This document shows positions 1-64,000 of a DNA stretch of 64,000 nt, one piece after another. The position numbers and the translations under genes are program-made. The stretch is from Dimorphilus gyrociliatus (Eukaryota > Animalia > Annelida), in contig CAJFCJ010000016.1 of assembly GCA_904063045.1 (NCBI GenBank), positions 1 through 64,000 on the forward strand, given 5' to 3'. The notes under the pieces were generated by a model. That model was not told where the DNA came from, ran no database searches, and saw only the letters and a list, made by a program, of their open reading frames with translations. Every line of letters begins with the position of its first letter. Positions within the stretch are counted from its first letter, which is position 1.

Positions 1-768
1 CTATTATCCCCGTCTATCATTAGCATAAAGAGAAAATGAAAAGAATAAAAGAAAAAGGAAAAGAATGAAAATTCAATACTTTTCCCAAATCTAGGGATCT
101 AGGGAGTAATTAAATTAGAAAAAATTGTTTTTATCAAAATCGAACAAAATAGCTAAGTAATAGAGGTAAAATTGATTGGTAAATCAATAATAAGATCATG
201 CCTTCGCTTAGAAGATTTCTATAAAGAAATGTTTAATCAGTGAGCTAAAAGTTTTTTTTGCTAGCATTTCAGTTTAGTGTTGACAATTGTTAGAAGAATT
301 AGGCCTAGTTTAGCGTTTTAATCTCTCCCTATTTATCCCCTGATTTATTCTTTCTTCCTAATCTTTTCTTTTTCTCTTTTTTTTTCTTTTAGTAAATATT
401 ACGTTATTCTCTATAATTCTTTCATTTATTTTTGTCAAAGTATGATTAATAGGCCTTTGTAAATAAGATTTTAATCTTTCTACCTTGTTTTCTCATTTTA
501 AAGTCTGTTTTTTTTACTCTCTCTATCTTTATGATTACACGTTTTCTCTTACGAAACTCAATGATTAGAAAAAGAGACGCACAATAGAGAAGAGGATTTT
601 CTTGCACTTCTAATTGATTAACAATTCATACAGAAATTTCTATATGAAAGAGGGAAAAATATTAATTTTTACTTATTTTAACTTGTTTGTGTTTTTTAAA
701 TGCACATATACACACACCCCGCTTTTGATTTTCTTTGAAGTTGTTCCCTTTTCCATAATGTTTTGCAG

Positions 769-1431
769 AAGAATCGACCATTTCAGAAGAAGAAAGAGAT
801 AAATTAATAAGTTCTTTGGATTTGGACCGTTGTTCTGAAAGTACACTTGCAAAAATACACCAAACTAAGCTGATACCGACTGACAGCGTTGCTACAGCCG
901 CTTTAAAGCTATGCGCTAAATTGAGAAAGGATTTGGATACAGCTCAAACTGTAATTGGAGCGCAGGATCAGCAATTAAGGAGATTTGGACACCTTAGCAA
1001 TGGCAGTGGTCATTTAGGTAAATAAGTTACAAGTATATAAATAATTATAGGCTGAAGGGATCGACTTATTAATCCAAGTAGGCCCTTGATTGATTTATAG
1101 TTACATTTTCTTATTAATCCATAGGAAAACTTTTATATTTATATATTCTCTATTTCTTTGTATGAATATCAATATAGCTATATACTAATATATATATTCT
1201 AGCTTCTATATATCAGTCTTTATGTCTTTCCTTATCTTCCTTCGAATAGAGAGAGCGTCGTCGCTTAGTTCGAAAACCAGCAACTTTGGTGACGGCCTTG
1301 ATGATTCGAGCGTCTCCGGCAGTTATCATGACCTATCAGCCGAAACTCCATACAGATCCTTCTACAAGCCAACCTACCCTTTTAAAAAGTCTCCTACACT
1401 CAACAGATCGAAATATTCTTCCTATAGATAA
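769..1431 (+). CDS. Last two exons (769-1017, 1250-1431) of an unidentified gene starting upstream of the window; helical/coiled-coil segment plus Ser/Tyr-rich tail
   Basis: Acceptor ttttgcag at 768 and phase-1 donor gtaaat at 1018. A pyrimidine-rich acceptor at 1249 restores the frame (ERASSLSSK...SSYR*). Family not recognised. Confidence 0.65.
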
Positions 1432-2249
1432 GTCTTTAAGATGATTTTTTTCCAAGGAAGATGGCTTCTTTTTCCATTTGCAATTATTTTCTGAATTATT
1501 ATTGTATTATTTCTCTATTTCTGAAGGAAAAAAGATCGGAAATAATGATATAGTTGACTAAATTGTAGAGGTGCTCTATGGAGATTTTTTAATGGGCCTA
1601 TTCGTTCTATCGCTCTCTAGATTATTTGAAAGTGAACAAGTTATTTAATTATTTTTTTTTTAAATATGCATTTCGATCCAACTGTGATATGTTTTACAGA
1701 TTGTAGAATAATAATAAAAATACACAAAAACCATATTTTTATTCTTTTTTTTTATAACAAAATAACATTCTCTGCGGTGTTCTATAGAACAAAAAACAAA
1801 GCATAAAGTCGCAAGATAAAAGAAATTTGGAAGTATTTTAAAGTTTTCTCTATGACGTGTTATATCAATAACTGATATTAGTACTCATGTAATCAAAGTA
1901 CTTTTTTTAGAAAAATGTTTTTTTGCACTGTATAATTTAGGTATATGCGCTATAAATGATAAGGCAACAGATTTATTCATATAGCCTATGATAGTTTAGG
2001 TCGTCCACCAGTTTTCGAAATGTATTTCAATAGATCATGTGATCAAAACATTTTCACTGTTCTTCGGAAAAAATAATTTATAAAATATATACATTGCCAT
2101 TGAAATTAGCTGTTTACTATTGAAAAGAAATTGCTAAAACAAGACTTAGATAGCAAATATATAATTTATGTCAAACAATCAATACATGTCTATGTATTAA
2201 TAATCTATTTTCTCCCAATACCGAGCGATAATAAGAGAGGATATTACTT

Positions 2250-2976
2250 ATGGCTGAAGCAAAGGAAGTTATCGGAGATGATTCTATAAATGAAACAACG
2301 GAGAAATTAAGCAGTGCATTTCTAAAGGAATATGTAACTCCTTTTTCAAATGCTGAACTTACTCTAACAAATCTATTGTTAGTTTAGTATAAAATACATA
2401 CTACTAAATTATTATTAAAAAGGAATATTTATGCTATATTTTCTTCAATAAATCTGTAGGAGAAGTCAAAGAATAATAATAGAGAGTGTTGAGCAAGAAA
2501 GATCCAAACTGGATGAAAGTAAAGCTTCTCTAAGAGTCCAAGCGTTGGTTGGTTATTATTATATATATTTATATTCAACTAGATTTAATAAGAGTTAATC
2601 CAACTGATTAATTCATAAGTAAATATTAGTATGTCAATGTTATTGATGAACCACATTATTAATAATATTTTTTCTCAGGCCAATAAAGTGGAATTTTATC
2701 AGAAAAAGCTTTCTCGACTTAAAATGGATATGCGAAATTTGCAACAAAAGAGCGCAAATTTAAAGGTTTTTAATCGATCATTCAATTAAGTTGGCCCCAT
2801 TTATATTCACATTATTGATTTTTTTCTTTCTTTATCCTTTTCCATTAATTTAGAAAAGGAGTAGAAAATTGCAAAATTTAAAAGAACAAGAAGCCCTAGA
2901 AAAAGAGGAAGAACGACTGAAAGAAGAACTTTTAGAAAAAGAACTCATAGCAAAGCCCCTTCCAACTAGCAAATAG
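2250..2976 (+). CDS. BLOC1S6: BLOC-1 subunit 6 (pallidin), 4 exons
   Basis: Spliced translation MAEAKEVIG...FYQKKLSRLKMDMRNLQQKSANLK/KRSRKLQNLKEQEALEKEEERLKEELLEKELIAKP matches the pallidin C-terminal pattern (YHAKLVNIRKEM...KLKKRALKLQQKRQKEELEREQQREKEFEREKQLTARP). Confidence 0.85.
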
Positions 2977-3209
2977 ATTAATAATACTAGTGATAATGCC
3001 ACCTTTTTTGCTAATTGATTAAATGTTATGTTTGATACGAGATTTAATACAATTTTGTTCAATGTTTAAGCGAGAGATGGCGCCTTTGAATTGGTCGTCT
3101 GCTGTTTGAACTGACCCCAAAAACAGCGATCTTTGATCAGTTCAAAAACAATTGCCAAAGCATTGTATACAGTAATTCTATGTAATAAATATATTGATAG
3201 CACATAAAA

Positions 3210-4146
3210 ATGGAGTCGATCGCAAAATTTATAATTGCTCCCGGTGGAATTGAAAAAACAGCCAGACTTTTATCTTTTGGTTGTCTTGGGTTGGCAGGAA
3301 GTTGCAAACCAGGCAGCTTATCTCAACAAAAGTTTGGGATATTTGCCAAACAATTGTCATCCGCGAGATGTACATTCAGATTGTTTTTGGATTTGCCAGT
3401 TCTACTTAAAACTCTCAGATATGGTTTAGGAAAACATGTAAGCTAAACAACAAAATTGAAATCATTGAAATCTATCCTTTTTTCCCAATAAGGAGAAAGA
3501 TCCAATTATTCGTATGTTGGATCTGATAGCAAATTTAGCAGACCAGTTGTTCTTTCCACTGGAGCATATTGCTTGGGCGAGCGACTGTGGTTTAATTAAG
3601 ATACCATCAGCCAAATTTTGGGCAACTTCAATAGGATGTTGGGCCGTATCTCTTTTATCTGGCATACTTAAGTAAGATATCTATTCCCAATGCAAGATCC
3701 TTCAATCCTAAAATCTTTTACTAACATTTCTTTGTAGATGCTTTAGACAAATATCAAAATTGACATTATCGGAAAGAGCTCTACATCAGCAATTTAAATT
3801 AACAGGAAATGATATAAGGTAAGATATAAATATAGATTATTCAATTATTCAAATGTATTAATATTATATACTGTTTATATATACACACTTATATATATAT
3901 CTCTTAAACCTTTGTAGCGATCAACTAAATGAAATTAGATTTAACAAAAACCTTTCCCTGATTACTATTGCTAAGAATTTAGCTGACTTAATAAATGCTA
4001 TTCATTGGTTGCCTGCTAATCCTTACTTATGGTCTGGAAAATTACCAATGAAATATGTCGGTATATTTGGAGTAATTTCAACAGTTTTGGGTATTTTATT
4101 GGCTAAATATCAAGCGCAACCACCGAAACCTAAAAAAGCAGACTAA
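3210..4146 (+). CDS. PEX11G: Peroxisomal membrane protein 11 gamma-like
   Basis: KQLSSARCTFRLFLDLPVL; ADQLFFPLEHIAWASD; C-terminal INAIHWLPANPYLWSGKLPMKYVGIFGVISTVLG, typical of PEX11gamma. GT-AG introns. Confidence 0.88.
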
Positions 4147-4544
4147 ATAATCGATTTTGTTAGTAATAACAAAACAGCAATAACAGTAATATCAATTACG
4201 ATTTAATTTCTTAAAATTAGCCTCAATAAACAAAAAATAATGACATTATGCTTGATTTTTTTATGTTTTCAATTGCTAAACCTATAAATATATATAGTAT
4301 AAAGATTTATTATTAAAATTAGCAAAGATTATCTTCTGTGCTTTAGATTTCTTTATTTGTTTCTTTTGTTTTTTTTTCCCTTCCTTCTAAATTTACACGA
4401 AAATTTTATATTTTTAAAAGAATACTGATTTTCCTTTTCAATTAATATATCATCATTGATAAAAAGTGAGATAAAGCTCAATTGGCAATAATATTTTAGA
4501 GACATTTTTATGACACTTATTGCATAGTATGAGACATTTTAAGT

Positions 4545-6190
4545 TTAGGCAACAGTACGTGATTTTTCAGTTAGTTGCAGGCGTTCATGAACTGGAATAT
4601 TTCTCGGTCGTAGTCTCTCGCTGATCAAATGATAAGAACGATAAGAGTTTATACGCTTGGCTTTAATGTTAAAGTTACTTACGAAAGGAATTTAATTTGC
4701 TCAGAATTAGGTCTATTAACGCGACACTTAAATGCTGATGTATGCCCCTTTTTACCGTGACTTTCTTCAAAGCGCTGAACATCGTAACGTCCAGGTCCGA
4801 CATGATTCTGTAACATTTAATAAAATGTCGAATATAGTTCAATAAGTTTTAATTATTATTTAAATATTTACGTAATTTCCAGTAAAGAACTTAACAGCTC
4901 TTTTATCCATTCTCAAACTACTAGAATTGAAAGCTGGATGATTGCCTTTAGTTTTTAAAGTATGTTTTTCTACAGAAGTAGGCTCATAGAATCCAGGACC
5001 TGGATCAGACTCATCTCTTGGCCACTGACTCTGCGAAGTAACGCTCAAACGATCTGCTGGTTTTAATGGTCTAGCTTCGCCTCTCAAGAATCGACCATGA
5101 TATTTCTTATCACGAGCGTTAAGTTCATCTGTTTTAGTCCTTTCGTCGACAGTTTCGGGCGGCCGCAGATAACTTTGATTTATAATACCTGGCGATGCTA
5201 GATGACCAGTTTTAATTGGTTTATTTCTGTCTAATGAAAAACAGTCGTAAGGTCCTCTAGTTCCTGTCCTCTTCGTTAGTAACTCGTCTACTCCGCTCTT
5301 AAATTCATAAGTACCAGGAGCTACCTCGCAACCCTGAAGAAAACTTTCGAAATAGGTCTTTTAATAAAAAAAATGTTTATCAAAATACCGTTATTGGTAG
5401 ACCACGATTTTTTGGGCCCATGTCTAATAAACCTACACTTCCGAAGGATTCTTTGCTCTTTTCTTCAATTGCGGAATGGGGAATCCCCCCATTGCCATAC
5501 GTTCCAGGACCAGGAGTGACCAATTTTGTTTTTTGATTAAAGCGCTTTTCCAAGCTATCTACAATACCTCTTGTACTTCTTGGTTTATCGTCTGTCAGAA
5601 AGTCCCGATATTCGTACGATCCCGGACCTAGTTTCCTTACTAACTCTTTTTTAAGCGAATGCTGTTCTCGATTTAAAAGATGTGGCATAGCGGCAAGTTT
5701 TTCTGTCTCGTATTGTCTCGCCCATCCTGGACCTCTAGCTTTGATTTCCATTGATTTCAAATTAAAATCGCCTACTTCGACATCGTAACGTCCAGGTCCC
5801 AATAGAGAACTCTAAAAAGGCGAGTTAATACTATTTATAATAATATTATCTTACCTAAGGTAATAGATTCTGTAAACTCTTTATAAGCCTACTTTTGTTT
5901 ATGATATAGCGGATCTATTATAGATCTATTTTAAGTGTTTGCAGAACTAATAACAATATGATCGATTAAATATTCCTCCCGTATACACTTACAAGGTAGC
6001 CAGCATTACTAGATATCTGTGTATATGTTCCAGGTTTTAATCTACTGGGATGGATTCCATGGACTTCAAATCTAATTAAATATACAACTTTATAAGCTAA
6101 TTTTAATTAAAATTAATAATTTTACTATATCGCTCACCTTGGGGCTTGATTTCCAAACGGGGCTCCCTTAAAGCCCTTATCAGCAGTCAT
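4545..6190 (-). CDS. CIMAP2: Ciliary microtubule-associated protein 2 / lymphocyte expansion molecule (PGPGxY-repeat protein)
   Basis: N-terminus MTADKGFKGAPFGNQAPR (LEXM has GAPFGVQSHRF). Repeats GPGRYD, LGPGSYE, KPRSTRG, TPGPGTYG, PGPGFY. Ends ERLRPRNIPVHERLQLTEKSRTVA*. Confidence 0.8.
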
Positions 6191-6294
6191 TTTTTATTAT
6201 TTTTTCTATAGTCAAGTTAAAAATAAGCTTGCTTTAATTATTTGAGATTTTTCTCATGCGAGGTTGACTGTTTGATTCTCGATACTCTCTGCCA

Positions 6295-6308
6295 GTTACC
6301 TTAGTAAC
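6295..6308. promoter_or_regulatory. RFX X-box upstream of CIMAP2/LEXM
   Basis: GTTACC-TT-AGTAAC fits GTNRCC(N0-3)RGYAAC exactly, about 105 bp upstream of the ATG of a ciliary gene. Confidence 0.7.
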
Positions 6309-6984
6309 AGCAAGCAAACCGCTCAGAACAAATTTCGATTTGTCTGGCACCTTGTTCCAAATTTATAATTGTCCATTGAAATTCGATTGTGATAAGTTAG
6401 CCATATTCCACAATGAAAAAGAGCGGTTAAAAGCAATTTAAAGAGAAAAATATAAATATTTATCAGAATAATAGAGCTATTTAAGATTAGAGAATAAAAT
6501 ATGCCTAAAATCCTATTAGTATGTGAATCTTTAAAAGAAAAAAAATCATTCCTTTTTAAATGATAAAATATTAAATCAATAGGATAAAGCAAAGAAAATC
6601 GTAAGATTCATTTCGTTTCTTTCTAGATTAGTTCTGCTAAAAAATTCAACTTTCTATTAGCTCGTAACAAAGACCGATAAATTAAATATTACAGTTTGGT
6701 CAAAGGAATATTGATGCTGTTAATGTATAAGATTTTCCCTTCAAATAAATAGTAATTATCAATTGCGAATTGAAACGCTAAAAGTTTAATTAATATATTA
6801 TAATACATCATATTGTAGATATTAATAAAGAGCATTGTTAATATGTCACCTCTTTGAAAACTTTATTCTTTTCTTCATCTAAAAGATTTATTAATCTATC
6901 AGCAAATTGTTATTGAATTAACATTCATTGGCCAAATGTTTAAGTATCGAAAAAAAACGAACATGAAAACACATAACGGAATAT

Positions 6985-8233
6985 TTAATTCTGCTTAGAT
7001 TTTTCCTTTCTTCTTAGAGCTGATTTTCTTGCTGCTAACATTTTTCCCATTACTTGTTTCTTTGCGAAGAAGTCTGGAGCCATGGTCTGGAAATATCCCA
7101 ACAAAGCATGAGACCAATAACCAAATGTAACATCTTCTACGCCAACTGTTCTTAGTGCTGATTTTACATATGCCGTTGGTGAAGGGACAAAAAGGCTAGG
7201 TCTCTTAATTCCAGTCATTTTAGTTTGAACAAAGTATGGTAAGACCGATTGTACAATAACATTAGACTTGGAAACTTCCTGTTCAAGACCCTGAGAGAAA
7301 AAGTTAACGAACGACTTGCAAGCTGAATAGGCTGTAGAATAGATATTTATAATTAAAGAAACTATAACGTAAAAGAACAATGTAATAATAAAGGAATTAC
7401 CTGTCAACAAAGGTGTTGGATCATTAGCAGAAGCAGAAGATAAGTTAATTATTGCGCCCTTTTTCTTTTCAACCATAGTTTTAAGGAAAATATTTGTAAC
7501 TTGAAGAATTGACATACAGTTAGCCAAAAGTAATTTTTGTAATACATTTTTCGAATCATCCATTTCAGCCATAAACTGTGGATATTCATAAGACATTCCA
7601 ACATTGTTGACCAGAACTCCAACATCAAGTCCTTGTGTTTCTCTTTCAATTTTATCATAAATTTCATTGCCTGCTGTAAAATCAACGGCAACTGTCTTGG
7701 TTTTAACGTTATGTGTTTTTTCTAGAAAGGAAATATTATTCTAAGATATTAATAATGACGTTAAGCTACACTAAATCTTTACCAATTTCTGCTGCAACTT
7801 CCTCAAGTTTCTTTGGAGTTCGACTAATCAGGCATATATTCAATCCACGTTTGGCAAACTGCCAAAAGAAAATATTTATCAGTCTTTTCTTATCATCAAC
7901 ACTGTAACATTAAATAATTTGCTCTATATTTAATTACCTCAAAAGCATAACATTTTCCAATTCCATCGGTTGCTCCCGTTACAACTATTTTGTAAAAATG
8001 AATACTATTAACACTCTTTTATCAAATATTTTATTTAACAAAGTTATTAATATTAAGAAAAATTTACCGGCCCATTCTCCTAGTTTTCGAAAATTGATTT
8101 CACTACTTAAAACGTAAGCTTTCAAGCCATTCCAAATTGAGAATAGTAATCTTAGAGCTAAGTAGCCAGTGATGGCGATGCCTATTGTCGAGAAGAGACA
8201 GCAAGGAGAAGATTTTGCTGCAATATCAACCAT
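6985..8233 (-). CDS. HSD17B12: Very-long-chain 3-oxoacyl-CoA reductase (SDR)
   Basis: N-terminal TM segment; GEWAVVTGATDGIG Rossmann motif across an intron; YSACK catalytic motif; VIVQSVLPYFVQTKM, PSPTAYVKSAL, GYWSHAL. Confidence 0.9.
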
Positions 8234-9020
8234 TGCTGAAAATTCTGTCGAGTGAAGGTCAAGGTCAAAAAGCGTAACTATAGCATGATATTATTTTCAC
8301 AAATATCAGAAATTTTTAGTTCTTTATAAAGTATGTTAAAAATTTACAGTTAAATTAAATAACGAAACTCATAACGTAACGGAAAGATAAGATTCGATAT
8401 AGACATCGTCTAAAATAATATCGTTTATTAAATTCTTGCAGGTTCTCTATAAAATCGGTTATTGTTACTAGATTAATCGATTGAAATCGATTTTAAACTT
8501 ATTATCAATAGAAGCCGGCAAATTTAAAAACAATTGTCTATTTTTTCGTCTGCTATATTTTCTCTTTCGATTAACATATATATTTAAAATATGTAATTTC
8601 GTAACAAGAAAGTAGCCAATAAAAGTAGTCTAACATAAATTAAAAGTGCACTTTTCAATTTTAATATTCAGAATAAAAATTAAAGATATACATGTAACAT
8701 GCAATATATGGATCTATTTATTCATTAATGTTTAAATAGAATTACTGAAATTACTTAACTTGTTAAGTAAATTTTGATATTTTTGAAAAGAATAAATATT
8801 TAATTCAATTTATTGAATAAAACTGTTCAAAGAGTATCATTGAAATTATATAAATGAAAACTTTATAATTTAAATTCAGGGTTTTATTTGAGAAAGTTGG
8901 ACTTTGTATGGACTACGTAATTTTAGAACAAGTTTCCCTTCAGGTGCGAAAGTGACTTTATATTGTAAATGTAAATATCGGCTGATAGTTTTTCCTGTTT
9001 TATATAAACTTGCCATTATT

Positions 9021-10238
9021 ATGCTTGGGTATGTTGTTGATAAAACCCATACAAAACAGCGATCTGGCAACACTTTTTATCAATTTAAAAGACAGTTCTC
9101 AATATTTGGCTTAAGTGGTTTTATTGCCTTTATAATACCGGTTTTACATATAGGTAAAGAATAATTAAATTCTTTTTTAATTACCTTTGCATAATTATCA
9201 TCTCTATAAAGCTGGATACTACTATATATGGACTCCAAATAAAGCACCGGTAAACAAGCGAAAATGTCAATGCTCTTGTTTCGATACAGTATTCAGAGGT
9301 AAGAATTTCAAATAAAAACAATAGGTGTCAGCAGTAGTTGTTTGAACCAAAGAATCGTAAATCTATCACTAAAAAATGGAAAACTTTTTCTAGGTCGATA
9401 TGAATCTATTCCCGCAGGATATAAACATGTCTATTTCAATGCCTCTGTTGAAAGTGGTAATGTATAGTTATATAGATAAATCAACTATAGAAGATACGAT
9501 TGCTGTTTTTTTTTTTTTTGCAGTAAAAATATGGGCAGGATGCTTAATAGGAGTATTGATATTGTACGAAGCTTGCAAATATTTATTTAATTTGTACTGG
9601 AAATGTTCTCTTCGGATTCAATATTTATGCTTACTTTTGTCGTCAGTTTATTCGCATTATTATGGATGGTGGAACTTTTTCAAGTAAAAAAAAAAAACAT
9701 TATTTTTGTTAAATGTTATTTATCAAAAGAGATTACATTTGATTAAATAAGCTTTAATCTGTTAAATAATTAACATAATTTTTTTTAAGATATTGAAAAT
9801 ATGTAACTAATTTTATCAATTTTTTTTTTATATAGTTACTGGAACGAGGATTTTTATTCTCAATTCAATCATCAATTATTCTTCACTGTAACTGAAATGA
9901 TAAGTTCTGCTGTCACTTTGAACCTTACCAATTCAAAAACTCCAGTAACGCCAACAAAGCTACTTATTATTCTAGTGCTCAACTCTGTTCATATTTCTAT
10001 TGCAAGTTATGATCAATTTGTTAATAATTTATTGTATGGAAGAAGTAGATTATTTGAGGGTCTTCGAGATATATTTCTACTGTTGGCTGACGTTTTATAT
10101 GTCTGTTTTTGTTTTTTTGAATTAAGTTTAATAGCCCGAAGACGGAGTTTACCAATGCATCGAATTTTTTTTCGAGAAGAACTTGTTTTAAGCGTAATTG
10201 TAGGAATTTTATTGACCCTGTTTGCTATCAATATTTGA
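9021..10238 (+). CDS. Uncharacterised multipass membrane protein (CxCSCFDTVFRG / YWNEDFYSQFNHQLFF motifs)
   Basis: Five exons join in frame: ...IPVLHI/AGYYYIWTPNKAPVNKRKCQCSCFDTVFR/GRYESIPAGYKHVYFNAS.../...HYYGWWNFFN/YWNEDFYSQFNHQLFFTVTEM...FAINI*. Several hydrophobic helices. Start codon uncertain. Confidence 0.75.
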
Positions 10239-10438
10239 TTTTACAATAGATCTCTTTGTTATTTTCTCTAATCTTAATGATAAAGACTAATAGGCTAATA
10301 AGAATAGACTGGTAGACTAGCTCAACCACGCAATTTAATTAAACGATTATTGCTTTGGAACTGAAATCTGTCTATAGTTTCTAAGCGACCAAAACCACGT
10401 GACGACAACGGTAGTTAACCGTCTCACCTTGTTAATCA

Positions 10439-10450
10439 GTTGTCGGTGAC
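10439..10450. promoter_or_regulatory. Degenerate X-box just upstream of the CFAP97D2-like ATG
   Basis: Reverse strand reads GTCACC-GACAAC (perfect left half, one mismatch in the right half). A second GACAAC half-site next to a CACGTG lies at about 10396-10409. Confidence 0.4.
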
Positions 10451-10460
10451 TCTAATCAAA

Positions 10461-11956
10461 ATGCATAAGAGTTATCAGTCAGTCTTACCTAATACAAACA
10501 AACTACTAAAGAAACGATGGGATGATACGTATTATAACGAACATAGAAAGAGGGTAAGTTGAGTTAAAAGTACTTTTAAGTAAATAAATTTAAACGAGAG
10601 TGCTAAGTACTTGTTTGTCTTCTTTATCTGAACAAGATTACTTTGCTGGTACTTTGTCACCAAAATTTACGGCTTTTTGATGATTTAACACTATGTTGAG
10701 AGCTTTTTAATCCTCTAGTGGATATTCAATTTCAACTTTTTTTATAGGTGGAAATGGCTGGTCCTGTCGTGAATACGAATCCTCCTCCAGCCTACATTCA
10801 TTTACATTTGAAATTGAAAAAGCAACAGGTAAATAATAAAGCAATGTAAATAAAAGCTACTTTACACTCCTATTATTAATTACCCTGTGTATTTTCTATT
10901 GGACAAAATGAATTACCTCATGCTGATTCCCCAATTACGCCTATAAGTCAATTGGGAAATGTAAGAATCAATAAGGTTTTTAAGGTTAATATTTGATATT
11001 AATTTAGTAATATTATTGCCAATAAAACTCGTTGGAGAAAAGGTGATTAAATAGATTAGACTTAATTATAATTTTGAGTGAATGTCAGAGGAAAAAAGGT
11101 ATTATAAAAAAAAAATTACTTTTCCTGCTTGAACGGTATTTATTCAAAGTCACACAACCATCAAACATTCCGCATGAATTATTGCTCTTGATTTTATTGA
11201 TCTGTAGAAAGGAGTAGTAAGGAATGATCCTGTTCTTAACTAAGGCCTTTACACTTATGAAACGATTTCTACCACTCAAAAGTTATTTGTAGTGGCATTG
11301 TAGTTCGGTAATGAAGTAATTGATTGGGTAAATCAAAAAAAAGAGCCGATTGAGAGACTTAGAGAGATCGTGTTATTTATTACACATATACCTATTTTGA
11401 TTGTAAATACTAATCATAAAAGATTGAAGAAGAGCGCTTGGCAACAATTGAAAGGGACAATCGTATTCTTTTAGAAAAAATGAGTACCATAATGAGAACG
11501 AAAGGAAGAGTCGATAACAGGAACGATTATGAATACAAAAGGTGTTTAATTCGAAAAAAAATATCGATCTTTAAGCTTAAAAACAATCTGTTAAACAGCT
11601 TGAACAGGGAAAAACGAAGTAGGGAATTACTTCGAGTCATGAACGAAAATCAAGAGATATTAAGAAGAATAACTTCTAGGAAACCCCAATACGACCATAT
11701 GAAGTGGGAACAAGATTGGAATGAAAATCTAAGATATATGGACTCAATTTCAGCCTATCCTAAAGATTGGTGGAAGGTAGTTATAATGAATAATCAAATA
11801 GATATTTTATCATAAACGACGCATTTACCATAATAGCAAACTTCGAAGAGCAGTTCTCCTACTTTTAGTCGTCAACCGACTACCATGAGTCAGAGAAGCA
11901 GCCAAAAGAAAAGTAAGAAGAAGAGTGCTTCTTCAAGTGCCGAAAAGGACTTATAG
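10461..11956 (+). CDS. CFAP97D2: CFAP97/hemingway-domain small protein (CFAP97D1/D2 family)
   Basis: MHKSYQSVLPNTNKLLKKRWD...HRKR/V...HLHLKLKKQQ/IEEERLATIERDNRILLEKM...SLNREKRSRELLRVMNENQEILRRI...WEQDW; five exons. Confidence 0.8.
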
Positions 11957-12368
11957 ACAAATCGTTGCCACGGAATGAGAGATTAGCATAAAAGACGATC
12001 AAGGGATTTTTTATTATCATCTAAAGTTTAATTCAACATTAGATTATTTGGATTTCTATTAAATTGTGTTCTAAATCGTATCAAAAAAAAAGAAAGTATT
12101 TGTAACATTCCATCGGATTTAGAAGATTAATATATTGCATAATTTCCTCAATCAGTATTCTTATGTTAAAAGGTATTTGTGACCGTTTCGTGTCTTAACG
12201 TCGTGACATGTTGTTTGCCAGATATGTGTATAATAAATTATTGAAACAAATACTTAAAGAATTTTCAATCGATTAAATTACTATGGAACAAAATTCATAA
12301 TTGATTATTATTGTATTAGGATAATTCATTGTATTTGAAGACTTTTATAAATAAGACGTAATTATTTT

Positions 12369-13288
12369 CTATTTGACGATAGATGACAAAGCAGTTTGTG
12401 CTATATTACCAAACTGAGGTTGCTTCTGGATAAATTCATTAAGCTTTTCGCTGAACAGTTTACTCTTAATAGGCTTATTTAATTCGCACTCGGGATCTCG
12501 AATAGCATATTCTACAAAGACCTGTTTTTAAATAAGAAAGAAAATTATTGATTAATTCCAATATACTAATCCTTGAATAAATATAGTATATATTTATATA
12601 TTTTAATAATTGTTGGAAACGATTAAGCATTTAATAGCAGGTATGTAATAGATGGAGCCACAAGTTGATTATTAACTTTCATTTCATAATTTTCATTAAT
12701 TGTTACTTACATCTTTGTAAAGTGTGTGCATAAGGAATCTTATATCTCCTTGAATTTGTAAGTCCGTTGTCATTATGAATTTCAAACCACTGGGAGTTTC
12801 ATAAAAGTGCAATTTATATTGACTTGTCTTGAAACTTGTAAAGCCTATATTTCTGTCAGTTTAAAGAATAAAAGAATAAAAAATATTATATATGTACTGA
12901 TATAAAAATATTTAACATACGGATCAGTTGGTGATATTCGATTGCAGAAAGACTTTAAAGAGAATGTCATGCCGTACATCAACTTAAAATCCTGTTGATT
13001 TAAACCTTTAGCTATTTAAATCACTTAAGAAATATACTTCTATTTATATAGCATAATATAATGCAAGATTAATTATAAATTGAGTTTTGCATGTGCTTGA
13101 TAGTCAGAATTGACAAGAATAACAGAATTTTATGACTTAGAAAATCTTATTGATTTCACTTTCAATTTAAATCATTCAAGCATTCTTATTACCTCTTCCC
13201 TGGAAACGTCAACTTGTTTTTGCCGATTCCATTCATGATAGAATAGGCAAGTTCCACTGCGATCGTAAATGTATAAATTGAATATCAT
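12369..13288 (-). CDS. TRAPPC1: Trafficking protein particle complex subunit 1 (BET5)
   Basis: MIFNLYIYDRSGTCLFYHEWNR.../DFKLMYGMTFSLKSFCNRISP.../FKTSQYKLHFYETPSGLKFIM; four exons. Confidence 0.92.
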
Positions 13289-13901
13289 GCTGAGTTTTCC
13301 TTTTTTATCGCTCGGTTATATTTAATCTCTGCTAATTCAATAAATTTCCTATACTAAATGGCATAAAATAAGAACTATCCAATATTCCCTAAATAGTTAC
13401 GAAGCAATCAAAAAATGGGCAAACACTAGCTGTATAATTTTTGACTGCTGTAAGAGAATTTTTTATGTTACGCCACCATCGAATGCATTCCCTTCTCTAA
13501 GAGAAACGATGTCCATGAATTCTCTTCCAATCAAATTATGAATTTGGAACATTTCCTTTGAGTGGAGATTTTTTATTGTGTGAAAAAAAAGATAGAAGAC
13601 TATTTTCGATATCAAAAATAGAGTTTACGAAGAGTTTAACTTACAAAAAAAGACTATTTAAAGATATATGCGACTTAATTTCCATCTTTTTTATCTTGAT
13701 ATTCAAGGATAAAAATTAAATACGTAATTGATCTATAAAAGAGAAAGATAAAATTTTATTCAAGTAAAACATTTCTGTACAGATTAAAAAAAATTGTTCT
13801 TTATGTTAATAAGAAGTCACCGAGTTGATGGGAAATTTCCCTATGTCTCCAAGTTTATTTCCTTGAGTGAGGGTTTTTTTAAATACGACTATGAGCTCCA
13901 T

Positions 13902-15240
13902 CTATTGGGATAAGACGGCCTGCGTACCCTCTGCAATAATGGGCACTTCAGTCATCCACGGAGATCTTACTCGGCCGAATTGAATATCTGTTAGCGCCTT
14001 GTTTAGTTGCATACAGATGGGATAACTTTGCTCCATTGTTGGTATTTTGTACCATTCTTCTTTGTAGAATATTTTATCAACAGGGCTCACAACACAAGCT
14101 GTTCCAGCACCAAACAATTCTTCTACTCGACCTTCTTTGAGTCCTTTCAAAACGTCTTTCATAGTTATTACTCTTTCTGATACTTTAAATTCATCCTAAA
14201 AGATAAATATTGATTTTTTGAAGATATTGTTATAAAAATTAATACGAATTAAATAGTCTTACCTGTTCTCTGGCCAGATCGAGTAATGAAAGTCGAGTCA
14301 CTCCTGGTAAAATAATACCTTGCGAGAGAGGAGGTGTTACCAATTCACGTACTGTAAAAAAGAATTATTTTATTATCGGCCATAATGTAATAATATCTAA
14401 ATATTTTTTTATCTTTGAAAGATTATTACCTCCCTCTTCGTTTTTCCACATCATGAAAATATTCATTGTTCCAACTTCGGTTAGTTGCTCTTCTTTACCG
14501 TAGAGCCACAAGATTTGCTGGCAATTATGCTTTTTCGCTGCTTCAGATTGAAGAAGAATTGTGGGAGCGTAATTGCAGCCCATTTTAAAACTGCCACATC
14601 CACCTTCCCATGCTCTGACGAAATTGGGATCGGCTAAAAGTGATATTGGCTTAAAGCCAGTTGGATAATAAGGACCCACAGGTCCAGTTATAACAAAAAG
14701 TTTAGCTTCAGTTGGAGGACTAACTCCCAAATGGTTATCCGTTCCCATTAAAGTAGGTCTGATATATAGTGTTGAAGACGTGGAATGTGGAACCCATTCT
14801 TTGTCAACACTAATCAGTCTCTTAATACATTCAATCAACTCTTGCCCTTCGAAATCAGGCAGATGACTACGGACAGCAGTGGCCTTCATTCTAGCCATAT
14901 TTTTATCAGGTCTAAATAAACGAATAATATTATCTTCTCCTCGATATGCTTTCAAACCTTCAAAAAGTTCAACAGCATAATGGAAAACTTTTGCAGCGGG
15001 ATGCATCGAAAAATTTCTCAGTGGATTTATCTTAGGGGTACCCCAGCCATTATTCTTAGACCAATCGATTTCTAACATGTGATCCGAGAATTGATGACCG
15101 AAAACCAAATTGTTAGGGTCGGGTTTCGGTAGAGGATTCTTGGTTATCTCAATTTCAAGTTCTGACGCTCTGAAGCTGCTCACTCCTGAGAAAGATCTTG
15201 TTGACCTTGACAAATGTCTTAAACCTGCCAAAAATTTCAT
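13902..15240 (-). CDS. BCAT2: Branched-chain amino acid aminotransferase with mitochondrial-type presequence
   Basis: LVFGHQFSDHML, HYAVELFEGLKAY, LYIRPT, PLP lysine in FKMGCNY, EVGTMN, ELFGAGTACVVSP. Arg/Ser-rich N-terminus MKFLAGLRHLSRSTRSF. BCAT1 vs BCAT2 orthology cannot be resolved. Confidence 0.9.
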
Positions 15241-18205
15241 ACTTGCTTCTTCAAAAATTGAAGTTAAATTGAGAATTGCCACTAGTCAGACTCCCCTTTT
15301 ACTTTGAAGAGATAAAATATGCAAATGATTACTATTGAATGATAACTTCCTTATCAAGTATGATGTTTATTCATATCCGCTATTATAAATTTTATTTGAG
15401 TATGTAAAGGATATTACACTTTAGAAATATCTGAAAAATCAGTTGTATAGACACGTGCTTCGTCTTCCTAACTCTTTTTTTATTTAGAACGCTCTATATA
15501 GGCTACTACATGATTATAGCATAGGCTGATTAATGTCATTGACCTACTTTAAGGAAGTCTTCTATTTCATTATTTACATAGGACTAAAATAGTCACTTAT
15601 GCTAAATTTTTATCCTACATTTACTTTTTTAGACTATAACTAAAATTTAGTTTAACGATAAGTTATCGAAAGTTAATTTCAGTACGTACAGATATTTTCA
15701 ACATCCTTGAACTTAATTTGATTCTCAGATTTTCAAATTAAATTTATGATAGAAGCCCATAGGAAATATGATAAAAAATAATTAATAACAAGTTTTCAAC
15801 TGCTGCGCAGTTTTTTGTTGATAAATAAAACAATTAGTCAAAAAATTTAACTACGCAATTAATAGAAATAATTTGAATAATATTAGAATATATTAATAAT
15901 ATATTTGATATTTGAATGATGGGAAAAAATGAATCAGTAGATATTTCTACTAAGTTTATCAGCTATATCAATTGTTTCCTCCTAATGATAAATACGAAAC
16001 TTATGTGAGAGATAGCATAAAACAGTCGTATGATAGTCAATATGTTTTAAAGCTTACATGATGTACGACGTACTAGTAGTATAGATAAGATGTCTGGCTT
16101 GTAAGTTAGATCGTCCCCAAAGCTTTACTTTATCGTTGAGCTTATATAATTTTACTGCAATAATGATAAATGTTTGAAGAAAGTTTCTATTTCCTATCGT
16201 GACGAGTGAAAAAGCAGGTTTCTTACTCATATCCTGTTTAACAAAAGTTGATAAGAAAGGTTTATAATTTCTATTTACAAAAACCAAAAGTATGGAAAAT
16301 TCTCTGAAATTTGTTTATTAACGATCTCCTTATTGGATGATACCTCTATCTAGGACAATGTCATATAAAATAGTATTCAGTAGTAAGTTTTACGTATTTA
16401 ATATGACCGCTCGATAAAGTGAACTAATTTCACAATTAAACTATAGAAAAGTTGTTTTTAAGAATGATTACTTATTTTTCTATTATTGTCTACACAAATT
16501 CCTTGAATTATTCACGGAAATTTTTCATACTGATTAACCTTTTTTTAATGAATATTCAAAAACCACTATAGCAATAACAATACTCTATTTTGTTCGAATA
16601 AACTTGAAAATTTATAATAAATATTCATTTTCTCAAAGAAGTATTTGAAGTGAATTAATCCAGGCAAATAGAAGTATTTATCTGAGGGAACATTGCTGCC
16701 ATCTGATTGCCAATGATTCTTGTCTCGTATCTAGGCGATTTTAAATAGAATAAAAGATATTACAAGCGATTTGGTCACCAAACTTCATTTTATCCATAGA
16801 AGTTTTCTTGCAGCTGTAATCTGACTTTTTCTTCCTGAAATGATAAGAATAACTATAAGAATATCTGTTAATCCAATATAAATTAGGCTCCCTTATCCTC
16901 TTGAGTGTATGAGTATTCATTAACTTTCTCATTACTATCATCAATATACTAAAGACTCCCTATTTTCTTTAGAGAAATAGTAGTATTTTCCATATGTCAA
17001 TGCAATTAAGCTCTTGGACCCTTCTTAGTGAAATTAGTTTCCGCCTAATCCCCCTTTTTCAAATTTTTTTTTTCTATTTACCTTTCCCAAATACAATAGT
17101 AATAATAATATTGCTCTTTTATAGACTCATCCTTTGACCAAGTTTTCTCATCAGTTTTATGCAATTGGCGCATAGAGAATTTGTTTGTCCTTATCTTAAG
17201 CCATAGAACAAAGTGACGTATAGATACTGCAGAGACACTCAAATGGCTTTGAAGCGCTTAAGCTGAAAAAAAGGAGAAATTACTAGGAAAATCATTCGAT
17301 TAAGATTCCATCATAACCTGGCATTCATAAAGCATCGGAAACATTCTAGAGGCAGTGGATATGAAAGAATGGGGTCGAATATTGTGCCCAAATTGAAGTA
17401 GACGAAAAATTGGAAATCTGCAAAGTCTTTTTGCTGCCACAACCAGACTGCAAAAATCTATACTGAACTCAACGTCAAGAAGTTGTCGTTTATACAAACG
17501 ATAGATCTAATGGTATTTTCTTGTTGACATTCAAACACCATTGAAAAATCACGTTTTTCCTGTATGCTGGAAAGAATTTTATGCTAGAGGTTAATTGAAA
17601 GGAATAAAATAACCTTACAATCTAACTTTAACACTATAATCTTATTGTTTAGGATTAAAGCGAAACTATAAGTTAAAAAAAGGGCCATTAGATCGACTTT
17701 CTAACAAAAACTCTCAATGCTTTATTTCCCCGGTGCGCTCGTCATATAAAATATTTAAACAATGTAATTGTGATACGGAAGGCAAGCTTTCAACGAATCC
17801 GAAATCCTTCTTTAACTTTAGTTCCGCTTTCCGGTTCTTGGTATAATTAAACGTTACCATTAGCCAAAGTTTTTCTTTATCTTTTCTTTGTAGGACCTTC
17901 GAGGGGAAGGACAGTAAAATATACAGCAGTTTTATGTATCCCTTATCGAAGATTTAAGTCTTTTTCTGCGAATGGAACATAAAAATACTGTAATATTTTT
18001 GTGAAATTATGCCTAACGATACAAAGATAAGACAGAATTTGAGTATTACTTCCGAATCATTTTACTGATAAATTAAATGTTTAACATTGAATAAATATGT
18101 ATCCGTTTTTGTTTAGTAATCTGGTTTTATTGTATCTAATTTATATTAACCTAAGACAATAATAGTATATATAAATATGCTAGATGGAGCGTCTTTAATA
18201 AAACT

Positions 18206-18237
18206 GTCGACGTCACAGGGAAGTAAGGTCACGTGAT
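18206..18237 (+). promoter_or_regulatory. Putative promoter (CRE-like GACGTCA plus E-box GTCACGTGAT) for the neurexin-like gene
   Basis: Motifs are followed by an exon-like segment ending in the donor gag|gtaaat near 18364. The acceptor ttccttacag at 20810 precedes the ATG at 20875. Confidence 0.35.
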
Positions 18238-20874
18238 TAGAGCGTCTATATAATAAATTCTATCAGAACAGAGCTATGTTAAACGACCAACCATAGCATG
18301 AAGAGCCGACAGTCACCCAGTCCCGGGATTTCGATTTTTAATTGATCCAATGTAGAAAACGAGGTAAATAATATATTAAATTATTTATTTCTTATATACA
18401 TATAGTCTAAAATCTAAAGTAGTTTATGAATTTTATTTGTTCTATTCTCACGAGAGAAACTTACGGAAAACTTTCAAGATTTATGGCTAGAAAATTGCAA
18501 ATAAACTGACATAGAAGAGGTTATAAATTTCTTTACAAATAACGGTTCTAGAGACGGCATCGTAAAGTCGTGTATTTTCCATTTGAAATTAAGTTAAAGA
18601 GTGCATTAAATGCATAATTTGGTATTATTACAAAAGCTTATGTCAAATTAGTCTAAAATTAGTTCAACAGGATTACTCTCTATTATACGTTGCTTGAGAC
18701 ACTCTGGAAAAAAAATAAAAATGGAGTAGAGAAATAAAATTTCTTAAAAAGTAAAGTAATATTTTACCTTGCTTTCTGCACAAAACATTAATTTTGTTGC
18801 AAATGTTGCTTAAAAGTCGGTACTTTTAATGGCAGTCACAACTAGCAACAGATGCCTACTATGATTAACGACAAACGTCTAAAAGCGACTATTGGAACCA
18901 TTTGTTACGCCTATCGAACGGTAGATAGTTAAAATGTGACATTTAATTTCCATGATTTGTCTTAAAAATTTTGCGCGGGACTTAAATGTTCCATTTTCGA
19001 ATATCACGTGACTCAGTCACATGTTTTCTTCATGGAAAAGTCTCCCGAATGATTTTAAATGATTGCTTCTCATATTGTATGCTCTGCTCGTGGAAGGAAA
19101 AAAAGAGATAAAATAGGTGTTGATTTCGTTCTACTCGTAACTACCAAATAAGTGAGAAAACTAGGAATAAATAAAGCTATAGAGACAGAATTTTTATGGC
19201 TTTTTTAGCTTTACGACACGCTCGTCTGATTATGGGCTTTGTTTATATAGGATTTATCTTAATTATCGTTCCCATTACAATTCACCGCTATTCTGTTTTG
19301 TTAGTTATGTCTCAGAGGTAATTCCATGTCAGAATCATTTATCCAGACTACGTTTTTTATCAATGTATTATGCGCTTTACGAATTTAATCAGAAAAAGTA
19401 TACAAATAGTAATTAACTTATTATAAAGATAAAGTTGATGCGATCTATGTAAGCTGTTTGAAGATGTAGTTACAAATTCTGACACGGCAACTAGCGAATT
19501 GTTCAACTGTGAACGTAGATGTCTGATAGTCACGCTCTTACGCCATGTGAAATTCCAGATAATCGAACAAGTTACTGTTAATGCTCTAGCAATTATTTGA
19601 GTGGGAATTTCTTTCGATTAATAAAATTACTTTCACGCTATTCTTTCATAGCTCTATAGACCCTGATCACTTTTTTGACGTGGAGTAAGCCCGATGCATG
19701 AGATATACAAATGCGCTGTGCTTTCGTTTAAAAATTAGTGATTAAAAACAGTTGTTTTTGTCTTTTACATTCGTAATAACCAGTAATACATATTCTTTTT
19801 TTATTTAAATTCTCTTAGATCGCATTTAGCTACAGTTTTTTTTGTTGTAAATCGTGCTGTTTCACTCAGCCGTCAGATAAATATATAATTCCCAAATCGA
19901 AGAATCGGTCAGAGACATCGGCAAATCATCAATTTCCCCTAAGAAATATTATCGTTGCATCGCGCATGATTGACCAAGTCGGTATAAAGGCGGCTTTTAT
20001 AATCTACTACTGCAATATTCGATTTGGGAAAGGATTTATCTCAAATTTTTTCCTAAATTTTCCAATTTTTAAGCTTTTTACGCTCTTCAATGTCAAATTT
20101 TGACGCTTTTTCGTAATTATAGATTTTTTATCGTCTATTGGGATATATAGATATATATATATAAATCTCATATTATATAGTTACTTATAAAATATATATT
20201 TATATCGTTTATACAGTATATTTTTTATAAATATATATGTATTTGTAAACGGATCGATAAAATCTTAGTCTAAGTCAAATAACAAAATATAAACTGATAA
20301 AGCTGACTTGTTGTTCAAAGTGCTGATCTTAACAGGTGAGGATATAGAAAGACAGAGGAATTTTCAATCAAAACATTTCTCCTCAATCTATATGGAAATT
20401 CTAGTAGTGAAGTGTAAGCTTCATTAAACACATAAAAAATGGCATCTAACTAGACCTTCTATTTCATGTCTGTATTAGTAAATTAGTCGTTTTTATTTAC
20501 AGATAGGCGAGTAGTATAATTTATTCATGTAATTTCTCACAGACTGATAGAATTTTTCACTGCGTCTCTTAATAATAGCGATTACTTAATCATCTATCTT
20601 GTAATTAAATTAAAATAAATAGTGTAATACTGGGCTCTAATTACTCTTAAATGCTTTATTTTTCTGATTACCTATTTTATGCCATTTAGAATGAAGAACT
20701 AATTCCTTCTTTTATAATTAAGTTGTTTAGAAATGATAGATAATACTTATAGTGAACTGTGCAAATGAAATTTAAAAGATAAGAGATTTTTAAATTTTTA
20801 TTTCCTTACAGACTACGTTGACCCGATATATGTGACATAGAATCATTGTAGATAAACTGACTAGATTGAAAACT

Positions 20875-23800
20875 ATGAAAAAGACGAATCTCTTTGTGGT
20901 TTTGTCGATTTTTCTACTCGGCATGTTTCAAGAAACTACTTCATCCTCTTATACATTTAGGAGTAATAAGGATATGTGTGTCATATATGAGCCAGATTTC
21001 ACTTATGCAAAGCAGTTTTGGGATATAGAATTCGAATTTAAGACTCAAAAAAAAGATGGTTTCCTTTTGGAGCATATTGTTACTTTACACAATCGATCTT
21101 TAAATGTTGTTCATATATTGTTAGTCGAAGGTCGAGTGGTGATGAAACTATTTGACATTGGATCAGCTTCAAATAATGTAACGGCGATAATCCACAGTGA
21201 AGAGGGTAAATATTGTTCAGAATTGTTACAATTAGTTTAATTTCACTCTTAATTCTAGTAATACTAAAACAGCCGAGGAGCATAAAATTGATTCCTTCCT
21301 CCGGCAGATTGATTTATTTATTGTTATGACTCTTTACAGATGCTTCGTATGACCAGTGGAATAAGGTATTTTACTCGCTAAGCACGCGCGGAAGTAACGT
21401 TTTTTTTAAAGTAAACGAAAAACGACGTCAACGTGTAAAATACAATGAGAAATTCCGAATATTACAAAAGTGGCATAAAACATCCATTACTATCGGTGGT
21501 AGACGAGGAATCAGTCACAAAGATGACAAAAAATTTGTTGGCTGTATGAAAAGTCCCATTTTTATACAAGATACGGAAATTTACGAAGTTAGAAATAGTG
21601 ACAGAAAAAATGTAAAAGCGGGATGCATAAATGCATGTGATGACCTTGGCTTTAGATGCAATGATGGAATCTGTATAAATCGTTATGATCATATAGAATG
21701 TGATTGTTTTGGAACAAAATATTATGGAGATACGTGTCATATTTCAGGTTTTTTTTCTTTTATTTCAAAATGTTTTTTACGTAAGCTAAAACATGAAATA
21801 AATTTCTTAAATAGATTCCCCAGCTGTTACTTTGACTAGTCAAGATTTCTTATTCATAAATTTGACTGAGGAGCGATTATTTAATTTAATATCTTTGGAA
21901 TTTAAAGTAAAAGATACTATCTTCTCTAATTTAATAAATTTCTATGAATATAAATTTTCAGACAGTAGAAAAGAACGGCGTAATATTCCTCGGTTTACTA
22001 GACCCAGGAAATTATTTAATAATTTACTTATTGAACGGAACGCTCCAGGTATCTATTGTTTTTAACGATGAGTCAAAGGAAGAAGACAATAACGTAGAAC
22101 TTGACTGGAATACTCATCTAAATGATAACCGCTGGCATAAAATTACTTTAAAGTATTCGAAAAAAAGGATTGACATTATTCTAGACGGAGTGGAGGAATC
22201 TATAGATTCAAAAATAGTAGAAATAAAACAAATATATTATGGAGCCTCATTAAATAATATAAATCATGCTAAAATGACTACTAATTTCACTGGATGTCTA
22301 AAAAATTACTTTTTTAATACATTCAATCCCTTATCAAGTGCTGTTCAGAAAAGACCCAGTCAAATAAAGAAAGGTTGCCATATTAATCAAAATTCTGTAA
22401 AATTTGTTGATAAGAAAAGCAGTTTTTCTTATGGTAACGAAGTTTGGAGCGATGATTTGAAAGTAGTTTTTGACATTAGAACATTTAGTGAAAACGGATT
22501 GGTACTTTTTAATCAATATATTCTGGATTTTGACCAAGGATTTATACAAGTAATAAAGTTATACATGTCTATTTTTCATTCAGTTTGTAATTATTTAAAG
22601 TAAAAAGTACTATTATGGTGTAGGGATAGCCTTAGGAATATAGTATTGTGCATAATTTATCAAACGTCAAATGCATTTTGCATTAATTTCTTTTTTATAC
22701 AGCTTTTAATGCAAAATGGAATGCTCTTTTTAGAAAAACAAACTACGTCGGGCGAAAACATTAGAAAACAGCTTCATTATGATAAATTAAATGATAATAC
22801 CTTTCATGAAGTAACGATGATTTTCAGGAAAAAGTGAGTTTAATACTAAATTAGTGTGTTATGAAAAACAAATTGCCTATTTTTTTCCAGACAAGCTATG
22901 TTGGTCATTTCGGTTAAAAAATCTATTACTTTCTTTAAATTTAAGAGCGGGGTAAGATTTCATGAGAGAGTGCACCTAGGCAATTGGGCTCAGTCAAGAG
23001 GCGGAGGTATCTATTGCAAAACTACTGATAGTTTTACTTACAAATATTTATAGTTATGAGAAGTAATGAAGAAATTTTTTCAGATAGCTTTATTGGTTGT
23101 TTATCAGCTGTTTCACTGAATAAATACAACTTGCAAGAAAAGGACTATGTTGATCAAGCATTTAAACATTTGGAAATAGGGAGTTGTAATTTGGAAAATA
23201 TTTGTTCCAAACAGTCATGCATTCATGGAAATTGCATTAGTCTATTTCATGCTATAGAATGCGATTGTAGTGGAACGTTTTATAATGGAAAATACTGTCA
23301 ATTTTGTGGGTATATGCCTGTCATTCGTAATAAAATGTGGGAATATTAGTCTTCATTTTCAGCTCGTTTGAAAAGTTCGTGCCAAGAATATGCCGACATT
23401 GGGTTAAATGAGACAGGATTTTACTTGATGGATCTTGATATGAGCAGAGCTCGTTCACACTTAACGACTTTTTGTAATATGAATAACCCAAGTCAGACAG
23501 CTATAAAAGAAGAGTTAGCTTCCGAATATTTAGTCGAAAAGGATCAACCTATCAAATTAGATTATCGGTAGGATAACATCAATACGTAACATTATCATGT
23601 AGAAATAGTGTGCTCTTACGTTCTTCTAAGTAACTTTTGCATTCAGGAATATATCAATTGCAACCATTGAATCTCACATTAAACAATTCGGAAGTTGTAA
23701 TCAATCCTTGTTAATCGAATGTTCTACTAATGATGTGATATTACAAGCCGCTAAGAATTCTCAACCAAGAACAGTCTGCAAATCTATACTTCCAGGTAAA

Positions 23801-26800
23801 AGTCAGAATTATTAAGAAAAAGCCGAAAGCAAAGTTTTAATTACGTTCTCTGTTATAATCTTGATTAATTATTTGTGGCTAGATGAAGAAGAGAAGACTG
23901 ATTATATTTCATTCAAGACAGAAGATTTACCTTTAACAGAAATTATTTTTAAAAATGTGAAACGACCTCTTCGAATATTAGTTGGAGATTTAGTTTGCCA
24001 AACAGATGGTAAAAAGCTTTTTAATATACAGTATATACAGTAAATATACAAATACATAAAGGACCGTCCTTATAACATCTTGAATAGGATTGGCAAATTC
24101 CAATAAATTTTCTTTAAAGGTTTCTAAAAGAGCTAAACAAAGTGTATGACTGATAATTCTTAACTATCTCTCAGCAACTATATGCGACTTAAAATCTTTT
24201 ATTTATTGAATATCGATGCAGAATCGTTAATTGGGCTAAAATTCTCTTAACAGATCGAATCATGTCGTTCCCATCGGCAAAAAGCAAATATCTCAAAAGT
24301 TTACCGCAAATTTTCACCACCCTCTCGTTTTATTTCAAGGCAAACAATCGTAAAGGAATCATTTGGAGAGGCACTCAAAAGAAAACTGAATGGATTTTAT
24401 CATTTGGTAGGGAAGCTCACTTCACTTGCTTTACCGCACTTAAATTATAATCTTTAAATAATTTACAGAAAATTCAAGAGTAACTTTAGGTATAAACTTT
24501 AAGGATGTAAAAAATCTTACTCTATCAGTTGAGGCTGATGGCTCAGTATTGAATTTGAGATGGCACTCGGTAGTCATTAGTATGTCAAAAGGCCAGATAA
24601 GATTGGAAATTGATAACCAATATAGTTACGGAAATGTTCCACATGATATGGAGTAATTATAAAAATTTATTTTTTTACTCATATATTAATGAATCATATA
24701 CTATATTTAAATTGATCAAAAGCAATTACGCAATCAACAGTTTTAAGCTATTTTTCACAACTTGAATTACTATCTATCTATAGATTTTAGTTTTTAATGT
24801 AATATTTCTGCTCTAGGTTTAAACAAAACAATTTCCAAATAATTTTTGGATCAGCTAGCGAAGACTATACTCCAGTTTGTTTTAAATCTATAAAAATAAA
24901 TGGACTTCTTCTTTCACCTAATGAAGTTTATACAATGTAAAATTTTCTTTTTTAAATCCTTAAATATATATGCTTACGATAATGAATTATTATTAGCGGC
25001 GAGAATATAGCTACAAAATGTCAGACAAGTTCAGACAAAAGTGTAACATTAAATGGAAACTCAAAAACGTCTTATATTAAAATTGTTAAAGAATCAGCAA
25101 TGGATGCGTCCGTTAAAATACAATTTAAATTTCGAACGTTAGAGCATGAGTACCTGCTACTCAACTTGAATGATTCTCTAAATAGTTCTTTGAAGGTAAG
25201 AATTTTTATAATTGCAGCAGGTATTATATTAATTTTTTTTTGTAGATATTTGTTTCAAATAATACACTTTCGGCCAATTTTAATGGAAGACAATCTTCAC
25301 TTTTTTATGGTTATATAATCATAAAATTTATTTAAATTCTAAAAGCAATTAACAAATTAATTATCTTTTAGTAACACCTAGTGATACGTGGAAACAATTT
25401 AACTTTCTTGGAAAGGGTCTACTGAAGGTCGACGGAAATAGTGCTGACTTGTACCATCACATAGGATTTAACATCCAAGGTAAAAGTTGTCCGAATATAG
25501 TAGCTTTGTAGATATTATGATTTGATATATATGGTAGTAGTGATTAAAGGAGAAAGTTTTTTACTATTAAAAGTCATCACTAAAAGTCAAACAAAATTGA
25601 TTTATACTATTGATTACGATTTCAAATCGTGGAACGAACAACTAAACAGTAGATTTAATATTTTAGAGCAAGATATATCAGATATCAGCGGAGATTTTGA
25701 TAAATCAAATTATAATGAGCCAACAGAAACAGAAACATCTGCGAGTTCACTAAAGAAACTCTATAAAGGTATAAAATTAAAAATAGTTATAAAATTGGAA
25801 GTTGCTTATCCCACCATTAGTTTTTATTATTATAAACGGTCATGCAATATTTCCTGCGACTTGCAAGAATACACGACATTTTCTGAAATTATATCAAAAG
25901 ATGTAGTTAGCAGAGAAGGTTCATAGGACAACTTTTATTCCTCAGAAATGAGCTCTTTTCCCACGCTCCGAAAGCTTATATTAGTATTGAATATTATTTT
26001 ATTCATTATTAAAGCCATCATGGCCTGGATACACTTTATAAGCGTCAGCTTATTTCTACCTTAATAAATTATATTAGAGACCAGATCATTAGATTTGTCC
26101 CTATTGAAAATCTATGTCATGTTATCAATATTTATATATTTTTACTATAGATGCTGATGTGGTAGTGTCAAAACATAAATCCCCCACCTTATGGATTTTT
26201 ATTGGTGGTCATCCATTATTCAGGAAGAATCCCAAAGATTTTTACGGGTGTATAAAAAGTGTGCAAATAAATCAAATAGACTACGATATTCACTCTTATG
26301 ATTACTATGAAGGTTTGAAGCAAAAAACGTCTAAGTCTTGTAAAAGCCTAATACATTTTCGTATCAATCATTTAAGGTGTCCATTTCGGCTGCTCCAACT
26401 CTTGTCAAAACTCTCCTTGCAATGGAGGAATCTGCAAAAATCGTTATTCTACCTATCAATGTGACTGTAGCAGTACTAGATATAGTGGTGTAACTTGCAA
26501 TTCAGGTTTGTAATTTAAATAAGTAACAGTATTAGTTGTCAATCGCTCAGTTTTCCAAAAGAACACACAACACGATTTAACAAATCTTCTCTTATTTGGA
26601 ATTTAACAAGAAAGGCAGCACTTGGAGAAAATTTTGAATTCTCTCTTAACTATGCTCTCCCTGCCAACAGCTCTTTCGTCATCGAAAAATCATTATCAGT
26701 AATAATCATTCATAGGTAAAACGATCTATATACATTTACCATGCTTGTTTGACAATAAATACTTGAATACTATAAAATTCGTAAACAATATATATTTTTC

Positions 26801-29614
26801 AGCGGAGAAAAGGATTTAATGAGTTTGAGATTCTATTGTTTAAATTTGAAGAGAAATAGTAGCTGTGCATCATATCGTCCTATTTTAATTTGGAAGGGAA
26901 AAGAATTACCCTTAAATATCACTTTAGAATATAACGGAAATCCTCATTTTATTTTATTCACCTTAAAAGAAAATCAAACGGAGTTTAAGGTTCGTATAAT
27001 TCGAGTGTGAAAGCATAGTCAATTTGGACTAAAGAAGGAAATCAATTATGACCGTTGAAATACGGCAAATATAGCCTTGATTTTAATATATTTCTTGCCC
27101 CTGTTTACATTCTCTCAGTTGCCAGAGCGCTTTCAAACTTCTATTTATTTTAATATATTCGGGTCGCTGATATTTAAATACAAATCTTAATTTTCAGGTT
27201 GGAAAAAAAATCATCTCTTATTCGATGCGATCATGGGACAAAAAAAATATTAAATATTGGATTGACTCTATAACTATAGGAGATTTGCAGTTCACAGGAG
27301 ATATATCGAGTAAGAAATTAGTTTCACATATAATGTGTTCTTGACGTAAAATTTATTGCACTTTTCAAAGACGTGAAAATTAAAACGGGAACGGAAGTTA
27401 TCGAACCAATAGCTGAAATTTTCGAAAGACGGAATAACTTTGAAAAATTGAATAGCTTGTACTTTATCAATAGAAGCCTTATTGAGGAACCAATTCCTTT
27501 CTCCTCTAAGATTATGCTTGAGCCAAATCTTACATCAGTAACTTTATTTATTTAATCTCTTTCGAAAGAAAATTATTATTAAATCCTTCAAGAGTTTGTC
27601 GATATTCTATATCATTATTTGCAGATTATATTTAAACGTCCAATTTCCTCCAAAAATAAATCCTTTGGCGAATTCTTGATTCATGCAAATAAAGCTTTGA
27701 AGACTGTCCAGTCTGAAGGTAAAGCTCAAGATGGTGTTAAATTTCACTCCGTTATTGGTAAGTATTGAAACAAGCTATATTTTTACGAATAAATTTGGCG
27801 CCTTTATAATACGTTTGTTTCTTTAATGAATATGCTTTGAATACTAAAAAGTTAACACTAGCCTTGTATTCAAAGAACTAGATTATTTGTACCTTTATAT
27901 TTTACTACTATTTGAATGTTTCATGTCACATTTATCGCTTAAAATAGGAGTGGTGATATGTGTATCTACAATTGGCGTACTTGTTGCCATTCTCGGATTT
28001 GTTATCTATCGCTCTCGGCCAAGAAAACCAAAATATTGCAATACGGAAGAAACTGAAGGACTTATCGTTATGAATAGAACATTTAGAAGTAAGGAAAAGC
28101 TTGACGATCGTAAGTATGCGAATTTATTTTCGTACCATAGTAAATGTTAGTGTTTGATATTACTACCAGAAGCAGAGTGTGACTCGAATAGCGATGAGCC
28201 AAAGATAATTATATGTCCTAAAGTTCCAGGAAAACTTCCATCTTTCTATCCCGAAATAGAAAATTTCGTAAGTAACAATCTGAAATAAAATTTAATTCGC
28301 ATTATCTTCTATCTTATGAACAATATCAATAAAATTTGCAGCCAATGATAGATGAAGACGTCATAAGCCCTTTAATACCATCTAACGCAAAACAAAAACA
28401 AGCTGAAAGTGATTCTATAATCTCTTCTGAAGGACAATTAGAGTGGGACAACTCCTGTTTAAGTAAACCTAATCAGGTTGGCACTAATAATTGATAATAG
28501 AATCAAAGGGAAATTTTCAAGTAGCTACATATGGAGCGCAGAACGTTATCATAAAAAAAATTGCGATTGATAGTTATTCGTTTACGCATCTTTTAAAACT
28601 AAAAGTACTTGCCAGTCAGCTTATTGGAAATATCAAATCATACATTAAATATTCTTTCTATTGTTGATTATTAGACTATAATAGTTGTAGAATGCTTATT
28701 TAGTGCTACATCAACCATGTGATATGTTTTCTGCTTGGCCTATTTCAAATGATTATAAATCACACACACTTTGCTCTACAGATTGATCCAAATCTCTGGT
28801 GGGATCCTTACGCTTTAGAGCAAGATCACCAAGTAAGTTAGTTTGCTATCCTTCACTGTTCAATTCAAAGAAAATTTTTTTTTTTTTTTGATTTTAAAAG
28901 ATGATTTAAATGACTTGTAAAATTATTAAGTTTAATTTCGTATTTCAGAAGATGGACATAAAAGACAGTAGTGATAATATAAATAAAGCTATTCCGATGA
29001 GGGATATTGACGAGGATCTCTCAGATGGTTTTCCATCCGTAAGAAATTATATTGGGCAGTTTATATAGCTAACTAATTTTTTCTTTAGCAAATGAAATTA
29101 TTTCCTGTTGAAGTGGAAGTTCATTGTGAGCTTAAATCTATGGGATCTACCAATTCAGATGATTCCTGTCATTATGAAGAAACTGCATCTAAAGTATGAC
29201 TACAAAATTGCATATTGCACAAGATTTAAAATAATTTTATTGTAGGATGTGAGAGACCAATATATGCTGGCAGGAAAATACAGTTCATCGTCAAGTAGCG
29301 AAGAAAGCTTGTTTGAGAAAAAAGGTGAAGCCAACTTCCTTGATGACTCAGCAAAACTCGACAAAGATACTCTCGAAAAAATAAATGCTGAATTTAATGA
29401 GCACTATTCAGATAATGTGCAAAATGAAGACAATAAACAAAGTGAAATTGAAGATGCTAATATACGCTTCAACTCATACTATTCAGACGACAATGCAAAA
29501 TCCATAAACGACCATCAAACAAACGGTGAAATTAGTAAGAATGTAAATGAATCTACAAGTGGAGTACCAATAGATAATGATGCTATGGAGAGGAAAAGGC
29601 TTCGTTTTAAGTAG
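20875..29614 (+). CDS. Neurexin/Caspr/axotactin-superfamily single-pass receptor (LamG and EGF repeats, fibrinogen-like module, TM, long acidic tail)
   Basis: Signal peptide MKKTNLFVVLSIFLLG; LamG motifs (LNDNRWHKI, FDIRTFSENG, FIGCL); EGF repeats (C..GICINRYDHIECDCFGTKYYGDTC); Caspr-type SCQEYADIGLNETGFYLMDLD; TM IGVVICVSTIGVLVAILGFVIY. Confidence 0.8.
25574..25768 (+). other. Putative 195-nt phase-1/phase-1 cassette exon inside a LamG domain
   Basis: Acceptor aaaag|TC and donor G|gtataa; open in the frame of both flanking exons. Confidence 0.55.
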
Positions 29615-29818
29615 CAGTGTCATTTAGTTTTCTTCTTTCTGCCGAATTACATGTTAAAGGGAACAGCTAATTTATAATATATTGTAATATAATATATACT
29701 CTGCTGAATAGTTGATCTTGACCGTTTATTATAGATATTTAAATAAATAAGTATATAAACATTATGTACAAGGAGTCAATATAGATATTTAAAATTAATT
29801 GTAAAGTTCTATCGAACG

Positions 29819-31491
29819 TCAATAAAAAGACAATAGCATGGTACAATAGTATCTTTGATCATTCTTTACATCTCTACCTGTGCAAGTAATGTTTGATGGA
29901 TATTTTTCCATCAATATATAAATATTGTTTATTCTGTTGGAGTAGGTACAATTGGGATAAATTAATCTATCATCAATTGCTTTGAACATTGGTGGCTTGA
30001 ATTGCCTCGAATTATTATTAACGCGTAGGGTATCGGGACAAATTTCATTTTCAGGTACTGGGCCATCATATTGACCTACAAACAAGAGGCGTGTATGAAA
30101 TTTGATAACAAATAAAGAATATGGAAAATAATACTATAACAAGTATCCAAGTCATTTCCAGAGAAAAGTAAAGTATCGTTTATCATTTCGCATCGTCGTA
30201 CTTCGCAGCAAGATTTATAATCAAGAGGAACAATGAAAGATTCTTCGCAAGTATAGAAGCAAGTTTCGTTCGAACCATGACCGGAACAATTAACATATCC
30301 ATGCCTTGGTTTTGGAATTCGTTTACAAGACTTTGAGTTTTGTGAGAAGCTCACTAGAAATTTAAATAGAAATCGTAAAGTCAACTTATTCAAAAGAGAC
30401 GTACTTGTCCTTGCTGCTATACTTTTTCTGATACTTGTTGAATAGGGGGCATAAGTTGTCCGATTGGTAATAAAATCTATAAAATTAGACTTAATTGTAG
30501 ATCCTTCTGCAGCCATTTTACACTCAATATAACGATATTGATCTCTTAAAAGCGGAGTTGTGTGAAGTTCCGAAATAATTTTCCATTCAAATTGATATTT
30601 TCCAAGGAGGCATTTGATGCGAATTCTTCTTCGATTCTTTTTATAATATAGTTCAAGTTTACCTTTACAGAAAGCCTCGCATTCGGAATTAATTATATAT
30701 TTATTCCCACAATTAAAATTTACTGAACCATGTTTAAGTTGATTAGAAGAACATTCACTATGCATATTAACTATAAATATTTATATATATATATATATAT
30801 AATACAATATACAGTATATTCAATCTATGATAACTTGATCTGCAACTATATACGTATTGAAATATCTTACTTTTTATTCCAAATTTTATAATGCAACTAT
30901 TTTCGTAACCTAATTTATCGTAAACTGACCAGATAGAATAATAAATCCACGTATGACTTCCTTGATGGAACTCAATGGATCTATTCTTAATGAAATTAGG
31001 CTTAAGATTATTATAAAGGCTATTAGAGCAAATTCTCTTGGAACCAGCTCTATAGGCAGGTTTAAAATATTTTCCTTTTTGACAGGATTGTTTAGGTATA
31101 GGATAGCATCTCATTTTAGAAGAGTAAATATGGAAAAAAGTAACGTTTGATGGACAAATATAATAATCATCTCCACCTGAATAGAATAAGAAGGATAAGG
31201 AGAGAGAAAACAAAATTAAGAAGATTAACTTTAGTCTAAAAATATTCCATACATAATTCCTTGTGTCCTTGAATCTCTTCTTTAGAAATCAACCTAGACT
31301 TTTCAACACCTGTTTGTATTACTATAAAAAGAATATGAATTTATATATATATCTAATATATGCATATAAATATTAATTTGCTTACGTATTGAAATAGTTA
31401 TTATAACAGATACGGCTGTTATAAAGGTACTAAAGTAGGTTACACAATCATTGAACTTTGCGTAAAAATTATTATTATCCTTATTTAGCAT
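29819..31491 (-). CDS. N-terminally anchored HYR-like / sushi protein (HYR-sushi-S/T linker-sushi-HYR)
   Basis: Exons join by phase-1 introns: MLNKD...VTYFSTFITAVSVIITISI/LIQ...KEL/CGDDYYICPSNVTF...SIWSVYDKLGYENSCIIKF; sushi CKRIPKPRHGYVNC...TCFYTCEE; terminal ICPDT...TCTGRDVKNDQRYYC. Confidence 0.7.
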
Positions 31492-31576
31492 AATTTCAAA
31501 AGAAAGAAAGTAAAATATTCAAATTATTGAAAAATAATAACAAAATAAAGAAAGAAATAAGTAAAAAACAAATAAA

Positions 31577-34292
31577 ATGAAGTCCTTTTTTAGTAAATTG
31601 AAAAAAGGTTTCAGCTCTAATTATAGATCTTCTGAGTTTTGGATACAGTACTTGGTCGTAATAGCCCTATTTCTCAGCTTGGTGTCACTAATTTCACGTA
31701 TTTATTATATTATTATTGTTATTAAAAATAAGAAAAAGAAAGATATAATTGTCCTTCTCCCATTTCCTCTCTATTTCCAAGGCTTTCTAGTCGATTTTGA
31801 AACGGAAAGCATAAAGTTTTGTGACTTTAAATGCCCCAAACAGCGTCTAAACGTCGAGATTGACAGAGAGGCGTGTTATGAAACGCCTAAATGCAATTGC
31901 TGGTACGTTTCTCTTCTTCTATTGGGATATATTTGTGAAAATCACGTGATTGAGGCCCTCATACTTGTGCCTTAATGGATCGAAGGGCAAACTCAATAAT
32001 CCTCATAAACCTATATATAAACTGTAGAGCAGATAAATACAAAAAAGGTTTTGAGGGGAGGGGTTTAAAAAAGAAAACAGTTGCGTGATGTCCACTAAAT
32101 ATTTCCATCAAAAGAAGAAAAGAGTACATCATAGTATATTTTAAAGGGTAGTAGGAAAATGGAAATGACAAAAAAAAGTGAAGTAGGCCTATTATGATGT
32201 TCATTTCAGCAAGTTAATGGCATTTAAGTATGGTTTAAGGCGTTGTGAAGAACCTAAACAAGATGGAATATTCCAGAGTATTTGGCAGTACAGATTAGAA
32301 GGAGATTACAAAATTCACGAATGCATAATTGAAATTTACGTAAGACGGCCAAAGTATAAGGCAATTTATTCGTCAAGTATGGTTAATTTGTCGACAATTC
32401 ATACAACTTTATTACCTGGTAAACAAATTAAATTCATTTTGAATAAGTAAAAAGAGATAAAAAAAAATCATGTTAGACGCCTCCCCCTTTTTAGACGCTT
32501 TTTGTTTTCTTTTAAAAAAAATTCTGTTCTCTTTATTCAATTTTGTAAATAAGAACATCTCGCTTACTAATTTAGTTAAACTGTGCAAAGAACCAAAACC
32601 TATTAGAAACGGCGAAGTCGAATGTCTCGCTAGTAGAAGGGGAGAGAAAAATCAATATGAAGAAGGTACAAGATGCTTATACAGGTGCAATAAGAATTAC
32701 AAATTATCTAGGCTTAAGAAAGTTAAACACTTGGATTTTATTGAATGTAAAATTGACGATAAGAATAACGATCGACTGGGTTGGAGTAATGAATTAGACT
32801 CGAATGAAGCTGGTTGTGTTCGTATGTATATTTAGGTATTGAAAATCTAGAAGTCTTTTTCAACTTTAATTAAATTATAGAAGTGGAAGACTTTCCAGTT
32901 TGCTTCCAAAATTGTAATGCTAATGAAATAGTAAATAAGAGTATCTTACAAGGTTTTACAATATCTGAAAGAGAATTTTTTAACAAAATACCCAAGTTTA
33001 AAAATCGTCAGAATAGAACTCTTTCAACCAGATGTAATCCTCTACTGCCTAAAGAATTTCACAACAATCAATTTCTTCCCTACTATTATAGATGTTTCGC
33101 GGAAGACGACAAGATACAATCTAAATCAATTGACTATTGGATAACCCTTTATATTTATCGTACGAACATTTCTATTTCTTTTCGTTATCCCTTATTCTCT
33201 TCTCTCTTATCTTAAAAAGTTATATATAATATTTTTGGCCTAATTTTTACCCTTTCTTCTCCCTCTTTCTCCTACTTTAGCTATAATCTGCCCTAATCCT
33301 AAAAGTAGTTTGATTACTAAGGAGCATGGAATTAATCCAGTTGTCAAATGTGAAAGTTTATGGGATATTAATAAAGGCAATGCAAAGCTAAATCATTATC
33401 CTTTAAGAAGACATAGGCAATGTACCGAAACGTGTAGTAAGCAATATCACGTTTCCTCTTTTAGACATACTAGAATCGTTCACATATGTACTGATTATGG
33501 AAAGTGGCGCCCAAAATTTAAGAATGTTTTCTATTGCATGAGTAAGTTAACTAACTAACTAACCTCTCGTTAAAAAAGAAACACGAATAAGATAACTATA
33601 GATGGCGTTGTATTATTACATTAAAACTCACATTTCTGTTTGTTTTCTTTAGAAAAGCATCATCCAAGAATTTATATAGTAAATATGAAAATAAATAAAC
33701 ATAGCCATTTAAAAAGCAATTATTGCGGTTCAAAACTGGAACTTAAAGAAACTAGAAGATTAATTCTAAAATTATTTAATAAGAATATTATAAATAGATT
33801 TAAAACAATAAAAAAAATTGTAAAATGTGTAAAGTCTACAAATAATCTAAATTTAAGGATAATATTTAAAGTATTTATAAAATATTCGATAATACCAGAA
33901 TTTAGTAGAATATACTTTCTAATGGAACATTTTATTACTTCAACTTTTATAAATCATTTAAATAGTATTGAAAATAACTATTGGAATACAGGAAATAGTT
34001 CTTATGAATTTTTAATAAAATGCGATAAAAGGTTGCAAATTAACTTAAAATCTAAATATTGTAGTAAGTAATTCAATAAATTACTTATTCTTTTAATATA
34101 CTATATTTTTATATTTGTTAACTGTTTATAGTTGGCTGCCCTAAGGGTCATTTCTTTGATAAAGCTCAGTTGGAGTGTAAAAAATGTAAAAAGAATTATT
34201 TTCAAAGTGAAGATGAAAAAGGTTATTGTACTCCTTGTCCCAAATACTTTCAAACTGAATATGAAGGTTCTACAACATGCGTTCGAATTTAG
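31577..34292 (+). CDS. N-terminally anchored SVEP1-like module protein (HYR-sushi-HYR-sushi-spacer-ephrin-receptor-like Cys repeat)
   Basis: TM WIQYLVVIALFLSLVSLIS; sushi CKEPKPIRNGEVEC...GTRCLYRCNKNY; terminal GCPKGHFFDKAQLECKKCKKNYFQSEDEKGYCTPCPKYFQTEYEGSTTC. Mostly phase-1 introns; exon use in 31905-32209 unresolved. Confidence 0.72.
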
Positions 34293-34831
34293 ATTATGAA
34301 GTATTCTTTTCCTCATCTTCTAATTAATTAATAATAAGATTAGTTTTACTTATGATACTTAATACTTTCTAATTATAATTGTAATAGTTTCCCTATGATC
34401 TTACTCTATTTATAGACTAAATCCTCTTACATTTAAAAATAAATATTACTGTGTTACTTAGATGTAATTTTTACATTTTTTTTCATTATGTTTTTTTTAA
34501 ATAAAAAGAATAAAAAAGTTCTTTTTTTTTTATTAACAAAAAGTCTTTAATAGTTTTTTCCATGGAAAAAAATATCAACTATAAAATTCCGAAGACAAAT
34601 ATACTAATTTAGATGTCAAGGTCTTAGCTGTTTTGTAATCATTGTTAAATTCTATTAAATTTTCTAGTAAGTTTATCGAAAAATTATTAGCAATTTTTAT
34701 ATGTAAAATATTGATATTAAATATGATAAAAATAGTTTAGATTAACTTTGGAGAAACTATATATAATATATATGTTGCCTATTTTAGAGTGATTCTTTAA
34801 ATTTCGTTTCATACAGACTCCTGGTTATGAC

Positions 34832-37800
34832 ATGCTAAAGGAAATTATGAGAGGACTTGAAGATGATGCTACCGCTAGGCTAGCTAGTATTCGGTGCATG
34901 AAAAAGTGTATTAAGAATATTCGGGATGGACAGCCTTATCCAGCAAGCATGTGTCATGTTCCAAAGTACTACAAGTATAAAATAGGGCTCTTGGAACAAT
35001 CTCAAATTAAAGTATACGACGCTCCAGAAGGACAGGAAATAGATACATTACGCTGCTCTTCCACTTCTGTTTTGTACATTGATGGAGACGAAGTTTATAC
35101 TAGCTCAGGCATTTATGGGAAATTGATAAAGGTATTCGATTTCAATATCAGAAGAACAACAAGAACAAACTTTCTTTTCAGTTCAAATTATCTTCCACTG
35201 GTACTATAGCTGAGATCGATGGTTTTGTACAAATAGTTAGTGTTGACAAGGACACAAAGGCAACAGAATCTAATCTACACATGGTAGTAAAAGATGAACT
35301 AAGCCCTACTCTAAAAAATGTCTGCCTTTTTTTTAAATGCAAACATTACAGGTACGTTTGGCTTTAAATACTATAAATGTTATATAAAAGTATGTTGACT
35401 TTAAATATCTGAATATTATCTATTTAGTTGGCAGAAGGCTGTGGAAAACGAATTTTCGTGTGGCTCTCCTAAAGTCAACAATATGATTGAAAGTCATGAA
35501 GAAGCTACTACTGCTTTAGAAAAGTATCCCGATGGTTGGACATACGATCATGATATTGAACTTTTAAAATTTTTGTCTGATCCTGAAGTTTTGAAATACT
35601 GTGGACATGCTGAAACAACGAGAAAATCCATAAAAAATATAGATGTCTCCTCATATAGTGACAGTTATAGCGATAAAGATCATCTTATAGATGATAATCC
35701 TGAAACATTTTGGGAGAGCGACGATTCTTCTACTCATTGGATCCGATTAACAATGGAATATAATGTTATTATAAAGTAAGATGCCCATATTCCAAAAATT
35801 ACTTCTTTTAAATTCATTGAATAATAGATCCTTATCGGTCATGGTTGCTGAGGGTGACGATAATTACTTTCCTAAAAGAATATGCGTTAAAGTTGGACCA
35901 TCATTAGAAAAATTACAAGAAGTTCGAGAAACAAAGCTAAATTAGTAAGTCATCATAATCTATGCAATCATAATAATATATACACACGCAAACTAAACAT
36001 AATCTGTATTAACAGCACGTCAACCGTCGGAGTTCGAGAGGTAACAATTCTTGGTGAACAATTAGAATTCCATCCTATTATTCAAATTGAAATTAAAGAG
36101 TGTATGGGTATGTACTAAATAATAATCACGTAATGAAGTTATCTTCTCTTGTTAAAAAAATGTAACATTTAACATTTAGAAGATGGTATTGATACTAGAA
36201 TTAGGGGTATTAAAGTAAGAATTGAAAAGAAGAGAAGTCAAGAATTAGCTGTATATACATTCAAAGACATTATGGAAGTAAAATTTCCCAGGCTTATAGA
36301 TTTTGACCTTGCTATTTTGAGACGAAGGGTACTGCTATTAACGAGGTGAAAAAATTTGATTATAATCAAAATGTTTTTTCAACATCTTCATGTTTTTTAA
36401 AGACTGGTAGCTCTATTCGAAAGTGTCGCCAAGTTCTTAATACCGAACTGGAATAATAAGCCTACTGAACCCTGCAAATTGATACAATTAATGAAGCCTT
36501 TCTATTCGCTATCGGTAAAAAGATTAGATATTGTTGAGGAGCTTCTTCACCTATCCGAATACGATAATTCAAATGGCGAGTGCCCATCTCTTCATATTAA
36601 TAGGCTAAGTAAGACTGAGCATAGAGCTGATCCAAGAGCTGATCCTGAATGTCGAAAAACGGTATTTGTTCAAGTGTATGATGGCTTATTGAAAGCAGAT
36701 TTAGAAAATTTCGATTATAGGTAGAGTTTTCATTAGTTATAATATAAGTGCTTTATTAAGCCTTATTTCTCTTTTTACTATAGATGGGGATCAAATAGTA
36801 GATCCCAATGGTGGGAATGCAAATTTACTCAAGAAGGAATTATTGATCAAGGAGGAGGATTTAGAGATAGTCTATCTGATATTGCTGAAGAGCTCTGCCC
36901 TCCCGCTGATAGTCCTGATTTACTTCCACTGTTCGTTAGAGCTCCAAACCAAAGAAATGCGTCAATGAATATATATAAAGATGCCTTCGTGCCTAGTCCC
37001 TCTTGTACATGGTTTAAACGTTACGAATGGTTAGGTAAATTAATGGGAGCGTGCTTCCGTAGTAAAGAGAATCTTGTGCTGAATCTCAGTCCCTTTGTTT
37101 GGAAAAAGCTATGTGGAGAGCCAGTCAGCTGGAACGATTTCGCAACTGTTGATGATAGTGATGTTAAAGTTTTAAATTCTATTGAATCTATGAGTGAAGA
37201 AGAATTTCAGGCTTTTTTCGGAGGTGAAGTGTATTGGACGGCCATATTTAGTGATGGAAGCGAAGTTGAACTTAGTTTAGATGGATCACATACTCCTGTA
37301 ACATATGAGGAAAGAATTGATTATTGTAACGCAGTTAAAAGAGTAAGAATGGCGGAAAGCGACAAACAAATAGATGCTATTAGACGAGGTCTTCTAAGCG
37401 TTGTTCCTCAATCGGCACTTGATCTTCTTAATTGGGAAGAAGCTGAAAGAAGGGTTTGCGGTGCTGCAGAAATAACTATGGATTCCCTAAAGAGTTCTAG
37501 TAATTTTTTCTATTATTTTTTTTTACTTTCAATTAATTAACATTGTAATTGTTTTCAAAAGCTCACTTTGAAGAACTTATGGAAAATGATTCGAGAACAA
37601 AATATATGTGGATGGCTCTTGAAAATTTTAACGATGATGAAAGAAGCCGATTCTTGAGATTTGTTACTGGACGAAAGCGATTGCCCGCCCCGGTTTATAT
37701 ATGTTCGCTCAAAAATGGAAATGAGGAAGATATCGACTCTCTTCCAGAATCTTCAACATGTTCAAATACACTTTATTTGCCTAAATATTCTAGGTATTAC

Positions 37801-37967
37801 TAAATTATTAATCAATAATTTTTTAATAGTTTTCAAAACTTCTTTTTTCTCTGTATATATATATTTCTATGTTTAACAGCTCTTCCAAATGCGAGGAAAA
37901 ACTACGATATGCCATCTACAATTGCTTGGCGATAGATGCTGATATGATGCCTTATGATATGGAATAA
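34832..37967 (+). CDS. HECTD3: E3 ubiquitin ligase HECTD3 (DOC plus HECT)
   Basis: DOC domain IDVSSYS...[15 protein letters not shown]; [32 protein letters not shown]; [15 protein letters not shown]; [14 protein letters not shown]. Confidence 0.95.
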
Positions 37968-38338
37968 TTATCGATGGTAATATTTTCTACAAAGCTGTAT
38001 GCACTCTCATTAAATATTTCAAATAGTCAAATCTGGACAAATGAATTTAAATCTCAAAATTAATTTATTTTAAAATATACTTTGATATGATTATTTTTGG
38101 GCTCATTAATGCTGGCATACCAACAAACACAATTTTATTTTATCTATACGACATGTAATACTTAAAATTTTATGCCATTCAAGTTATATATTGTTCTATA
38201 TTGTTTATTGAAGTAATATTTTAATAAATTACTGAAATGAAAACTTTCGTTCAATGGGTTCGATAGGAATATATGGAATACGTAACCATATTTCGAAATA
38301 GTCAACGAATCACTTTTCTCCACCTGAAGATAACTAAA

Positions 38339-40910
38339 ATGGAGGCTATGCGGTGTATTTTATTTTTTATCACTGTCACAACAAGTATTTACGCTCTACC
38401 TAAATCAAAAGAGGTTATTATATAGTTTATACGATGCTAAAATAATACTTTAAGTAAAAATAATGCAAATTATTGTTTTCTTGAATTTTTAGTTGCACCT
38501 CAACGATAGGGTTCAATCGCTATTAGATTGGAGCAATCGAAGACCAGTTATTAGGCTAGATGGAAACAAATTTCGTCAATATGTACGACAAGGACCTAGG
38601 AACTATTCCGTAGTTTTGATGCTTACTGCTTTGGCTTCTGAACGCCAATGCTCTGTCTGCAGGTAAGCTTTATTCTTCTGATAATAAAACCATTTTTATC
38701 TTCCTCTAAAAAGAATAATCTTATGGAATATTAAAACAGTCAAATTAGCTATAACCCATACATATTTTTCCTTAATATTGAATATTTAGATAAGAGCCAT
38801 GCAAAAGATCCATAACATTATTTCCTTATTTGCCACGTTGATAATAACGCTATATAGCATTACGTATAAAAACAATGGAAGAACAAAATGGAAAATTTTT
38901 TTCCAACACTTTCTCACAATGCAATTAATTAATTAAATTTTTATTTCTCTGAAAGACATGCTAATGATGAATTCCTAATTGTTGCCAACTCTTGGAGATA
39001 TAGTCAAGCCTACTCATCAAGGATTTTCTTTGCTATGGTTGATTATGATGAAGGAGCTGACGTATTTACATCTGTAAGATTTATTTATAATGTCTATGTT
39101 CCTTTTTATCATACGTTTATCATTACATTTTTAGTTAAAACTTAACTCTGCCCCAACTTTCATGCACTTTCCTCCCAAAGGAAAGTCTAAGAAAGGTGAC
39201 ACCATGGATTTAAATAGGTAATATACTAATAATTTTTAATAAGAAAGTAGAATCGTTAATCGTATATTCAAAAACTTGTGTTTTCTATTTTAGAGTTGGA
39301 TTCGCAGCTGAACAGATAGCAAGATGGGTTCAAGAGCGAACAGACGTTCACGTTAGTTTATTTTATCAAGCTGAATCAACCGTCTTCTTAAACATAAAAA
39401 TACTTTTTCTAAATAGATTAGAGTCTTCAGACCGCCTAGTTATTCCGGAACTCTTGCTTTAGCTTTACTCTTTTCTCTGATTGGTGGCCTCTTATATTTA
39501 AAGAGAAATAGTTTGGACTTTTTATACAACAGAAACTCGTGGGGGATTGCTGCTCTTGTAAGCCTTAGAATTATCTAAAATATCTTTAAATTTCATAAAA
39601 AAAATTTTCAGTCAATTATATTCGCAATGATTTCTGGTCAAATGTGGAATCATATAAGAGGACCTCCTTTCTTACACAGTAATCCTCAAACTGGTCAAAC
39701 AGTAAGTATCAGAATACGTATATTTTTTTAGTTAAGAATTCAATAAGCCAGAGTCCTTAAGTTTATTTAAGTAATAATAAATTAGATAGTAGAGTTTTGT
39801 AAATTGGTTTGAAATTAACATCAACCAAATGAGAGAAATTTCGTATTACAGAGTCTTAATCTTATTCCTCCATTTAATGTGACTGAAAAATAATGTTAAA
39901 TGTTATATAACCTAATGACATATTTATTGTCAAAGAAATTAAAAGGATCATACACTTTTCAGCTCTTCATTCACTCTAGCAGTCAAGCTCAATTTATTAT
40001 CGAAACCTACATCGTTATCGTATTATGTATCCTTCTCACATTTGTTATGCGTATAGCTGCCATATTTTTAGGATGCTAGCTTTTTGTGGTAATTTGGTTC
40101 ATATATTGCTTCTCTATAGCGCTTAATTTTTTTTCGCTACTTAAAGCTCAATTAGCTTGGCATGATAATTCTTTTATTTAAATTAATCATTTATTTAATA
40201 TAATTTTTTTAACATTAAAGCACACATTAGTTAGTTTCTTACTCTTTAATTTAATTATAATAGATTAAATTGTTCCATCCTTTTTCTTTTTAACATTCAT
40301 TTCAGATGTATATTGTACGCGATTCTGATTATCAATTTATTTTTGAGACTTTAATTGTTGCTGCACTGTGTATCCCTTTTTCAATTGTTTTAGTTCTAGT
40401 AAGTAGAAACTGCTTTTATACTTTTTATTTCCCTTCCCTGTTTATTATTATTATTTTTATTATTATTATTATTGCTATTAATTTGCCTTTTCTAGCATTT
40501 ATTGAAGTTTCATTGCTATATTATCAATTTAGTATGTTAATTAAACTATATAAAGGTTATATAACAAAAAACAAAAAAAGGTATTCCTTAACAAAATTTC
40601 AAAGATTCGGCAGTTGTAATTGGAATGATTGTACTGAACGAAGCACCAGAAATGAAGGTTGACGCTAAAAAGAGGAAAAGTTAGTTATTATCATTTAACT
40701 GTTATATACAATACTTAATACGTTGATGTATATATTTTGCAGTTATGTGCTTTGTTGGATTGGGTACAGTGGCTTTCTTCTTTAGTATAATTCTTTCTAT
40801 TTTTAGAGCCAAATACATGGGATATCCGTACAGGTTTATATAATAAAATTATTCTTCCTTCTGTAAGCTTAATATTTGAATTTTTTTCATTCAGTTTCTT
40901 ACTAAAGTAA
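38339..40910 (+). CDS. TUSC3: Oligosaccharyltransferase thioredoxin-like subunit (TUSC3/MAGT1, OST3/OST6 family)
   Basis: Signal peptide; [22 protein letters not shown] (CxxC); [10 protein letters not shown]; [11 protein letters not shown]; [12 protein letters not shown]; [13 protein letters not shown]. Confidence 0.93.
39963..40026 (+). other. TUSC3/MAGT1 alternative exon A (canonical-like) with U12-type donor
   Basis: 64 nt, [21 protein letters not shown]; acceptor ttttcag; donor GTATCCTTC at 40027. Confidence 0.85.
40306..40369 (+). other. TUSC3/MAGT1 alternative exon B (divergent duplicate) with U12-like donor
   Basis: 64 nt, [21 protein letters not shown]; pyrimidine-rich acceptor ...tttcag; donor GTATCCCTT at 40370. 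Confidence 0.8.
40584..40592 (+). other. U12 (minor spliceosome) branch point
   Basis: TTCCTTAAC lies 12 nt before the exon start at 40605, with no polypyrimidine tract (aaaatttcaaag). Confidence 0.85.
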
Positions 40911-41182
40911 AGAAGAAAAAGAGAAGAGAACGTATGATAATTGACTATGAATTTTTAAATGTAATTTTCCTATGTTAATTGTCCTGTATTATTATGTTGC
41001 ATAAATAAATTTTTCTTGATGAGTTTATTTAAAGATAGATGAAATATAACAAGAAAACAAACAATTAATGTGACTAAAGTAACATCTCTTTTAAACTGAA
41101 TTGTAAAAAATAAGAACGTTAACTTGATGAGTGAATATAGAATTTATTTTTTATACGCGTTTTAGACCAGAGCTTATCAGGG

Positions 41183-41255
41183 GGTTTCGTAGTGTAGCGG
41201 TTATCACGCTCGCCTCACACGCGAGAGGTCCCGAGTTCGATCCTCGGCGAAACCA
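41183..41255 (+). tRNA. tRNA-Val (anticodon CAC)
   Basis: 73 nt; acceptor stem GGTTTCG/CGAAACC; anticodon arm CTCGC-CT CAC AC-GCGAG; T-loop GTTCGATC; oligo-T terminator shortly downstream. Confidence 0.95.
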
Positions 41256-41575
41256 GTTATTTTTGATAATTTTTTTATTTGAACTATAGACTTGTTTACA
41301 CAACGAAGCGCTATTGAATCTATTTACTTTTTCTTTTCTTTGGCTCCTTTTCAGATAAAACCTCTTTAAAAATATTTTTATAATATGCACGAAACAGCCG
41401 GTAGATGTCACCAGCGCCGGAATGGCGTCGTGCCCGACTTGCTTTATTAATTTATCTAATTCCGGATAAAAACAGTGTTAATAGTTACAGTTTGGCTAGT
41501 TTATGGTCTATAACAAATATTTGAACCAATCAGTCATTAGTTATTTACGGTAGTTAGATAAGAAAGGCTCAAAAT

Positions 41576-44357
41576 ATGTCAAATTTATTTCGAAAGGCTC
41601 GAAAACCTGGAAAACAAATTGAAGATTCTCTGAAGAAAATTGTGGAACATTTTCAAAGGAAGGGCCTTAATTGCTACCACGGTAGGATAGATCGAAGTAC
41701 AGCCGAATTCCGACTACTACACGACGGTAATGTTACTAATTGAGTATTAGTAGGCTTATATTCTGCTTACATAACAAAAAAGTATTACTAATACATTCCA
41801 ATCATTAGGGAGAAACGAAAATGGATTATATTTGATAAGAAACGCATCGAATAGCAGCGGAGATTACGTATTATCTTATACATCAATAGATGAGCTATCG
41901 GGAAAATTGGGGTGTAAACATTTGAATATTTTACAAGTGATTGTCTATGGGCGAATGGTATCTCAATATGTTTACGGAAAGAATACATTTTTCGGTTTGG
42001 ATGATCTACTAAATCGGTTAAAGAAGAACCAGATTATTAAAAAACCGGTCAACTTTCAAAATTTTAGTAAATGTCTTCCGTTATTTACAATTGGAGCCAG
42101 TCTTACAACTTGCCTACACTCTTCTATACAATCGGAAAATTACGAAGAGGCAAATTCCATTATAGATCATCAAGAATATAGGAAGAGAGATTTACTGATT
42201 TTAAGAGATTGTGATGGAGAGTCGGCTATACACTTAGCAGCTGAGGCTGGCTCTTTGAGCGTTGTTAAAAAATTAGTTGAAGCTGGTGCATTGATTACAC
42301 TAAGAAATAAATCCGGATATACTCCGCTCCATGTAGCCGTTAAGTCCAAAAGATTAGCTGTAGCTGAATATCTTATTGAAAGGGGAGCGGATGCATTCGA
42401 CCGTTGCTTAAAAGCCCCATACAATTCTTGTTTACACGACGCTGCCGCTACTGGACAGATGGATATGATTGATTTACTAATTAAGAACAACGCTCCTCCG
42501 TGGGTATTTAACGTTAGGAAGGAAATACCAAGCGCAGTTGCCGAGAGAGCTGGTCATCAAGAATGCGCTAAATATATAGGTAACATAAGAAATTCATATT
42601 TTCAAAGTGTAAAAACTATCAATCTTTCGTATTGAAAATAGAGAATGTACAATTGCCTCCTGCCAGTAGCCAAAGGGATAATTGGTTTCATCACAATTTA
42701 ACAAGACAACAATGCGAAGAATTCTTTACGAAATACGACTTTGAGGATGGTCTCTTTCTTATTAGACCATCTACTCAACCGTTATTTTTATCATTATCTT
42801 TGTGTTTTAATAATCTTCCTCATCATTTTAGAATTATGGCGGTGAGTAACTTATAAACAGTAACACAATGAATGTTTCTTATATTTCGTATGAAATTAGA
42901 TTGAAGATAAAATGTATCGAATAGAGCCGGATGGTACAACTTGGCCGACTTTAGAGCATTTGGTAGACCATTATTCTGGAAGAATGGATGTATTACCTTG
43001 TTTATTAACCACAGGAATTAGTCCTAGTGAGTTATTTTTAAATAGCATTTATTTTTAAAGAAAGTACCAACATTGCAATTGTTCTATTTGTTTTTTAGTA
43101 AATTTTAAGCCTATCGCTGTTCAATGTTCAATGCCAAAATTAAGAACCCTTACCGCTAACGAAAATACGAATGAAGGATCGATAGGAAATCATAATTCGG
43201 CTTATTTAGAAACTATTATTGAGAATAGACAAGCAACGTATATAACCACTGCAAATAATCACGAAGATCATGAAACGGTAAGAAAGCTAAATAATATTAA
43301 ATATTTGAGTTTATTCGTTAATTACTTGTGTACTTTTATATTCCTTTGAATAGGCCCATAAAGTAAAAACGTTATTGGAAATAGATAAGAAGATGATCAC
43401 ACTAGGTCATTCATTGGGTAACGGAGAATTTGGTGTTGTATTAAAAGGCACCTATTCGAATGATGGAAAGAAAAAAGTAATTATAAAGTTTATTAATATT
43501 TGACTATATAAAATAATAAATTAAATCAATATTTATTATTAACTTTTCAATAGATTGACATTGCTATAAAAACTCTATCAAACGTTGGAGATAATAACCA
43601 GTCAAGCATAGATCAATTTATGAGGGAGGCACATATTATGATGAATTTAGATCATTGCAACATTATCAAACTAATTGGTATTTGTCGTGATGGTACGACA
43701 ACTATGATGGTACAGGAATTGGCTAAATATGGGTCGATGCTGGATTATCTATTAGATCATAAAGACTCTATCAATCCTAAAAAAGAACTTTTATTATGGG
43801 CTTATCAAGTAGCTTGTGGAATGAGATATTTGGAAGAACAACGATTTGTGCACAGGGATCTAGCGGCAAGGAATGTTCTATTGGCCAATAATAAGGTAGC
43901 TAAGGTCGGCGATTTCGGTCTATCCAGAGCCATGAGTGGTGGTGATAATGTATATCAATCGGCCGAAGGCGGTAAATGGCCTATTAAGTGGTACGCTTTA
44001 GAGGCAATTATTTATGGAACGGTAAATAGACAATTTTCACTTTCGAAAGCGACATCTATTGATTCTTTATTTAATTAGTTTTCAAGCGCTTCCGATGTAT
44101 GGAGTTACGGCGTTACATTATGGGAAATGTTCACTTTTGGTAGTCAACCATATGGAGATTTAAAAGGATCAGCTTTAGTAGAGTTTATAGAATCAAATGG
44201 TAGATTAAAAAAACCTGACAAAGCTCCCGAAGAAATATATCGCGTAATGTCTAAATGTTGGTCTGAAGAACCTGAAGATAGGCCTACTTTTGAATTTCTA
44301 GTCACATTTTTCGGGAACATGGACTTCGTTAGATCAAAATTGAAGAAAAAATCATAA
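41576..44357 (+). CDS. Shark: Shark/HTK16-type tyrosine kinase (SH2-ankyrin repeats-SH2-kinase)
   Basis: YHGRIDR SH2; about five ankyrin repeats (AIHLAAEAG, TPLHVAV); WFHHNLTR SH2; LGNGEFG, HRDLAARNVLL, DFGLSR, KWPIKWY, SDVWSYGVTLWEMF. Confidence 0.9.
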
Positions 44358-44451
44358 TAAAACCCACTGAATCGTTTTCAAATTCCATTTTATTTATTAA
44401 AAAAAAACCAAAATTATTCTAATTCATTTTTTTTTCTATTCGAAAGAAATA

Positions 44452-44470
44452 TCTCTCTCTCTCTCTCTCT
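44452..44470. repeat. (TC)n microsatellite between convergent 3' ends
   Basis: About nine TC units. Confidence 0.8.
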
Positions 44471-44698
44471 GCATTCTCCACTCAGAATAAGAGATAAAAA
44501 CAATTTTTTACCGAGAACGGTGCTAACATTTTCAAGATTTTCGTATAAAAATGAAAAGTAAATGACACACTTTTAAGAGCTGTTCTTTTTTTTCGTAACA
44601 GACTTTTCTTCTTTTTTGTTTTTACAATAAATGAATGCAAAATTAAATAAAAAAATATTAAGAAAGTATGTTCTTTTTTGTTTTTTAAAAAAAAAACT

Positions 44699-47600
44699 TT
44701 AAAATGTTCCTACTTTTGTAAGACTAATTCTTTTTGTAATACTTTGATGATTTGTATAATCATGCGATTCTTCAAATTCGTTGTTTTTGTCAAACCACTC
44801 ATCCGTTAATTCGAAAGCTAAATTTTCATCAATCTGTATAAAATGAATTATTTAGTGCTAATTTCAAGTAGAATTTTTAAGGAAACAGCTTACTAAACAA
44901 CTACAGCAAGCATGAGCAGCAATAAAGCTATCCCTTGTTAATCTAATAACGTTGGAGCAATTTTTTAGTATAATCTTCTGACCCTATAATAAAATATAAT
45001 ACAATATTTGAATGTATTATTTATTATAAACAAACCTGTTCAGCTCCTCTTTCAGATCGATTATGATCATTTTCCAATTTAATAATAACTTTAAGTTGAT
45101 TTAAGACGGTAGGAAGACACTCAATAGTAGATTGTAAGTCTTTGGCTAATCTAAATTTAAAGGCATTGTTTAGATGTGAAATTAATAAACGATAAGATAG
45201 TTTACCTATCATCAAAACAGTTCTTTAGTATATCCCTAAAGAATTCAAGAACTTCATTACAATGTTCAACAATTGACAAAGCAATTTCAGAAGTATTCTT
45301 ATAGTCTTTATTATAGATAAATCGCCTTAAATCTAATAGAGATGATTTCATTAGATAAAAATTATCTAATTGAGTTATTCTTTGTTTATCATTCGTTGAT
45401 TTCATTGTCATAAAATGACGTTTTGGAAATCCAGTTATTGGTGTTGAATGGAAATTCTGTTTAAATCTATCGTTAACTTTTAACGATTCGTCACTATGAA
45501 AATAATAAAAATATGATTGTATAGATAATACATCATTGATTAATTAGTGATGGAAATAAACATACTTTTCATTATCGCTAAGTATCTTTGAAAAGTCTAA
45601 TGAAAATGTATCGCATGATAAAAGTCCAGTCATACTAAGGGAGGAATAACATACATATACAGTTAGAAGTTTGATAATAATGGCGAATATACCTCTTAGT
45701 AAAAGTATTTAGAGCGCTATTCACGGCGCTAGATGAACTACCGGCTATTAGATCGTGTCTTAACGATTCTGTAAAGCCAGCGAATACCTTTTCCTTTCTG
45801 GCGTCGATATCTTCAATTCTTCTTGGACTCATTTTAAATTCTGCAGAATACGTAGTAAAATAATGATATAAACAGATAAATGGAATACATACCTGATATA
45901 TCAGTATAACCTTTAAGTTCATTGAGAACTCTACTAAACAAAGATATCCATTCGTATTGTAATTTTTGTAATAATTTATTACTTTTAACAAATTCTTTCG
46001 TATTAAATGGATACGAGTCTGGTTCAATAATTTTTAATAGTTCAATAGTTAATTTATCCAGCCATTCGGAGAGTTCAATAACTGTACGCCGTTTATCAGT
46101 TGGTAAACTTGATAAACAATCTGATATTTTAGATTTAAGAGTTGTTAATTTCTTCTGAAATTCTTCTGATATACAATTTTCAACTTCTAAAAAGAATGGA
46201 AAAAATGAAGGAATTGTTACTATTATATCCTTATTTTTTTAATTATTTATTATCTTACTTGAGGGTGAAAATGATAAGCTAATAGAACGGAACGAATCGG
46301 CCATGTTAGCTAAACATGGGAATATTTCTTTAACTGCTTCATCGAGTATATTACTGGTATCATTCATCTAAAATTAGAATAATAAGAAATACAGTATACT
46401 GTATATTGATTGTACAGTAAAACTTACCACTTTGGAGAATCTTAAGATATTTAAGCAGAGCTTTAAAGTTACAAATGGATCATCGTTACAATTAATTAAT
46501 AAATTATAAGATTCAGTTAATTTTGATTGTTCCATATCTAATAGTTGAGAGGATCTTCTAGCTTCTATTGCCAAATCATTTTGTCTGTTTACAACAATAA
46601 TATAACTGATTATTATAATAAGACGATCCTTAAGAAATATACCCAGTAATAACGGGTTCCAACCAATTTTTTATCTTATTACATTCCGATAGACAGTTCT
46701 CGTATGCCAATTTCCAGCCATCTAAACTATTAATATCCTTTGGTATAGATATTTCAACGCAAGTTCGTTGAATATATTCCTTAGATACATTTATCAATAG
46801 TAGGTTTATTACATGAATTTTAACTTTCCATGTATTTAATGCTTGTTTTAATGCATTCTTAGCTTGAATTGAACGTGATCCAATAGCTAAATCGGCGTAC
46901 GTTGATATAGTTGATAATGTATTTTCAAGTTCATTTTCTTGTTCATTAATTAAACCGTCATTTATAGCTTTTGTTTGGTTAATTATCCATTTAATATCGG
47001 CAGATATTTCTTGGCATTTGTTCGTTATTTGTTCCAAATATTTTAACTAGATTGGTTTTTATTATTTAATTAGTTCAATTTCAAAGATATTAATAAGCAT
47101 TTTTTTTGTTTTTCTACTTTACCGATGAATTAATATCTTTAACATTTTGATTTTGTAAAGCTTCTATTACAATTTCAACAGGATTTGTCCATATTTGTAC
47201 AATTGCCGCAATAATATTCTCGCATTTTGTTACCTTTATCGCCCAAGTACGACAATACTTTTTAAGATCGTCAAAACGCGCTGAATCGTCTAGAACAACT
47301 TTTCTAGAACTATCAATAACGTTTATACTTAAAGTAGTTATATCCGATGATACATCGTGTAACATTCTATTTATAGAAATTGAAAAAGTGATACTTTTAG
47401 CCTATAATTAATTTTAAATTAAACTAGTAAACGAACCGTTTATTTTGTTGATCAAATTCGGCTAAAGTTGTTGCGTTGTCAACAAGAACATTACTATATG
47501 TAAGTAGGTCGTTGCAAAGAACATCTACTTTTTGCCTCTTCGAAGAGATTGCCGATAATTCAATTTCATCCGCCAAACGTTTAACATCGGAAGAATCGGT

Positions 47601-50398
47601 TAAAAGAATAGAAAAATCAAAATGTTCATCATTAGAAATAGTTTTATCGCCTTCCATTGTCATTTCAGAATTATGAAAACGATATTCGACAGCTGTAAAG
47701 TTTAAATATAAAAAGAAATTATTGAATATATATATATATGTATTTATACATTACTTTTATTCATATCTGCTAATATCTTTTCATGATTTTCTTTATCTAA
47801 ACCATCAGCTAAATATCTCATATTTTGATGTAATATCTCACATTTTTCACTAAGTATACTAAGTAGTGTATCGCAATTGTCGGCTTGTTCAATTTGATTG
47901 ATAACAGTTCTTACTGATGGTATACCTTAAAATAATAATATTCCTTAACTAATTAGCATATATTTAAATATATTAGTGAATAATTTCATTAATGAAAGTT
48001 TTTTGTTTACATTGTAATAAATTCTTTAGAAATGTTGCTAAATTTTTATTAAAATCGTTAGGCTCCGATTGATTTATAATAGATTTAGCAACGGTACAAA
48101 CTCTCCCAGTTTTCCCGAGAACAGCCTTAACATCTGCCAATAGTTTGAATGAAATTTGTGTGCATTTACAAATACTATCAATTTCATTATTTAATTGATT
48201 ATCTGAAAGAAAAATGCAAAGAAAGAAGAACATTAAATGCTAATAAAACAATAGAATAAGTAAACTTTACTTGTCAATAAGATGAATTTATTTGGATCTG
48301 TTATCTTATCAATAGTAATGATAAGATTTTTTACGCAATCCGACCATTCATTCCTTAGTAGTTTAATTTGCTAGATGAAATAATAAAAACAATATTGTAT
48401 ATATGGATAACCTAAAATAGAACAATTTTACTAGAATTGCATCTTTATTCTTCTTATTTGCATGGCAAAGTAGTATTGCTGGTATTAATTCTGGATCCAA
48501 TGCTTCCAACTGTTGAACAGCTGTTTGAATTACTTTAACCTCTGTAGTGTATAATGAAAATATATAATTGCTGATCGTAAAATTACTAATTTTATGGCAC
48601 TGTAAGATATTTACTCGATGTATCAGGACAACTAGCCGATACTAGTCTAGACGCTTGACATATCATATCAGAATGACTATGGAAGTTCTCTATTAAATCA
48701 TCCAAAGTATTTCCGGTTGGAGCATTACAAACTGAAATCTATTTATATATAAAAAGATTAAATTATACCTTATAAACTTATTAGAAAAAAAGACAAACTT
48801 CGCTCAATAGAACTCTTTTTATAACTCTATCAAGAGGTTCGACGCTTTCTTTAAAAGCGTCAATAATTAATCCAAGTACTGCACCATTTACTTGTCTTTC
48901 TAAATGCTGAAGTCCTTCTTGAACAATTGCTTTAATATCCGGTAATTTGTCTCTATAATCAAATATATAATTAAGTTGATACAAATATTGCATTAAAAAA
49001 AAGAAAAACAATGTTTGTAACCTATTTTCAACTTCTAAACATTGCAGATATTTATTTTTAGCTTGTAAAACAATTTGAGAGATTTTTTTAATAGAATCTT
49101 TAAAGCACTCATTTGCCGCATGACCAACAGTTAATGAATGCCTTAATATACTATTAATTTCATTAGTTATATCATCATTCGTCGATAACCTTTCCATAGC
49201 CTTTAAAAATGACAATGAAAAAGATATTAGTTTGTTTACATATATAGAATATTAGAATTTATTACTAGATCGATTGTTAGAGTAAAACAACCAGCTTCTT
49301 CGACGTTAATAGAATCATTATCGTCATCTTCATTAATTAGATATCGTCCTTCAATCGCTTTTCGAATTTCTCTTAATGATTTTTTCATTTGAGCAACAGC
49401 AAAATCTTCTGATAGCTATTGATTGGAAGAAAGATGCATATTATCACATTTTATCATTAGGAAATAATCTATATTTATCGATATATCTTTTACTTGACGT
49501 TTTAGTTTATCAGATGAAGATTTCCGGTATATCGCGCGTAATCCTTCGCAAAGTAACGGTATATTTCTTTTAAACGTTGAAATAGATACATTTAAAGCTT
49601 GCTTTTGTTTAGCTTTGCGTAAATTTTTCGTTCGATTATCGCATAAATCCACCATTTCGATAGAAGTTTTATAGATTTTCTTTAAAATATAAATAGTATT
49701 ATATTATAGACATTTTTAATAGATAAAAATATATCAACTTTTAAATCGGAGGCTAATTCTTTCTGATGTTCTCTCGATAGTAAACTGTTCAAGTCCTCTT
49801 CTATTTGTTCAGTCATATTCACTATTTTCTTTATATCTCTCTCATCAGCTATCAAAAGGACTTTTATTAAACTTTCTACAACATCTTTTATTGATCTTGT
49901 TAACTGTCTAAATGAGCTTGTATCTTCCAAACTATAGGTTAGCTTCTTTGAACAGACTAGAAAATTTTCAGAATTCTCTGTTAAAGTAAAAGATGCCGCT
50001 TGCAACTTATTCTTTAATGTCTAAAATTATTAAAATCGTATTAAGAGATAGACTAAAAGTAGAATAGAGGTAATTTTGAGAACATACCTCATCACTTATA
50101 GATTTAGATAGCTTCAAAGCTGCTTTCGAAGCCGCTTTACATTTTGCAAAGAATTGGCAACCCTTCTCTTCTATGTATTCAGCTGAACAACGTCGAGAAT
50201 TTTTCTCCCCTAGCAGGATCAATTGAGATACCTATAAAATTTTTTTAAAATTTCAATTGTACCGAGCGATAATATAAAATTGTTGACAAAACTCTAGTTT
50301 CTAACAATACGACTTACTTGTGATAGTATTGGAGCTATGGATTGTTCAATTGATTTAGTTGGTACTCGATTCGATACTAATGCATTTATTTCATCCAT
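44699..50398 (-). CDS. Divergent alpha-catenin/vinculin-superfamily helical-bundle protein, many exons
   Basis: RVPTKSIEQSIAPILSQ/VSQLI resembles vinculin HTRTIESILEPVAQQI and catenin TLAVERLLEPLVTQV. LIKVLLIADERDIKKI and RNIPLL resemble the alpha-catenin N-domain VTRLLILADMADV and KNVPIL. Last exon ends ...SLTKVGTF*. Confidence 0.65.
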
Positions 50399-50730
50399 TT
50401 TGTGATGAAAATATTTAAAAAAATTGAAAAAAGAAAAAAACCGCCAACTGTTGTTAAATCCCAAAGTTCTGTTGCGTTACCTGTCTGCGTTTACACAATT
50501 TTGGATAGCGCCCCCTGTCGACATAAATAAATATTTACAAAGACACGACTAAACTTTTTTTTATATACATATATATACGAAAAACAGTTGTAATCATCAT
50601 AAAAAGATTCATTTAAAATTTTAAATAAAATTCTAAAAAAGAAAAGAAAAAAGAATAAAAACAACAAAAACCGCAAAAACACTGTAATATTTTCGTTTAA
50701 ATGTAAAATTGTTGAATAAAACAGAGAACA

Positions 50731-51030
50731 ATGGAAAATAAAAGTCTGCATATGGAATTAATAAATGCTATGAATGAGATTATGTTTAAAAGAGATGAAT
50801 TAAATAGGCAAATTCAAAGCGATGATGAAGAAAAGAAGATGCTGGAGAACGATATTACAATTTTACAACAAAGACTTAATTGTGTTCAGCAAAGATTAAG
50901 ATGCAATCAAGAAGTAATAGGAAAAATGAATAGAATATTAACAGAAACCGATATGGCTTATAGAAAAATACAAGAGAGTTCACAAGTATTAGTCTCTGCT
51001 TTGAAAAAGCATTCTCACGATGTTTATTAA
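50731..51030 (+). CDS. SSNA1: SSNA1/NA14/DIP13-like coiled-coil microtubule protein, intronless and divergent
   Basis: ELINAMNEIMFKRDELNRQIQSDDEEKKMLENDI...ETDMAYRKIQESSQVLVSALKK aligns with SSNA1 [34 protein letters not shown]...[22 protein letters not shown]. Confidence 0.8.
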   Translation: MENKSLHMELINAMNEIMFKRDELNRQIQSDDEEKKMLENDITILQQRLNCVQQRLRCNQEVIGKMNRILTETDMAYRKIQESSQVLVSALKKHSHDVY

Positions 51031-51356
51031 TGAGAAATTTTCCTAATATACAATATACAATAAAATAATTACAATAGCAAGAAGAATTGCTTGAAATGAT
51101 CATTATGCATCGTTATTAAAAGAGGTAAACTTAAAGGCAGTTTAGAAAATCAAGATATCTTAAAAAGTCACATACTTTCTCCATTATATCCATAATTTTT
51201 GCATAAGATAAGGAGAAAGGAGAATAGATACTATGCATAGTCAAACATTCTTTTTAAATCATCTAGAAAAATAAACTGATAGCTTATATAAAGTATACAG
51301 TACAATATAACGAATATAGCAAGTATTAGTAGTGCTTTTGACAGTTGGATTGAGAT

Positions 51357-53437
51357 TTATTTTTTACTCTTTCTCTTCTTTTTCTTCTTTTTCTGCAGGC
51401 CTGCTCCAAGTTTCTTAATTAGAGTAAAGGTATCGGCGGTTAGACGATGTGTTGTTCTTAATTTCATATTTGGTAATTTTTCTATGAAATATATTTAAAA
51501 TTAAGTTTATAACTATAATTAATTATCTTATCATTTATTTACCTTCTTTTCTTATTTCCAGTCCGAAACATATTTCTCTTCCAGCCAAATCACCTATTAA
51601 GTTATCATGAAGATCAATCTCTTCTAGGCACTTACTTGTTGAAATTAATCTAAAAAATAAATATAAATCAGCAGCCAATATGGTAGTTTTTAATAGAACT
51701 AACTCTCTTAATTGTTGCATACACTCCACTGGTGCCATTTTGTCTTGACCTTCCAAACCATCGATTCCATTATCTGCAATATGTAATTTATGTATCCATG
51801 GACCAACAAGAGGAGGTGGAGGTGGCTGTTTTGATTTCTTTTTTTTCTTTTTTTTCTTCTTCTCTTTCTCTTCAACTGGAACTTTAAAATTGAAAAGTTA
51901 CAAATTAGGTCAAATCAATTACAAATCCAATTGAGGGTAATAAATAAACAGGGAAAAAAAGGGGGAAACGATAATGGGTCATTTAATAATGGTTTGTGTT
52001 TAGGTAAAAAAAAAAAACAATAATTTGAATGAGGTTGATATGTTTCTTTTTTGTTTTTGGTGATTTTAAAAATTCTTCTCTTTTGGAGAGTTTACACTCT
52101 AATAAGACAAATAAGACAAAGTGCTCTCAATCAAATTTCTCTTGCATCTAAAGGAACCACCTGAATTGCATATATCTGAAAGCGTGTTGGCATCCTCATC
52201 TATTTGTATTGTAGACTTTATTATTAATTAAGTTTTTTTTATCTACTTAACATATATTATGAAAATTTCTGTAGATTAGTTTATATATGCTTTTTATATA
52301 TATATAATATGATTTACCTGTATCTGCTACTGGCTGAGGTGGAACATAGTTGAGGTCATCTAATCTTCGGCGTCGTTCCTCTTCTGCTTTTTTAATTTCT
52401 TCTTGTTCAAGTTCTTTTTTTTTTCGCTCTTCTTCTTCTCTATTGAACGCTTCTTTTTTCGCTTGAACTACAAATGGTTCAATAAGATCTTGAACACCGT
52501 GACACTGTAGCAAATTACCATCTAAATACAATTCCCTAATATAAAAATTGACTCTTGAATATAATTCATGCTTAAAAAATTGAGAAAAAAGATCCTACCT
52601 TACAGATGAATGGGCCGATGCCCGAGCTAAATATTTACCACTGATTGATGTTAGATCGCAGAAACATAAACTCACAGATATTATGGTTTTGCTTAATGCC
52701 AAACCATCGCATAACTTTTTACAACCTTCATCTCTAAATCTATTAAGATTCACATTAAAAACTTATACAATAATTTCGTTTTAGAAATATCTTACTCATT
52801 GTAATCGAAAACAAGTGTCGAGAGAAATAAATTGTTTTCAAATGATCTGTTCAAATGACAATAAAGTGCATAAATCAATAAAATTAGTCAATAGACTGTT
52901 GGGAAACTTGAAATAAGTAAAGAAAATCTTACTGGCTTATTCTGCCAACTTGTTCTGAAGTCATAAGATTGTCAATGAATTCTAAGTGTTTTATAGGATA
53001 AATCATCTTGTCTAAAACTTGACCCTGTTTATTTATTAAATGTTTATTTATAATTTTGTGGCTGATTTTAAGGAAAAAGAATAGGAACAAACCACTGCTA
53101 CAGCATCGATGTAACGCAACGTCAGTGACCACACGTATAAAGCTTTTATATTAGTATAACGTTCTTCTCTGAGAGCATTCATTACAGGTTCTAACTGGAC
53201 AATTGGATCCTCTATTGTTTGAACCGGTTTCGGTTCTAATATAAATTTTGTCATGTAACTTTCGTCCTCTTTACATTTGTTCATAATAGCTTTCAACGAT
53301 GGCGCAGGACAAGTATTAGTTTTATTGCAATGAGATTCGTAGCGCCTCCAATAAGAGATTATTGTTGATAAAATCTTTTTTGTTAAAGCTTCATTTTTCT
53401 TCTTCTTCTTTCCACCCTTCTTTCCTTTAGCAGGCAT
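51357..53437 (-). CDS. RNI-like leucine-rich-repeat protein with Lys-rich termini and an acidic/charged insertion
   Basis: LRR units LSTLVFDYNEFRDEGC, SVSLCFCDLT, LYLDGNLLQCHG, LHIADNGID, LEEIDLHDNLIGDLAG; starts MPAKGKKGGKKKKK and ends QKKKKKKRKSKK*. Confidence 0.75.
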
Positions 53438-53643
53438 GTTCCTTTAATTTTTAATATTATGGAACTATGTGAAAGTTAGAAACAACTCTTAGATTTCACT
53501 ATAAAGCAAATGCCTAGATTGTAAAAACAAGTTAAAGCTGAAAAGGAATTTTTTCGCAGTCTTTTACTTCACGGTGGCGATATATTATCCTCAAACACAT
53601 ATGATAACTTGTCATATCAATAATGTCTTTTCCGAACGCTAGT

Positions 53644-53669
53644 TGTTTACATCAAGTTGTCGTGGTTAC
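53644..53669. promoter_or_regulatory. Forkhead site TGTTTAC plus X-box-like GTTGTCGTGGTTAC in the LRR/INTS13 bidirectional promoter
   Basis: Reverse strand GTAACC-AC-GACAAC; adjacent FOX core; TTCCGGTTCCGG ETS-like element at 53839-53850 nearer INTS13. Confidence 0.5.
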
Positions 53670-53905
53670 AGTTGTTACTACTGGTGAAAAACAGAAATTT
53701 GATCTTTTAAGTCACCTCGTAGTCTTTTAAAATGTGTAAAGTTGAATTTCTATTCGTAATATAACTTTTTAACTATTACCGGTTTCTTAAAAAAATCTAA
53801 ACGGTTCTCTCAACAAAAATATTGCGGGTGATTACTATTTCCGGTTCCGGTTTATAGCTTTGAACCTACTCTGCCGACAATTCTGTGTTTCTTCAATTAC
53901 TGCAA

Positions 53906-55908
53906 ATGTCGTCAAACTTATTGCATAAAACCGTATTTATTCTTGATCATGGTGAATCAACTCTTCAGAAATGTGGAGAGAAAGTCGATTTCGATGGGGT
54001 TTTCAAGCATAGAGCAGCGAAAAACAGTAATATAAGTCCTCTTCCGCCGATTGAAAAAACTTTGTGGAGTTGCAATGTGGAATCGGTTGTAGAATATTGT
54101 AGAATAGCCTACGATGTTTTGCCTTATTATTACTTAATCCGGGTGCTAACTTGCGATGATACTTGTCACGTTTTAAACGATTGGAATGAAAAGGAACAGA
54201 ATACTACATTTCTCTTAAACGGTCTTGCAAAAGTTAGTGTACCTAGAGAGAATCAGGATGCAAATCTTGAAGAAGGTGTCCGAAAGGCAATGGAACTTAT
54301 CTCACAGCCCTCTCCACTTCAGTTAAACATGCTGGAAAAAGGAATGAAAATTGATAATACTGGAAGAGTTATCATTTTCTCCTCTTCTTTAACGCAAGAT
54401 AGAATTGACCACTTGGAGGATGTAATGTCTAATCTATTGGGCGAGAAAAATAGAAGTTCTATAAGCCCGTCAAAAATCAGAATTAATCACATAGATTTTG
54501 AATTTGTATCAGTTCGTCCTGTTAATGAAAAAATGGGAGGCATAAAAGAAAGAAGTGATGTTTTGAGTAAAGATCTCAATAGGACGATAGTTTGCACCGA
54601 AAGTGGTCAAAAATTGGCCCAAGTTGTTGTTCAACGGTGTATTGCTCATTATGATCTCGGAATAACCTCTGTTACTGGAATTCCTATGAAGGAAGAGCAA
54701 AATGCTGCTTCCTCAACAAATTATGATGTTGAATTATTGCACTCGAGAGATGCTCATTCCAAATATTGTACAGAAACTCGGTTTGTAAGAGATTTCTTAT
54801 AAAAATTAAGGTTTATAATTTATATTTTTATTAGACCATCTTTTGATTTACCTGGCTCGGAGGTCGTTGGATTAAAATGGGTACCACCAAAGTCGTCTAG
54901 TCAAATAGCTGACGTTCAACCTTCCAGGGTAGCTTATCGAGTAACTCCTGTAGATGTCAATAGCCGTCCATCATCCTGTCTCACAAATTTCATTTTATCA
55001 GGAAGATCGGTCCTATTAGAGCACACGCACAGTAAACAGTATCCTAACTTTTTCTTGGCCGCCCATTCTGGTGTCATTTATATTCATTCTACCTGCAAGT
55101 GTCCTGACATTCCTGGTAAGTTTACACTTTATTGCACAGTTATTTTATATATAATGATAATTTATCATTAAAAGGAATATCCGAAGGAGCAGGAGGTAGA
55201 TTAACTGATTATCGTATTCATGATTTCGGAGAATTTATGATGGGAAGTCGATTGGTTCCTGAATCAGAACAAACAGGTCTAAAAAAGTCTTTAGAATATA
55301 TGGACAGATGCCTAAGATATTGGCCTTTGACACAATCCGAGTCACTATTAGCTCATCAATCGATAAATCAGTATATAAATCCTCTTCAGGCTTTATTAAG
55401 CAAAGCGAACTTAACTCCTGATGTGAATGCAAACTGCTTTCGACTCATTACACAGTTATTTCAGGTAAATGAAATATCTTTTTCATCAAATTAATAATAT
55501 ACTCGTTGCCTTTTTCAGTTGGAAAGTTCAAATGAACTAATACCTCAAGGAGTTGTGGCTAAAGGTAAAAGAGAAGAACAAATTAAGCAGTTTTGGTGCC
55601 AATTCGAAAAAATGCTTAGATGCTATTCATCTATAAGCGAGAATCATAAATCCTTATTAGACAAGTTTCTATCGGTGAAAGGCAACTGTCTTCAAGAGCA
55701 CGAATATCCAGTTTTTGAAGATAGCGACGATGTTGATAAAGATGTTCTCTTGTTGTTTGAAAATAAAAAAGAAGTTACTCTCTGGGATGTTTACATGACT
55801 CAAAATGCTCCAAAAAATAAAAGATTAAAATTTGAAGGAATACTAGATAATGGAAAAGTATCTAAATTATATCCAAGTTTGCAGGAGAAAGAATTAAACA
55901 ATATTTAA
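53906..55908 (+). CDS. INTS13: Integrator complex subunit 13 (asunder)
   Basis: HKTVFILDH, PIEKTLWSCNVESVVEYCRIAYD, HYDLGITSVTGIPMKEEQNAASSTNYDVELLH, SRPSSCLTNFILSGRSVLL, GGRLTDYRIHDFGEFM. Confidence 0.95.
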
Positions 55909-56358
55909 ATCATTAAATGCGGCCCTTTTTTCTATTTTGAATATCGAATGGCCAATTTAATACAAGTAAAAAGACCGGCTGAAAATATTCTTTCAGGTTA
56001 TCGGTGTTCTAATCAGTATTATTAAAGAAGCATGACAGTTGCAAAGAGACATTAAGATGGAGATTTTAATAAAACTATATAAAAAATATTATAATTTGTC
56101 ATATATATTATATTTGTTCACTTACATTGTAATAAATTATTTTTATAAAATTATTTTTTAGAATAATTAATAATTTGATTATTATCTCGCCCGGATGTTT
56201 TCGATATTCCTATCAGAACTTTTATAAAGTATAGGACTACAACGATATTTAATAGCGGTGATCTAGTCGTTCTTTTCACTTCTAACCAGTTTTCACTTCC
56301 GAATAGGGAAAAGATTCGAAAACTTGAATCGAGGACTTTTTTCAAAAACTCATAAAAA

Positions 56359-59300
56359 ATGGCAGATCAATTACGTTTTGATGGAAAAGTTGTACTTGTT
56401 ACAGGAGCTGGTGGAGGTACGCTACTATTGAGTGCATTTTTAAAGTGGATTGCATGCTTATTGCTCTTTTATTTAGCCTTTTAACTCTTAAGTCTGCAAA
56501 GTCAAAAAGCGGGTCATGTTGTTAAACTATTTTAAGGCAATAGAATAGCTTAATATAGTTGTCAATTTTTACAGTTTATTTCTTAAAGTGTAATTTAATA
56601 ACAGAATTTTAGTATTTAAGTAACAAACAATGTATAGTTTCTTGTATTTCTGATTTACTTAACATTTTCGAAGGTTCGAAGTATAACTCAAAATTTCTCA
56701 CTTAGTTATTCAATTAAATAGAGACATTTAAATAGAATATTCTATGTATTTATTTTAAGATAATTAAAATATAATGCTTGTTAAAATTAGGTTGAAAAGA
56801 GTAATATTTAATTTTCACAAGTTTCAAAAAGGAGGTCAATTTTACATTATTCTATTTTAAATAGGTTTAGGAAGAGAGTATGCTTTGGAATTCGCTAGAA
56901 GGGGAGCATCTGTTGTTGGTAAGCAGAATTATTAAATAATTTTTAATCAGCACATGTTGACATAATCAGACTACCCCCAATAGTAAATGATTTGGGTGGC
57001 GATATAAAGGGTGGAGGCAAGAGCTCTGTAGCAGCTGATAAAGTCGTTGATGAAATTAGAAAGGCAGGAGGAAAAGCTGTTGCAAACTATGGTAAATATA
57101 AATAATATATATTTGTAATTAAGAATTATTTAGAAGTATAAATAAATTATGATTTTACTGGTAAACTAGAACTTTGTACTTTAAACTTTTAGATTTTAAA
57201 GATAATAGTAATAAAAAATGTTAATCCATCGATACTGTATACTAAATGTGAGGAGATAATAATGTAGTTACATAGATTAAAATCTGTATTGCATACAGGT
57301 ACGAATTCTTGGAAAAGTATCTATATCTTGATTATTTTCTTTTGATGCTTAGATTCTGTTGAAGATGGTGAAAAAGTGGTTCAAACTGCATTGGACCATT
57401 ATGGAGGCATTGATATTGTTGTTAACAATGCTGGTATCCTTAGAGATCGTTCTTTCCTCCGTACTAGCGACGCCGACTGGGGTCTGCATCTATATTCTGT
57501 ATTTTTCTTTTTATCAATTAATAGTCTCTTTCATATTTTTTCCAATCAGATATTGTACACAGAGTTCATCTCCGAGGTGCATTTAAAGTAACTAGAGCTG
57601 CTTGGAGTCATATGAGAGAAAAGAAATTTGGGCGTGTCATCATGACTTCTTCTGATGCAGGAATTTTCGGAAACAGAGGACAGGCTAACTATAGCGCTGC
57701 TAAACTAGGTTTATACGGATTCAGCAACACATTAGCTATTGAAGGCGCGAAAAACAATATTTATTGTAACACAATTGCTCCAACTGCTGGATCTCGGCTT
57801 ACAAAGACTGTAATGCCTGATGGTTTGTTGATAATTTACATGAAGTTTTCAAATAGATGACATCTTTTAAATTCATTTTTCTGTAATAGAAGTAATCAAT
57901 GTACTCAAACCGGAGTATGTTGCACCTCTTGTTATTTACCTATGTCACGAATCATCCCAAGAAAATGGCGGACTATTCGAAGTTGGTGGTGGATATGTTA
58001 CAAAATGTATGTACTATACTTTAAACAGAAATTTATCATCTTTTTTAAAACATTATCCAATAATAGTAAGATGGCAGAGAGCTGGTGGAGCTGTAGTAAG
58101 AAAGAAGGGTGTTCAAATGACTGCCGAACAAGGTAAGTTAAAATTTAAATTATTTTAATTTAACATTACAATAACTCTAAAATATTAACAGTAAGAGACT
58201 GCTGGAATGATATCGTCGACTTTGAAACAAATCCTGACTATCCTGTTAACATATCAAGTAAAATTTATTAATCAAAATTCTAAAAATTGTGCAAATTAAG
58301 CAACTCTGAATTATATTCTTAGCTGATGGAGCTGGAAGAATCCTCTCTATAATTGATCAAATCGAAAACCCCGAAGATCCAAATGCTTATCCGAATCCTG
58401 GCGGAAAGGGTCCTGTAAGTTTAAGAAATTTTCTCTCTTTTTATTTTTGACTGATGATAGAAATTTTTATTCTTCTTGTAGGAGGCAGCTATTGGTTCAA
58501 AAATGAGAATAGAAAATGTTGAATTAAGCACTAGAGATGCAATGTTATATGCCTTATCCATCGGTGTTTCAACAACACAAGAGAATCATTTGAAATTCGC
58601 TTACGAGAATTCTGAAGACTTTTCAGTTATTCCAACAATGTCTGTTTGTCTGGCCTTTCCAGTTATGCCAGGAATTATGAAATCGGATGCTGTAAGCATC
58701 GATTATACTCAACTTTTGCACGGGGAACAATATACTGAGTGTTTCAAACCTTTGAAATCGGATGAAAAATATTCTATTGAAGGAGAATTGGTTGATGTTT
58801 TAGATAAAGGAAAGGGTGCTATCTTTATCACCGAAGGTAAGGTTCATTTCTTCTCTACAATATTGAAATTTAATAATTACAAACTGTTTTCCAGCCAAAA
58901 TGTTTGATAAGAATGAAGAATTGGTTTCTCTTAACCAATTCACTACCTTCGTCAGAGGGGCTGGTGGATTTGGTGGTAAACGAGATTCGACTGTTGCTAA
59001 ACAACCGCTTCCCACACCTGATCGCCAACCAGATGCAGTTGTTTCGGAAAAGACCAGTTTAGATCAGGTTTATAAAACATTATTGATATCTGTATTTGTA
59101 TGCTCATTGATATTTTTCTTCCAATAGGCTGCTCTCTATAGACTTTCCGGTGATTACAATCCTCTTCATATAGATCCAAACTTTAGTGCAATGGGAGGTT
59201 AGTTAAATATGGTATTTCGAATTACTGAAATTTTAAAAACACCTATCTCATATAGGTTTCGAAAAACCAATTTTGCATGGACTTTGCTCATATGGCTTTG

Positions 59301-59595
59301 CTGCTCGTGCTGTATTGAACAAATTTTGCAATGATGATGTTGCCAAATTTAAAGCTATGAAAGTTAGATTTTCAAAGCCAGTTTTACCAGGACAAACCTT
59401 GCAAACAGAGATGTGGTTGGAAGGAGATAAAGTACACTTTTGTACAAAGGTATTTATCTTTTACAGATATAGATTCAAATAGTTAGTGAAACTTCTAAAT
59501 TTTCATTTGAATAATAGATCGGCGAAACTGGACAAGTGTGTCTAAGCAATGGTTACGTTATTTTGAATAAGGATGACCGGTTGGCAAAACTTTGA
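56359..59595 (+). CDS. HSD17B4: Peroxisomal multifunctional enzyme type 2 (dehydrogenase plus hydratase-2, no SCP2 domain), PTS1 AKL
   Basis: [67 protein letters not shown]; ends DRLAKL*. Confidence 0.95.
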
Positions 59596-60553
59596 AAAAT
59601 TCACCAGAGCAATTTTAAACTAATCATAAAAAAAATAGTTTTTCTTCCGATTATTTTTCAGATGATCAATTAAAGGAAAAAAATGCTTAATTAACTTGAA
59701 TAGAAATTTCAATGTTTATCTAGTTTCTTTCTTTTATCACTTTATCTCTTTTGGTACTTTTTTTATTTTTACTAAAATAGTACCACCAAACATATCACTA
59801 GAAAACTATCATAATTAGACATGTTAAGGTTTAAGATCTCTTCTATCTTCCATTTATTTTGATTTGAGATGGTGTATGGGGTTGAGGCTTTTTTCGTACT
59901 ATTCTCTCTACGTATCACGCTTATAGTCTAATAGTTTCGGTGACTTTTCACTCATTGACGAAAAATTTGAGGACACCGAAAACGATCTAAAACGACTCTC
60001 CCTCCAGACTTTATAGAATACTTCATCACGTGACTTATCAATTGGAAGAATCAATTATTGAAATCAAAAGAGAAATTATTTCCTGAACAGTATTTTGTAT
60101 ATTCTTCAATTACTGCTTCAATACCGCTTTGTTCTTTTTATTTCGAATAGGATAGCATTTATATTATTGAATTATTGTTTTATACCTTCTTTATAAGAGA
60201 ATACTATATCTCAATGAATATGAGCATATTTCATACTATGATCGAAGAAATTTTCATACCTAACGTTTTTTTGATGGGAAATCAGCGCTTTTTTAATCGC
60301 ACCGCTTGACTAGTGTGTAGGGAATACTGTCTGGTTTCATATACTTTTTACAGATCTCTGATATCTGTTCAGATTTAAAAATTATTTAGACTTTTTGGCG
60401 ACCAGCTCAATTTCCATACCTCAATTATTTTAAATATATCTAGTAGTTTCCATACCATCTTTATAATATGTGATAAGAGTAGTGAGTCACTCATGAAAAC
60501 TACTCAGTGAATATGGTAATATTGTTACAATACTAATATTAAAATTTTTGAAA

Positions 60554-61546
60554 ATGGCGTATGACACAAAAGTTAGAGATCTTATTAAGAAAAAACATGA
60601 GGAAGGATATTCATATAGAGAGATATCGGAAATGATGAACATTCCTAAAGCATCCATTCAATATATTCTCAAACCAACATATGTTAAAAGTGGAAATGTT
60701 GGAAGACCTAAATCACTCTCAGATAGAGAGAAAAGTCTCATTAAAAAAGAGATAATGAAATTAAAGAATGATTCAAAGAGGATAACAAGTACTAAAATTT
60801 CAACATCCTGCAATTTGAGCGTAAGCCAAACTACTTTGCAAAAAGTCATAAAAGAAATGTTAGAAAAAGATAAAAAGATTCCACAAACCCCTCGATTAAA
60901 ACAGAAGAACAAATTGGAAAGAATAAAAAAATGCAGAGATTGGTTTGAGAAAGCAAGAAAATTTGATCAAATTATATTTTCTGACGAATGTAGCTTCAGT
61001 CTGGGCGGCCCAGATAAGTTTCTAACCTGGCAATTTAATCCTGAAATAGAAGTAAGAAGAAGCAGACACTCAAAGGTTGATGGAGGAGTTATGATTTGGG
61101 GATGTATGGGGCCGGATGGATTGTTGTACATTTCTAGAATTACGGACAAATGTTCTAAAGGGTGGTACTTGTCCCTTCTCAAAAAAGAGGTTCTACCTTT
61201 TTTAAGCAAGCGTTATGGGAAAACTTTTATCTTCCAACAAGACAATGCTCCGTGCCACAAGGCAAAAATTGTTGTTAATTATTTAAAGCAAGAAAAATAT
61301 AATATTCTTGAATGGCCATCTTGTTCCCCAGATCTATCGCCTATTGGAGACGCTTGGCACATATTAAAGAATATGGTGTACGATGGCCGACAGTTTAAAA
61401 AAAATGACGATTTATGGGAAACTATTCTAGAAAATGTGGAAATAATAAACAGAGAAAAGAAACTAGATCTAATATCTCTTCACAAATCCCTGTTAACTAG
61501 AGGACTAAACTGTATACAAAGAAATGGTTTAAAGTTAAAATATTGA
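60554..61546 (+). mobile_element. Tc1-family transposase ORF, uninterrupted but third catalytic residue E->G; no clear TIRs
   Basis: HTH with GRPK; IFSDECSF; MIWGCM; FQQDNAPCH; WPSCSPDLSPIGDAW (canonical SPDLNPIENLW). Confidence 0.88.
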
Positions 61547-61779
61547 TATTGATATTATAAATAAATTGTTTATTTAAAAAGAAAAGACCATTTATATGGA
61601 AATTATAGTCAATAAAAATAATATCTTGCTTATTTTAAAAACTACATAAATTATAAATCATGTATATTAATATTTTTAAAAATTAAATAGGTCAAAAGCT
61701 AAAGCTTCCTTATCTTTTATTTTTAAATGTTGTATAATATCATTTAATTTTAAATAATTAATTTATAACTGATTTCAAT

Positions 61780-64000
61780 ATGGAAATGTTAATTGGGTTT
61801 TATCAATTAATCTTTGTACTTTCCTTAATTAATACCATAAAAAGTATGATAAAAGACATATCTCGTAGTTTTATACTGTAGTATTTTATTTTTGTCGTAT
61901 TCTCTTTAAGGTTTCGGCCTAGAGGGAGATGTTTTTCCTAATGTTACATGCGAAGGTGATACGATGAGGATAGAATGCGCTTCAGGTTACGCAATAAAAA
62001 TACTCCACGCGTTTTTTGGCAGGGAACAGAGTATAGTAAGACCAGATTTCTGTTTAAATCAAGGAGAGTTTGCTGATCCAACAGTGAGGTTTTTATACAT
62101 TGTAAATTGAAAAGTATGTCAAATATGAACATAATCTTCTCCGATATGAAAGGTGTTTCTTGGATGTGAAAACTTTAGTAGAATACAAGTGCAATTATGA
62201 AAGATATTGCGATCAAAAGGTTGATGGGAATTTATTCTCAATAGCTAAGGATATGGGAAGTAATTGGACTCCAAGTGAATGTCCGAAAGATACAAAACGC
62301 TTCCTAATGGTTGACTATGCTTGTGAAAGTTTGTATTAAAATATAGAAATAAAGAAATATAACGGTTTATTAATAGAAAATTATATTATCTCGAAGGAAT
62401 AAAAATAGCAGAAGCGTGCTACGGAGAAAAGTTATATGCGAATTGTCCTAAAAATTATAAAATTAAGCAACATTCTGTCTTCTTTGGAAGATTAGACGGA
62501 AAAACATGTTTACCGAAGAATAAAGAGTTCTATTCTCAAGCCGAATATGGAATTAGGCAGATTGATAATTATTATCTATGCCATTATAATCAAAGCATAG
62601 TATCAAGTACAATACAGTCAATATGCGAAGATAAAGAAACCTGCATCTTTAACGTTCATGAAAATTTACTTGAAAATTATCCATCTCACCACGAAAATAA
62701 ATGTCCGAAAGATGTTCAAACTTATCTACAATTTTATTATGTTTGTAGTCATCGTTCAAGTATGATTCAAGATTTAAAATGTTATGGAGAAACATTTCAA
62801 CCATCTTGCGGAAAAGGTTATTTAATTAATATAAAATCATCTTTCAGAGGACGATTAACACCAGCCGATGCCCAATGTGAAACGGAACCGTTAGAAAACT
62901 TTAAAGGACCGTAAGAGTTTACTATAAATACAATAAGATATTTAACTTTAGCGATTATTCTTAATATTAAAAAGATGTCAAACGGAATTGATTACTGCCA
63001 TAGCGCAAAGTATTGAAAAATGTCATCTTAAGTCATCTTGTAGTTTACCTAATACTGATACATTTTGGTCCAAATTGAATGCAACTAATCGAGTTTGTAG
63101 CGAAAGCGATAAACCTTTCATGTTTCATTTATACGAATGTAAACCTAGGAGTTCAATTATTGCTTGTCCCAAAACTGCACCAAAAACAATAGAATGTCCT
63201 AAGAATTATGCAATTAAACCTATTTCAGCATTCTTCGGTCGTCATAACGACGTCAATTGTCTTGATCCAAACGAAGAGATAGAAATGGAAACTGCGTAAG
63301 TAACTAGATAAACGTGTAGCTTATTCTATAACAAGCATATCTTAAGTATATTCAACCTCATTTTCAGCTGTTTCTCTGACTCTGATAGAGTATTATCAAA
63401 AGTTAATGAGATATGCCGAGGAAAGAGGGCGTGTAATTTAGAAGCAAATGCGTCAATCTTTTACGATGAAAGTACAGATTCCCGAATGAGATGCAGAGAA
63501 GAGATGTTTTATAAACAATATCTATGGGTAAATTATGAATGCAGCCAAACTAAATGCTTATTTCTATCTGATAAATTGGAAGCTGAAATAGAACAATGTA
63601 TAAGCGATTACAAGAAACTATGTATTCTAGACATGTCAGACAATTGTTTTCGAACTTCGTTAAAGAGTTTAGAAGACGAAAAAGACTGTTTGACGTATAC
63701 AAGACGGTTGAAAGCCTATTACGAGTACTGGTTACCTGCTCATAAGAAGACAATGTGTAACTTTCCAAAGTGTGCTTTTAATTTCGCTCGAAAAGTGCCA
63801 GAAGTGTCCGAAATCTATAGAAAGATTGCTGATCCACAAAAACATTACGTAATCGATCCCGTCAAATGTACATTCATAAAGGAATATGGTAAATTAAGTA
63901 AAGAAGGATCATTACTGGAGCAAAGTTGTCCAGAGGGATCAGCAGCTGTAATGACATTCTATGCAGATATATTTGGTAATTTTGAAGATAATCACGATGC
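61780..64000 (+). CDS. Secreted protein with four tandem SUEL/Gal-lectin-like domains and a Cys-containing helical region; continues past the window end
   Basis: Signal exon MEMLIGFYQLIFVLSLINTIK/S; repeats TCEGDTMRIECASGYAIKILHAFFGR, CYGEKLYANCPKNYKIKQHSVFFGR, CYGETFQPSCGKGYLINIKSSFRGR, IECPKNYAIKPISAFFGR. Confidence 0.8.

What the first reader, a model, noticed from the sequence alone, without database searches (positions are those of the whole stretch)
39963..40604. Mutually exclusive exon pair in TUSC3/MAGT1 apparently enforced by a U2/U12 spliceosome switch
Seen: two 64-nt homologous exons (A 39963-40026 [21 protein letters not shown]; B 40306-40369 [21 protein letters not shown]). Both take the upstream U2 donor (gtaagt) through U2-style tttcag acceptors. 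Both end in U12-type donors (GTATCCTT, GTATCCCT). The shared downstream acceptor has a consensus U12 branch point TTCCTTAAC and no pyrimidine tract. The 279-nt A-B intron is thus a U12-donor/U2-acceptor hybrid that should not splice, and double inclusion would frameshift. Established: this hybrid logic is known from vertebrate JNK genes and is rare; I do not recall it described for an OST3/OST6 gene. Inference: one gene may make two OST-B accessory subunits, with the minor spliceosome regulating N-glycosylation.
Basis: partly seen in the sequence, partly recalled or inferred. Interest (0 to 1): 0.92.

Follow-up and report, generated by a model that had tools for sequence, protein, structure and literature searches.

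The report
Duplicated TUSC3 exon beside minor intron
A glycosylation-helper gene (TUSC3/MAGT1 type) carries two alternative copies of one small exon wired so that only one can normally end up in the message. The same wiring occurs in annelids, molluscs and a brachiopod, but in this animal only copy A is seen in finished messages so far.

Summary
Exons A (39963-40026) and B (40306-40369) are homologous 64-nt exons. Each has a U2-type acceptor and a GTATCC donor, and they share a U12-type acceptor (TTCCTTAAC, 13-14 nt before the AG, no pyrimidine tract).

RNA contigs show upstream exon->A and A->40605 splicing exactly as predicted. No contig joins the upstream exon to B, or B to 40605. In a 90-95% identical relative, B is conserved (both differences whose positions were listed are synonymous). 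There it is joined to A through a cryptic U2-type donor 25 nt past A's U12 donor, at about 7% of A-containing RNA, which creates a stop codon.

The design is not private to this genome. Owenia, an unnamed ENA assembly (three copies), Lingula and Pecten have the same tandem exons with GTATC donors and one U12 acceptor. RefSeq isoform pairs in Octopus, Sepia, Pecten and Mytilus differ only in this segment. Sponge, anemone and nemertean have one exon with the same U12 intron.

Human TUSC3 and MAGT1 are already listed as minor-intron genes, and the hybrid-intron logic is known from JNK genes.

Verdict: a new member of a known kind. Productive use of B in this species is unproven.

The parts
38334..41014 (+). 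TUSC3/MAGT1-like (OST3/OST6) gene with 11 exons. The predicted product is 326 aa, with a signal peptide, a thioredoxin-like domain with CSVC, and a C-terminal membrane part.
   Evidence: Spliced RNA contigs; Pfam PF04756 on individual exons; assembled CDS and 60-75% identity to animal TUSC3/MAGT1 proteins.
39612..39701 (+). Constitutive upstream exon, followed by the U2-type donor GTAAGT at 39702-39707.
   Evidence: Sequence. Joint 39701->39963 is GT..AG, at depth 2278 in X4 and also in X1; the relative X2/X3 shows the equivalent joint placed at 39700->39963.
39963..40026 (+). Exon A, the canonical variant ([21 protein letters not shown]). It is the default exon in all RNA runs.
   Evidence: It is 15/21 identical to the A-type exons of Owenia, Lineus and L001, 11-13/21 to the other A-type exons compared and 9/21 to Sycon.
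40027..40034 (+). U12-type 5' splice site GTATCCTT of exon A.
   Evidence: It is used with the 40605 acceptor: a 578-nt intron, GT..AG joint, at depth 1813 in X4, 354-362 in X2/X3 and 7.6 in X1.
40027..40305 (+). The 279-nt 'hybrid' intron between A and B, with a U12 donor at its 5' end and a U2-type pyrimidine tract plus CAG at its 3' end.
   Evidence: Sequence. No joint 40026->40306 appears in any run.
40051..40056 (+). GTATAG, a candidate cryptic U2-type donor 24 nt after exon A. The equivalent site, 25 nt after A, is the one joined to exon B in the related species.
   Evidence: In X2/X3 a 55-nt unitig (last 30 nt of A plus 25 nt of intron, depth 34.8) branches into a contig that runs straight into 40306 (depth 25.6). 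The position of the site in the window is an inference.
40306..40369 (+). Exon B, the divergent variant ([21 protein letters not shown]).
   Evidence: It is conserved in the relative (3 differences in 65 nt; the two whose positions were listed, 40347 and 40366, are synonymous). Its closest counterparts are the Lingula upstream exon (13/21) and L001 copy 2 (11/21).
40370..40377 (+). U12-like 5' splice site GTATCCCT of exon B, with one mismatch to the consensus at +7.
   Evidence: No use of it is seen in contigs. In the relative, the X3 contig runs on into the retained intron, and the X2 contig stops exactly at 40369.
40584..40592 (+). U12 branch-point consensus TTCCTTAAC, 13-14 nt upstream of the 3' splice site, with no pyrimidine tract.
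   Evidence: The same element lies at the same place in Lingula, Owenia, Lineus and Pecten; Sycon and Exaiptasia carry close variants (TTCCTTGAC, TCTTTAAC) and L001 only CTTAAC.
40605..40679 (+). Shared downstream exon. It completes the split codon (T+AT = Tyr after either A or B).

Best explanation
This is a tandem-duplicated exon cluster sitting on the ancient U12-type intron of the TUSC3/MAGT1 (OST3/6) gene.

The upstream exon has a U2 donor. Each copy, A and B, has a U2-type acceptor and a U12-type donor, and there is a single U12-type acceptor at 40605. The only productive routes are therefore upstream->A (U2) plus A->40605 (U12), or upstream->B (U2) plus B->40605 (U12). The A-B intron mixes a U12 donor with a U2 acceptor and cannot be removed as such. 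Including both exons or neither breaks the frame.

In this animal A is the default: it has the perfect donor GTATCCTT and accounts for about 98% or more of the message. B has the weaker donor GTATCCCT. It is a conserved alternative that would replace the end of the luminal loop and the first half of the third membrane helix (human MAGT1 residues 255-275). B is probably used rarely, or in particular cells or stages.

Shown: the anatomy, A-route splicing, conservation of B, functionality of B's acceptor in a close relative, the same design in four other animals, and annotated isoform pairs in molluscs that differ only in this segment.

Inferred: dependence on the minor spliceosome, productive use of B in this species, and any functional difference between the two proteins.
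For: - Sequence anatomy and frames.
- Both exons hit the same Pfam OST3_OST6 positions.
- RNA joints upstream->A and A->40605 appear in X1, X2/X3 and X4, and no 40026->40306 joint appears anywhere.
- In the relative (X2/X3), B's acceptor is used with a cryptic donor 25 nt downstream rather than with A's U12 donor. This is what spliceosome incompatibility predicts.
- B has 3 differences in 65 nt against the relative, and the two whose positions were listed are synonymous. Constitutive exons differ by about 7%, and the intron becomes unalignable 42 nt past B.
- The same design (64-nt or 58-nt tandem exons, pyrimidine-tract acceptors, GTATC donors, one CCTTAAC-type acceptor; only CTTAAC in L001) occurs in L001/L002 with three copies, Pecten, Owenia and Lingula.
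- RefSeq and other database isoform pairs in Octopus (3 species), Sepia, Pecten and Mytilus (2 species) differ only in this segment.
- A single exon with a U12-type intron at the same place occurs in Sycon, Exaiptasia and Lineus.
- Human TUSC3 and MAGT1 are listed as minor-intron genes (PMC7507305).
- The JNK precedent and its mechanism are in PMC1874599.
Against: - No contig joins 39701->40306 or 40369->40605 in any of the four RNA or RNA-like runs.
- In the same-species run X4, one unbroken contig at pre-mRNA depth (22.5, against 1300-2300 for exons) runs through B.
- In the relative, B-containing RNA is joined to A (TGA at the junction). In X3 it keeps the intron after B at the same depth, so most B-containing RNA there is non-productive.
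- A search of the protein collection with the exon-B reading frame found nothing.
- Contigs drop rare variants, so absence is weak evidence. No raw-read run was available.
- No minor-spliceosome snRNA gene could be looked for outside the window.
- B's donor has a mismatch at +7.
Confidence: 0.58

Rival explanations
1. B is not a protein-coding alternative here but a regulatory or 'poison' exon. It is included after A through the cryptic U2-type donor about 24-25 nt past A's U12 donor. That gives a stop codon and an unproductive, probably nuclear-retained or NMD-targeted RNA, which tunes TUSC3 output or competes with slow U12 splicing.
For: In the relative, the only B-containing species seen is A+25 nt->B. 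Its depth is 25.6 against 354 for A->40605. It has TGA at the junction, and in X3 the downstream intron is retained at the same depth. No upstream->B joint appears in any run.
Against: - A poison exon does not need an intact 21-codon frame, an exact 64-nt length, family-conserved residues (QF..ET.IV..L) or a U12 donor.
- Both differences from the relative whose positions were listed are synonymous.
- Counterpart exons in molluscs are annotated as in-frame alternatives.
- The A+25->B form is not seen in the window species itself (X4, X1).
Confidence: 0.2
2. B is a relic: a once-functional duplicate that is no longer used in this compact genome and survives by inertia. Its appearance in RNA is just pre-mRNA and splicing noise.
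For: In X4, B is at intron-retention depth within one unbroken contig. B's donor deviates from the consensus. Lineus has no duplicate at all, which shows either loss or that the duplication never happened there.
Against: - A and B are saturated at synonymous sites (8/21 third positions identical). Yet B keeps its frame, length, phase, acceptor tract and GTATCC donor.
- B is at least as conserved against the relative as constitutive exons, while the surrounding intron is unalignable.
- A compact genome with 55-80-nt introns would be expected to delete dead sequence.
Confidence: 0.14
3. Mutual exclusion is real, but it is enforced mainly by something other than spliceosome incompatibility: the reading frame plus NMD, or competing RNA structures. 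On this view the GTATCC donors are simply inherited from the duplicated unit.
For: - Double inclusion and double skipping both shift the frame.
- A palindromic GTTATATAAC motif occurs upstream of A and just before the U12 branch site.
- Hatje et al. found frame incompatibility far more common than U2/U12 incompatibility in human clusters (PMC5740500).
Against: - The inverted repeats are short, AT-rich and not shown to be conserved.
- All six alternative exons examined in five species keep GTATC donors, and the shared acceptor keeps a U12 branch site without a pyrimidine tract. That is hard to explain unless U12 splicing is required.
- The cryptic-donor product in the relative shows that the U2 machinery avoids A's own donor.
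Confidence: 0.08

Closest known systems
Vertebrate JNK (MAPK8/9/10) exon 6a/6b mutually exclusive pair with a U2-U12 hybrid intron (Letunic 2002; Chang et al. 2007, PMC1874599)
   Same: - Two homologous tandem exons.
- U2-type intron upstream and U12-type intron downstream.
- The intron between them has a U12 5' splice site and a U2-type 3' end.
- It is thought to have arisen by duplication of one exon with parts of its flanking introns.
   Different: - A different gene family and a different clade (protostome invertebrates).
- Up to three copies (L001).
- Alternative exons carry weakened GTATC donors.
- Here only one exon is seen in mature mRNA so far. In a relative, a cryptic U2 donor bypasses the block.
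U12-type intron of human TUSC3 and MAGT1 (both listed among 699 minor-intron genes, PMC7507305)
   Same: - The same gene family.
- A U12-type intron follows the 64-nt exon encoding YIHGSSQxQF in sponge, anemone, nemertean, annelid, brachiopod and mollusc orthologues examined here.
   Different: - The position of the human U12 intron was not checked here.
- No tandem duplicate of this exon was seen in the vertebrate proteins listed; the MXE paper searched does not mention either gene.
RefSeq isoform pairs of TUSC3-like genes in molluscs (Octopus sinensis, O. bimaculoides and O. vulgaris, Pecten maximus, Mytilus trossulus and M. galloprovincialis, Sepia pharaonis)
   Same: - Isoforms differ only in this 19-22-residue segment.
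- In Pecten the alternative exon has a pyrimidine-tract acceptor, a GTATCTTT donor and the shared CCTTAAC acceptor.
   Different: - Annotation only; I found no publication.
- The alternative exons are very divergent from window B (6-8/21 for the gap-free comparisons).
- In Sepia (from the order in the double-inclusion model P0301) and in Lingula the divergent copy lies upstream of the canonical one.
Drosophila prospero twintron and other U2/U12 competition cases (reviewed in PMC6865273, PMC8329584)
   Same: A U2-type donor a short distance downstream of a U12-type donor competes for the same transcript. That resembles the cryptic donor used in the relative.
   Different: In prospero both products are productive and no duplicated exon is involved. 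Details of prospero are recalled from memory and the reviews, not tested here.

Membership tests
U2/U12 hybrid-intron mutually exclusive exon cluster (JNK type) | Two or more homologous tandem exons of equal length and phase | tested here: met
   A and B are both 64 nt and in the same phase, with 10/21 aa identical. Both hit Pfam OST3_OST6 positions 219/220-239.
U2/U12 hybrid-intron mutually exclusive exon cluster (JNK type) | U2-type upstream donor and a U2-type acceptor (pyrimidine tract + YAG) on each alternative exon | tested here: met
   GTAAGT lies at 39702, with ttttcag before A and tcctttttctttttaacattcatttcag before B. Upstream->A is spliced. B's acceptor is used with a non-U12 donor in the relative.
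U2/U12 hybrid-intron mutually exclusive exon cluster (JNK type) | U12-type 5' splice site after each alternative exon | tested here: met
   The donors are GTATCCTT (A) and GTATCCCT (B, one mismatch). This rests on the sequence consensus only; no position-weight scoring such as intronIC was available.
U2/U12 hybrid-intron mutually exclusive exon cluster (JNK type) | One shared downstream U12-type 3' end (branch-site consensus 10-15 nt from the AG, no pyrimidine tract) | tested here: met
   TTCCTTAAC is at 40584-40592 and the AG at 40603-40604, in an A-rich context. The A->40605 joint is present in all RNA runs.
U2/U12 hybrid-intron mutually exclusive exon cluster (JNK type) | The hybrid intron is not spliced from its own U12 donor to the U2 acceptor | tested here: met
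   No 40026->40306 joint appears in X1-X4. The relative uses a donor 25 nt downstream instead. The evidence is from contigs only, so rare events could be missed.
U2/U12 hybrid-intron mutually exclusive exon cluster (JNK type) | Both exons appear, one at a time, in mature mRNA | tested here: inconclusive
   Only A is seen here. No upstream->B or B->40605 contig was found. In mollusc orthologues the condition is met, by annotated isoforms. No raw reads were available.
U2/U12 hybrid-intron mutually exclusive exon cluster (JNK type) | Dependence on U11/U12/U4atac/U6atac snRNPs | not testable with these tools
   Rfam on the window found nothing, and the rest of the genome cannot be searched. Other first-stage notes report U12-type introns elsewhere in this genome (unchecked).
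OST3/OST6 family (TUSC3/MAGT1 subunit of the STT3B oligosaccharyltransferase) | Pfam PF04756 match over the protein, a thioredoxin-like domain with CxxC, and a C-terminal multi-helix membrane part | tested here: met
   Exon-wise Pfam hits cover profile positions 2-294. A CSVC motif is present, the product is 326 aa, and it is 60-75% identical to animal TUSC3/MAGT1. A homologue aligns end to end with 6S7T chain H. Membership in an OST complex was not tested.
U12-type (minor) intron | RTATCCTT 5' splice site plus TCCTTAAC branch site near the 3' end, conserved at the same position in orthologues | tested here: met
   The window meets this. The same intron type at the same place occurs in Sycon, Exaiptasia, Lineus, Owenia and Lingula, Pecten and L001.

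The most novel reading that the evidence does not exclude
Lophotrochozoans (at least annelids, molluscs and brachiopods) have a single TUSC3/MAGT1 gene. In place of paralogues they use an old, or repeatedly re-invented, exon cluster locked by U2/U12 incompatibility. It would make two or three OST accessory subunits that differ in the otherwise near-invariant YIHGSSQxQF loop/helix-3 segment.

The differing order of canonical and divergent copies in different phyla would mean that any tandem duplication of an exon flanked by a U2 and a U12 intron becomes mutually exclusive at once. This would make minor introns a recurrent seed of such switches.
Probability: 0.35. Interest if true: 0.7.

Novelty: new member of a known kind. 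Interest (0 to 1): 0.55.

Why it matters
Mutual exclusion by spliceosome incompatibility is textbook but rests on very few cases: the vertebrate JNK genes, and five of 629 human clusters in PMC5740500.

A second, independent family would be a natural test bed for how such switches arise and are regulated. This one is conserved or recurrent across invertebrate phyla, and it has copies with graded U12 donor strength.

It also suggests that the oligosaccharyltransferase accessory subunit is diversified in its membrane part, not only in its thioredoxin domain.

For genome annotation, gene predictors can mishandle these U12 donors. Two database models (a nematode protein and a Sepia double-inclusion model) carry extra residues exactly at this exon boundary.

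Tried and rejected
1. Searching the 5.8-billion protein collection with the stop-free frame that starts at exon B (window:40306-40659, residues 1-40) found no candidate. The length window excluded full-length isoforms.
2. The full spliced isoform A or B protein has no reference and was not typed in. The direct search for an annotated B isoform of this species was therefore left out.
3. Run X9 turned out to be a bisulfite-type library (only C>T and G>A changes). It was useless for divergence.
4. Locus L003 (P0008) has introns too long to reach the exon. The shorter isoforms P0323 and P0317 are not on record. The Mytilus gene is too long to fetch.
5. Rfam on the window gave no hit, so no snRNA evidence.
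6. The other GTATCCTT in the window (57434) lies inside coding sequence (…NNAGILRD…). TTCCTTAAC at 47941 has no matching donor. Neither was taken to be a U12 intron.
7. Inverted repeats around the cluster are short and AT-rich. I did not accept them as selector or docking elements.
8. Orthology of the divergent exons across phyla could not be resolved from 21 residues. Window B matches the Lingula upstream exon at 13/21, but it also matches canonical exons at 9-11/21.
9. The organism could not be named from the coded run labels. Protein similarity (Paralvinella 75%, Lineus 71%, Owenia 70%) and the compact genome point to a small annelid. This is inference only.
Full report
**1. What is in the sequence**

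The + strand between 38334 and 41014 carries an 11-exon gene. Its exons match Pfam OST3_OST6 one after another. The assembled 326-residue product is 60-75% identical to animal TUSC3/MAGT1 proteins.

The finding's coordinates are exact.
- Exon A is 39963-40026 and exon B is 40306-40369. Both are 64 nt, with 21 codons plus one base.
- A follows ttttcag. B follows a pyrimidine tract plus tttcag.
- A is followed by GTATCCTT and B by GTATCCCT.
- The next exon starts at 40605, behind ...ggtaTTCCTTAACaaaatttcaaag. This is an A-rich stretch without a pyrimidine tract, and the branch-site adenosines lie 13-14 nt from the AG.

A and B are 32/64 identical in DNA and 10/21 in protein. Third codon positions are no better conserved than the others (8/21), so the duplication is old. 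Each exon alone matches the same positions (219/220-239) of the family profile.

Each of the two donor 8-mers occurs only twice on this strand of the 64-kb window, and GTATCC occurs nine times. Two hits placed exactly at the ends of two homologous exons are therefore not chance. The other GTATCCTT, at 57434, lies inside coding sequence.

Including both exons, or neither, shifts the frame into early stops.

**2. What the RNA shows**

Four RNA or RNA-like runs were laid on the gene, as assembled contigs only.

In the window's own species, X4 is over 99% identical and X1 is a coral metatranscriptome.
- Contigs join 39701->39963 and 40026->40605 with GT..AG ends. Depths in X4 are 2278 and 1813.
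- The predicted U12-type intron of 578 nt, which contains exon B, is therefore really removed from A's donor.
- Unspliced RNA sits at depth 16-22. One unbroken contig (40035-40434, depth 22.5) runs through exon B. B shows no enrichment, and no junction of its own survived assembly.

A relative that is 90-95% identical (X2 and X3, one sample) also joins A to 40605, at depth 354-362. It additionally holds a chain of three contigs.
- A 55-nt unitig consists of the last 30 nt of A plus 25 nt of intron (GTATCCTTCTTCTATTTGTTAAATG), at depth 34.8.
- It branches into a contig that continues directly with exon B from 40306, at depth 25.6.
- In X3 that contig runs on through B into about 170 nt of the following intron at the same depth. 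In X2 it stops exactly at 40369.

So in the relative about 7% of A-containing RNA (25.6 of 388) has been spliced from a cryptic donor 25 nt past A's U12 donor to B's acceptor. The window has GTATAG at the corresponding place, 40051. The product reads ...AAA TG|A, a stop at the junction.

This shows three things.
- B's acceptor works in vivo.
- It pairs with a non-U12 donor rather than with A's GTATCCTT, as incompatibility predicts.

No contig in any run joins 39701->40306 or 40369->40605. Contigs drop rare variants and no raw-read run was offered, so this absence is weak evidence.

**3. Is B maintained?**

Against the relative, exon B has 3 differences in 65 nt. The two whose positions were listed, 40347 G>A (GAG>GAA) and 40366 C>T (CTG>TTG), are synonymous.

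Constitutive exons differ by about 7% (54 of 754 nt). The 21 intron bases after A differ by 3, followed by an indel. The intron after B can be aligned for only 42 nt.

B also keeps the residues that the whole family conserves (Y-I, Q-F, E-T, I-V, L).

**4. The design is not private to this genome**

A profile search with one exon, followed by locus look-ups, gave orthologous loci.

| Species / locus | Copies of the exon | Donors after each copy | Shared acceptor |
|---|---|---|---|
| Unnamed AT-rich ENA assembly (L001/L002; protein closest to annelids) | Three tandem 64-nt copies: HYIHGSSQGQFIVETYIVIFL, LYFHPYSDEQFVVETYLVAAL, SFFRKSSRSQYLAESYAVIFI; each behind a pyrimidine tract | GTATCCTTT, GTATCTTTA, GTATCTTTA | One, behind CTTAAC |
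| Owenia (annelid) | Canonical copy plus a second 64-nt copy, HYIYPKGDMQLCAESYIIVGI | GTATCCTTT, GTATCTGAC | Behind TCCTTAAC |
| Lingula (brachiopod) | Divergent copy first (GYIVTRSDGQFIAETYIVLCL), then canonical copy | GTATCCTAA, GTATCCTTA | Behind TTCCTTAAC |
| Pecten (mollusc) | Canonical copy plus a 58-nt alternative | GTATCCTTA, GTATCTTTG | Behind CCTTAAC |

Database isoform pairs differ only in this segment in Octopus sinensis, O. bimaculoides, O. vulgaris, Sepia pharaonis, Pecten maximus, Mytilus trossulus and M. galloprovincialis. In molluscs the swap is therefore annotated as mutually exclusive.

Sycon (sponge), Exaiptasia (anemone) and Lineus (nemertean) have one such exon, with a GTATCCT donor and a U12-like branch site (TTCCTTGAC in Sycon, TCTTTAAC in Exaiptasia, TTCCTTAAC in Lineus). 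The Priapulus gene has no introns.

The U12 intron is therefore ancient, and the duplication is seen only in the lophotrochozoans sampled.

Canonical exons are nearly invariant across the bilaterians and the cnidarian-like sequence compared (11-21/21; 8-12/21 to the sponge). The alternative exons are very divergent, also from one another. The order of copies differs between phyla. One old duplication and several independent ones cannot be told apart with 21 residues.

**5. Mechanism**

This part is inference from the established properties of the two spliceosomes.

The upstream U2 donor can pair with either U2-type acceptor. Whichever exon is chosen then uses its U12 donor with the only U12 acceptor, which removes the other copy.

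A's perfect donor and B's weakened one would favour definition of A. In the other species the alternative donors read GTATCTTT, where C-to-U could still wobble-pair with U11 and U6atac. That last point comes from my own knowledge and was not tested.

The segment exchanged corresponds to human MAGT1 255-275 in structure 6S7T chain H. This is the end of the loop after helix 2 and the first half of helix 3, including the YIHGSSQxQF motif conserved from sponge to human.

**6. Comparison with what is known**

- The hybrid-intron logic is established for vertebrate JNK genes, where its origin by exon duplication was already proposed (PMC1874599).
- Five of 629 human clusters are of this kind, and the paper does not mention TUSC3 or MAGT1 (PMC5740500).
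- Human TUSC3 and MAGT1 are listed as minor-intron genes (PMC7507305).
- Full-text searches found no paper linking mutually exclusive exons to this family.

This is therefore a new member of a known kind. It is visible in RefSeq isoforms, but as far as I could find it has not been described.

**7. Verdict**

- The architecture, and the use of the A route, are solid.
- Comparative data make a working switch the best reading (about 0.6).
- Productive use of B in this species is not shown.
- A regulatory, non-productive role (about 0.2) or a relic (about 0.15) remain open.
- The claim that the minor spliceosome regulates N-glycosylation is speculation.

Other first-stage notes report further U12-type introns in this genome. 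I did not check them.

The organism is probably a small annelid with a compact genome. This is inferred from protein similarity and 55-80-nt introns, and it is not verified.

Noticed in passing
window 41183-41255 (+): A tRNA-Val (CAC) gene lies about 170 nt downstream of the TUSC3-like 3' end. ARAGORN finds it, but the Rfam gathering scan of the window reported nothing.
   Followed up: partly
window about 34830-37970 (+): The upstream neighbour looks like a HECT-type ubiquitin ligase with an APC10/DOC-like domain (HECTD3-like). This comes from the ORF translations only.
   Followed up: no
L005 (Pecten maximus) 28997-33955: About 80 tandem copies of a 63-bp unit lie downstream of the exon encoding LLLSVFRSKYQGYPY. 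Each copy encodes LL[LR]SVFRSKYQGYPY, so this is a satellite derived from the penultimate coding exon of TUSC3-like.
   Followed up: no
L009 (Priapulus caudatus) 501-1505: The TUSC3-like gene of Priapulus is a single uninterrupted 334-codon ORF. It is intronless and possibly a retrocopy, so the U12 intron is gone there.
   Followed up: no
window 39894-39913 and 40554-40573: A palindromic GTTATATAAC-containing motif lies about 50 nt upstream of exon A and again just before the U12 branch site. The arms are 20 nt long and 85% complementary. Pairing would loop out both alternative exons. Conservation is unknown and the match may be chance in AT-rich DNA.
   Followed up: partly
run X9 on window 39600-40700: A 2024 DNA run with the window organism's label shows only C>T and G>A differences, so it is a bisulfite or enzymatic-conversion library. 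It could be used to read methylation over this gene.
   Followed up: no
proteins P0081 (Soboliphyme) and P0301 (Sepia pharaonis): These database models carry extra residues exactly at the end of this exon, or include both alternative exons. This looks like gene-prediction errors at the U12 donor.
   Followed up: no
window 40833-41035, as seen in X2/X3: In the related species the last intron and 3' exon are joined differently (40833->40921, with 27 other letters between). The C-terminal exon structure has diverged between the two close species.
   Followed up: no
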